Of a DNA stretch of 64,000 nt, positions 1 to 64,000 are shown in pieces. Position 1 is the stretch's first letter, and every line of letters starts with the position of its first letter. The notes beneath the pieces were generated by a model. It was given only the letters and a program-made list of their open reading frames with translations, did no database searches and was not told the origin of the DNA. Origin of the DNA: Podarcis melisellensis (Eukaryota). The position numbers and the translations under genes are program-made. The stretch lies in the NCBI GenBank assembly GCA_964234715.1, contig OZ174275.1. The stretch is one strand, 5' to 3'.

Positions 1-2093
1 CTATTTTGTGAGTGTGATAGGTGGTTGCCAACCCCAGACATCTTTCTTTGCTTTCAGAATCCACTCCATCTGCATACTGTGCAATAAACAACAATGCAAT
101 CCCACTTGTATACCACAAACCATTGTTCCTGTTTGCCCCAGGACAGAATTCTGCAAGCTAACACTCCTTGTTAAGAACCAGACTGTAGAAAGCTGTCTTC
201 TCCCATTATTCAGCATCATGTGCAAGTGAAACCTGATTTTAATGCAACTGCATCTGGATTTGTACCCATACCACAGTTTCTCTCCCATGAGAAAAATTAT
301 ATCCCTTTTCAGCCACCTAAAGTGGCTATACCAACAAATATACCTGTAGATTTATGCTAAACTTGTCAAAAAGAATTCTTTACTGATACATGCCTTCTAG
401 AAAACAATGCTCATAAAAGATTAGAATACTTTTAAATTAATATTTTATTATATATTATGTAATTATATTTTAAAACCTAACTAATAAATAATGCATAATT
501 TTTATTGATCAGGTTGCTTATCTTGTTCCTCTTGTTTTTGAATTATTTTGTTTAAATGTTTTAGATAATTTCATATGTATATTTTTTGAAGAGCTGGGAC
601 TCTCCTGGAAACACTTAAAACACAGCATGAAATGTGTTAGATAAAATAAACAAATAATTACTTTTTGAAAACCTAATGGGTTCCTTCTTTTTCATTGCTT
701 AGTATGTTTAAGCTTAAGAGGAAATCCAGTAGGCGGAAGAGGAAGAGCCATTATACACAAAAACAGTCCCAAGAAAAATGGGCAAACCTAGTAATTTTCT
801 TTGCTTAGCAGATGCAGTTTTCTCTTATCCTTCACAATAGACAAAGATCCATTAACCTGTCCTGGGCATTTTGGAGATACCTTCCGCTTCCTATGTTTTA
901 ATTGGTCATTTAGAAATAGATAGGTCTAACCCTTCTGCAATTATTGTTCCATGTCAAGTTCCTAAATTGTTTGAAATACTTCAAAAGCCATTCTTTCAAG
1001 CAAAATACACATTTAGCATGTTCGAGGAATGGAAAGGTTGCTGTCAGAAAAGCAAAACCACATGATAGTTCCATAATACATATGTCAATGATGCTTGACT
1101 GGCCCTGCATCTCCAACAAGAGTTTGCACCCATAAGCCTTCTACACCAAAGCCTCATTACATAGAATATTTTTTTCCTTTTCTTCCCCACACTACCTTTT
1201 TATTGCATGTATGCTGCATATCCCATGGTGCAACTCTAAGCATGTTCATTCAGAAGTACATCCTCCTGTGTTAAATAGCATTTGCTTCCTAGTAAGAGTG
1301 TTTAGGATTATAGCCTGATATGTAAAGTAGAAGGTGCAACAGTTAATTTGACAGGCTTCAATTAAGCATGCTCCTAAGTGAATGTGAATAGGATTATAAC
1401 CCTGGGAAGATAAATCACAATGTAAGGCATCCTTTGACATCTGTAAGGTCTCTGCACCAAAAGAATATAATTATAAAACTGGAAACAATTCAGTCTATCA
1501 TGCACAGATACATTTGCAGTTATATTTAGAAAGCAGTATAACTGAGTATTACCTATAATAGTAATATTTCTTCTGAAATATTGAGATGTGAGAGATATTA
1601 GACACAGTATAATACTGTATTGGGGAAATATCAGTAATGATTTCCAAATGAAGCTGCACATGGATTATTTGGATAATGCACTGTAAGGTTGATATCCCAA
1701 AGGATGTAGAAACTGTCTTTTTAAAAATATTTTCATATACAGTACCGTAATTTATAAGGATATTCTTCATGGGATTTTCATAAGATCATGTTTCATTTTA
1801 ATACATTTATTTGAATGGGAACTCTATTATGCCCTCATTTCTCATTGTTAAATTATATATGATTACACTATTTTCTTACATTTGGGGCCACTAAAAGATA
1901 TTGAAAAATATTATAATCTAGAAAATTAGCTTTTCAAGGTCCAAGATAAAATTCCATGACAGGAAAATTGCTTCCAGCTCTAGTCAGCTTTTCTGTGTGA
2001 TTTAGATAAGTGATCATTTTATTAACCAATGTTTGGACTGTGTAGTTATACTCTCAGAAGTAGAATAAACATGAATGCTACCGTAGTACCTTG

Positions 2094-2272
2094 ATGGGAC
2101 AAAGGGTATGGTTATTGGATCAAAGCTAGATATGTTTCATTGATTTTCCTGCTTGCAATCCTTGTGACTCTACTATGTTTTAGGGAAATATAGCAGAGTC
2201 ACAAGGATTGCAAGCAGGAACATCAATGAAACATATCTAGCTTTGATCCAATAACCATATCCTTTGTCCCAT
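2094..2272. repeat. Long near-perfect inverted repeat (87-bp arms, 5-nt loop, 4 mismatches)
   Basis: 2094-2180 is the reverse complement of 2186-2272. Confidence 0.92.
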
Positions 2273-5200
2273 GCAAAATACATAGCTACTTTTACAGGTT
2301 CACATGAAAGAGTATTTCTATTCTCAATATAAAAATACCATGATATGCAGTTATCCTTGATAGTCTGGACAGAATATTTCCCAGTGCTGCACATGTGTTA
2401 TGGAGAAGTTGCAAAGAAATAAGCAGGTTCAAATGCTTAGAGTACAAGGGGCATGTGATTTTTAAATTATTATTCTATATGATTATTGTAAAATACATAC
2501 TATTCTCACTCAGCCCACAACCTCTGTTGCGATGATCATAGTTTATTAGATGCATCTGCTCTAAGGAGAGCATTTTTCCAACTTTCTCTCCCCAGGCCAG
2601 GAAAAGACTTGTTCTCAGTTCTACACAAATGTAGTTATCCAGATAACATCTCTTGTCATTTCTTCTGTATGCATCTATAATTTCTCACTCCCTGCCAGTT
2701 TGGAAGCAAAATTAACAATGGTTTTGTCATGTTACTTACATGTAATCATTGGTACTTTTCACTGGTATTCGTTGGTATTTTGCTAGTGCTACAAATATTA
2801 ATATCAGTCTACAGTATCAATATTTCCATCATACTATTTTTTAGCACTTTGCTGTAAAATATATTATTGGTACTCAGCTCTTTGTACAAACTAAGCATGT
2901 AGTCAGACCTTTAAAAGAGTTTTGCAGCACCACCAACTTCCACAGGCAAAGAGGTGAGTTTCTGAGCGTTCTTAGAAAGAGGTTTTCCTTTTCGCTGTTG
3001 GAGAAACCGTTGCCTACCAGAACGGAAACAGCAGTTTAATCTGCACTCAAATATTACTTCTTTGGGCAAGGGGTTACCATGAGGAACCTTAAGCTTGGGG
3101 GGCAGATGCATATCTCTGGGCCACTGGGTCCAGCCTTCAGGACTGTGCCCTGCCCACCCCTCTACACCTGCCATTGGCTTTGCCCTCACCCTCCTCAAGT
3201 GCTTTTGCCTGACTGGAATGTATTTTCTGAACTGTGATAATGCATCACGCTTGCGTGGATGCAGAGATGTGGGTATAGATGTCTCTGACTTTTGCATAGC
3301 TGGAGTGCAGCCTGCTGTACAAGAATAAGAGTCCACCCACTGTTGCTCCATTCACTTTTGCCACTGCCTCCACCCTCCATTGGCATGCGGATCCCAGAGC
3401 AGGCTGTCCAGGAAGGAGTGCAGCCCTCAGGCTCAAAAAGGTTCCCCACCCTAATTGTTTTAATTTATTTATCATATCTTGAGATACCATTTAGTACCAC
3501 AGCTTCTAAGTGGTGTAGAAAAGGGATACAGCATAAAATAAATGAAGATTAAGTATCATTTTTTTAAAAGCTTGCTTGAAATTCCTTCCGATTATTATTT
3601 TTAAAATCTTAACGAAGCACTGGAAGTTCCTCAGAAAAGCGAACCTGTTGGATATCAGCTTGGAGGTAGTTCCACAGAACTGGAGCCACAATCCTGAAGG
3701 CGTAGTTCCTGGTGGTTATGTCAAGTGTCTCAGTCATGGGAAATAAGTGACTCCCTCCAAAACCTTAGCGATTGAGATATAAGGCATCAAGCAGTCCTTA
3801 AGATATCCTGGACACAAGTTGTTAAGGGCCTTGTAAATTTGTAGAACATTTAACCTGGCCCAGTATATGAGAGCAAGCTTCCAGAATCTTTGATGTGTAT
3901 ACAAAATTATTTTCCCTATTCATTTTCAGGGACAGTTCTAAGCATATATCCCTCTGGAAATAATAGGAAAGCATCAGAGTTCCTGTACTACACAGGAAGC
4001 TCTCTTAGGCCAGAGACTATTTATCAAGAGACTAGATGTTCATCCATCCCAGTTTTTACTGAGTTCATTCCCTGGCACCCCCAAGTCCGAAGTGATGTGA
4101 CAGAGCCTCTAAGACTCTGGAGAGCCGCTGTCTGATCCAACTTCTCTGACTAGCAGCAGCACTCCATAGTATTAGGGAGAGACTTTTGTCACATCACTTG
4201 CAACCAAATATTTCAAGCTGTAGATGCCATGGAATTGTTGGATTGTAGAGTACATGTATCGCATTGACTTTCTTCACATAGCATGTGCTCTGTCCACTGA
4301 GCTATATGGTTTCCCCCCATAAAAGTAATATCAGAGCAAATTATAAGTGTGTGACTTTCATTTAATATTTCTGTGGTTAGGGTACCAGATTTCATTTTGC
4401 ATATGATTTGTCAACTATTAGCATTCTGTTAGATCTAGCTCTACATACATGTTACTGGGTCTGTCGTGTTCCCTTAATCTTTTTCAAGTATCTGTTCTAG
4501 AGAATATGCACTATATCACTAAAAACACCTTTTCTAGAGCCTTAATGTGTACCATCAGCTGTCAACTTTGAACTCTTTTAGATGTGGGACGAAACTTGCT
4601 CATCTTCACATCATGCGAGACCCAATTTATCTTACTTGTGATACAACACACAGCAAACTCTATGTACATCTGTTATGTAATGCAGTACATACATATGTGA
4701 GTAGTAATTATTACGACTGTGTGTACAGCAGTTTCTCTCCATGCCAAAAGCAGAGTTGTAGTCACGATATCAGGCTAGGAAGTACCAGCTGACACAGTGG
4801 GTTAGCATTACAGTTGCAGGTGTGGATTGTGCTGTCTGCCCTATCAGCCTCTTTAAACAGGAAGCTATGAGCCCAGTCCTTTGTTGGGTTTGGGGTAAAT
4901 TCAGTGAGCATGCCTCACATCTACAGGGATCATGTGTCTGAAAGCAATGTTGGCCACAAAAGAGCTTTTGCCACAAATATGCAAGGAAGACCTACTCAGT
5001 ATAGCATTCCTGTTCAGAACAAGAAACAGCCAGCAATGCCCTTCCCCAGGATATTCCATTTCATGCTGCCCTCTCAAGCCCCATTTTCTTTTCCAGTCAC
5101 CTTCTATAGACATTCTACTGGTTTGCTTGGAAGGGCACCTTACAAAGGTTATTTAGAACAAAGTGTATTTCTGCAAAGCTTGTGGCTTTCCCCCCAAGCA

Positions 5201-6179
5201 TGCTGCTACTTCTTAACAGAAGCCCTGCTCTATCAGGCCAATGGCCTAACATCCTGTTTTCACAGCAGCCAACTAGATGCACTGGGGTCCTGTTTGCAGG
5301 CTTCCCATAGGCTAGAGCACTCTTCTGCTGCTGTTTCAAGCAACTGACTCCCCTCTTGTTTCTCAATGGTTCCATTTCTTTTGGTATTCACCACCAGCAT
5401 CTCTTGTTTGAAGGACTGAACAGGTGGGGTTGAGATACAAGTAGTGAAGTTTTAGGTGGCATGTTAACTTTAAACTGATTATTGGGTTGATGCAACTGTT
5501 CTGTCCAAAACAGCACTCAACTATCCGTTTTGTGGTAGGCACCTGAACAAAACTCAATAATACATCATTTTACCTTTCCACAACAAGCAACAGAAGAAAG
5601 CTTTTCTCATGTGTTTGTGTGTGATGAAGGACATGAGGCAGGGAAAATGAAACATTGCAGAGATGTAGGAAACAATGAAGATAAAAGAACAAAGTCAGAT
5701 ATACTCAGGGAGAAGGAAACAGGAAGTCTGATGTGACGAAAGAGCAATTATCAGAATAGAAATAATCACAAGCCTAAAGGAAGTGTAATTTCTCCACCGT
5801 ATGATTGAGATATTTCACTGCCTCCAATTCCTGATAATTGAACCCATGTTCCTTTTCAAGAGTGCACCTGAAATGTATAGAAACTTTGTATGAGGTGGCA
5901 AGCCTATGCACATTTACCTAGGAGCAAGTCCAACTCAACAAAGGGGATTTACTTCCTAGTAAATTTGGGTGTTAAAATTTTGTGTATGCCTATACTAGTG
6001 TGCTGAACAACAATGTGTGTTTAAACAAAGGATTATGCTAGTCCCATTTACCAGCATCTAACCCCTTCCAGCAAACCACAGCAGATTTGGACATGGATTG
6101 TGCTAAATTGAAGCCTTGCTACTTGAGAGGTTTTACAGTAAAGAGACTCCAGAGTCTTTATAGCATTCAACTTAAATGC

Positions 6180-6185
6180 TTTATT
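6180..6185 (-). terminator. FOS distal polyadenylation signal AATAAA (cleavage near 6160)
   Basis: Minus strand CTGTCAATAAAGCATTTAAGTTGAATG, matching the recalled mammalian FOS mRNA 3' end. Confidence 0.85.
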
Positions 6186-6254
6186 GACAGTGTCTTGAAC
6201 AGTAAGCAAACAATGCTTAAATGTCATCCAAATTCACTTTCCACATGTCAATTA

Positions 6255-6340
6255 CCTCAAGGTAGAAAAAAATAAAATAAAAAATTAAATATATCCATAA
6301 ATAAATTAAAAACACAATAAAAACGTTTTCATGGAAAACT
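6255..6340 (-). promoter_or_regulatory. c-fos 3'UTR AU-rich destabilising element (ARE)
   Basis: Minus strand reads TTCCATGAAAACGTTTTTATTGTGTTTTTAATTTATTTATGG...TTTTATTTTATTTTTTTTCTACCTTGAGG, with overlapping ATTTA pentamers and a U-rich tract; closely resembles the mammalian c-fos ARE as recalled. Confidence 0.9.
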
Positions 6341-6579
6341 TATGTCAAACCATTCAGACCACTTCAACAATGTATGATCAGTTAAAGTTACAATGAACAT
6401 TGATGTACAAGGAGAACTTTAGTACATGGACAACATAGCTATTTATTAATCTACTAGAAAATAAAAGGGTATCTTTTCGCAGTTAAGTTGGGTCATTGCT
6501 AAGTCATCAAAACACGATATTGCCAGGAACACAGTAGTTATTGTTAGTCAGCTGCACTAGATACGAGTTGAAGATACCC

Positions 6580-6760
6580 AGCACCATATTAAGAATTCCA
6601 ATCATTAAACCAACAGATTAATTAGTTAATGCTAGTGAATAGTAAAGAGGAGGGAAGGGAGTCACCAACCCAGCCATGTTGAACATGCTACGAAACTACT
6701 AGTTCTCATTGATGGGGGACAAGACAGATTCCATGCGGTTTTGCTACATCTCTGGAAGAG
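6580..6760 (-). promoter_or_regulatory. miRNA seed matches in FOS 3'UTR (miR-29 TGGTGCT ~6580; miR-155 AGCATTAA ~6626; miR-221/222 ATGTAGCA ~6742; miR-7 TCTTCCA ~6753)
   Basis: Seed complements read directly on the minus strand; function inferred only. Confidence 0.45.
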
Positions 6761-6989
6761 GTATCAGGCCTGGCGTCTGGCTGCGAGGCAGCCCCTCCAG
6801 CAAAGTCATTTCCCTCCAAGTGGGCTGCCCATACCAAACCTCCGGAATGGAGGGCTTCGTCTTTCCCTAGGCCTCGGGTGGGATCTCGGAGCTCCACAGG
6901 AAGGAGAGAGCGGCTCCTTGGCGGCCTAAAGCCCCATGCAGCAGCAGCAAGGGCGGGTGGGCTCGGTCTCCGCCGTGGTGATGCCCCTA

Positions 6990-9249
<2,260 letters not shown>

Positions 9250-9423
9250 GTCGGCTAATCTGGGGGTGTAAAAGCCCTTCAGGGTGGTATATCTTTCCCA
9301 GATAAGTATCCGAATTGAGCGAGTCCTCGGCTAGGCGAATGGGTTACTTAGAAACCCCAGCCGCTTCTATGCTTCTGCCTGCTTCAGCCACACTGCTGCT
9401 GGAGTAAAGAGCGGCACCTCCGC

Positions 9424-9470
9424 CTTTTATTCGCTACGGCCAGGACTTGTGAATGAGACGACGTCACGGG
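9424..9470 (-). promoter_or_regulatory. FOS core promoter: -60 CRE (CCCGTGACGT, 9470-9461) and TATA-like AATAAAAG (9431-9424); TSS inferred near 9400
   Basis: Minus strand CCCGTGACGTCGTCTCATTCAC...GAATAAAAGG; motif order and spacing as in the c-fos promoter. Confidence 0.8.
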
Positions 9471-9696
9471 CGAAACCAATCCTCATGGGAGGGGAGCAAC
9501 GGCGGTCACGAACGACCTCTGAGAGGGCCCGAAGTGCCTGGCGCTAGCAGAATCCCTCTGAAAACAAGCTGAAGGTCGTCTCCAAAGCGTCGCGGAGATT
9601 CTGAGGAAGTTTGGCGGCGGGTCTCAGCCTTTAAAAGTCAGGGAAAGGGGCTGGGTTCCCTCTCCCAAAATGGTTCGCTCTAAGCTCGGGAACCCC

Positions 9697-9755
9697 TGAC
9701 GTAAATATCCTTATATGGCATACATCCTGTGCAAAGGGGGCGTAACTGACGGGAA
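9697..9755 (-). promoter_or_regulatory. c-fos SIE + serum response element: SIE TTCCCGTCA (9755-9747), Ets/TCF CAGGAT (9729-9724), CArG CCATATAAGG (9718-9709), AP-1/CRE TTACGTCA (9704-9697)
   Basis: All four motifs read directly, in canonical c-fos order, ~300 bp upstream of the inferred TSS; perfect CC(A/T)6GG. Confidence 0.93.
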
Positions 9756-10705
9756 CGCTTCAGGGCTGAGGCCAAGGGATGGTGCGTGCCTGTGGTAGCA
9801 ACGGCAGGGGGAGTGGAGAGTAAAAGCAGCAAGAGCCGCAGCAAAGGCTTCTGCATGCAGATTCTGCCCATTTACTGCTGACCAGACACTGAAGTGACAG
9901 CTTAAAGAGACAGAGATGCAATTTTGCCCATCATCTCCACAAGGAGAGTCATATAAACCTTCACGAATTCACTGATTCTATGATCTCATAAGATCAGCAG
10001 CTCTGGAATTTCTAAATTTTAGATGATATGGCATTCACAGGAATGTCCTCTGCCCACTCTGAAATAGGGGTGATGATATGCAGCATAAAGCCAAGGTGAT
10101 TAAATGGGGGATACAGAACAGATTTTTACTCACAGGTTAGTTTTTCAATTGCATTGGACTACATAATTACCTTTCTACTGTTTGGTGTTAAGTCCAAAGA
10201 GTGCAGTGATCATATGAGAATAATTATTATTTATTCTGGACAAGGTTTGTTCTTCTGGATATAGGCAATGCAGTCCTCATCATATTCACACATGCAGCAG
10301 GCCTCAGTGGTCATTATTCCCACATTACTGTCTCAGAAATGAGATGAGCTCATAATGCCCCGAGCCTTCCTGTTGCCGTAAGTGAACCCACCCACATCTC
10401 TGGGCCTGGTGCGTTCTTCTTATAAGGATTTAAAATGTTAATATTGACACTACTATCAAATCTCTATTTTATGTTTGTTCATGTTTAAGAATGTTACATT
10501 TACAACCAAACAAAGCTTTTCTAATATCAATATTACTCATCACACTACAGGAATGAAATTTGGCGAGACTGAAATCCTATACCCACTTATCAGGGAGTAA
10601 ACCCCACAGAACTTAATAGGATTTACTTCTAAGTGTAAGTGCACATAACTGTTCATTATCGCCCTTTCACTTCTTATTAGGATCAAGTGAATTCAATATT
10701 GCTTT

Positions 10706-10940
10706 AAGGTAAAGGAACCCCTGACTGTTAAGTCAAGTCGCAGACGACTCTGGGGTTGCGGCGCTCATCTCGCTTTACTGGCCGAGGGAGCCAGCGTTTG
10801 TCCACAGACAGCTTCTGGGTCATGTGGCCAGCATGACTAAGCTGCTTCTGGCGAACCAGAGCAGCACACGGAAACGCCATTTACCTTCCTGCCGGAGCAG
10901 TACCTATTTATCTACTTGCACTTAGATGCGCTTTTGAACT
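10706..10940 (-). mobile_element. Sauria SINE, 5'-truncated
   Basis: (ACCTTT)-type tail read as aaggtaaagg on +; body 'gcgctcatctcgctttactggccgagggagccagcg...tcatgtggccagcatgact...gtacctatttatctacttgcac' typical of Sauria SINE. Confidence 0.85.
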
Positions 10941-11007
10941 CTTATTAATCTTTAGAACCATAGTTATAGAAAATGATATTCCCCTGAATTCAGTACTGTA
11001 TTTCAAA

Positions 11008-11092
11008 CTGCAATCCTATGTATACTTACCCACAAGTGTCTCACTGAATTTATTGGAACTTACTTCCAAGTAAACATGCATAGGTTCAGACT
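11008..11092. repeat. Representative of a dispersed ~80-bp palindromic squamate repeat (other copies ~5900, ~10572, ~17980, ~26200, ~55170, ~59790)
   Basis: Recurrent 'aatcctat...cttacc...agtaag.ccca.tgaa.t.aatgg.acttactt...gtaa...catagg' quasi-palindrome. Confidence 0.55.
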
Positions 11093-12018
11093 GTTACACA
11101 CATTAAGGACATTTTAAGGTAACTTTTCGTTGTGAAATTTTAGAACATATTATCATGTGGACTGCAAACCCATGTACTGTATTATATAATCTGTCTTAGC
11201 CTTCCATAATTGTTATCGCTTGTTCATTTTCTTTGGAATTTGTAACATGATAGGCAGCCCTAATTAAAGGCTTTCCCATTCCAGTTCACAAAGGTTGTTC
11301 TAGTTCATGCAAGGGACGATCCTTGCCTCCACTACAAACAGTTACAAAACTTCCATTCATTTCAGTTGTGTCAGCATTTTACCTTCTAGTAATTACATGC
11401 AAAAATGCATGTGAAGAAACCAACACTGCAGTTCATGTACCATTTACTCAACACAGTACTGGAGAAACTGATTGCTCAGGGGTTTCTAGAATGGTTTTAG
11501 GTCATTATTGAGGTCATCATCTGTAGGTTAGGTACTAGGGGCTTATGAGAGGAAGGTTCATTCCAGGTGGACACCTCCTGTGACTTGCTTGGAACCACCA
11601 GAATATATTCTAATGGGACTTATAAAGCAAATGTCTTGATGCTGAATTTCCGCAATAAGAATTTCACACTTTTCCTGGTGCTCAGAGCTCTTCACATAGA
11701 TTATCACAGAGATTCTTGCATATCATTGTAAACACAATTGAGAATTATTATCCACATAATAATATTACAATTTAAAGCCCTAAATGGCTTGGGTACAGAT
11801 TGTCTGAAAGATCACCTTCACTGATATAATCCTGTCAGTATGCTAAAATCTACCACAGTCAAGATTAGTTAGGTTGCTGTATGCAAGAGTAGGCCTTCTC
11901 AGTGGTGATCCCCAAACCATTCAACTTCTGTTCCCAAAGACCTTCCTCTTTACAATTGCCTTCAACTTATATGATAAACAGCTTGGATCTTCAGAGTAGC
12001 TTCTCATTTGTTTGACTA

Positions 12019-12151
12019 CATGGGCATAACCAGGATTTTTGTGGCGGAGGCAGGCTTTTGTTGGGGGGCAAACCTCAGTTAGTTAAGTATTTGTATTGAT
12101 TTTTATTGATTGGGGGGCAGCTGCTGCCCCACCCCCTTGGCTATACCCATG
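12019..12151. mobile_element. Non-autonomous hAT-type MITE
   Basis: Imperfect TIRs catgggcataacca / tggctatacccatg; perfect 8-bp TSD tttgacta (12011-12018, 12152-12159). Confidence 0.8.
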
Positions 12152-12779
12152 TTTGACTATATTTTTATATTGTAATTTGTCTCTCACTCCCTTGCTCATT
12201 ACTTTGTGAGAAAGTAGTCCTAGAAAGTGGCTTAATTAATGAATTAAAATAATAATAATAGTGCAGAGGATCAAACATAGCCAGTGATCTAAGGCAGCCC
12301 ACCAAACTCATAGCAGTGCTAAGATTTGAACTAATAATCTGCATGCAGCTCATTACCCATCCTCTCAACTACTATATGCTTTAACTAATAAAACAGACTA
12401 AAGCAAGAGATAATAGACTCAGGCTCCCCTTGCAGGCACTGGATTTATCACAGCAGGATACCCAGATTTCCAGTTTAACCTGGAAATATCACCAGATTAA
12501 CCACTAAGTGGTTCAGAATCCCCCTTTTTTTACTTAAACAGTTGTGTTGATAAGATAGCAAGATTTTAAGTCACACAGAACACTCCTTCAGACTGGAGGC
12601 TACATCTCAAAGTAATCTCCGCACGTTTTTCTTCCCATAGTGGGGCCTCATTTTCACTCTACATTTCTTTTAGCCGCTTCTATGCAGCAAAAACGAAGCA
12701 AATAAACTGAGGTTTATGGTATGCAACCTAAACCGCGGAGCTATTACTATGGGAACCTATATTTACTGCTCCTGCAAAT

Positions 12780-13750
12780 AAAATTCCTGTCTCTGAGGAC
12801 CCAAATGGTTTCTGCGTGCAGTCTTGGATTGGGAAGGAATACCGCACGTGCGCCCTATGTATGGAAAATATAACCTAACGTCCTTCCTGAAGAGAGAGCA
12901 CGGAGCTATGGAATATTCTGCACGTTCTCTAGTGCCGCGATCACGAGACACTGACTTAATCCCCCGGGGGCTCTCGCTAGGAGAAAGGACTGGCGGATGC
13001 AAAAGTCTCTCTCCAGGAGAAGGGTGAAAATTGCGCGCGGGGTTCCGGCTATTCCCCATTACTGGAATGTCCCAGAAACAGAGTGCTTTGCCAGGAGGGA
13101 GCAGGCACCCGGCCGGGACTGCTAGGATGCGCCCAGCCCGCCTCTGGCGGCCGGTAGGGGCTCTTGGGAGGCTGCCAGGGAGCTGCGGTAACAGGTAGAG
13201 GAGGGCTCTCTCCTTTCCCGGAGCTGGGATTTGTTATGATCCGCGCTTGTCCTCTGCAGGGAAGCCCGGAGAGGAGGGAGGGAGCGAGGCGGCAAGGCAG
13301 CCAGCCAGACCGCACTCGCCCGCCGGGGAGGAGCTGGCGTGGCCGCCGCCGCCGCCGCAGCGAGGCGAGCCGGGTGGCGCGTTGGTCACAACAAACAGAA
13401 GCTCGCTCTCTCCCCGGCGCAGTTTCTAGGCAAGGGAGGAGCTTCGCCCAGCCCGAGCCTGCCGATTGAGCTCATAGGCTAGAAAGGCAGCCAGGCGGGG
13501 AGGGATCTGGGCCCTGGAGGCGAGGCGGGGAAATCGGGCCAGCTGCTATTTCGAGGTGTCCCCGTCAGCGCCAGGGACAGGCAGCTTAGGCGCCTCGCCC
13601 CGGGGAGTGGAGCGATTCTTCTCCTGGGTGGGGCGAGACAGGTCCGTGGGGGCGATTTTCTGGCTCCCCGGATTACATAAATCGGCTCAGGCCCCCGAGA
13701 GATAGAAGCCCAAACTCAGGACGAAACGCGGCCCTCCTCTTGCACCAGCT
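12780..13750. promoter_or_regulatory. Orphan CpG island ~3.4-4.3 kb upstream of FOS; likely enhancer or ncRNA promoter
   Basis: GC/CpG-rich stretch in an AT-rich background, (GCC)n run, E-box CACGTG at 12845; no recognisable protein. Confidence 0.6.
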
Positions 13751-15164
13751 AGAAATTGCTTAAGGCCTGCTGGTGTTTGTTGCCAGCTCACCCATCAAGA
13801 GCAAAATACGACAAGCTCCCGTCCCAGGTTGTTCTAGCCTAAGGACAAAGGATCCTTTTCTAAAGCAAATACAGTACAGTAGATGATTTTGTTGTTCAAA
13901 TAGCTCATCGGTTAATCTTTGGCCTCACGTTGTTTTCTTTGAAATCATAAATGGTTTGTCACATGGCCTTTGCTCCAGACTTGGAAGGTCTGACCTTATT
14001 ATTGCCATTATACAAACGGGCAACTGAGGCCAAGAGAAAGTAACTTGTTCAACATGACAAACAAGTCATCACACAGATTTCAGTTCTATAACTTTTTCTT
14101 AAGTCCCAAGCAATAGGTAGAGCAATTCTCAGAAATGTATACCCCACACCAATCAGCATACTCCACATTTAAAACCACAATTTATGTTACGTCAAAGTAT
14201 CTCTGGCGTCAAGCTGTACAGGGATGTACAGAGACGAACAAGTCTGGAAGAATCCAGTCAGCCAGTCAGTTGAACTCTGGTCAGCAATTAAATAGGCACT
14301 CATATAACCTCCAGTCTAAAGTTGCATTGTGATGTATTTTAAAACTGCAGAAAAGCCATGTTGAAAGCAGCCTTTAAAGTAGGTCATCCTATCAACATAT
14401 CAAAAATTAGGTACATGGCTGAAATATTATATCAAGCTTTGCTGAGTTATGAAAGAGATGCTCACTGGATTAATATAATATAATATAATACTGTATAAAT
14501 GTTTTGGTTTATAAAAGCCGGTTCTCAAAGTTCGATCATACTACAGTGTGAGTCTCCTGTGACCAAGAAACAGACCTGAGTATGGGGCTGAGCAGATGAG
14601 CAATAACACGACAATTTTATATTGCCAGTTACATTTTCTGCAAAATACAGTGTCTTATAAAATAAGAGACATATGGTAATTCCAATCATGTACGCACCAG
14701 CAGACAACTCTGCAGTAACCCCTACACTACAAAACTATTTCAAAGCAGTGTGTGAACATAAATAGCTTCAGTAGTCTAAATCAGAATCAGCTAGGGCAGC
14801 AAAGGACAGTGAGCATGATAAGGTTAGATCCAAGCTTCAAGTGTTTAAGGAGTTGCTCACCCAGTTGGACTGTGAAGGAGAATAATTCACATAGTAAAAT
14901 GACCACATTCCAGGTCTCACAGCTGTCTTGATTTTTCAGACTTTTGCCAAATGTGCTCATTGCTGGGAATAACTAACAGAAGCAGCCTTCCGTTTGGACA
15001 CAGAAGGCAATGGTCTGAGGAAAAAACTAATTTGTACATAAATATTTGTACAAGCTATTAAAGGACTTCTTAACTCAGTTCATCAGCTCCATGTGTTTTA
15101 TTGCTGCCCGCAAACTAGACCAACCCAAAGTGCATAGTAGTCAAAATAAAGCCCTAATCTACTT

Positions 15165-15345
15165 AATTTTATTGTTTATTTATTACATTTATGCCCCTCC
15201 TTTCCTCCAAGGAGGCTCAAGACAGCATGTGTACTTCTTCCCTTGCCCATCTAGTCATCACAACAATCCTGTGAGCAAGGCTAGGCTAAGAGATAAGTGA
15301 CTGACCCCTAGTCACCCAGTGAGCTTCAGAGCTGAGTGGAGGTTT
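15165..15345 (-). mobile_element. tRNA-derived MIR-like squamate SINE fragment
   Basis: Reverse-complement similarity to the copies at 45668 and 54228 (cacaacaatcctgtgag...gtcacccagtgagcttca). Confidence 0.6.
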
Positions 15346-16218
15346 TGTTTTGGTTTGCTTGCTTGGAGGTAATTTGGTTAAAATAGTGCAGGAGGAAAGA
15401 AACAGTTCCACTAGAACAGGTTACTAAATTGTGCTTGTATAGTTTTGTTGGACCAGATGATCCTTGGAGACCTTTCCAGTTCTACCATTTAATGATTCTA
15501 TAAATAGGAAAAGTTAAAAGGATTGCACCTATCCAGTATAAATTTCTAATATCAGGAATACTTGGTGTACACTATTAGGAGTTTGTAGTTTCCTCACAGC
15601 ATTGCATACATTGTGAGCATCAGCTGCAGTTGCGTGACCTCAGATGACAGAGAAAGCACAGGTGATGGAGCAGGAAGAAGAAAAATCCCCTCCGTGATAT
15701 ACGTTGACAATGAAAACAAGGATAGAAATATGTTTACTACTGCCTAACAAGACATATTTCTCTCTCCCCCGCCATGCCCTTCCTATGTCTCCCACAGCAC
15801 CTTCACTGTTCTTGACTCTCCAGCTGCACTGTGTCCTGCTCAGACTTCAGGAAATATGGAAAAGCTACACATCTTTTTGTTTCCAGCCTCCTCTGCCCAG
15901 ATGCAGGAGAAGCTCAAAAATACAGTCCCCTTTGTAGTCTCTCCCACCCTTCTGCAAAGCTTTTAGGGGAGACAGGGGAGTGTTTGAATATGGCTGTATG
16001 CATACTATTCAATTCTGACTGGTGTTTGTATATATGAGCCTAAAGCAAGACCCCTGAGCTGCATAAAACTTCAGAGGCAGAACAATAAACCCATCATTGG
16101 TCTCTCCAAAGATGTCCCGCTCTATAACATTTTCCTATTATATCACAATAAATTCTTTGCAGGTGGTATTATGATCACTATCATGGCATTCACTCAAATG
16201 CTGCTCTGTGGTCTAGTT

Positions 16219-16597
16219 CAGTGTTTTTCAACCACTGTTCCCTGTTGCCTGGTGTGCCGTGGGAAAAATTGAAAAATTCAAAAGATTAAAAAATATATAT
16301 AATGTCAAATTTTCGCCCACTAGGTGGGCGCCGGACTGTGTCCACCCTCATCCGATTCCCCATAGAGAGCAGCGGGGTTCTGACATCTCCCTCTCCGCAC
16401 ACAGTGCGGAGACGGAGCTGTCATCCGCCGGCTCAGTGGGGATCAGCGGATCGATCCCTACTGAGCAGAGAACGGTCCGCAACATTTTTGTTTGCCATTA
16501 AAGAAAAAAAAATTAAACATTTTCTAATGGTGGTGTGCCTCGTGATTTTTTTCATGAAACAAGTGTGCCTTTGCCTAAAAAAGGTTGAAAAACACTG
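16219..16597. mobile_element. Young non-autonomous hAT (Charlie-like) DNA transposon
   Basis: Perfect 15-bp TIR CAGTGTTTTTCAACC / GGTTGAAAAACACTG; perfect 8-bp TSD gtctagtt; CpG-rich interior. Confidence 0.9.
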
Positions 16598-19500
16598 GTC
16601 TAGTTAACTTGATAAAAGTTTACTGTTAAACCTGTGAGACATACAAATTGACCAAAAAGCCCCTTAAGTATCCAAAGTCCCCCACCCTGGCCCACAAGTA
16701 TTCTTCTTCTCCTTAAAAAGTTCTCAAAGGGCTACAGGTTACATCATTTGTAGCCTTGGCTGGAAGCTTGCCCATTTTGTTTAAGCAGAGAGCAAAGGAG
16801 ACCTGTTATGATGTGGCAAAAATAACAGTTAAAAGCAAAAGTGAAGGTGGAGTGAGTGGCTGATGCTCTCTAGGGAGGTAAACCTTTGCACACAGACTTT
16901 ACGAATGCCTGCTGATGTGTACAAACGTCACTCACCAGGCAATTAAAACATTTAATGTTGTCTGCCCATCCCTGCCTACACTTTGCCAGCTAGCTTAATT
17001 CTGAAGCTGGAGCATTCATTAAGGAGGTAGGCCTCTTACTATAGCAAAACTATACTTGGCAGAGGTAGCTGTGGAGGGTGGAGAAGTTAGAGATTTGGTA
17101 AGACCAGCACAACCTCACTGCCATTTTCACTATGAAATGAGCAGAGCATTATGCGAGAATTTTACCCACTCTGCCTTTTCTAGGTTAAGGGAGACCATTG
17201 GTATTGCTGCCCAAGACTTCCCCCAGTCCAAAATCTCTGCCACTTGGCACAGGAATAAGACAACATGGATTTTAAGTTACTTGGTCTGTTGCCTTATTAT
17301 TTTCTCAGTTCTCAGTTCCTTCCTGTAGTGTCCTGAAACTAAATGATGCTTCAGCTCGGAATAGCTATTATTAAAGCAAATGGGTTGTACCATGTTCCAG
17401 TGACATCTTTCAGTACTTTCATAGCCTAAGGAATTAAAAGGAGTCACACATTATTTACCATTTATTTTGATACTCCAGACAAAATGTGTTCTGCCCCCAC
17501 TTCCTGTGAACTGCCAAAATAAATAAATATTAGAAGCAGTGTCTTTAAAATCTTCTAGCCAAGGACTGACATACATGTTTCTCTGATAGGAGTAATGTTA
17601 CAATATTGTGTCATTTACTTGTGTTGCTAATCCAAAGTAGGAAAGCAGGACGTGGGCAGTCCAATTACATATAAAAAGGCTTCCTTTTCATAACAGATGA
17701 GAAAGAAATGGAAATATGTTTGTGTGTGTGTGTGTGTGCATGTGTGGGTAACCGCTGCTGTTTTGCGCCAAGTCCATATTTGTGACCAGCAATGCCTATT
17801 CTGTACGCTATGATTGTCAGATAAAACCACTTGAAACAGCCTCTCTGTCTGTAATGACTTGTCCTCTTCATTGTCGTATTACAGGTATGTTTCCACTATT
17901 TCTGTCTGCGGTCCTCCCAAATGGCAAGTGAAACAAATGACCAGGAAGCAAGAATCTGTGGGATTTTCAAATACATTAAAACTGCAAACCTATGTACCTT
18001 TGCTCAGGTGCAAATCCCATGGAACTCAAGGGCACTGAGCATATTTGGAATCTTCCGATGAATAAAATGCTACCCATGCTACAGGTATTGATTGATGCTT
18101 GTAAGATAATAGTTTCCTTTTCCAAATACAGGAAACAGCAGGAGTACTGTACTTTCTAGAACCACAGTAGGAACTTGAAACACAACCCCATAGGATCAAA
18201 ATGTAAACCCCAGCCCATTATTACACACAGAGGTATTCAGTGTAATTTGCACAGCATGTCTAGCACAGCATGTCTAGCACATGTCTAGTATGATGAGACT
18301 GCATGTTCCTAATGTACTTACAGTCCATTTATTTTTAATGGACAAAGGTAATTTGAGGGCTCCACTATTTGCAAATCCATGTTTCATTCCTCACCTTCCA
18401 ATCAGGAAGACAAATGCGATGGTATTAATATTATACCAGACTTAGAAGACGGTTCTAAGTGGATCCAGCATAATAATCAAAGAAGTCACATCCAAATCCT
18501 ATGTCAGCTTGGTCACAGCTATCCAAGAAGAAAATTTATCTTACTTTACATAAGACCTCTTATTCCCAGGTTATTTTACTCTTAATCACAGCACTGAATT
18601 GTTATGAAAATATTTAGCAGTTCAAAAATTAAGATGAAGCACCTTACCAATAACCAATTTAAACTACTCTGCAGCTTTGATACATTTGCTGAGCTATTGC
18701 TTACTTTGTTCTTTCCTGCCATAAATAGCTAACTTAAAAATTGTGACTGTTAAGATAAGGATTAGCTGCTGTTAACATTTCCTGTAGATTTGGTGCTGAG
18801 GGCTGCTGTTATTTATCTAAAGCTAATATTTAACGATAAAAATGCATTATGACATGCTATCAAGCACAGTCTTTTAGTTCTTTGGTGTCTGTATTTCCGA
18901 CAAAATATAGGTCATAGTCCTCAATTCAGATGTTTCTGTTTCTTCTGTTTCAGAAATGGTTCTTTTATTTTGCCACATCCAGAAATACGTAATTATTCTG
19001 CTTCAGAATTGGAAGAGCTGTTTGCTGACACAGAACACAACTTAAAACAACTAGATGCAAACTGTCTTCAGCCCTCTTCAGTACAATTTGGGAGAACTGT
19101 GGCCCTCCAGGCCAGACATTGTTGGGCTCCAACTCCCATCAGTCCCAGTAAGCATGGACAATGGTCTGAGGTGGTCGGAGATGTAGTCTAAAAAACATCT
19201 CGAGGGCCATGGATTCCCAGTCCCTGCTCTACAGTCTTGGAAAGATGAAATACCATCCACTTTGCTTTACTATAAGAGAACTAATGTTTGAGTGCCAGAC
19301 ATGAGTTCATGCACAACATACTGTACTGTACTTCCAGGAACATCCGTTTGCCCAGAAAGGAAGTAATAGATACATTGTTCCATTCAGCTGTCCTGTGGGA
19401 CACTGGAAGCTCTGAAGACTGTTTCCATCTACCACACTGAGAAGAAGCGCCATTCAATACAGTAGCCTTGCATGGGATAGCTAAATTAGTGAGTTAGTCA

Positions 19501-20232
19501 ATGTATTTTCAAAGCACCAGAAGTCTCATATTTGACAAGTTATCATTATATTTGGGGTTATTTGGGATATTATAAGCAATGGAGCCTGGTCAAGACATTT
19601 TGTTGTCTGAGACAGAACAGCAAATGCACCCCACCACCACAATCAATTCCAATACCAACATGTTAATAGTTCCCCCTGCCGCCCCCCCCCCTCAGGATTC
19701 AGGGTGAGAGGATGCATAGAAGGTTCATCTCCATGATGGGGCCCTGGCTCTGGAACGTTGTCCCCTCAAAGGTGTGTCTGCCTCCTGCATAGTTGGTTTT
19801 CAGATGCCAATCGAAAATACTTTTATTTGCCTGGGCTATCAAGCAAAAAGCAGCACAATGTAATTACCTAGCTGCATCTACTATAGAGGATTTGCCTTCT
19901 AAGGGACAAAATGAAATTTGTCAGTCAGTCATCTTGAACTGCCCCTACTTGCCTTTGCAAAGGCTCTAGGAACAAAAGTTGTGGGCTATATCGAGACCCA
20001 CATTCTTGTCTACTCACTAAAACCACCTAATGTCATGGACCTTGACGTCCTGCAGTTACGGTACTTCAAACCGACACATTAGCAACGTTACTGCAGTGAG
20101 TAAGATAGAGGGAATTCTATCAGTTCTGAAGCAAAAAACATTTGTTTATTTCTGCTTGTTCTGGCTTCAGCATTCACATTTGAAGTGATGGCTACTCCTG
20201 TCTTAAGGAAACTTTAGAGCTATTTAATGTGT

Positions 20233-20347
20233 AGGTAAAGGTAAAAAAAGCTAAAAGACCCCTGGATGGTTAAGTCCAGTCAAAGGGAACTATGGGGTTG
20301 CGTCGCTCATCTTGCTTCAGGCCAAGGGATCCAGCGTTTGTCCACAG
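20233..20347 (-). mobile_element. Sauria SINE 3' fragment
   Basis: ggtaaaggt tail plus sequence homologous to 10706-10810. Confidence 0.7.
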
Positions 20348-21044
20348 GTTTACTGACAATCCACGCCTTTTGAGAAGGGAGTAACTATTTCACGTGCTGG
20401 GTGTTCCCAGAGATTAACTTTCAGGGAAAGCTCGCACAGATCTTCAAAAACTTCCAGGTGTGTAATGAGACAAGTTAAACCTGCTGTACCACTTAACCTC
20501 CTAGACTGGCATCTAACCCAGTGATGGCAACACCAGTCTACTGTACTACTTGCAATCTTACCTGTTTGGTTTTGGTTTTTTGTATGGGGATACTGTATCC
20601 TTTCCCCGTGGCAATAAAAGGTGGTGGGAAGAAGAGCAATTTTTAGCAGAAACGGGTATTGAAAAGTTTATAGTTTTCTTTTCTCCCCAGCCAGTTGTCC
20701 ATTTCTGATTTCCTTTGCAGCAGCAAGACAAAGAATAATAATTGCCTATCACATGCCTGTTTTCTGCCAACAGCTTTTCAGGCTCCTTGAGCAGGTTTTC
20801 TTCACTCTGAGTGCCTTTCCAAACAGGTCCAGTACAGTGACCCTCACAAGTTGGGAAAGACAGATGTGTGTCAGAAACTTGATAGCCTTCCCCACCAGCA
20901 TAATAATATTACAAAAGGGTTCTTCTCTCTGTACATAAGGGTGTGTCCTCAGAGTTTCATCACTTTTTCTTTTCTAACGTCATGAGATGGGTGTTCAAGC
21001 ACAGAAATACTGCTGTAAGCCATTCTACTAAAAAAACAAAAAAA

Positions 21045-21225
21045 CAAAACGAAGAAGAGTCTTCTGGCACCTTAAAGACTAGCCAGTTTTGTTGTTGCAT
21101 GATACTGTATTTCATTCACTCCAGTCTATGAAAACATGTGCCGTAAAAAAACTAATTAGTCTTTAAGGTGCCCAAAGATGATTTGTTGGTTTTGCCGTAA
21201 CAGATTAACATGGCTAACCTTATAG
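21045..21225. mobile_element. Penelope-like element terminal fragments in inverted arrangement (similar relic at ~43925-44045)
   Basis: ggcaccttaaagacta ... tagtctttaaggtgcc inverted pair plus 'taacatggctaacc', typical of reptile Penelope ends as recalled. Confidence 0.55.
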
Positions 21226-23259
21226 AAACTGGTTTTGTTTCACTAGGAAGCAGTGTTATCCCTCATTATGAAATCTCATTTCCCCAAATGCAGCCTGCAG
21301 CTGAGTTCAACCGATGGTGTGGATCTGCATATACTTTGCTGTAAGAATGTAGGATGAACCTGCTGGATTAGGCCAATGGCCTGTCCAGTTTGCATCTGAT
21401 CAGGCGCCTGCAGAAAGCCTACATGCTGGAAAAGAGTACAACAGCATTCTGCCCACCTGCAATTCCCACCAATTGGTATTCATAGGCATAACGTCTCTAA
21501 CAATACATTTAAATGTCTTCTTATAAAATCATAGCATTATGGAGTTGGAAGGGACTCTGAGGGACAGCTAGTCCAACCCCCTGCAATGCAGGAATCTCAA
21601 CATGTGGTCTCCCTTCCAACTTGAAACCATAGCAGACCATAGCTTTGAAAATGTGCTATCATAATGATGATGTATAACTTGTGGCTACAGCTTGATATAT
21701 GCCTATAAATCCTGTGTCTTTAGAAGAACAAGTCAACTGTAGGATTATTTCTAAGTAGTACCAAGTCTGATGTCCCTCTCTAGAGGTCAGGTTTTGGAAG
21801 TATAAGCAATGGGGGAATCAAAAAAGAGACAGAACGGTGCCATGTTTGTATCCTCAGAAACATAATAACATTTATTAAAGTTGGATATGGTATTGCACTT
21901 TCATAGATAACACTATCAAAGACATATTACAAGATACACAAGCCAAAAGTGTAGCTAATTTCTGCATAGCATCTGCACGTGTGCTAAATTCACAAATGGA
22001 GAGTAATGAGCCAGCAACGGAAGTGCTACTTGAAGAAATCCTGTCTTGATCTTGCACAACACCTGAGTAATATTTATTTGTCTGGAAAGATCATCAATCA
22101 AATACAGGTAAGTGCCCATCCCTGGGCCAAGCAGGAAGCAGATATGCTACCCACGAATGGTGCTCCACCCGCACAGCAGCAAGGAACCAGACATGCAATA
22201 AAACTGACCTACCCTTTGAAAGCGGCATTTGTGCTACTGGGATAAAGTATTGTTTACCTATACTACCTGTCATAGTTCAAAATTATTAGTGTTTTTGGGC
22301 AGAGGAAATAACAATGTACAGCTGCTCCTTAAAAGTGCAGGGAAGCACTGGGCAGCACAGGTGGGTGGGAACGAGTGAAGAGAAACACAGCAAGGGTTCA
22401 GCATGAAAAAGATGGTCAAGTTAAGAGCATAAATTGATCTCTTCCTTCAAGTAATGAACACACATTAATGCACATGTTTGTTTATTATTGATTTACAAAA
22501 GTATTTATATACAGCCCTCTTGCAAAACCTCAAGGTGGTGTACAATAACATAAAAACATTCAAAACCAATACAGAACAATAATTAAAATAAATGGCTACT
22601 CAAGCAATATTTTAAACTGCATAGGTCCGCATATGTGTTGAGGAATGAATACAGATACACACAGAATGTCATGCAAGACTTTCAGGCGTGTAGCCAGCCA
22701 TAAACATGTACACAAATAAGTGATGCAGATGTTCACGTGTATACACCCTCTTCAGACACATAAACAAAATATGTTAAACGTAATGTATAGATGTTACCAT
22801 ATTAAAAGAAATGCACCATTCCCCCACAGACAATTAGCATAAAACCCACATGTAGGTTGCTACATCTGAGGATATTACCCACTTCCTTGTTCACAGTATA
22901 CTGTACATACAAAATCATCAAACATGACAATCTAGTTGCAGGTTTGGTGCTAATTCTTAAATATCCATAATGCCTCAACACACAGGTGTTGTACAAGAGG
23001 CAGTTATACATGTGTTCCGCATTTTATGGCACTGATAAAAATTAATGACCAAAACTGGGGGGTTGGGGTTGGGGGGGGAGAGAATAAAATTGATATCCCA
23101 TAGAGAAGTCGTAGAAGTTTGAGGAATCCTAAAGGTATGCAATACTTGATAGTGCATAAACACGTGTCCATGGTACCAGAACGATACACACGACCTCAAG
23201 AGGCAAATGAGGTGTTTCTCCCCATATGTAAACAGCTTTCCCCCAACAGTCCAGAGACT

Positions 23260-24260
23260 CCGTGCGAACGCTTCTATCCTCCTCCTCCCGTCCCCGTCTG
23301 ACCCCCGTTGCAGGTTCAGGGCCAGGTAGGCCCACCTGTTCAGGCCTGAGCAAAGCGCCCCGCCAATCCCAGAGCTCCTCTCCTGCGCATCAGCCAATCC
23401 CGTCCCTGTTGCCAAGCTTTGGCTGGCTAACTGACGTTGCTCTGGCGACGGCAAGAACGTTGGGCGCTCACAAAACACACCGACGTCAGCGCGTAGTAAC
23501 CACGGAAACGAGCCCCGCAACGTCATCGCTCTTTCTCCCTTCCCCTTCAGAAATCGTTAGCCACGCAGGCGGCGGCGTCACCCGCTGAGGGGAGGAGGAG
23601 GAGGAGGCGGCTCCCGGTTGTCATAGCAGCTCAGGGAGGTGGGGCTCCGTTGCCAAAGCAGCAGGGAAGGTAGGGCTCGGTTGCCATGGCAGCGGGAAGG
23701 TCTGTTTTGTTTTGGGGTGGAGCTGTAATTAGAAAGCGAGGGCTGAGGGCGGCGAGGTGCCGGCGGCCCCACAGCGAGAGACCGAGAGGGAAACTGGTTT
23801 GTTTTGATTTCTGAGATCCCGGGGGCTTTGGTGTCTCGAAGTGACGCTCCGGGAGCGACTGGTGGGGGTGGGGCGGTTTGAAATCGGGATTCCCTCTTAT
23901 AATAATTAATAATAACATATTATTTATACCTTGCTCATCTAGCTGAGTTTCCCCAGCCACTTTGGGCGGCTCCCAATCGAGTGTTAAAAACAATACAGCG
24001 TGTGTCCGCCTCACAATATTCGGGGATCTGGACCAGAGGTCGATCCCGGCAAACGTTCGTTGTGGGGACGGCCAAGGGGGTGGATCCTGTCGTGTCTGCC
24101 TCAAGCGGCGAAACGTGAGGAAGCGCACTCGCGCTGTCTGCCGCACACGCACCAAAAGGGAAACCCAAGTCTGACGCACCGATCAACAACAACCCCCGCG
24201 GCTCTCGACTCAAGTCTTTTCTGCTCTTTCTTACGTAACGCAAGCCGTGTTCCCTGCATC
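23260..24260. promoter_or_regulatory. Orphan CpG island ~14 kb upstream of FOS with five X-box-like (RFX) motifs, several CRE half-sites and two CCAAT boxes
   Basis: GTTGCTCTGGCGAC 23436, GTAACCACGGAAAC 23496, GTTGTCATAGCAGC 23617, GTTGCCAAAGCAGC 23649, GTTGCCATGGCAGC 23680; TGACG/CGTCA near 23432, 23484, 23521, 23576, 23842, 24172; TTACGTAA near 24231. Confidence 0.7.
23895..24000 (-). mobile_element. LINE (L2-like) 3' tail with (TAT)n end; related copies at ~33410-33477 (+) and ~51920-51990 (-)
   Basis: Shared core 'gagtggctggggcaacccagtcagat...ggtataaataataa' in three places. Confidence 0.6.
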
Positions 24261-27200
24261 CCCCCCAAAAAAAATAATTAAGCGTTTTCCTCGTGCCTTT
24301 AATGAAAAGATAAAGCAAATCGTATCTTAAAAAATGAGAGAGAAATAAAGCCGGCTTGAGCATGTGCCCCAACTGACAAAATAATTAGTAGTCATATTGA
24401 TTATTATTATTTTTTAAATGTTGTTTAGGTTCAGATGATGGTGGATATCCAGCAATCAGGTATGATGGGAGCTGGAGTCCAACAATATCTCACTGCAATG
24501 GCAGCTTATCTGATATTTCTGTTATATTCCATTTAATATATTTTGTCTATGTGTATGAAGAGGGTGTATACAAATGTTAACATCTGCATTGCTTTGCTTG
24601 AATACATAGCCATCGGTCATCTCATCTCAGCTTAGTTCTGAATTGAACCAGCAGTTTAAAGTGTTATCAAAGAATACTGGGTCTGGGTATGGGGGAGAGA
24701 CACTGTCCAAGTGTTTTATATTCTATATTCTCACACAGCTGCTTTGGAATTGTGGTATGGCAAATCCATGAGCCAAGGTAGTTTTGTTTTTAACAGACTC
24801 GAGAATTGCTTTAAAATTTACTCACTATATGGCCTTGGAGCGTATATACCTGTTTTACACACACCCTGCTGAAAATTCCTGGTTAAATCAATGGTTCAGA
24901 GTCAATGTATTATTCTATAAATTACAAACTCAGTTTCAGCAATTCAGCAATAGAGAGTAAGAGGTTAAAGCAGCCAATTTCTGAGCATGTTTCAATGGCA
25001 GCAGCCAGTATGTGTGTCTATTGACATATTCAGCACAATTAAAAAGCAGTATTAAATTATTATTTGTAGCAAAGCGCTCTTTGTTACTTTGCCATATTTA
25101 TATCGCTAAGATATACCTATCCATCAATTCTGCTGCCTGCCTGTTTAAGAAATACCAATCAGTCAAAGCTGGACCTATGCAAAATTATCACACTACCCAC
25201 TTGGTATGTATAATGTTTTGGTTTTCTAATGGCCTTTGTCTAATCAACATTGCAGAGCACAGTAGTTAAAATCCCAGTGAACATTTTTATTTGCTGTGAT
25301 TATATCTGTAAACTCCACAATAATTGTGTTAGCTTCAGCACTCCAGTCCTTACAGTTATGGTAATCTTGAAATCTTGAAGTTTGCTTCAAATAAGCTTCT
25401 AGCCCTCATGAGTGTGCAGAAATGCTTCGGAATTAGACCATGGAAAAAAGATTATATAGCAGGTGGCAAATAATATGAGTATATATTCATTATTTCTACA
25501 ATATCATTCCTTTTTAACTCAGAACTTTGGATTTTAAAGGGCTGACTCATTATGATTTTGAATTAGAGTTAAATTTACTAGTCTGATTACGGAAGACCCA
25601 CCTACAAGTAATTCTCAGGAATACTAGGATGGCGTTTCCAAGTGCTGTTGTAAATATACTTAGACATTTATGACAATTGATAAACTAGTGACTGAATACT
25701 GTCTGTTGGGAAGGGAGATAACTTATCGGTTTTGAAGTACAGGCATCTGGGCACTGGCCCAGTTTTGGTAATTCTCTGCACCATATACCTGCTTGAACTG
25801 TCAAATGCCACTGCATTCTCTCAGATTGCAGTTGTAATTGTTGCTTTAAGTTTTTCTTTATCTCTATATCCTCTGCCTGCTAAAAGACTGCAGGGTCAGT
25901 TCAGACTTGTTCTTGCACCACACCTATCTGCTAATAAGTAGTATAGTACTTACATATGGGGATTCCCTCACCCTGAACCTGGGGTGGGGTGGGAATTAAC
26001 AGCAATTTCTCACGGCAATCTATGAACTCCCTTTCATCATAATGAATATGTTACAAAACTATAGTCTGTAAGATGCATGTCCTCAGGAGAGTGACGTAGA
26101 AGGTTAGGCAGCAATTCTGAAATAGTGATAAGTTGCTGTAAAAAAGAGGAAGTGATTGTTGACATAGCGAAATACAATCTTGAACACTAGCTTGGGGTGT
26201 GTGTGAACTCTGCTGAACTCCATTGTACGTACTTCTAAGCAAACATGGGTAGGATCAGGCTGAACTTTTAATCGAATGCGGGTCTGAACATCTGACATTA
26301 GTCCCTCTCTTATGCAAAGGGTAGAAATTACTGATTGATTGTCCTATCTTATTCAGGACAAGTCTAGGCTTGTTACCTTACTCTGCAGTTCTCTTTCCTC
26401 CATTGGCAATGCAAATGCTCCTTAATAAATAAATAAACATTTCTCTCAGCTATCACTTCCATCCTTTTTGAAGAAGGTTGCCAGAAATATTTTAGGGACT
26501 GTATTCTGGGTATAGTTTAAATCCAGAAGTACAGATACACAATTGTCCATTCTGAGCAGAATTAGAGAAGTATCCAGCCTTAGAAAAAGGAATCACCTAT
26601 TAAATGTTCCAAAATATTAGATATGCACCTAAACACATTATAGCCGGTTTATTTCTTTGGACCCGCAGCTTGCCCTATCCTAAAGTTTTTGGGAAGGTAA
26701 CAATACTTAAAAACAAAAGCCATTAGCAGAATACAGACAGCTGGGTAAAATCTCATCTCTTATCCTAATGTAGTATGATATCATATACTATCCCATCAAC
26801 TTCTACTCATCGTTTCTCACTGGGTAGAAACCATTCATCTCTCCTTACTGAGGTGTCACTTTTCTTTTTATTACTGCTCCCTGCTGTTGTGCTTTTAATC
26901 TGCAGATATTAACAGGTGGTAACACTTAGGTCAATGCTATTAAAAACTTTACCAGCTGATGTCTGTAAATTTCTGCTAAAGTCATGAAAGTAGGCCCGGC
27001 TGATTTGTTTCCAGTCAAATGTCTTCTCTTACGTGTTTTTGTTCTGTTCTAGATTACAGATTATTAGCTATAGTGTTTATTAGCTAACCCTAGCTTCATA
27101 TGAAATTCCAAGCTCCTAGAGTTTCATGTGTTTGTTTTCAGACTTTAAATCTCTTCTCACAGAGGGTTCCCATAAGCAAATATGTGACAGTCACTTATTT

Positions 27201-28520
27201 ATGCAGTATACTGTATATTGTCCAACATCCCCAGTCATCTAGTTTGTTAATCTTGTTCATCAGTGGATTTAAGCGTGTACTGGAGCAGACAGTGAATTAC
27301 TCATATGACATCACTATTATCTCCTTGCGTAATTCCTAATCTTTTCCCAGACTTGCTAAATATCTGGTGTTTTGCTGGTTCAGTCAGGTAGAAACAATCA
27401 GTGGTGGTAAAAATAAATATTTCTCATTTGGTGTATGATACAATTGATCTTACAGCAATGAACTCATGATGTACCTAGGTCCTAAGCTTTCAGAGATGGT
27501 ATGTGGACTTGGAAATACAAAGGTAGCCATGCTGGCCCTACCATTACACAAAGTGAGGAGGCTGTCTTAGGCAGAAGGTGTTCAAGGGCAGGGAGCAGCA
27601 ATGGAAGATAGGCTCTCCATTTCCCTTTAACTTAGCCTATTGTCCTTTGATGCTGTGGAGGATGCTGTCCTATTGCTAGTGCTGAAGTATGATTGAACTG
27701 CTGGTCTCCATTGGCTTCTGTATGTGGAGGGGGAAGGGAGGAGGTACCACCTTTCCTTTGCTTCAGGCAGCAAAATGTCTTGGGTTGGTCCTGACAATTT
27801 TTTAAAATTTTAATCCATTGATTTTTCTCTTTAAGTAACATCTGCAATTGATTTCCCCCCAGTCAGTGATGAGTGTAAGAAATAAGGTTTAGCCATAGAT
27901 TGAACTAACAAGCCACCATTCGTTTTGCATGTTTCCTTTAGAGATAACTGCTGTGTTGATGTGCTGTGTGGTGTTTCCTTCTTTCCCACCTGTATGTAGA
28001 TTTTATAGGTTTTATTGTTTGTTCATTGTTGTGATTCTTCATTTCTTTTGCACTCTTGAGATAATTGGTTTTCTGGATGAATATTATCATATGGCTCTGA
28101 TACTCTGTAAAATGCATTCTGTATTACCTTGTGGTATTAAAAATATGCATTCCCTTTCCTTCTTATTTATAAATACGGTGGCTGCCCCTTGCAGACTATC
28201 TCTTCCTCAGAAGCACCACATACTTTAGTAAAACATACCTTAATTAGATGGTTTGAGGGTAGCAGTCAGCGTTTAATTATCACATTAGTCAGTAGCATTA
28301 TATGATGGCCCTTGTGAGCAAGCTCCCTTTTGTAAAGTAAGTACATCCAGTTTAGTTATCAACCACTTTCCATTCATGCACTCCCATTTTTATGCATGTG
28401 GAAGTTTAGTAAGTGACATGTTTTGATGCTCTAGCAAATAGCATTTCAGAATATTACAGAGGTTAACCAGAAAAAGAACATTTATGAATATGACTTTTGT
28501 TCCACATTGTAAAAGAAAGC

Positions 28521-28824
28521 TGTTATGTACTGAAGTTCTCACCCTGGGCCAGCAGGGGGATACTGTAGATAGTTATGCAAATTAAGGATTGAAAGTGACG
28601 TTCAGTGATTGGATGGATACTGTAGATAGTTATGCAAATGAAGGATCGAAAGTGACGTTCAGTGATTGGATAGTTTTAGAAAGTTGTTACAGTAACGTGG
28701 TACTGGAGCTCTATATAAGCAGGCTGACTGAGCCCTTTAGTTCAGTTCTGTTCTGGCCTCTGAATAAACAAGAGCTGTTTGAAGAATCGCCGTGTCGTCG
28801 GATTTGTTCACCCACAACTTAACA
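28521..28824 (+). mobile_element. Solo LTR (304 bp) of an LTR retrotransposon (Gypsy/BEL-type by TSD length)
   Basis: TGTTA...TAACA termini, 5-bp TSD aaagc (28516-28520, 28825-28829), TATATAA ~28712, AATAAA ~28763, internal 57-bp tandem duplication. Confidence 0.85.
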
Positions 28825-29139
28825 AAAGCTTTGATGAAAGTGATAATCTATATAGCTGTTTCTTCTAGAAGGGTTTAAAAGTTGTAGTCGGTGCAACTTT
28901 TAATTTAATTTAATTGTGTCAGATTGATGGTCAATCACTGTGCACCCCTTCTCCCACTGCACACGACTATCTTGGGGATGTAAGAAATGAATGGTATGTT
29001 GTGGCCATATCAGCCATATTATGCTATGCTGATAATAAGAAGAACAACAAAAGCCCGGTTATACACATCCAGTCCTTTACTTGATTATTAGCAGATTGAT
29101 ATCACAGTGGAGAAACATCATAAATGTAGATTGACAAGT

Positions 29140-29420
29140 AAGTGGTGGTGTTCAACATGTGATATGTCCATCATTAAACAAAAGGTTGCAATGCCTAGTA
29201 TACATGTCAGATTAGCAGATGATCTAAATTGGAGAAGAACTACAGACATTTTCAATATTGGAATAAATGAGAGAAAAATGATTTCATCAAACTGGAGTAC
29301 TATGGTGCTAAGAAAATTAAATTCAGCACTGGCAATTGGAAAAGTCACACCCATTAAAGAACCACGCAATGCACAAACATAAAATAGAGAGGATACCTGG
29401 CCAGGCAGTTTACTGAATAT
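29140..29420 (+). mobile_element. Old, degenerate CR1 LINE reverse-transcriptase fragment
   Basis: VRLADD resembles IKFADD; downstream 'aatgcacaaacataaaatagagaggatacctggccaggcag' resembles CR1 MHKYKMGDTWLGS. Confidence 0.55.
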
Positions 29421-32400
29421 GTAGGCCCACGTTAGGACCTCGATAAATAGCCTCTGGCACTGGCAGTCTGGGACATAGCCTTGTCTTTCTTCACATTCTG
29501 TTCCCATTGATTATAATCAGTGATTATTTTTGCCTAATCTTTAATCCTTGTCCTTGTTTTTCTTTCTTTTATTGCATATCTAGTTTCGTGGTTTTTTTGT
29601 TTTGTTTGTTTACATAGCCAATACATGTAATGAAAAGTGCAGGCATGAGCTGCATTTGTTTATACACAGAAGGCATTTTAAAAATTGTGCACATTGTCCT
29701 GTGCAGTTTTGTGTTCTGTCCAGAAATGATTTTTATTTTTTACAGCGCAACTCACTATTTTGCCACTTAAGGTAATGGTCCAGCTTTTTTAACCTGAAAA
29801 CAGCTTGATTCTCTGGTCATTTCCCACCAACTGCTGTCAGATTGGATACAATTGTTTTATTTTATGAGCATATAAACAGATATGAGGGTTTTCTGTTGAT
29901 TCTAGGAACTTGACAATAACAAATTGCCCTTCTACCAATTTACCATAGTATGAACAGAGAAAGTGATATTCCGGTAGCTGCCCCTTTAAAAACACCCAAA
30001 TGGTATTGAATTATCATATGTACTCTTAAATATCTCATGAGGGAATATAGGCTCTGCCAGGGAAATTACTGGAACTGTAATTGGGACAAGACTGATCTTT
30101 GCCAGAGATGAAATCCAAGAAGCCCCTAGGCCCAGGGAGTTATGTGACAGGAGCAAAGCTCATAAATACACATAACATTTGCAACTCACATGTAAAGCAT
30201 ATGTCTCATTCATTTCTATTTTTATAACGAAAACATACTGTAACTATTGGTTAATGGGGGTATTTTTTTCCCTTAAGCAAAGGCTATTTTGAAGCCCTGG
30301 AAATCATTTTGGTGAATGTGATATATTTGTTTTATGATGGCTTGTAACTGGTGTTCCCCTTCTTCCAGACAGACACAAAAGCTAAAATCTGAGTTTCCCT
30401 GGAAGCAACTGTAGTAAGATCTTTCCATTTGAGCTGATGTGAAAAAGCCATGTGTGCATTCTCTGTATTTAAAATGTTATATGGGATTTCACTCGGAAGT
30501 GAGGACTGTTTTACTGTGTCTGCTGTTAAATTTGTTGTCCTGCCTCCTTTGAAAAGCTTAGAGATTTTGCATGGTCACATTTGGTCTGATCCTACAATCC
30601 ATGTGTTCTTTTGATGCTCTCTATAGCAACTCCATGCCATGGATAGGGCCCAGGTTTCCCAGAGTCAAAAATACAGCGGTCCAAGCAGGAAACTAGTTGT
30701 AGTAATTAGCTGTGTATTAAATCTCCTGATAGTTACACATTGGCTCAGGTAAACCCATTTCCCGATATATCTTCCTTATTTCCATAATCAGCTAGCTGAA
30801 ATAATTTGATAGTGGCAATGTACCTTTAAGCCTAACCAAGGAGACTGAGACTTTGGAGAGTCTGATCTTGTGACACCTATCTTTGTGTGGTGTTTTTAAA
30901 CATTAACTGAGAATTAAATGGCAAAAATACTCTCTGTTTCGATTACTGTTAACTGGTATTTTATTGCATGTGTTAGCTTACCTTTTCCAAAGCACAGGAT
31001 GGGCAGCCTGTAATTCACCACACAAATTGTGCCCAATAAATAGCAGGGACAAGGATTCCATCTGTGTGGGGGTTTTTTGTTTTAAAAATAAAGCTTCCTC
31101 GCTTTTCAAAAAAGAGTGGCATCAGTCATACGCATATAGCACTCAAGTGCCACACACGCACAGAGTACTGCTCAGCATCTGCGAGAAAAATTGTGTGGAA
31201 ATATATGGTGCTGATTAGCTGCATTAGAACCATAGAGGAAACAAGGCAGCTCCAAAGCAATGTGGGTCATGGCTAGATGCTTTATATAACCCAGAACCAC
31301 AGAGAAAACCAAAATAGCTGCCTCCCTGCTGCTCAGCTAGTCTCCTCCATCAAGCGTGGATAAATTTAGAGCAGGCAGTGACGTTCGCCTACGTCTGCAT
31401 AGGGACTCCAGGGAGACAGAGAAAGCCAGGCTCAGGGCATTGCCATCAGTAGCACAGGCTGCCAGAGCATTCGAGCACAATCTGTCACTAGGGCAATTGT
31501 GCATGAACCCAGGAGATGGGGAAGGTAACTGAATGGTGCATAGCCATTTATGATTAAGAAACACCGTTGTATAAAAAGCTAATGGGAAAAATGAGTACTG
31601 CAGATTCACACACACAGAATATTTCCAAATTAATATGAATTTTCCTGTATCTACATCAGAATTTTATTAAATACACAGCTTGTTTAAGTCTACCCATATA
31701 AAAATAGGTTTCAAAGGCAATGACAGTGGTGAAGTGGCTAGTTTTAATCATTGTTGTCCCCTGATTATCTGCAATTGAGATATCACCTCTTTGGAATGGA
31801 TAAAGGCCTTTTTTGAAGGGGTGATGCTGTAAATTACATCTTGTTGAAAACTCAGAATAACTACACAAGAAAATGAGGTGAAAATGCCCAGGTTACAGAT
31901 GGTATTAGATATTCGGATCCATATTAAAGCATGTAAATATGCTTGAAGCTGATTTTCAGAGATGCTGGCCACGATTCTCAATGCCTTCAAAGGAGCAATG
32001 ATCAGGCTTTGGAAAACCAGGTCAAAGCTGATTTAAGGGCCTATATATGGCTGTGTATCTAACGTCAGGCTTGTGCTCTGAACACTTTGACTTTAGCTGA
32101 TTTTCAATAGCCTATGGCCCAGATTCTAATTAGAGGTGTTATTTCAGAAAAAGATCAGAATGACTTAGTGAAAAATCATAGATAGACACGCTGTGCATTA
32201 TCTAGAAGCCAAATATAGAGAGGAATCAGACACACCCAACAAATACCAGTACAACCAGTCTACATCTGTTTCTACCACATTCTTAGTTCTCCTTTCCTCT
32301 AATATTGGGTGTCCCTTACTTATTTTTGTTAGTTGTTTTCCATCCATTGAAATCAGTGCTTTCTCTCTGAACATTAAGTATATATGAAGTTTTTATGGGT

Positions 32401-32799
32401 GGCTGAGGTTACTGCATCCATATTTGCCTGGACTGGGCCAGCCTCTGAGATATTTGGAATTCAGTCTGGAGGTGGGGAGGCTGGGCCCTCTCAGCAGTAT
32501 GGGTCTACTACTGAGAGTGTCATAAGAACCTAATAATTGCCTCACTGAATTGGACTAAAAGATCTATCTTCATAAGTGGCCAACTAAATGCCCCTTCAGA
32601 AACTCGCAAGCCAAGTATGATAGAGATTCCCAGCTGTATAGTTTCAGCACCTAGCAAAGTCATGCAGCACCTGAAATCATAAGAGGTTTTATTTCTTAGC
32701 TGTCACACCCAAACTATATTTTACCCGCAGCAGCATAATTATTGATGCCGTGTGGATCCTACATCACTGTCAGTAAAATGTATAGGATAGGGATTTTCT

Positions 32800-33880
32800 G
32801 GGGGAGGAACATGGCAGACTGAACATCTTCTGTTGGTAGCTGGCCAATGGAGATAATTGCATGGTGACTGATGATAGCCAAGGCATAAATCTTGGCTATC
32901 AAATTCACTCTAGAGATAAGAATGAGCAGGAGATTAACTTCAGATGCTCTGAAAAAGTTGTTTACTACATCAGGAGACTGAGAATCTATCAGCTCCTTGG
33001 AATCTGGACAGGGTGAGTGACTTAGAGCGGATGAATCAATATCGTGCCCAAATAAGTGTTCTGAAGATCATTAGGTCGGCAAAAGCCTCCCTTTCTCTAA
33101 TTATCTTTGAGATGGGTACAATTTATAACTGAGAGGTTTCTCTGTCTGCTGGTTGAAATTTACATCTAGTGTGTGATCTACTTTCTGGCTTTAAGAAGAG
33201 TTGATCATTAAAAGACTGAAGGCTTCAGAACAAAGAGCATATTCTGGTTTTTTTAACCAATAAAGTTAAAAATTATCAATGGCGTTCCAAATGCTAATTT
33301 TTTAAATTTAAATTTTATTTTTAATTCCGTTTTCCCAACAAAAGTGTTGCCCTTAAACTGAAAGTATTTTTTCTACATCACATTTCCTCTGTGGGAAAGG
33401 AATGTAGTTTGAGAAGAGTGGCTAGGGCAATCCAACCAGATGGGTGGGGTATAAATAATAAAATTATTATTATTATTAAGAGACAATGCTGTTAAATTCT
33501 TAAGGGAGAGACTGTGAAAATCTTAAAGTAGAGACTGAATTAATAAGATCAAGAATACTCAGTACGGCAAATACATCGTTGGACATTCCATTGACCTTTG
33601 GCATTTTTCAGCAATTGTTTGATGAGCAAATAAAAGAGATTAGAGCTGAGCTTGATGAAATGGTGAATGAAAGCAGACCAGAGAAGGATGAAATGGAAAG
33701 TGAAATTAAAGAGAACACAGAGACTTTGAAGAACATTATGGATGAAGGATTGTCAGAACAGGAGGGTGAAATGGTAGAGGCAACAGTTGGTGAAATGGAG
33801 AAGTTTTTCACACAGGTGTTTAAAGGAATTAAACAGTCAAATGACGGAGTTACTTCCAATATTGTTACTTCCAATATTAA
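32800..33880 (+). mobile_element. Possible L1/Tx1 5' region with ORF1-like acidic coiled-coil remnant
   Basis: Starts GGGGGAGGAACATGGC; open frame 33504-34022 is E/K/M-rich and heptad-like (FQQLFDEQIKEIRAELDEM...EIKENTETLKNIM). Confidence 0.35.
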
Positions 33881-34924
33881 CACTGCTGGTTCTCAGAGCA
33901 AGGCAGCACATAATTACTATCCTTCATATTTTACTGACAGTTGTGTGACAGCAGGCATGGCGCAGAAGTTCCCATACCATTGTTGGCAGCCTGTGTATCA
34001 GATAATAGCTACAGTCCCATGAATTTGCCTTTTGTTTGTTTGTTTGTAAAGGTATAGAAATTGTTGTGCAGAGTTGGATGACCTCAGGCTCTAGTCGTGT
34101 GTTTTTGTGTGTGCCAGCACACGCATACACTCTCTCCCTATTAACCCTCTTCATGCTGCTCTGTCCATTGCTGTTCTCGTTAGTCATCTTTTTTCCTAAA
34201 CTAAAAGCCCCAACCTCTTTTTAGTCTTTCCTTGGAGGGAATTGTTTCCCATGGTGAATATGCACATTTCTTGGTGCAGCTGTCTCTTATCTCAAACAGA
34301 GGTGGGTTTTTTTAGGGGGTGGGGATTGAAATGATAATACCTGCAACATTTGTTTACTTCAGGTGAAAGTAAGATAAGTGTCAGTCCCACATGCAATGGC
34401 TTTTTTTTCTTTCAAACAAACATAAATTTTTGGCAGGGGCTGTATTGACAAAGCTATTGTCTGTCTCCCAGCCTGTATCAGTCAGAGTGCTAAAAAAAAC
34501 AAAATTTGCAACCAACTGGGTCCTGTGATTTCAAGTACTCTGTTACATTTGCTGGTGGAAAAAAGCAGCAATAGAATTATTCATACAGTACAGCCTAATT
34601 TAGCCAAGGGTCTTTCCAGGCACTACACTTTTCCCGGAGGAAGGGGAGAAAACAGACCTCACGACCATCACTAATTCACCCAGACAATGTCACCTAGCAA
34701 GTTCTTCCATTGTGGAGGAATTGCTGCTTCCCAGCACTCAATCTACTAAATGCAGTTGCTGGGAAACTGCTATTCCTGCTTGAGAAAGTGTGAATATCAT
34801 GTTTGTATGGCTGTGAGGACAGTGTTCCTGTTTTACTTATTTATAAAACCTATACTCCGCTGCATGGTTCTGTCGACATGCAAGGCAGCTTATAGATAGC
34901 ATGAGATGCAGTAAAATACAATAC

Positions 34925-34926
<2 letters not shown>

Positions 34927-34972
<46 letters not shown>
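34927..34972. repeat. (CA)n microsatellite, ~23 units
   Basis: Read directly. Confidence 0.97.
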
Positions 34973-34975
<3 letters not shown>

Positions 34976-35866
34976 TAAAAAGTAGCCAAGAGTTTAAAAT
35001 ATTAAGAGCATAAAAACAACACACCAGCAACAACAAAGCCCTGGAATAGAAGCAGAATCTTTAGAGATTCTCATTTATTTTACTTTAGTTTATTTTCACT
35101 AGACGGTGGCATAAGCTTTGGTCCTTCAATATTATAAAGAGGAACTGGAGAATATGAATGCTTCACTCCTATTGCCTTCTGCACATAACTTCTTAGCAAA
35201 TTTGATCCCTAAACCCCAAAATAAACTCTCTATGGTATCTGGTACTTCCTGCACAATGGGGAAGCAGAAGCCCATTATATGAATGAACAGCACCCTGTCT
35301 ATGTTGGCATCCAAGGGGAATTCAATGTTGATAATTGCACTGGAAATCCCCACAACTTCAGTGGTCTGTCTGGCTGACTCAGATTTGAAGAAAAAAACAG
35401 CCATCAGGATGTCTGTATGCTACCTGCATCAGGGCACAAACTCTTCATATCTTCTGTATCAATGGTAATTTGAGAGGTTTCCAGGTCTCCCCCATCCAGA
35501 CCAAAGGCAGTGTTAACCTTGCAGTGTTAACCAAAGGCTGTGTTATGGTCACTGAGGGCTTTAACTGCACAGTTAATGTGTGGCCTGCTGCATTGTGTGT
35601 GGGTTTTTGGAACACAGTGCTTGGGGAAGGTGAGGTTTAACCATTTACTCTCCTGCCACAATCCTGAGAAATACTGTCCCTCAGCCTCAAAAACCTTGCC
35701 GCCTCTGGAATGCCCTGCCCACACTTTTGCATGGTGGAAGGAGAAACTTCACACTGGTGGAGTGAATATTTTTTTAAAAAATAATCAGAAAAACAATATT
35801 TATTGGTTTTTAAACAAATACAACGACCATTAAACACTTATCTACATCTAGATAGATGTACATCTA

Positions 35867-36078
35867 CAGTGGTACCTCGGGTTACTGACGCTTCAGGTAA
35901 CAGACTCCGGTAATCTAGAAATAGTACCTCAGGTTAAGAACTTTGCTTCAGGATGAGAACAGAAATCGTGCGGCGGTGGCAGGCCCCATTAGCTAAAGTG
36001 GTACCTCAGGTTAAGAACAGTTTCAGGTTAAGAACGGACCTCTAGAACAAATTAAGTTCTTAACCCGAGGTACCACTG
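35867..36078. mobile_element. Tc1/mariner (Tigger-like) MITE
   Basis: Perfect 18-bp TIR CAGTGGTACCTCGGGTTA / TAACCCGAGGTACCACTG; TA TSD; internal 'caggttaagaac' repeats. Confidence 0.9.
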
Positions 36079-36080
36079 TA

Positions 36081-36560
36081 CTGGTGTTTCTTTTATCCAT
36101 TGTCTCTAGACATACACTTACACATTCAGTGTTCCACCTTAACGTAACCTCTCCACTGAGAATATTGAGCTGTTGGAATAACAAGATCTTGATTTTGGTC
36201 ATTAACATAGTTAAAGAAGGGGAACCACATTTCTTGGAAGGAAGGATTTGGAGAAGGGGGTTGGCCTGTAACTGAGGATATAATGGAGAATACTCCATTC
36301 CAAAAATTTTGAACATGGGGGCATTCCCACCAAACATGAATAAATGAACCAAGCTTTCCACAGTTCTTCCAACATAAAGGGGAAGGGTGGGATTGACTGG
36401 TGTCCAGTGCCATCAGAGGATAACCTTCGTGAAAGGACTCTTGCACCACTCCAGTGGCAGCCAATGGGAGGCTGCTTTAGCTGGGCAGAGGAACACCTCA
36501 GCCCAATCTGCCGCCACCCCATCCAGCACGGCACAAAGTTCTTCTTTGGATTCCTCTGCC
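36081..36560 (-). mobile_element. L1/Tx1-clade LINE ORF2 C-terminal fragment (degenerate)
   Basis: CWKNCGKLGSFIHVWWECPHVQNFW (CCHC knuckle), preceded in another frame by KVIL*WHWTP (cf. L1 K..YRWYLTP). Confidence 0.8.
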
Positions 36561-37205
36561 CCTTGATTGATTGATTGATTGATTGCTTCCCAAAGTAATT
36601 TAGCAATAAAAACTCATGTAAAAACAATTTCAAATCCAATACCAGTGCAGGCTGGGATAGTAAAAATGTTTAATCAGTGCTATAACACTCTTTCATTTAA
36701 GTGCTATTGTATGCGTTTTTAAGGGGGGGAGGATTTTTAACACTCGGGGGTTTTTTGCACCCCTAAGTAAATTAAGTTTTGTTTCCCTCTGCCCATTTGT
36801 GGTTTGTGTCTCTGTAGTGGTGACCTCTAGGGAATGCTCCATGACCCAAGGGGGAGGAATACCAGTGCATAGGGTTGCTGGGTGCTGACTCTCTTAAAAT
36901 TACACAAGTCCTCTTAATAGACGCTTGCTGTGAAAGTTGCATGCAGTGAGAGGTGTGCTTCATCCCATTACAGGGCTGCAGTGTTCAGAATTCAGCAGCT
37001 GGTGGAATTTTCTTCTCTCTGCAGCTCTTAAATATAGATCTTTTTCAGGGACACACTGCCCAATCCTAGCTCCCCCGTTGCATACTTTGGTCCAGAGCCA
37101 AACTTAACACGAAGTTATGGGCTTTTACGCTCAAGTTCCATGGACTGGCTGCTGTTGTCTTCCTCCAGCATGGAAAATGAGCTGTTGTCCAGAAGCATGC
37201 ATATA

Positions 37206-37309
37206 CCATATTTACACAAATCTAACACTGCATCGAATCTAATGTGCACCCTAATTTTTGTGACGTAATTTGGCCAAAGAAGGTGTGCATTGCCTTCGAG
37301 TAAATACGG
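37206..37309. mobile_element. Short Tc2/pogo-like MITE
   Basis: TA-CCATATTTAC...GTAAATACGG-TA termini. Confidence 0.6.
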
Positions 37310-38861
37310 TAGCTGCTTTTGCACGTACAGTACACCAAAAGTGTGGAGCTCTACACAAAGTATGAATTATCACAGAAATATATATTTCTATCCTCCAGTT
37401 CTGGCTCCTGGATTACTCAAAGAGCAATTTCTGGTTAGCTGGCCCTGGCAACCCTAGGAAGTGTATGGGAAAGACCACACCAGCACTAATAGCTTTATCC
37501 ACACTTCCTCTTGTTCCGCTGCTTTCCTTCTTGGAGCAGATGGCGATTTGGGCTTTCTCCAGATTGACATTTGCTCTGATTGAGTACTAAAGAGAGGGTT
37601 TTCCCCAGGAATGGAGTGGGACAAGGGGGAACTGCTCAGACTCATGCCTAGAAAGTGTGGGTCAAGTGGAAAACTGCTCTGGCCCATGTTTCTAGGCAGA
37701 AGACAAACAGAATGGTGGATGATTCCTGATCCCTAAATTGATGGCATTCCAACAGTAATGAACACATTTAATGTTACAGCAGGCCTTTTTATTCGACTTT
37801 CTTTTGTTTCTAGATTTTCTTTTGTAGTTATAGCTGTAGTTTTATTTTGCTGTGTTAGCAGGTGGTTAGTTCATGAATAAAAATAATGTGTGCACTGCAC
37901 ACACACATCTAGGCTGCCTGTGAAGTCCAGCCTGCTGCATTTATCACACTTGTCTTCTGGGTTTAGATAGTCGATAGTCCTGCAAGTGCTTATTAACTGC
38001 CTAAAACACAGGGACCCTTCATAGGCATTAGAGGAACAACTTACCTATGTAAATTTTCCCAAATCAGCAGAAGCTCTTCTTCAGGATAGCACCACAGATC
38101 AAAAGACTGACTATGCTAAGTCAACCAAGGATGCTGGCCATTTTCCTGTGTCAAACCACCTTATTGCCTAACGTGCCTCCTTTGCAAAATGTTTTTGATG
38201 GCTTTAATCCATGGTGCCATATTAACAGCAAGTTCCCTTTTTTCCATGTCCTCGAGGGCATTTTGAACCTCAAACCAACCAAGCTGGTGAGTCTAGCCCT
38301 TCTTACGGAACTTCAGAATGCAGAAGTACCCACATCTGGTCTAAGTCACACTTATTGTGGTCTGGATGAGGCACCAAATCCTGCAGAAGTCTTACTTTAG
38401 AAAAGATATTAATACTGCCTCACTCCATGTGCCAGTCGGCTTTTTTTGGTGGGGTGGGGGGCCAGGACAAGTGCCTTCCTCTTGTGCTGGGAGGAAAGGG
38501 GACTTCCTGTGCTCATTCAGTGCTTCCCATTCCTACCTTTTTGCACACTGGTCTCATGCTGACTCAGTCTTTATCAAGCCAACTTCCCCCTTCCTTCAAC
38601 CCCCTGCCCCACAACAGACATACAGCGCTAGGGAATCTTAAGGCATTAAGATGTCCTGATTTTGAAGTATTGTATTTGCTCCATTGTCTAGGCCAGTGGT
38701 TCCCAAACATTTTCTCCTACCACTTGCAAGCAAGACGTCAGGCAGGCTTGTGGCCTTGTAGGAATCAAGACTGGTTTGGCAGTGTTCCATTTGCCCTAAT
38801 GGATCAGCCAAGTTTACTGCAGCCAAGTAAACATCCAAGAGATGGGGTTCCATTTATTGTA

Positions 38862-39324
38862 CAGTGGTACATTGGTTCTCAAATGCCTTGGTATTCGAAC
38901 AGCTTGGAACCCAAACTCTGAAAACCCGGAAGTGTTCCAGTTGGTGAACTTTTTTTGGAAGCCGAACGTGCTTCGTTTTGAGTGTTATGCTTCTGTTTTG
39001 AGTGCCACACTTCCATTTTTGTGTTTGTGTTAGTGCGGCTCTTTTTTTGGTTTTTGTGACTGTGTGGAACCCAGTTCAGCTACTGATTGATTTGGTGACT
39101 GCAGTACATTGTTTATTGCTTTCATTTTATGGATCAATGGTCTCGTCAGATAGTAAAATTCATGTTAAATTGCTGTTTCAGGGCTTGTTTTTAGAAGTCT
39201 GGAACAGATTAATTCATTTTGCATTACTGTACTTTCCATAGGAAAGTGTGTCTTGGTTTTGGAACGCTTTGGTTTTGGAACGGACTTCTGGAACAGATTA
39301 AGTTTTAGAACCAAGGTACCACTG
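38862..39324. mobile_element. Tigger-like non-autonomous DNA transposon
   Basis: TIR CAGTGGTACATTGGTTCT / AGAACCAAGGTACCACTG; TA TSD. Confidence 0.85.
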
Positions 39325-39402
39325 TAATAGCCAAGCAACGTGTCTGACAGCACAATCCCAGACATGTCCATTCCAAAGTAAATCCTACTGAGTTGGGTAG
39401 AG

Positions 39403-39538
39403 CAGTGTTTCCCAACCTTGGGCCTCCAGCTGTTTTTGAACTACAATTCCCATCATCCCTGACCACTGGTCTTGCTAGCTAGGGATTATGGGAGTTGTAG
39501 TCCAAAAACAGCTGGAGGCCCAAGGTTGGGAAACACTG
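39403..39538. mobile_element. Palindromic hAT MITE (136 bp)
   Basis: Near-complete fold-back CAGTGTTTCCCAACCTTGGGCCTCCAGCTGTTTTTG... / ...CAAAAACAGCTGGAGGCCCAAGGTTGGGAAACACTG; perfect 8-bp TSD gggtagag. Confidence 0.92.
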
Positions 39539-41559
39539 GGGTAGAGCTTATTCTCAGGTGTAAATCCCCACCCACCAGTTTAGGACTGGTCCTTTACATA
39601 CCCCTTAGAAGTAATCTAGTTATAGGTTAATGCTAGAAAAAGTGAGTTTGGGATCTTTTGTGTTAAGATTCTAGAAACAGTCCTGAGGGAACAACAGACC
39701 TGTGTATTGGAGTTGTTAAATTTTGGTTCTTCTTTTCTCTCAATCTGTAAATTTTCTATATAAAGGTTTCGAGAGGTTTTTGTGGCTTGTTTTTTGTTTC
39801 TGTTTTGTAATGAAGTCATAAATCACCTGTATTCTGATCCTTCCTTCTTAGGGAGGCAATTTTATTATTTCTTCTCAGTTCCTGAGAGTGAAATACTGGT
39901 AATTTAGTCTCCCATATTGACTACTACTGCAGCTAGCCCATCTGAACTGTGGTGTTCCTTTTCAGAAGCCTTGAATGAGGAGACTGACAGATGGGAGCAT
40001 GATAGCTGGAACATGCTATCTCTCTTCATGTGCCGTATTAAGATTGTCCCAAGTCCTGGAATCAAAAATTATTATAAAAATGAAACCATGACCTTTCTTA
40101 GCTCATGAGCAGCAAAAGCATGAATGACTACTTATTCAGTCATTTGTAGCATCTTCAGTGGAGACAGGCTGCAAAATGTGTAATATGAAATCTAATCAGA
40201 AGAATTGTTCGATCCTCAGTTGTGTTGAGTTCTACACTTCTCTTTCTGACCTAATATGTATCTTGCAGACTAAATTCTATCATGTTCATTTCCCTATCAA
40301 AACCAATTTAACCTTGCACCAGGTGCAGGAAATGGAGTGGTGGTAGTTTGCTTCAATACAAAAATTATTTTCATGTTCGCTTTTAGTTGATTTTGGCCAA
40401 CATCCTACAAAGCCATGTGCATATGCAGCTGGTGGTGTCTTTGAAGTTAACATGGCTGAATAAGCAAGCTTATTTTAAGATGAATAGCAACTTGCCAGTT
40501 TGACCATGAACAGAAACTTCAAAGATGATTTCTGGCTGTACCTATACATATCTCCTGTCATATGCACATACACTTTGTACGATTGGACAACTATGACTTT
40601 TTAAAAACTCCTTGTGCCAAGCCTAGAACAAAAAATAAACTCACTAAGAGAGATATACAGTACATTAACTGAAAGCATGCTTCCATACATGGACCTTTAA
40701 ACCAGTGCAAAGTGCAGTTCACATGCAGTCCTGGTGTCTGGTTATACACATGGTGGGGCACATAAATTTGGGCTTGCACAATATTCATATACCATGAAAA
40801 AGTGTGCTTGGGATTTATGAGCACGGCCTGCACTTGTACTTAGGCACACAGATCCCAGTTCTCTGTTTACATTAAAGGTTCTATACATGGTCAAAGGCCA
40901 TGCACAAGTCTGAAATTGGTTCTTCTATTATATATAAATAATCCGCACACTTAGGTTGTGCATTAATCGTCCCAGGGTCAATGCAGAATTTCACACTTTA
41001 TTGATAAAAGCTATACAGAGACATACGTTTGCCAACACTATCTTATAATACGTAGTTTTCTTCTTCTGAATGTTGGCTTAACTTAGCTTTAAAAAAAGAC
41101 ATACGTGCAAGGAGTGGGTACTGCTTATGCAAAATCAGTGGCTACTAGATGCAGAAGAAGTATACGGATATGCTATGTCACATTAAAAACATAAGATGGG
41201 GATAAGAATCAGTAGTGTGTGGCACCGACTTTATGGAACAAGCTCTTTATAGAAAGACTGCTAAGGAAGATGCTAATCAAGCATATTGACTTCAGTCTTG
41301 GTGTTATGGTGTCCTCTTCTCACACAGCCTTCTGCCTGTTATGGCAGGCAAGACTCTTCAAAGCTAGGTTTGTGTATGTTAGTGGTCTGCAACACTAGGC
41401 AGGTGTTGTTAAACGGGTTGCTTTTTCTAGAACACAAACTGGCAATCCCTTGACTTCAACAGATGCCATTTCCTTTCCAATGGTGGCACAAACTATAATG
41501 TGTGCCTATGCAGCTTCCAGGCTACTTAGTATTTTAGTTAATGTTCCATTTAACAGAAG

Positions 41560-41797
41560 TACTAAAGGACACTCAAACTCAGGACACAAGGGAGAAACGC
41601 GCCAAGACGAAGGCATGCTTGGTAAATTCACACTGTGATCAACTCCAGCCCGGCAACCAATGTCCCCACTGTGGAAGGACGTGTGGATCCAGAATTGGCC
41701 TCCACAGTCACTTAAGAACTCATTGTTAAAACCGTGTTTATGGAAGACAATCTTACTCAGCTACGAGTGGTTGCCAAAGAAGGAGCAAGAAGAACCA
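41560..41797 (+). mobile_element. RTE-clade LINE 3' end
   Basis: C-terminal C2H2 finger CPHCGRTCGSRIGLHSHLRTHC*, short 3'UTR and (GAA)-type tail. Confidence 0.75.
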
Positions 41798-42177
41798 ATA
41801 ACAACACTTGGCCCACGTTTGATTTGCCAGCAGCTGGTATGCAGAGACAAACTAGCCATGCTGATCCTAAACCCATCCAGTAAAAAGTAATCCTGTTACT
41901 TTAAGTAAGACTTCATTTAAGGTAAGTGAGTAAGGAGCACCATCTTACAGCACCAACTCAGGCAGATTCGGCCACCCACCCACCTACCCGCTTTGATCTA
42001 GCTGCATATACTCCAAATACAGAGGCAACGTTCATAGATAGCATCATAGAGTTGGGAAGGGGTCCCGTGTCTCATCTTGTCCAACCCTGGAAGGAATCTC
42101 AGCTAAATCATCCATGGCAGATGGCCATCCAACCTCTGCTTAATCCTGTAGCAAGAAAAGGCCACATATAAGGTACA

Positions 42178-42948
42178 TTTATATGCAGATGACACAACCT
42201 TGATGGCAGAAAGTGAGGAGGAATTAAAGAACCTTTTAATGAGGGTGAAAGAGGAGAGCGCAAAATATGGTCTGAAGCTCAACATCAAAAAAACGAAGAT
42301 CATGGCCACTGGGCCAATCACCTCCTGGCAAATAGAAGGGGAAGAAATGGAGGCAGTGAGAGATTTTACTTTCTTGGGCTCCATGAGCACTGCAGATGGT
42401 GACAGCAGTCACGAAATTAAAAGACGCCTGCTTCTTGGGAGAAAGGCGATGGCAAACCTAGGCAGCATCTTAAAAAGCAGATACATCACCTTGCCAACAA
42501 AGGTCTGTATAATTAAAGCCATAGTTTTCCCAGTAGTGATGTATGGAAGTGAGAGCTGGACCATAAAGGCTGATTGCTGAAGAATTGATGCTTTTGAATT
42601 ATGGTGCTAGAGGAGACTCTTGAGAGTCCCACGGACTGCAGGAAGATCAAACCTCTCCATTCTTAAGGAAATCAGCCCTGAATGCTCACTGGAAGGACAG
42701 ATCCTGAAGCTGAGGCTCCAACACTTTGGCCACCTCATGAGAAGAGAAGACTCCCTGGAAAAGACCCTGATGTTGGGAAAGATGGAGGGCACAAGAAGAA
42801 GGGGACGACAGAGGACTCGATGGTTGGACAGTGTTCTCGAAGCTACCAGCATGAGTTTGACCAAACTGCGGGAGGCAGTGGAAAACAGGAGTGCCTGGGT
42901 GCTCTGGTCCATGGGGTCACGAAGAGTCGGACACGACTAAACAACAAC
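42178..42948 (+). mobile_element. BovB (RTE) LINE, 5'-truncated at the RT active site
   Basis: YADDTTLMAESEEELKNLLMRVKEESAKYGLKLNIKKTKIMA...EIKRRLLLGRKAM...LEKTLMLGKMEG.RRRGRQR.RWLD; end GAGTCGGACACGACTAA(ACA)n; TSD aaggtaca (42170-42177, 42949-42956). Confidence 0.95.
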
Positions 42949-43039
42949 AAGGTACACTGCGTATACTCAGGCAGCTCCCCTCCTCAGGGTGACTCTTCGC
43001 GCCCCAGCCCTGAAATGACGCTGAAAACGGTGCTCCTGG

Positions 43040-43900
43040 GGTTCAACTTAAGCCCCAGTATCTCGGAGCCAGTAGCTCCCCCTGCTTCTCCAGGCCGGGC
43101 CCGCTAAGGCTTCTCCCAACTGCCTGGCTGGGCGCGCAGCGGCCTCCTCCTCCTCTTCTTCCCTCCCGTCACGTAAGCGGCAGCGGGTCACGTGCCTGGA
43201 GCCGGCAGCGGCGCGAGGGGGGGGCGGAGGCAGAAAGCCCGGCCTTGTGTCGCCCGGACGTGCTCGCGCCATGCTGCTGCCGTTGCCGCTGTCGCTCCCC
43301 GGCGGCCGTTCCCCGCCGAGGCCGTCCTCCTTCCCGCCCCTCCTCGCCCTCCTCCTGCTCGCCCTGCTGCCGGGCCCCGCGCGGCCCATCTCCTTCCAGC
43401 TGCCGGGCAAGGCCCGCAAATGCCTGCGCGAGGAGATCCACCGAGACATGCTCGTCACCGGCGAGTACGAGGTCGTCGCCCCGCCGGGCTCGTCGAGCGG
43501 CCCGTCCGCCAACCTCAAGGTGCAGAGGGGAAGCGGGGGCTTCGCGCGGGGGGGACACCGGGAGGCTGACCCAGAACAGGCGCAGGCCGGCAGCGCCCCC
43601 ACCCCTCGCCCCTGCCCACCCCCCCGCCCGTGTTATTCACAGCGCGCCGTGAGAGGGCGGGGAGCCGCGGGCGGAGGCGTTGCGTAGGCCTCGGGGCCCT
43701 ACCGGCGGCTCTGCTGCCTTCCAGGCCCTTCCCTTGTAAGGACACGTCAGCTTTGCGCGGCTCTCCTGATAAGGCCGGAAGGCGGAACTAGGCCTCAGCT
43801 CCGGGCCCTCCTCTGCTCTCTTGAGGAAACCCTCTTCCGTGCCTCGTACCCACGACAGCTCTTTTAACTTCCCATCTCTTCCCCACCCCCGCCCTCGCCG
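43040..43900 (+). promoter_or_regulatory. TMED10 CpG-island promoter / exon 1 region
   Basis: Very GC/CpG-rich; GC box GGGGCGG ~43221; E-box GTCACGTG at 43187-43194; spans ATG 43271. Confidence 0.85.
43271..43519 (+). CDS. TMED10: TMED10 coding exon 1 (249 nt)
   Basis: gcgccATG Kozak context; MLLPLPL...[22 protein letters not shown]...ANLK; donor AAG|GTGCAG. Confidence 0.93.
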
Positions 43901-46900
43901 AGTTTTGCCCTCCTTAGTACAAGTTACAGGTAGGTAGCCATGTTGGTCTGCCATAGTCGAAGTAAAATAAAATTTAAAAAATCCTTCCAGTAGTCTCTAA
44001 GATGCTACTGGAATGAATTTTTTATTTTATTTTATTTTATTTTGTTCCTCCTTAGTACAGTAGTCCTTTGCTTTCGTGCATGCATCACATGCAGCCCATA
44101 ATCGGAGGGGGCTGTTGCATCCTCAGAATAAGAAGTGGACTGAAGAACTCCATCCCAAGTTTCAAGAGGAGGAAAGTATTCCTACCCCCCCACCATAAAA
44201 CAGGAAACAAAGAGAGTGGTTGTTAGGCTGCCAGGTGAAGGAAAGATGAATTCCAGTGATGAAATGGTGCAATGGTTTGTAGCTTTCACGACAGGAGTGA
44301 ATCTACCAAGACAGATGTATCCCCAAGCTGTGAAAAGTCAGGGCTCTGTGACACGGTGTTCAAAATTCCCCAGGCGCCAGGTCCATTTTGCTATTGGGGC
44401 GAGTCCAGTTGCAACAATGTGGTGGAGATTTCTTGCCAGGTTGGCAACTGGCATCTCTATCGAGCCTGCTGATTCAGGCACAGCAAAATACATGTATTGT
44501 GCTTCTGCACTGCTGTGTGAATCATGGACCCCTTGCTGGGCATCTTAGTCCTCCATTGTCACATCAAGGAAAGTAAGTGCAGGGCTGAGTACAGATATAG
44601 CTGACTGTCCCGCAGCTTTTCCACAGGCCACACAAATGGAACTTACTGACCACAGTTAAAAAAACCTCTGCCTTAAGTACATAGTTAATACCTTTTCCAC
44701 TGTGTGTGTTTCTCCTCACATACTGGGACAAGTGAATTGTGGTAAGAGTAAGCTATAGTCAGCCAGTGTAGTTGAGATCATAGAATTGTAGCATTCAACG
44801 GGACCTTTAGGGTTATCTAGTCCAACCTGCTGGCAAACAGACATTCTGTTGGGGTGGCCACAACTTAGACTTAAGGTGCCATTTAGCGCCTAGCTTCTAT
44901 ACCTGAGTTTCTAACACTGCTGTGACATTCTGATATAGTTTTTGCAGCTGCTTTTGAATATAAGAGCAGAACAATTTGTTACAAAGCATATGGAGCAGCC
45001 CCATTTTGAGCAATCATCCTGGTACTAATATAGTTAAACTTGGCCCATGTTCAATTATTGGTACGTTGTGTGTTCCCATAGGGTTAGATATTAGCCAATA
45101 CTGTAGGGCCCTTGAATTATGGCTGTTGCTTTTCAGCAGCAACTCCAGGTTCTTTCTTGTGTTGATCTGTCCTAATTGACCAAGAAAAGGATTTTGCTTT
45201 GGTCTTGGATACCACGCAGTATGACCAGTCTGGGGAAGAATAATTGCAACTACTAGAGTGACGTGTCAGTTTTGGGATACACAGTCTGTTACATGCAACA
45301 GAGACTGCATTCCTAACCACCCTTCCTCTGGAATAAATCACATTGAAGTTGTGGGACTTATTTATGTCTGAGTCAGCATGCATAAAACCAAGCAGAAAGG
45401 CCTGTGGCCCAGGTTTCTGTATATTAGTAGTGGGTAGATTTCATGCTGGCAGGATCTCCTTTGCTTTATTACTAGAATACTAACAGCCACCAACCAAAGC
45501 CAGGTGCAAAATAGTGGCTAAAGAGGCAATGTACTTTTGAAATAAATGAAGAGGATGTAACCCTGGAATTTGTTTTCGTTCCACAGCTTTCCTCTCACAC
45601 AAAAAAACTATTATTGGTTTCTAATATTCCCTTCCTTCATTATAGTAGTCTAATTTAGAAGAAATTAGGGACAGGTTGGCGTAATGGTTAGACTATGACC
45701 TGGGAGACCAGGGTTCGAATCCCCATTCAGACATGAAGCTCAGTGGATAACCTTGAGCCAATCACCATCTCCTAGTCTAACCTACCTCACAGGGTTGTTG
45801 TGAGGATGAAATGGGGAGGAGAACCATGTATACCACCTTGAGCTTGGAAGATATAGGTGGTATATAAATGTAATAAATAAATATGTGTTGGAAGGCACCC
45901 TAAAGGTGATCTCACCCAGCCCCTGTTCAGTGCAGGTTCTGTTACATAAGGTGTAACTACAGCACCCCTGACAGATAGCTCTCCACCCTCTGTTTAAATA
46001 TCCCAGTGAAAGAGAGCCCATCTGAGGCAGTCTGTTGTTCCCTTTTATAACAACAAATAACATAAGATGAGTCTGTTGGGTCAGACCTGTGGCCCAGCTA
46101 GTCCAGCATCCTTATCTCACAGTGGCTGACCAGATGCCTGTGAGAAACCTGCAAGCTGGACACGAATACAACAGCGCTCTACTCAACCATGATTCCCAGC
46201 AACTGATATTCAGAGGCATGATGCCTCTGACAGTAGAGGTAAAACATGGCCAATCATGGCTTGTAGTTGTTGTTGTTAGCCTTGTTTTCCATGAATTTGT
46301 CTAATACAGTACTCTTTTAAAGCTCTTAGTGTGTGGAAGTTAGCTGAAATTTGCTTCCATGGAATTTTCACCTATTGCTTTTAGTCCTGCCCTGTGGAGC
46401 AACAGAGAAGAAAAGTATTCTCCATCTTTTCATGACAGCCCTTCAATATATTTGAAGACCATCATCACATTCCTCCTCCCTCCCCCTCCATCTTCTCTAG
46501 GCTAAACACCCCCTAGCTCTTTCAACCGTTCCTCATAAGACTTTGTATCCAGGTTCCTCACCATCCTCTTTTGGACAAATGCTTCCCGCTGTGGAAGTTC
46601 TTAAGCTGTCAGAAAGATTCTGGGAGTTAAAATGTATTTTTAAAAATTAGTTGTATCTCTTGTAAAAAGGTGGGTGGATTCTGCCCCCCTGCCCCAGTTC
46701 TGATGGTACCTTTATAAGTACTTTTTACACCATGTTGTCTGGTGTCCATTTGCCCCCGTGCCTCTCTGTGTGTATGCTTTCCTTCATGAGACTTAGAAAC
46801 AAAAAATTGTAAACATATAAAAATTAAACAGCCTGCTTATGAAAGTACATTTTTCAGAAGTGCAGCACTACACATGTACTTGCGGGTTGGGTGGGTGGGA

Positions 46901-49900
46901 GTTGGATGCTACTACACAATGGCTGCTTTCACCCATAAATGCTACAAAGCATGAATTGTCCTGTAAATTAGCAAATCAGCCATGACTTGTTTCTCCAAAG
47001 CTTGGTTTGTTTTCCAACTATTCTTGCCTTGTGGCTCTGTAGCTTGGAGTGGGGTTGGCAAACAAATAATGGTTAAGCAAAGCTGTTGGGTTTAGACACA
47101 ATATAGACCAATATATAGTTAGAATCATAGAATTGTAGTGTTGGAAGGGACCCCAAGGGCCATCTAGTTCAACCCCCTGCAATGCAAAAATTCTGCCCAC
47201 ATTCTGTCCTGGGTAGGCTCGAACCACAATCCTTCTGGTTAACAGCCAGTCACACTGACCCATTGTGCCAAAGGAGTTAAAACACGCCATGTTTCATAAG
47301 CCAGCGACAAACCATGGCTTCACATAGTTTATGGCTAGCAAACAAACCACCATTAATACACTGGTCTGGGTTCAGACATCAAAACAAACCACAATTTGAC
47401 TAAATAAACATGAAGTGGCATTAATTACCTAAAACTGCTGTTAATGATGCCTGTGTTTCACCCCCACCCAAATACTCATCCAGGAGTGATCTAGCATGCT
47501 GGTCAATGAAGTCTTAACTTAGTTTGAGATTGTACATTAAGCATTCCTTCCCCCAGAAGGCCACACTGATATAATAGGGTGTGTTATATGCCAGCAGCCT
47601 TTGTTGTGTCCTGACTTTGGCAACTGATGAAATAACTACAGAACAAATATGCTCTGCTCCAGGCATGTACAGATCTTATCTGAGGCCTGGGGTGGGAGTC
47701 TTGTTAGAATAAAGTTAAAAATTCAAGCAAAAAAGCAGTTGGTCCCTGGTAGGGACCCCCAGCCTGCTTACCCCTCCAAGGCCTGGGGCAAGTGTACCTG
47801 GCTGCCCCCATGTCTGCATGGGCCTGCTCTGCTCATTCAGAATAAAAAGTTTTAAAGTCTGGGGTTTTTTGACCAGCTGCTCACATTAGCACCTTAACTT
47901 GTCAGGGTAGACAAGTTATTAATGATCACACATTAGTTTATTTTCCAGAGACAAAATTCTCTTCTCTCTTGAAGACCTTAGTCTCAGATCAGCTGTTGAC
48001 TGGGATTTATCATTTGCAGTTAACAGTGATTCTTTGTCATGCCATTTTCACGTGTTTTAATGGCTCATCACTGTGGTGCTTGCTCTCTGATCATGACATC
48101 CCATAATTAACAGTTAGGCTTTCCGTTCTGGAAGAATGTACCCAATGTGCTAGTTGGTTACGTAGTGGAGGTTCTTTAATGGCTCTCATCCTACTTGATC
48201 TCAGTCTCGTGTGGGTGCTTATTGTTCAGGCTGGCAGTATGGGGAGAAAAGCTGTGTTTGTGAAGGATGATGATGTTACTGTGCATAATGCCAGAGTATT
48301 GTGGTGGAACATTCCCCCCTCCCTGAATGGCTGCTCCCCCACAATTGTGTAGGCTGACTTTTAAGCAGTTTGCCCATACTAGGTATACTTAGGGCAACGT
48401 GCCTGGCAGTATGTAGGCAACTATCTTGTTGTGCCAGATGAAGAGAAAAGTAGAGCTGGCATAATATATTTTTGGACGTGGCCCATCTAATGGTGGAAAG
48501 GAACTAGTTTGTGTGTGCATGCATCAGTCACTTCTTTATGGAAGAAACATGTTTAAGGAGAAGCTATTACTGCAGTAAACAAGGCCTCACATGGCTTTTA
48601 ACATGCTCTCATGGGGCCTTTAAAGCTTGCTTTATTTTATGTTTGCTCCTTTGGCAGTGGGGGAGCATACAAATGTGCTGTCTCCTAGAGCTATTAGTTA
48701 TGCAATTATAAATTATGCAATTATTGTCTGGTCACTGTAAATCCCAAACTTGTCCTACTCAGAGCTGCGGATAATGTATGTTTTGTAAAGTGAATGAGTT
48801 CATCCCCCCCCCCCCCAGTTCCCACATCTTCTTCTGACTTTTGTTTTTAGTGGATGCTTTTATGGGAATGTCTTCAACTTAACATGCCAGAGGCTAATAA
48901 TGGAGACGGTATAAATAAATTTGAAATTAAAATTTTAGCAAAAATCTCTTCAACTATGGTGGGGACAAGGAAAGCACAGAAGTCAATTGCCCAAGTGTTC
49001 TAGGAAAATCTTTGTCTTCTCTTCCTCCCCCTCCCATAAAATTTAACATAGAACTTGGATGTTAACAACTTTGCCTCTCTTAATTTTCATATTTCCTACA
49101 GATTACTGACTCAGCTGGGCATATTCTCTATGTCAAGGAGGATGCAACTAAGGGCAAATTTGCTTTCACCACGGAGGATTACGACATGTTTGAAGCCTGC
49201 TTTGAGAGCAAGCTCCCTGTGGGTAAGTGTGATAGTCCCTGTTTGGTGCTCCTGGTATGCCTCTTCTCTACTTTCTCATCCATCTCCTGTAGGATCCATT
49301 TAAAAGGGTAATGTTGAGCAAGGGCCAGGGGTATCTGCTTTGCCAAGTGTTTTGAGGTCTTCTGGACTGAGAGAGAACATTTAATCCCAAGGGAGTCAGT
49401 TCCTAAAATTACTAATGAATGCCAGTTGTTGCATTCCTTCCCAGAAGTGTTTGCATTTGAGCAGTGCTGAAATCACAATTGCCCACCCAAAGGAAATTTT
49501 ATAATCCAGAATGAGACACAAGAAAAACAGGGTCATAGAAGAGGACTGGTTGGCTATTACAGAAATCTTAAGAGTCTCTTCATGAAAGAAGTGCTTTGCT
49601 GTCTTCCACAGCAGATAGAGATGTGCAGTTACTGGAATTTTATTTAGGAGAGGGCCCAAATTCTCCACACTGTAGCCTATACACACCTGACATTGAGAGG
49701 GCACGGGCATAACCAACTGTTCCCAGCCAGTAAACAGAGAGTGGAAAGGAAGGAAAACAGACACTGCAGTTGATTCTCCTTTCTGCTTCAGGTAGAAATT
49801 AACACCATTGTTCCCTATTCATATGAGACATCCAAGAGGGATTCCACCATCAGTACGCTGAATTTTCTGTACAAGAGGGCAAGGGAATACTAACTTTGGT

Positions 49901-52900
49901 CTTTATCATTCCCTCACTTAGCTAATACTCTTTCTGTGCTGTGTGGTTCCTCAAAGCCAGTGTTAAGTCTTATTGTTCCCTACTCTATTGGTCCATGCAC
50001 CCCTGCTTGTTCACTTTCCACTTCTTGGAGATGGAACTCAGTCTCTTCATTAATCAGTTGCTAGCATCTCTAAACCAGCCAGAAACCCTTTTCTTGTAGA
50101 GACGTGGCACTTAGTTATAATGTTGCATTGGTATATTCTATCACGAGAGGAAGAAGGGGAAGTGTGCAGGACGTTGATTATGTACCCAGATCTTGAGGGC
50201 AATTGCTTAACAAGTCTTAGAGCTGACATTTCCTTTGGGAGTGACGCATTTGCCCCTCTTCCTCATGAAGATTTGGGTTGAAGTTTAGGGCAAATAGTCC
50301 ACAACACCTCCAGGCATATTTAACGCTGCTTCTTAACACAAATGGACAGTGGTCACCTTGTTGAGATTCAAGGGAGCTTCCTGCTTTCACTGTCACTGTT
50401 GGAACTTCTAGGTCATATATGTGTCTTCTGTGCTATGAGCCCATGATGTACTTAGGTGGGACAGTCTCAATGTTCTGAATCTCAGAGATTTATTTATTTG
50501 TTAATTTTGTGCCCTTCCTTTCCACAAGTTAACAGTAATTCAAGTGCAACAAAATATTAAAAATACAATCAAACAGCAATAAAAGTTTTTTAAAAACACA
50601 CATAAAAACAAACAGGTGAATCAAAAGACTTGTTAAAAGCAGCTAACAACATACTTACCAGTGAGCATATGTGTTATGGCCTTTCTAAATGTAAAAATAC
50701 CTCTAGTCTACCAACAGAGGTCTATACTAGAAAAATTATGTTGGAGTGAAATTCACTACTGTTTTTAGGGGAAGAGTATATTCCTTGGCTAAAGTTGTAT
50801 GCTTTCTGAGAACAGAAGAATATAGGTGTGGGATTTTATTAGAATACTTTTAAAATGCGTTAATCTGATTACATGGGTGACGTAAATGTAACAGCATCAT
50901 AAATGGGAGATAGACCTAAGTAGGCTCTTTAGTGCTATTTAGTAGCATCAGCAAAATAGTGTATAAGGCTCATAAAGTGGAGCCTCATGACTAAACTCTA
51001 GGCTTTAAATTTAATATATTTATTAAATGATTCAAGAGTAAAGACAATCAGAGATGGTAGGTTGCATTAAAAATAAAAGATTATCAAAATACCCTGTATT
51101 GACAAGGAAGGATCCCAGGACACTATACTGAGCAGTGTCCATCAAAGGCAGATGGGGACAAAGCAGCTATGAATTCTGTTGATAATACAAAAATTTAGTT
51201 AGGTTTGTCAGATTCTCCCTGTATGCATGAATGGTGTTGTTTAGCCTACCAAGGAAGATTTTAAGAGGTGTAAATTTGAGGAGATATTTCTCTTCCCTCC
51301 CTTCTAGACACACTGTGAAAACATGCAAAACTTTAGTTATGTGATTGCTAGCTTTGGGGGTTATGCCTTAATAGTTTATTGTGCAGAAAAAGGGGAAGAG
51401 GTTGTTACAGACTGTTTTTGCCTTTTGAAGGATGTTGAATTGTCTGTGTCCCAAGATAACTAACGGCAGCATCCTGTTCATCTCAAACCTTGGTAGTTCC
51501 TATTACCAGCACAATGCACTGTAGTAGAGTGCCCCTAAACAAATAATCTCTACAGTTCTTTGTATTATTAGATTGGCATTAAGTTTAGACATGTTTTCTG
51601 CAGAGTAGCTGAGGACCCTGTGGCGGTCAATAGCTGTAGGGTTTTAGCTGCCTTGAGAAGGCAGAGCTGCAACATTTGGGCGGTTGGGCCAGGTGAGGCC
51701 TGAGCAACTGTGATTTCTCAAGCACTTGGCCACAAAAATGAGGAAGAGGAAGCGAAAGGCACAGCTTTTTGCGCAGGGACCCCAGTAGAGGGAAGAGCTG
51801 CCTTGCAAGACTCAGGGAGATCCCCATTGTGAGCGCTAAATTGTTATCCCAGAGCTCTTCCCTTGCGTCACACATTCTGCTTTGGGGGCAGCACAGTTGT
51901 GCTTGCGTAATTCTATGCTTGTAATAATAAAATAATAATTAAATTATTATTTATATGCCACATATCTGACTGGGTTGCCCCAGCCACTCTGCTTCTTGTA
52001 TTGTATGTGGAAGCTTGGAATATATTGCATGTGTTACTCACTTGCCTTATTGCTATTTTGTATCCTCCACACCAGAATGATTTTTAATGATCTACTATGT
52101 AAAAATTAATTCTCCATAAGTATTACTATTTTTTTTTTTTACAACAAGCACATGTTGAAAGCCTAACCTGGAACATTCCTTTCATTCTCTTGTTCACTCT
52201 TTATTTATCTATTTATTTTGCTGTTAAAAGTGGAACTTTGTTAAAAAGGTCCTTCCCACAGGACCCATAACCAGAAATTGTTTCCTAACCATCAAACCTT
52301 AAGTGACTTTTTTGAATGAGAGTCAGACATACTTCATAACATTGTGTAACCAAAACAGCCTTAATTTTATTATGAGCTTGGATTTAGTCCAATTCTCTAA
52401 GCAGATACTGTGCTGAGACTAGATGTTGCTGGATTCTTGGTTCTGATCTGAGGAACAACTTTGCAACTAAAAGTGCATGATCTGTAGGTTGCCTTGTTGT
52501 AGTGTAAATAGTTATCCCATATTGATTTTTATATGTTCATCAATTCCAGACTGTTATGGGCAGCGTTTGGCTAGAATGTTGTGCAAACTATTTTTCATAT
52601 AAAGCCTGCATTAGCAGTGATTCCTGCATTTCAGGAGATTGGACTAGATTGGCTGCCCTTCTCCCTCCTCGGGGAAAAGCCCCCAAGAGCCACACACACA
52701 CTCCGCACACTCTTTAAAGGGAGCGTGGCTCTTGAGGGAGCCTTCCTCCCGCTGCCCGGAAGAGGCTTCACACAGCTATCCCAGAAGCCAGAACAGCAAG
52801 AGGCTATCCCAGAAGCCAGATCCCTCTTGCTGTTCTGGCTTCTGGGATTCAGAATTCCCCCCCCCCTTGTTTTCCTCCTCCAAAAACTAGCCGTGTCTTA

Positions 52901-55900
52901 TGGTCTGGTGCGTCTTATATAGCGAAAAATACGGTATGTCACTGAAATTAGTATTTTTCAAATTCACTGTGTAAATTAGTTTCCATGGCTATAGCAGAAA
53001 TTCAAAGCTTGCATAAAAACTGGAAACAATGATTCTTGTGGCATGTGTAGCAGGGGACTGCCTTGCTCGTTTACCATTATGAAAACTACATATATTTATG
53101 GCATCTTGGAAGCTGTCAGGAGCAGCACCATGGAAAGTACTTGTGTTTCTATCCAGTGAAGAAGAGCAGTTCTCTTCCCTACCCCCACATTGCGTTTCAT
53201 ATACTGTGCTGTGCTGCCACCTACCTGTGAATTGGGACACTGAAATAAGTCTACCTTTGTTTTTCCGGTGTTATGCTTCGCTGACTAGCTGTACGAGTTA
53301 ATCTGGTCTGTGACCGTTTAATAAAATTTGATTTGATTTGATTTGTTGGCAGAATCATATAAGAAGGGTGGGTATATAAGAATATAAGAAATGCCTGCTG
53401 GATTAGGCCAGTAGTCAATCTAGCCCAGCCTCCTGCTCTGACTCTGGCCAACCAGGTGCCTGTGGCAAACCTGCAAGCAAGATTTAAGCCCCAAAGTACT
53501 CTCTCCTCCTGTGGGAACCAGCAGTTGCCCACTGGCTGCATGAAGTTGGCAGATAGGATCCAGAAACTGCTGGTGACCTTTCCTTAAAGGTACTGCAACA
53601 ATGCCAACACCTGGTGCCTTCCCTGTTTCATGGAGGAGGTGAGATCACAGCCTAATGTATCTGATCCCAGTAGTAGAACAGTGTTAGAAACTCAGGTGTA
53701 TAAGCTGTCTCCAAATGGCAGCTTAAACCAATGTTACAGCTGCTACAGCAGAAGGTCTAGGCACCATTTTCCCCCAGTGGGATTTTGTCATAGTCTTATT
53801 ATTTCATTTCTATACCACTTCATATTTTAAAGGGGGGGGGGATCTCAAAGCAAAGCGGTTTACAAAACATCAAATAAAACAATCCTGAATAAAACAAATT
53901 CAAGCTTCAAGGAAAATATTTCAGATTCTTCTCTAAGTGACATTTTGCTTTCCCCATATTTATTCACCTGCTTAGTGTATATAGTTGTCCCATAGCAGAA
54001 GTTAGGGTTGCCATATTTCAAAAAGTGAAAATCCAGACAGAAAAGTTGTTGAGCAAAATCGCAAAGAAATTGGATGTTTTTGAGCTATTTCTGAGGGAAA
54101 TCTGAGGGACGCTGCCGATTTCCCCAGACACTTTGCCAATTTCTGCCCAGACACTGCTCTCGGCTGCAGTGTTCTGAATATGTCCGGGAAATTCAAGGCA
54201 TATGGCAAACCCTACAGAAGTACTCTAGGAGGTCAGTGTGGTGTAGTGGTTAGAGTGTTGGACCTGAGACATCAGGGTTCAAATCCCCACCCAATCATGA
54301 AGCTCCCCAGGTGACCTTGAGCCAGTTACAGCCTCTTAACCCACCTCACAGGGTTGTTGTAGGGATTAACTGAGGAGAGAGATGAACCATGAACTCCTTG
54401 GAGAAAGTGGTTGGGATATAAATGCAATAAATAAGCTTTTCTGCTTACCTGCTTAAGAAAGCTGGAAGGGAAAGCCAGATGGAGATGTCAGTTGCCAACC
54501 TGGCATCCAGAGATCTCCACGTGGTCACAATCGGACCTGCACCCGTCGCAAAATGGGCCTGGTGTCTGGCTAATTTCTAACATGGTAGTAGAGATGCATG
54601 TACTAGCTAGGGGTCTCTTTGGTGGATAGAGAGGTTGGTTAGCTAGCTTCTTTTTTTTTTAAGTCTGGGGGAGGCAGGCTGTTTGCATATGTTGCAGAAC
54701 AGGGGATAGTTCTTTAATTTTTAAAAAAGGGGGGAGGAGGAGAACAGCCTCATACTATTTTCTCTACAGTGTTTTCGTTGCCTGTCATGCTGAATGCAAA
54801 CACCAGAATGACAAACTGATTGGCTAGATCATGGGCTCTTTATTATGTCCTGAGCTTGTTTTAAGATATCTGTTACCTTAAGTAATGCTGTGTCTGACAT
54901 AACATGACCCAATTGATACTGTGCCATACTTCTTCCATTTGGCATAACTACAGTTTCGTAACCCCACTTAAAATCCTTTAATCCCATGCCCTTAAAAGTA
55001 ATGGGTCAAAAAACAGCTGATCTGGGATTGGCAGATTAACAAAGAAAGAGAATTACTTCAAAGTAGAAATAGTAAGAAGCAATTATCCCCTTCGTCCAAA
55101 ATAGCCAGATTAAAAAAGTGTATTCAAAACATTTCTCTTTTCTGACCAAGCTGACAAATGCAGCTTTCTTACACATGCATATTGAGGAAGCAAGCCCCAA
55201 TATTATCAGTGGGTCTTACTCCCAGGTAAGTGTTTATAGGAATGTGAATAAGGACCCATAAACTGGGGTGACTTATTTTGGAGTAAACATGCAAAGGGGT
55301 TGTTCACAGCATAGCTCTGAGCTTAAGGTAGATGGTCATATTCTTTCTTCCCTCCTTCTTCCACCTTCCTTTCTTCCACCTTGCTAGGTCCAGAACCTAT
55401 TATCAGTGCTGAGAACATAATTATCTAGGAACTGAGAGCCCGAGGGAGAAAATGCATGCAGTTCTACCTGCCTTTTTTTCTTAAGAGATAAATAGTTGTA
55501 GTGTGGGTCACTGCAGTTTAAGGAAGGATATCAGCAAACTGGAATGTATCCAGAGGAGGATGGCAAAGATGAAGAGGGGCCTGGAGATAAAGTCCTCTTT
55601 GGGAAGGTTGAAGGACCAGGGTATGTTTAGCCTTGAGAAGAGATAAGTAAGAAGGATTGTGCCATTCAGATACTTGAGGAGGGCTATCACATTGTTCAGT
55701 GTTTCTCAAACTTTCTTCTCTGGGCCACACTTTCTGAATATAAATTTGCTCACACCACAGAGTTTTTTATTGATAAGAAATACATTGGAAAACAACAAGA
55801 AACAACAACCAGCAGTGCTTGATTTATAACACAGGACACAACTATTTTGTAATTGCCATCTTCTCCTGCCACACCAGTGTAACACACTACACCCTTTGAG

Positions 55901-58900
55901 AACCACTAACATAGATGATGGAGCAAATCTATTTGGTGTTGTCCCAGAGATCAGACTCCAAAGCAGGTAGCTAAAATATAAAGTATTCTGTCTAAACACT
56001 AGGAAGAACTTCCAAACAGTATAAACTGCTACCATTATCATCGTAATATAATAGACTTGTAAGTTGCTTAATACACAGAGGTTTCCAAACAAATTGAAAC
56101 ATACTTAAAAACATAAACATAAATACATTGTAATGTTAACGCATTCAGAAAGAAACGTGCATTTCATGAAAAATATACACAACAACCCACCCACCCAATA
56201 ACAGCTGCCAGAAGCTTTGACAGCACACAAACGGCAGACACAGCATCATCTTCATAATCTATCAAATGTCTGAGAGAAAAATGTATTTTATTACCTAGTA
56301 CCAAAATGTTGGTAGAGGAACCAAGTGGACCTCACTGGGGAGACCTTTCAGCAGTAGAACAATCTGCTTGAGAGGAAAGTGGGCTTTCCTTAGTTAGAAA
56401 CTGTTGAGGTTATAGTAGTAGTGGATTTCTTGCATTGGCAGGGGTTGAACTGGATTATCAAGGGGTAAATTGCAGAGGGAAGACCCTCTAGACCAGACCT
56501 GGTTGCTTGGGAACTATTTATATTCACTAGATAACCAGGTTTGTCGCGGTTCTAAAGTTTGGGGTTGGGAGGAATAATTTGAATAAGGAGAAGGGAGGTA
56601 AGAAGGAGGGCAGGGGTCAATCAGGTATAATAGCAGTGCCACAAGGGTTGTTTCTGATTTTCCATTCCGCAGTGGTTTTATATTTGGCTAGGTGAACTTT
56701 AACTTTAGAAAAATCTGTTCATTGTGTTATTATTTTTCATCTGTTCAGTCTAATACACCATACTCGCTTTTCTATTTGGCTAGAATTAGCACTTAGTTCT
56801 TACCAGATTGTCTAGCTCTAAACTGATCCCATGTTTCCTTATTGCTAGAGAGTGGAACGAAGACCAGGAAATCAGAGTGCCTGAAGTTTTGCACGCTCCA
56901 CATGCTTCATTGCAGCTTGTTCTCATTACTTCTCAGAGTTCCTACCTTAGCCAATGCTATCTGTAGATTTTTCTGTGATTTTGGGCATAGTTGGGCTGCC
57001 TCTTTAGCTGTTCCGAGGCTTGTACAGGAGGAGAGCCGCAAATCCCTCCCTGCTGTGTATTGGGGGGCGGGTGGCTGGGAATTTCCTGGCAGCCTGAGCA
57101 CTTCATACAATGAATCCTTTCATTGCAGTTCCAGGAACAGGGCGGATGCCAGACCAGTTCGTGACCTTGAACATGAAGCATGGAGTAGAAGCAAAGAACT
57201 ACGAGGAGGTAAATCTCTGCTTTTGCTGCCTGTGCCTCTTGATTCTCTTCCTGACACTCACGTGACAACTGTATGTAGCCTTGAGGCTCACAGTTCAATG
57301 CTGTTTTCCCAGTCTCCCTGATTCTTAGGGCTTCCCTGAGTAAAGCACTCATCTAGAACAGTTTTGTTTTTTTTTTGAAGTTGCTAAACACATTTTAGGG
57401 AGGAATCTGCTGCTTGGCAAGGAATTTATCAGCTATGAAGCTGAATTTATTCGGAAAACAGGACATCTAGCATTTTTTCGCTCAGAGTGGCCAGCCAGAT
57501 GTCTACGGCAGACCTGCAAGCAGGACCCAAGTTGAACAGAACTCCCTCAGCTTGCAGTTTCAAACAATTTCAGTTTCAGAAAAATACTGCCCCTAACACT
57601 GCTGACATTGCATGAAGCTACCTTGTGCTTTGTTGGACTACGGATCCATCTAGCCAAGTATTTATGGCTCTCTTAAAAGCTCAGGAAAGGTCTTTCTAGG
57701 GATGCCAGGGATTGAAACTTCAGTCTTGTGCATGCAAAGGGTAATGCATAATTCAGTAGTAGTGCATTTTCTTTGCACGCAGAGGGTCTTGAATTGGTAT
57801 CTCCAGTTAAAAGGATCTCTGGCAGGAAGTGCTAGGAAAGACTCCCGCCTGAGATCTTTGAGACCTGATACAGGACTATATGGATCAGTACTATCTGACT
57901 GGATAAGACGGTTTCATTTGATGCAATCCAGACGAAAGTAACTCTCATACGTTCAGAGTACTAAGGTATGACCTTTCTGTTTTTATACTGCTTTTTGATG
58001 GCCATGAACTCTTTTCTTACATTTCAGTTCCTTTCCTGCACAGACTGGGATAGGAGCATGATACCAGTCTAAGATAAACATTTCATGGTTGCTTTATTCA
58101 CAATTTCCCCCAATGTAGAAAGAGATTATCTCATTGCAGGGAGAAATTTATTGTTTCATACATAGCTTTTACAGCTGATTGGGTGCATTCATGGATAGGT
58201 CTGTCAATGGCTAGTAACATATGGTCACTAAATAGAGTTTCCCATCTTTAGAGGCAGTATACTGGGATAGACAGTGGCAGGGAAGGGCCATTGCTCTCAT
58301 GCCTTGTTGGCATGCTTTGTTAAGAGTCAAAACAGAAACCTATATAGTTTTTGTTGTTGGAGACTAAAGGTGCTTCTGAATGCTGTTTTCCCTTGTATTG
58401 GTATACTTAAATGGGAATGAGGGGGCACTTAATAAAATAAATTATGAGTGGAGAGGTCTGGTACTGTGCTGATTTGGGGGTCCATTTGGACTAGCAGAAA
58501 ACAGCAGGAGAATCAGTGCAATCCTTATGCGTGGATTGCATATGTCAGGAGTGCAGATTCTTTTCACAGTCATGTGATCCTAAAAACATATCCTTAATGA
58601 GAGAAGATGTTGGTTTAACAGACGATTGGAGTCCAGTAGGCACCCGCGACAAGGTATACGGGCGAGAGGGCAGAGGCTAGTAGCTGATAGCTGACCTCAT
58701 GAATTGAGGTACTTTTCAGGATATTGAGTTTTGTGCAAAAACTGTTCCCAGCTTTTCAGTATTTTTCTCTTGCTAAACACAGCATTGTTTTTTCCCCTTT
58801 CTTTCTTCATCCTTGCTTATGAAAAACCAAACCCAAACAAAAAAGTGACAGAACTTGTAAAGTTCTCCTGAAACTGTCAGATTCTGCCTGGTAGAGTAAT

Positions 58901-61900
58901 GGCCATGTAACTTCCTACGCCTTGATTTTATCATTCAGAACTAAAACATGAGAGGATTATTTAATCCAGTAATTTAGCTACTGGTAAATTGTGAAAAGCT
59001 GCTGTTTTTTCTGTCTCTCAAGGTTTTATTGCCCCCTTGTGGCCTTGCAATGAACAGCCACCATTGTAGTAAATCTACTGACCTATTATAGTTTGTTCTG
59101 TTACAGGGGTGAGTGGCCTCCATGTCATTTCTCTACCTGGCCCACTGCCCTCTCAGGCTCTGCCCCTCTCCTCACCTCCACCCACTCCTCCTGTGCCCTG
59201 CTGCTGTGGTGAACTGTCACTGCCCAGCTCCACTGCAGCTACATTAAACCCCTTGCAGTTTGAACTTGCAGAAATGTTAAACCCATTACTGTATTTGAAT
59301 ATAGCTCCTCCAACTATGCTGCTCTTCCCAAATAGCTTTTCTGGCCGCATGAGACTTGTTTTCTGTGCTACAGACGAATATGCTTATTAATTAATTTTTT
59401 TAAAAGATTATTTAAATGTTAATTTAAAAGTGCCTAGAGGCCACCAAGCTAAACTAGAAAAAAGGATACAGTGCACCCGCTGCTATTGTTCACAAGTCAG
59501 AAAAATCAGGACAACGTAGAACAAATTATTTTTAAAATAATTGACAAAGGAGGGAAGTACGGATACATTGCCCTTCTCCTTAAATGGTTGTTATAGGCAA
59601 TGGAGGGAAATGAAACAGGAAATCACTGCTTTCCTTGCTTGTGAATCATCCTAGTGCCTTTACTCTCATTGGCCAGACATCAGAGGGTGGGATCGGGTTT
59701 ACTAAACCTTTGGTAGCATATTTCCTGAACAGGGATGTATGGTGCAACTTGGAGAAATGTGTAAGCAAAAAAGTTAAAAGAGATGTCCTTCCCATGCTTA
59801 TTCAAAAGTAAGCCCAACTGTGTGCAGTGGAGGTTACTTGGGTAAATGTGTTTAAGGTAAGCCTCAGAGACTTACTTTGTTCCAGTTTTAAAAAACAATA
59901 ACATAACATAAAAAAATACAGAAGAGTGGCCTTCAACATTCTCAAAGCCAAGCACCATCTTTAATCCTCATCTGTAACACAGAATGCTCTCTGGTTTTTT
60001 TTTTTTACCATGTATGCCCATTTTTCTTCTTTCACAGTGTTGTAGTGGCAAAGGAGGCTAAGACAGTGTGTTTCCTACTTCTGTTGTAGCAACAAAAATG
60101 TGGATTTTTAAATTAGGGGTTATACTCAGGCCCATGTGGGAGGCACAGGAGCAGCCAGGTACACTTGCCCTGGGCCTTGGAGGCCTAAGAGGGCCAGGGG
60201 GCCCTGACGGGCCTCTGTCATGCCAAGACCGACCCGGGCCTAAGACAAGCTCTGCATGGGCCTGGTGATACCAGATTAATCTTAGGCTGCAGTCCTGTAC
60301 CCATTTAACTAGGAGTAAAGCACTGCAGTGACTCCCTATATGCTCCTGGGCTCAATTCAAAGTGCTGGTGATGGTTTACAAAGCTTGGGGTCCAGATACC
60401 TGCAGGAGCTCCTCATTCAATGCAAGCCAATTCAGTCCTTAAGATTGGTAGGGTAGGGCTTGTTCACTGCCCTCCACCAGGGTTTGGAGTAAAAGGATGT
60501 ATAGATGGGCCTTCTCTGTAGTAGGTCCCCTACTCTGGAATAATAGCCCTTAGCGATGCAACTATCCCACATTGTAAGGTTTCAGATGCTGATTGAAAAC
60601 ATCTTTATTTGCCCGGGCTTTTGTAGTTTGATAAGTAAGAGGTGTACTCCTCATCAGCAATGCATGTGTTTCTGTTCTTAATTAATCTGCAAAAATTATT
60701 AAATGTTTCTTGTGTTGTTCATCTGGAGCTGCAAAATGAGAATCCTCTCACCAAACATTTTGTGCTCCTCCAAAATGCCTCCTCTTGAAATTTGTCCAGA
60801 AGTGTAGTGTAAAATGAAAAACAATTTGACACTTGCACCATAGAGAATGCAAATGAAAAAAACTGAAAACACTTGGTTAGACATCCATATTTGCTATATG
60901 GAGAGGCTACCATCTTGTTAAAAGGTTGCCTTTGCACAGCTTTGGGCATGTATCTCCCCTCCTGGAAAATGCAAATATGGGTGTTTAATTATAGATTTGG
61001 TGTGAATGTTCAATATTTATTTATTTATTTACATTTATTTACTGCTTGATTGTTTTAAAACAAGAAACTATCAAAGTGGCTTTGTCACTGGTTTAGGCAC
61101 TGGAAAATTTCCTAACATCTCTAAGAAATTAAGGATATTGGAGATTCTGTCGGCTGAAAAACTATGGCTTTGTTGACCTCAAAAATCTGCTGTGAAGGCT
61201 TCCAGATTACTATTTTAGGTTACCCAGGAGGGGAGATGCATGCCAAGGCACTGAAAAGGAGGCAATTGAAGAAGAAGACATCCTCCCTGGTTACGAACAG
61301 CAGATGAGGATGTCTAGTCAAGCCTCTCCCTCCGCCCTCCCCATTCTTTCATTTGCATTCTCTGTGGTGCAAGTGGTTAGTTAGATTGGTTTTGATTTTG
61401 TCGCTAGAGACTATGCCACAGACAGGACTGTTTGCATCAGGACCCTCTTTTCAAGTGATGGGAACACAATCTTATTCTGGCTGTGATTTTCAGTCTCTGT
61501 CTGTCTTTTTTACAGATTGCTAAAGTAGAGAAGCTGAAGCCACTGGAGCTGGAGCTGCGACGCCTGGAGGATCTTTCAGAGTCTATTGTCAATGACTTTG
61601 CCTACATGAAGAAGCGGGAAGAGGAGATGCGGGACACCAATGGTACGTACTCCAACTCAGGGAGTAGTATTGTTGTTATGCTTCTCTCACTAATGCATAT
61701 GGTTGGGGATAATGTTACCACGATGCATACTTGATACCTGCTTTATAGCGTAGACAAGGCTGTCTGATGATCTATCAACTTATAAACATACTGTTAGGAT
61801 CACTGGAATGTTTCACCACCATAACAGTTATGCTGCTATGCCCATAAGCCCACTTTCCACCAAATCTACTAGAGTCATGGCACTCCCTTCTCTTTACACT

Positions 61901-62648
61901 CACTTGGGATTCTGTTATTTTCTTGTTATTATCTGCAGCCAGGACTGTTCTTATCGGGCCCCAAGAAAATTCAAATTCTATGTGCGGAATATAATGGGCA
62001 AAATTATATTTTGTACTTATTTGTATAAACAACTTCAGTGTGTATTTAACTCTGATTAGCTGTTGTAGAATTTTGACTTTCCCCTCTTCCAGTGGGAAGT
62101 GTGATACAGAAATAGAGGTATAGGCAAGAGGTTGGCAACAGAGGTATAAAAATTCTATGGTGAAGGAACCAATATTCTTGTGTGGCAGATAGGTTCCATC
62201 TGTGAACACCAAAGCCTTTCGCAAGAACCCCTGTATAATAATAGTAATAGAAATGGTAATAATTTCTGCCTGCACAATTTTCAAATTTAAGAGAGAGGAT
62301 CTTGAGTTGCCCTTTTTTTGTAACAGAATGAAAGCTGAGCCTTTTTTGGATCCACTTGGCCCACAGTTCAAAGAGCTTATCTTTCTGGTACTTAGTTTTA
62401 TATGAATGCTTCAGATGAAAAATTCTAGGTGGTTTGTGGGGTTGAAGGCATTGGAGGGCTGGCTTAGGGATTCTTGCCATTTGTTCTGAGTAACAAGCTT
62501 TTTGCTTTTTGTTTTTCCCGTTTCAGAATCTACCAACATTCGGGTACTATACTTCAGCATTTTTTCGATGTTCTGCCTCATTGGACTGGCTACCTGGCAG
62601 GTCTTCTATTTGCGTCGTTTCTTCAAGGCCAAGAAGCTGATTGAATAG
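43271..62648 (+). CDS. TMED10: Transmembrane p24 trafficking protein 10 (TMP21/p24delta1), 5 coding exons: 43271-43519, 49102-49222, 57135(or 57129)-57208, 61516-61642, 62527-62648; 230 (or 232) aa
   Basis: Signal peptide, GOLD domain ([28 protein letters not shown]...[20 protein letters not shown]), coiled coil ([39 protein letters not shown]), TM helix and FFKAKKLIE* di-lysine tail; GT-AG introns with consistent phases. Confidence 0.98.
45668..45882 (+). mobile_element. tRNA-derived MIR-like squamate SINE
   Basis: A box TGGCGTAATGG, B box GGTTCGAATCC, core 'acctacctcacagggttgttgtgagg', (AAAT)n tail. Confidence 0.8.
45890..46600 (-). mobile_element. CR1 LINE 3' region interrupted by another CR1-type tail (~46060-46310)
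   Basis: 'ttggaaggcaccctaaaggtgatct', 'cttctctaggctaaacacccc...tcaaccgttcctcata' are CR1 3' motifs in antisense. Confidence 0.65.
47121..47277 (-). mobile_element. SINE with tRNA-Asn(GTT)-derived head and CR1-derived tail
   Basis: Minus strand GGCACAATGGGTCAGTGTGACTGGCTGTTAACCAGAAGGATTGTGGTTCGAGCCTACCCAGG followed by GCATTGCAGGGGGTTGAACTAGATGGCCCTTGGGGTCCCTTCCAAC...TTCTATGATTCT. Confidence 0.8.
47660..47826. mobile_element. hAT-type MITE (same family as 60127-60264, opposite orientation)
   Basis: CAGGC...GCCTG termini; perfect 8-bp TSD ctctgctc. Confidence 0.75.
49102..49222 (+). CDS. TMED10: TMED10 coding exon 2 (121 nt)
   Basis: tttcctacag|ATT; [40 protein letters not shown]; G|GTAAGT. 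Confidence 0.96.
52650..52935. mobile_element. Tc2/pogo-like DNA transposon terminal fragment
   Basis: Ends 'gtcttatggtctggtgcgtcttatatagcgaaaaatacggta'; internal 'gctatcccagaagccaga' direct and inverted repeats. Confidence 0.6.
54003..54214. mobile_element. hAT-Tip100-like MITE
   Basis: TAGGGTTGCCATAT / ATATGGCAAACCCTA termini; flanking duplication cagaagt. Confidence 0.8.
54228..54435 (+). mobile_element. tRNA-derived MIR-like squamate SINE
   Basis: A box TGGTGTAGTGG, B box GGTTCAAATCC, same core and tail as the 45668 copy. Confidence 0.8.
55505..56460 (+). mobile_element. Fragmented CR1 3' region with a nested hAT MITE (~55697-55907)
   Basis: [10 protein letters not shown]...QRR-like CR1 ORF2 end, 'gggtatgtttagccttgagaagag', 'taggaagaacttc', 'gcattggcaggggttgaactgga'; insert has CAGTGTTTCTCAAA/TTTGAGAACCACT ends. 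Confidence 0.65.
57135..57208 (+). CDS. TMED10: TMED10 coding exon 3 (74 nt; alternative in-frame acceptor at 57129)
   Basis: ttgcag-ttccag|GA ACA; [25 protein letters not shown]; GAG|GTAAAT. Confidence 0.92.
60127..60264. mobile_element. hAT-type MITE
   Basis: CAGGCCCATG...CATGGGCCTG TIR; degenerate 8-bp TSD gttatact/gtgatacc. Confidence 0.7.
60800..61410. repeat. Degenerate long inverted repeat (old fold-back element) in TMED10 intron 3
   Basis: cacttgcaccatagagaatgcaaatgaaa (~60830) pairs with tttcatttgcattctctgtggtgcaagtg (~61347); tagacatcc/ggatgtcta; ggcatgtatctcccctcctgg/ccaggaggggagatgcatgcc. Confidence 0.75.
61516..61642 (+). CDS. TMED10: TMED10 coding exon 4 (127 nt)
   Basis: ttttttacag|ATT; [42 protein letters not shown]; G|GTACGT. 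Confidence 0.97.
62527..62648 (+). CDS. TMED10: TMED10 coding exon 5 (TM segment and cytosolic tail)
   Basis: cgtttcag|AA; [40 protein letters not shown]; TAG at 62646-62648. Confidence 0.97.
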
Positions 62649-62877
62649 GGGCAGTTCCCCCTCTTTTAAACCCCAGCAGAACAACAGAGACCCAACTATG
62701 GCTCTTTAGAGCCACCTCAGGGTTGACCTGCCAAACAGAGCTTTTTCTGCAATGGCTCCCCAGGGGGAGGGAGGGAAATGCTGGTATAGAACGCAGTCAG
62801 GATGCTTCTGAACTATTATTGGATAGACATGGAAGACGGTGGGAGTTGTGATTTTGGGGACTCTTGGACAGGGATGA

Positions 62878-62883
62878 AATAAA
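62878..62883 (+). terminator. Candidate TMED10 proximal polyA signal (another AATAAA at 63883-63888)
   Basis: AATAAA 230 nt after the stop codon, followed by a GT/T-rich tract. Confidence 0.5.
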
Positions 62884-64000
62884 ACTGTCATGACAGCTGT
62901 GGTTGGCTCTTACGCTGTCTTTTTCTCTCCCTTACAAATGAGGTCAGGTGACCTCTTCCTGTATGTCACCAGATTGATCCTCTAAGCCACTTGAATACAT
63001 GCAATTTGTTAAACTTTCAGCATTCTATCTCTTACCACAGAGTTTTGAGAGGGAGCCACTCGGAGTCAACCATCCCAGAAGAGATCTTGTTGCAAATTGA
63101 TCAGTAGCTACACTTTTGGAGTGGAGAAGGAACTGCCAGTGGCATTTGTCTGTCAGAATATTTGATATTTTTATGTGTAGAAGCAGGAAGGACAGTTGGA
63201 AAATAACAGAGCTGTGTTGTTTAAATTACAGAAGGCTTTATCTACAAATGCTCTTGTTTTCATCCTATCCCATTTTCTGAAGTCATTGCTTCCCTTGTTC
63301 TAAAATGAAGCAGTTCTTGAAAGCACCTTGGATACTGTGAAAAGCCATTTTTAATGGTAAGAGGCACCAGCTTGATGCATACTTGAATACACAGTTGGGT
63401 TAATCCTTAGGGGAGGGGGATAGGTCTCTTCTCCCTCACCCCCATGGGCGATATAAAACCCTGTCTTCTACCAAAGATAGAAGTTGGGGCAATCTTAGAC
63501 CTGCATTTTAATGAACTTGTAAGTTATATCCAGATGCTTATAACCCAGCATATAACCCTGGGGAGTCTGCCAGGGTTAATTACCCCCATATCAACCCTGA
63601 ATTACTGGCACGGCTGGGGACCGTTCGTGTGGGAGGCAGCCATTTCCCACAGCAAGAAACCGGAAGTTATTTGGATGCAAAATGGCAGGCAGGTGAGTCA
63701 GTGGGAGCAACTGTAGATGAGCTGTAGTGTCATTTCAATTTTTAAGACATTTGTGCCTTTTCTGGGCTCTACAAGTTTCAGGGCTTATAGCAGCAACAAA
63801 TACATCATCCCTGACTCAAAACATATCAAGTTTCAGAGCAGTGTATCACAAAAAAAGTCTTGGGTCCCAACTTAAATTCTCAAATAAATCTTAATGTCCC
63901 TCCTTTCCCTTGCAGGCACTTATGTCCCCTAAAAAGCCCCTTGGCAGGGTTGGGGCCCCCTCTTGGACAACACAGGATGATACACAAGGGGAACAGGGGA

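Follow-up and report, generated by a model that had tools for sequence, protein, structure and literature searches.

Enhancers of FOS, including the mouse elements, typically carry CArG (SRF), MEF2 and AP-1 motifs, the RFX promoters of cilia and sperm genes usually have a single X-box, and to our knowledge no defined motif element of fixed layout has yet been tied to FOS itself. In mammalian neurons RFX3 and CREB, with CRTC1, bind together at promoters and enhancers that depend on activity (bioRxiv 10.1101/2025.02.27.640588; PMC12236590), and a recent report finds that RFX3 promotes both CREB binding and the induction of immediate-early genes in human neurons (bioRxiv 10.1101/2025.02.27.640588). 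At promoters, RFX sites typically lie very near start sites (PMC4498915), and forkhead factors cooperate with RFX at cilia genes (PMC3414849). A third arrangement, the SXY enhanceosome of MHC class I and II genes (PMC7866136, PMC4374748), unites RFX, CREB and NF-Y motifs in the order X, X2, Y at conserved spacing; its Y box must lie 20–22 bp from the X box, and its S box no more than 16 bp upstream of that box (PMC4374748). Finally, mouse Fos is ringed by five activity-responsive enhancers, and RFX motifs are able to confer both promoter and enhancer activity (PMC6357130).

Here we describe a CpG island in a 64-kb window of lizard DNA (Podarcis melisellensis; the whole stretch analysed) that shares features with each of these systems. 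We consider it probable that the island houses an old, tight cis-regulatory module that serves as a CpG-island promoter lacking a TATA box, probably a bidirectional one, in the region upstream of FOS. Like the RFX3–CREB elements, it joins X-boxes and CREs in one element beside an immediate-early gene of the AP-1 family, and the published rise in CREB occupancy with RFX3 fits its abutting and overlapping X-box/CRE layout. The RFX3–CREB papers point to the promoters of FOSB and JUNB and to enhancers they do not specify, and to no element upstream of FOS; unlike those elements, the module lies 3–14 kb from FOS, has its own transcript and combines five to six predicted RFX sites with an NF-Y box whose spacing is fixed, and it is known from sauropsid sequence alone. 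Palindromic 14-bp X-boxes within about 200 bp of a start site, perhaps adjoined by a forkhead-like tract, recall the RFX promoters of cilia and spermiogenesis genes (PMC4498915, PMC3414849), although those promoters serve protein-coding genes whereas the X-box cluster here serves an unconserved non-coding RNA. The motif trio, its order and its conserved spacing match the SXY arrangement, from which the module differs in having several X-boxes, 33–37 nt in place of 20–22 bp, and a setting other than antigen presentation. Like the mouse Fos enhancers, finally, the module is distal, CRE-bearing, transcribed and situated in the FOS flank, and unlike them it has CpG-island promoter features, a spliced RNA, no CArG or AP-1 motif and no MEF2 motif in its core. 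The preliminary description of this DNA, which had called the island a candidate for an undescribed regulatory system, thus overstated its novelty, since RFX3–CREB co-binding has already been described (bioRxiv 10.1101/2025.02.27.640588; PMC12236590).

FOS lies on the minus strand of the window, where its bZIP exon and last exon can be read directly. SIE-, SRE-, CRE- and TATA-like elements mark its promoter and place the start site near 9400. The island consequently lies 13.9–14.3 kb upstream of FOS, in agreement with the 14 kb first proposed. Exon 1 of TMED10, on the plus strand at 43.2–43.7 kb, gave the sole Pfam match among 20 ORFs across the window. A second deeply conserved element occupies 31265–31416, so placed that the module sits between it and FOS, and searches of Rfam returned no match at the island, the transcript or this 31.3-kb element. 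The features of the locus are collected in Table 1.

Table 1. Features at and around the CpG island (positions in the 64-kb window; mismatches are to the X-box consensus).
Feature	Position	Strand	Remarks
CpG island housing the module	23201..23800	.	GC 0.60–0.62, CpG observed/expected 0.85–0.89 (400-nt windows)
CCAAT box 1 (GCCAATCC)	23363..23367	+	lizard only; aligns to no CCAAT in crocodile or birds
CCAAT box 2, ATTGG in FOS-sense	23394..23398	+	GATTGGC invariant in lizard, crocodile, Rhea, Cuculus and Corvus
Half X-box CTGTTGCC	23406..23413	+	GCAACA invariant in 5/5 species
CRE half-site a (TGACG) with overlapping X-box 1	23432..23449	+	contains the 9-mer TGACGTTGC
X-box 1	23436..23449		0 mismatches
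Conserved GAACGTTG block	23455..23462	.	8/8 in four of five species; 7/8 in Corvus
CRE b, GACGTCA (7/8 of the palindromic CRE)	23482..23488	.	GACGTC invariant in 5/5 species
X-box 2	23496..23509	+	1 mismatch in lizard
CRE half-site c fused to a half X-box, GCAACGTCATCGC	23517..23529	+	11–13/13 identical across five species
CRE half-site d (CGTCA)	23576..23580	+	with flank, 20/23 identical between lizard and Rhea
Degenerate 31-bp tandem repeat, 3 copies	23602..23695	+	one X-box per copy
X-box 3	23617..23630		2 mismatches
X-box 4	23649..23662		1 mismatch
X-box 5	23680..23693		1 mismatch
T/G-rich tract, forkhead-like	23699..23717	+	lizard versus each bird 13/19 identical
Exon 1, minimum extent	23612..23669	+	58 letters of the X3 contig before the junction; start at or upstream of 23612
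Intron 1, 273 nt, GT..AG, holding X-box 5	23670..23942	+	donor AAG|GTAGGG; acceptor after a pyrimidine tract ending TAG
Exon 2, long, non-coding	23943..27000	+	spliced contig to at least 25509
SINE-like repeat fragment supplying the exon 2 acceptor	23936..23999	.	depth in thousands in four runs; many loose ends at 23999
Possible divergent FOS-sense transcript	21986..23337	-	X3 and X7 contigs end at 23333 and 23337; strand from layout

All five X-box-like sites of the preliminary description are present, four of them within one mismatch of GTNRCCNNRGYAAC. We scored X-boxes by IUPAC consensus and shuffling rather than with a position weight matrix: four sites with at most one mismatch lie in 23400–23700, where 3000 dinucleotide shuffles averaged 0.034 and none attained four. 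When the tandem repeat was collapsed to a single copy, three X-boxes remained against 0.03 expected from shuffles, and no X-box with at most one mismatch occurs in any further CpG island of the window. The sites are full palindromes of the dimer type; in three of the five, GCAGC replaces GCAAC in one half, which is expected to weaken the affected half-site.

CRE half-sites are similarly enriched, with four (at 23432, 23484, 23521 and 23576) in 23340–23600 against 0.51 expected in shuffles (P about 0.002). As had been claimed, they attend the first two X-boxes: CRE a overlaps X-box 1, and two CREs flank X-box 2 at 8–12 bp, the one at 23484 lying 8 bp before it. The conserved core spans about 200 bp (23392–23590), in which X-boxes alternate with CREB/ATF sites, X-box 1 lying over CRE a, X-box 2 between CREs b and c, and the composite GCAACGTCA occurring twice, inverted. 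At the site of CRE a and X-box 1, GCAACGTCAG is invariant in all five species compared; the second, inverted copy of the 9-mer is the GCAACGTCATCGC site. Both occurrences of the 9-mer in the 64-kb window fall inside the module, it is likewise confined to the module in the bird loci, and the inverted pair is found in the lizard and in 3/3 birds. An NF-Y box at fixed distance closes the core, and the tandem X-box array forms its FOS-distal side. Two CCAAT boxes had been reported; both exist, as identical copies 31 bp apart, and only one of them is conserved. Neither CArG nor AP-1 motifs were found in 23000–24100, and the single MEF2-like match falls within intron 1, beyond the conserved core.

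A crocodile and three birds carry the module as well, 3–10 kb upstream of FOS, and all matches are collinear with the gene. With the lizard core as query, blastn returned Rhea at E = 3e-14 and crocodile at E = 1.6e-5; the cuckoo module matched Corvus (7e-91), Rhea (8e-84) and crocodile (2e-34). Lizards and archosaurs split an estimated 280 million years ago or thereabouts. A five-species alignment (lizard, crocodile, Rhea, Cuculus, Corvus) preserves the order of X-box 1 with its overlapping CRE, X-box 2, four CREs, the half X-box and one CCAAT box. Invariant columns make up 41/55 of the motifs versus 36/86 of the spacers (Fisher P = 1.2e-4), the motif columns having been picked before the alignment was viewed. 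Measured start to start, CRE a lies 38 nt from ATTGG in 5/5 species and X-box 1 lies 13 nt from CRE a wherever X-box 1 was scored. X-box 1 has no mismatch in crocodile, one each in Rhea and Cuculus, and a 1-nt deletion within it in Corvus. At the aligned position of X-box 2, birds have two mismatches and crocodile three, with only 7–10/14 bird letters matching the lizard, a pattern in which the site appears to be retained while its letters turn over. We did not find the module in the 10-kb upstream FOS flank of six squamates (Pogona, Thamnophis, Rhineura, Tiliqua, Hemicordylus, Heteronotia) or of the turtle Mauremys, which is no evidence of its absence, as homology with the window stops at 15–16 kb in the four aligned squamate flanks. 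Conservation, suggested earlier as a check among squamates, therefore comes from archosaurs (the crocodile and three birds) and not from other squamates. At the level of sequence these data strongly support the composite RFX, CREB and NF-Y module originally proposed, its predicted sites, their order and part of their spacing being shared with crocodile and birds.

The last three X-boxes indeed lie in a degenerate tandem repeat, spaced 32 and 31 bp apart. Their proposed placement on one face of the DNA fares less clearly: a 31-bp duplication unit alone explains the phasing, while a 31-bp period does recur in Rhea and Cuculus. In birds two tandem X-box units align, 31–32 bp apart (26 in Corvus), and the X-box at 23617, in the FOS-proximal lizard copy, falls within a lizard-specific insertion. 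MYB-type CNGTTG motifs overlap the tandem X-boxes, and splice-donor-like sequences follow the copies, AGGTRRG after copies one and two and AGGT after copy three. CTCF sites were considered in the repeat and rejected on mismatches at the core GG positions. The ATG within X-box 5 (GCCATGG) was also considered as a translation start and discarded: the donor in use lies upstream of it, and, read in FOS-sense, its frame ends after 18 codons and is not preserved in birds. The adjoining T/G-rich tract is a weak candidate for a forkhead site, with a perfect RYAAAYA in birds and one mismatch in the lizard.

The alternative that the island is the promoter of an unannotated transcript, also raised in the preliminary description, is supported by a splice junction and by coverage extending past 27000. 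The transcript data consist of RNA-like contigs (the label "RNA?" is a guess) from two related lizard species, with four runs from four studies examined. One contig of run X3 (1630 nt, depth 28.5), and that contig only, carries a GT..AG junction on the plus strand, directed away from FOS; it was given as 23667/23941 with a cut of +2, and we set it at 23669|23943. Exon 1 holds two X-boxes, and all five X-boxes lie within about 180 bp of 23612. Exon 2 coverage starts near 23943 in runs of four studies and two related species, and it reaches 26416–26920 in three runs and passes 27000 in one. The transcript is found in at least 16 runs from the four studies. By comparison, 21001–21400 is near-silent in all four runs (0–0.95) and 22401–23400 is empty in X1. 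Apparent joints at 21468–21597 and 23968 were set aside as assembly artefacts, having sides of about 21 nt at repeats. We conclude that in lizards the island acts as the promoter of a non-coding RNA that is spliced. A second, divergent transcript may start at about 23337; its two contig ends, from two runs, lie 57–61 nt beyond the conserved ATTGG. Long unspliced-looking coverage flanks the module on both sides.

No ORF of exon 2 has a Pfam or homologue match, and indels between close relatives break the frame of the longest ones. A tblastx comparison with Rhea found no conserved coding, and the minus-strand ORFs at 22975–23526 (island) and 23938–24372 (exon 2) have no relative in the protein collection. 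An alternative upstream first exon of TMED10 was rejected, the observed exon 2 being one long continuous block. Unlike the module, the RNA body and splice sites are unconserved. The lizard donor and acceptor are not kept in birds and the acceptor lies in a repeat fragment, so that the transcript could be a lineage-specific by-product; the window contains no second copy of this fragment. Since the module is conserved as DNA but the RNA is not, selection most likely acts on the DNA element itself or on transcription across it.

Taken together, the motifs and their conservation point to a putative RFX/CREB/NF-Y regulatory element with promoter activity, resembling the known RFX3–CREB co-bound elements. 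RFX dimers on the X-boxes would aid the binding of CREB/ATF dimers at the abutting CREs, as RFX3 has been found to do for CREB in human neurons (bioRxiv 10.1101/2025.02.27.640588; PMC12236590), and NF-Y would occupy the ATTGG box. Acting jointly, these factors may maintain the island in an open state and bring in RNA polymerase II. In lizards the module launches the spliced non-coding RNA, which points away from FOS, and probably another transcript in the direction of the gene. We infer the binding proteins, their cooperation, the responsiveness to cAMP and calcium, and the target gene.

The promoter reading overlaps with one in which the main role is that of a distal FOS enhancer, its RNAs being enhancer-type by-products and RFX gating the access of CREB so that cAMP and calcium signals reach FOS. 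In five sauropsids the module stays upstream of FOS in unchanged orientation, 3–14 kb away, whereas the transcript body is unconserved, and it lies between FOS and the deeply conserved 31265–31416 element. The enhancers that surround mouse Fos and the dual capacity of RFX motifs (PMC6357130) agree with such a role, as does the finding that loss of RFX3 lowers both immediate-early gene induction and CREB binding (bioRxiv 10.1101/2025.02.27.640588), although that paper cites the FOSB and JUNB promoters and not FOS. The island, however, lacks CArG and AP-1 motifs, has its MEF2-like match only outside the conserved core and looks like a promoter (CpG island, CCAAT box, spliced RNA), and adjacency to FOS is the default where no rearrangement has occurred; we therefore regard a principal enhancer role as possible but doubtful. 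The broader proposal of a sauropsid-wide, perhaps amniote-wide, RFX-gated and CREB-responsive FOS control element, an MHC-enhanceosome-like platform of fixed spacing for immediate-early induction, is somewhat less likely still. More improbable again is a cilia or sperm promoter, in which RFX2 or RFX3 with CREM and a forkhead factor would drive a germ-cell or multiciliated-cell non-coding RNA independently of FOS, or, in a variant, a bidirectional promoter would feed a precursor of small germline RNAs. Such a promoter would account for a homotypic X-box cluster at a start site with CREs and a forkhead-like tract beside the tandem X-boxes, for the MYB-type motifs over them and for the long unspliced-looking coverage on both sides; RFX–forkhead cooperation at cilia genes (PMC3414849) and the RFX2 sites carried by start sites of spermiogenesis genes (PMC4498915) are in keeping with it. 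Against this, targets of RFX2 overlap little with those of CREM, as do those of A-MYB with those of RFX2 (PMC4498915), the lizard forkhead match is imperfect, no cilia or sperm gene lies nearby, and the presence of the RNA in at least 16 runs from four studies makes a very narrow tissue pattern less likely.

Two further readings carry hardly any weight. An MHC-type SXY enhanceosome, in which the RFX5 complex, CREB and NF-Y would form a platform for CIITA or NLRC5, finds its match in the FOS-sense order of X-box, adjacent CRE and inverted CCAAT and in a spacing fixed across species. That spacing, however, leaves 33 nt between CRE a and ATTGG and 37 nt between X-box 1 and ATTGG, the same in five species, and we rejected SXY membership because the X-to-Y distance departs from the one required. 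The X-boxes here are moreover full dimer-type palindromes, and the neighbours are FOS and TMED10 rather than antigen-presentation genes; a conserved block, CAACGTTC, lies 9 nt upstream of X-box 1, and no S box was recognised. A functionless chance cluster or neutral minisatellite in a GC-rich island strikes us as equally far-fetched. Three of the five X-boxes arose through duplication of one 31-bp unit and are imperfect in their second half, as such an origin would have it, but the collapsed repeat still leaves its excess of sites over shuffles, and conservation among lizard, crocodile and birds favours motif columns over spacers.

As a probable promoter module, the island offers a compact natural test object already filtered by evolution: a core of about 200 bp with interleaved X-boxes and CREs and an NF-Y box at invariant distance. 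It poses the questions of whether the GCAACGTCA composite mediates cooperative binding of RFX and CREB, whether function depends on spacing as in the MHC enhanceosome, and whether FOS receives an RFX-dependent input. If it serves only to drive a lineage-variable non-coding RNA, it would be a clean case of a conserved promoter with an unconserved transcript. If the FOS-control reading is true, RFX factors, regulators of cilia and neurodevelopment, would set the response of FOS to cAMP and calcium.

The window is squamate DNA. The last exon of its FOS gene, which closes with TLLAL, reaches 92% identity with c-Fos of gecko, amphisbaenian and snake. We placed the FOS start site near 9400 by promoter elements resembling SIE, Ets/CArG, CRE and TATA motifs; the proximal promoter (9684–9776, minus strand, SIE-like plus Ets/CArG (SRE)) is 83–87% identical to those of Cuculus, Rhea, Corvus, Crocodylus and Mauremys. 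One NCBI entry assigned to Enterococcus faecium (P0110; hypothetical protein, 1365-nt contig) is a 367-aa c-Fos that is 55% identical to lizard exon 4; vertebrate DNA almost certainly contaminated this bacterial assembly. The module studied here, a cluster of X-boxes, CRE half-sites and CCAAT boxes, lies in a 600-bp CpG island that is upstream of both neighboring genes, by 13.9–14.3 kb from the FOS start and by ~20 kb from TMED10.

Coordinates of the module and neighboring genes in the window, and of the corresponding modules in fetched FOS loci (L numbers) of other species
Feature	Coordinates	Strand	Remark
FOS		minus	bZIP exon read by translation
TMED10 exon 1	43.2–43.7 kb	+	
X-boxes 1–5	23436–49, 23496–509, 23617–30, 23649–62, 23680–93		
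CRE half-sites a–d	23432, 23484, 23521, 23576		
CCAAT box 1	23363		
CCAAT box 2	23394		reads ATTGG in FOS-sense direction
Cuculus canorus module	L005 2180–2440		ATTGG box 7.6 kb from FOS start codon
Rhea pennata module	L009 6670–7014		ATTGG box 3.0 kb from FOS start codon
Corvus cornix module	L010 2346–2631		ATTGG box 7.4 kb from FOS start codon
Crocodylus porosus module	L011 35–187, cut by locus edge		ATTGG box 9.8 kb from FOS start codon

All five X-box-like sites claimed in the preliminary description were recovered. Scored by mismatches to the consensus GTNRCCNNRGYAAC instead of by a weight matrix, four of the five carry at most one mismatch and the remaining one carries two. In 3000 dinucleotide shuffles of 23400–23700, sites with no more than one mismatch averaged 0.034 and never numbered four; when the tandem repeat was reduced to one copy, three X-box sites were left versus 0.03 expected, and the remaining CpG islands of the window had no site with at most one mismatch. 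Tandem Repeats Finder and a repeat tool both returned a 31-bp repeat unit, in three copies (23602–23695) spaced 32 and 31 bp apart. The CRE half-sites are likewise in excess (four in 23340–23600 versus 0.51 expected, P ~0.002), and the two CCAAT boxes are the same 8-mer, GCCAATCC, 31 bp apart. Chance in a GC-rich sequence does not explain the cluster, and its earlier description is correct.

To compare the module between species, FOS loci of other squamates and of Mauremys were fetched with 10-kb flanks. In Pogona, Thamnophis, Rhineura and Tiliqua homology stops at window 15–16 kb, short of the island, and the flanks of Hemicordylus, Heteronotia and Mauremys, which may not reach the module, hold no match to it. 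In the archosaur loci, from more compact genomes, the orthologue falls inside the flank: in all four it lies upstream of FOS, collinear with the lizard, whose core matches Rhea at E = 3e-14 and crocodile at 1.6e-5 (blastn). The comparison spans lizard, crocodile and three birds.

Across this five-species alignment, GGCAACGTCAG (covering CRE a and the end of X-box 1), CRE b (GACGTC), CCAAT box 2 (GATTGGC) and a half X-box (GCAACA) are invariant, and the fused CRE c/half X-box block is identical at 11–13 of 13 positions. In crocodile, X-box 1 matches the consensus perfectly. X-box 2 is still recognizable as an X-box in the three birds, with two mismatches in each, and has three mismatches in crocodile, the birds sharing just 7–10 of 14 letters with the lizard, a pattern expected if the site rather than its letters were selected. 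Spacing is also kept: the starts of CRE a and ATTGG are 38 nt apart in each of the five species, and those of X-box 1 and CRE a 13 nt apart wherever X-box 1 is scored. Within the 64-kb window the 9-mer GCAACGTCA, which joins an X half-site to a CRE half-site, has exactly two copies, both of them in the module and in inverted orientation; this pair is kept in all three birds, and only one copy lies outside the modules among 11 FOS loci. The tandem array comprises two X-box units in birds, with a spacing of 31 bp in Rhea, 32 in Cuculus and 26 in Corvus, versus three in the lizard, where the extra copy and an adjoining GA-rich tract form part of a lizard-specific insertion. In Cuculus a G-rich minisatellite of ~40-bp units (L005 1700–2060) directly flanks the tandem X-box side. 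With motif columns fixed from the lizard sequence before any alignment was seen, invariant columns number 41 of 55 in motifs versus 36 of 86 in spacers (Fisher P = 1.2e-4). At the level of sequence comparison, the X-box/CRE/CCAAT layout is non-random and under constraint.

A search of sequencing runs gave 16 small ones from two related organisms and four studies, the label 'RNA?' being the tool's guess; each run contains 6–17% of the words of 21001–27000. Coverage and junctions were analyzed in one run per study (four runs). In run X3, a 1630-nt contig (depth 28.5) places its first 58 letters on 23612–23669, skips 273 bases, and resumes over 23943–25509. The skipped bases are GT..AG on the + strand, with donor AAG/GTAGGG and a pyrimidine tract ending in TAG as acceptor. 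The contig is a spliced + strand RNA directed away from FOS, the only direct proof that it is RNA being the GT..AG junction of this one contig. Three further runs are covered from 23956–24075 on, to 26.8–27.1 kb; 21001–21400 is essentially silent in all four (0–0.95), and run X1 has no coverage over 22401–23400. X-boxes 3 and 4 fall within exon 1, X-box 5 just inside intron 1, and X-boxes 1 and 2 with their CREs precede the minimum start of exon 1 by 100–180 bp, start sites being bounded rather than mapped to a position. The acceptor of exon 2 sits inside a 64-bp piece of an element repeated many times over, with depth in thousands and loose ends at 23999; the window has no second copy of this fragment. 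Exon 2 is non-coding by all tests applied: a stop follows three codons after the first ATG, its ORFs have no Pfam match or homologue, and 1-nt indels at 24074 and 24259 in relatives' contigs break the two longest. By our reading of the alignment, Rhea has GG, not GT, at the lizard donor positions. What is conserved is the DNA module, not the RNA.

Repeat fragments at 21542–21601 and 23936–23999 reach depths of thousands in RNA-like runs. The former has a copy at 47123–47186, probably the tRNA-derived head of a SINE, adjoining a weak Rfam tRNA match (47207–47275; 30.9 bits) that ARAGORN did not call.

On the other side of the island, contigs of runs X3 and X7 over 21986–23337 end at 23337 and 23333, 57–61 nt beyond the inverted CCAAT box that is conserved, a spacing typical of NF-Y boxes. 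These ends probably mark a divergent FOS-sense start, although the data do not give the strand. In lizards the island is a site of transcription initiation and splicing, and the alternative that it is the promoter of an unannotated transcript is backed by the spliced contig.

Further conserved elements lie around the island. A 153-nt block (31265–31416, minus-strand sense) is 88% identical to Rhea L009 2984–3136, far above its surroundings. Its distance upstream of FOS is 22 kb in lizard and 6.9 kb in Rhea. In FOS sense it contains CRE-like sites, one MEF2-like and one CArG-like motif, and TATATAAAG (31281–31289), a few bases past which conservation stops. Rfam gave no match for the block, and no coding sequence downstream of it is conserved. 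A role as distal FOS enhancer is possible, as is one as TATA promoter for an unannotated RNA in FOS sense. From the module to 31.2 kb no other DNA aligns to Rhea, and tblastx against Rhea found no conserved coding there. Nearer to FOS, 1.8–4.3 kb upstream of its start, the non-coding blocks 11240–11520, 12713–12894 and 13146–13685 are 65–77% identical in Pogona, Thamnophis, Rhineura and Tiliqua, with parts aligning to Cuculus (13501–13583) and Mauremys (13165–13241); the third is a CpG island (12801–13800). They are candidate FOS enhancers. Within the conserved block, 3.3 kb from FOS on its upstream side, lies an X-box-like GTTCCCATAGTAAT (12743–12756, minus) whose aligned counterparts in Pogona, Thamnophis and Tiliqua are similar. 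A conserved Ets/CArG-like stretch follows ~90 nt further upstream in FOS sense. The X-box-like site is a possible second RFX input near FOS.

The module may act on FOS: it has stayed in FOS upstream territory, between the gene and the second deeply conserved element at 31.3 kb, but its features are promoter-like and it is without CArG, MEF2 and AP-1 motifs. A testis or cilia element combining RFX2, CREM and forkhead factors is possible, but RFX2 and CREM have hardly any targets in common (PMC4498915), and the lizard's forkhead-like tract is not a perfect match. The motif trio, order and fixed spacing resemble those of the MHC SXY enhanceosome (PMC7866136), whose defining X-Y distance is 20–22 bp (PMC4374748); the module lacks this distance, does not lie at an antigen-presentation gene, and was rejected as a member. 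The closest class is that of RFX3-CREB co-bound activity-dependent elements.

CRE ranks among the top motifs that co-occur in RFX3 peaks of human neurons, where RFX3 and CREB share 567 sites and a reduction of RFX3 lowers the CREB signal (bioRxiv 10.1101/2025.02.27.640588); stimulation brings CREB1/CRTC1 near RFX3 (PMC12236590). RFX2 targets normally have their RFX sites at the start site (PMC4498915), and RFX motifs can have promoter as well as enhancer activity (PMC6357130). We propose that RFX dimers would occupy the X-boxes and CREB/ATF dimers the abutting CREs, with RFX aiding CREB binding by analogy with the neuronal RFX3/CREB data, and with NF-Y on the ATTGG box at its fixed distance. 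Such a complex would keep the island open and recruit polymerase in both directions. The interpretation first offered is supported in part: the island is a promoter, as the spliced contig shows, and the composite of RFX, CREB and NF-Y motifs, kept in crocodile and birds, is real and ancient.
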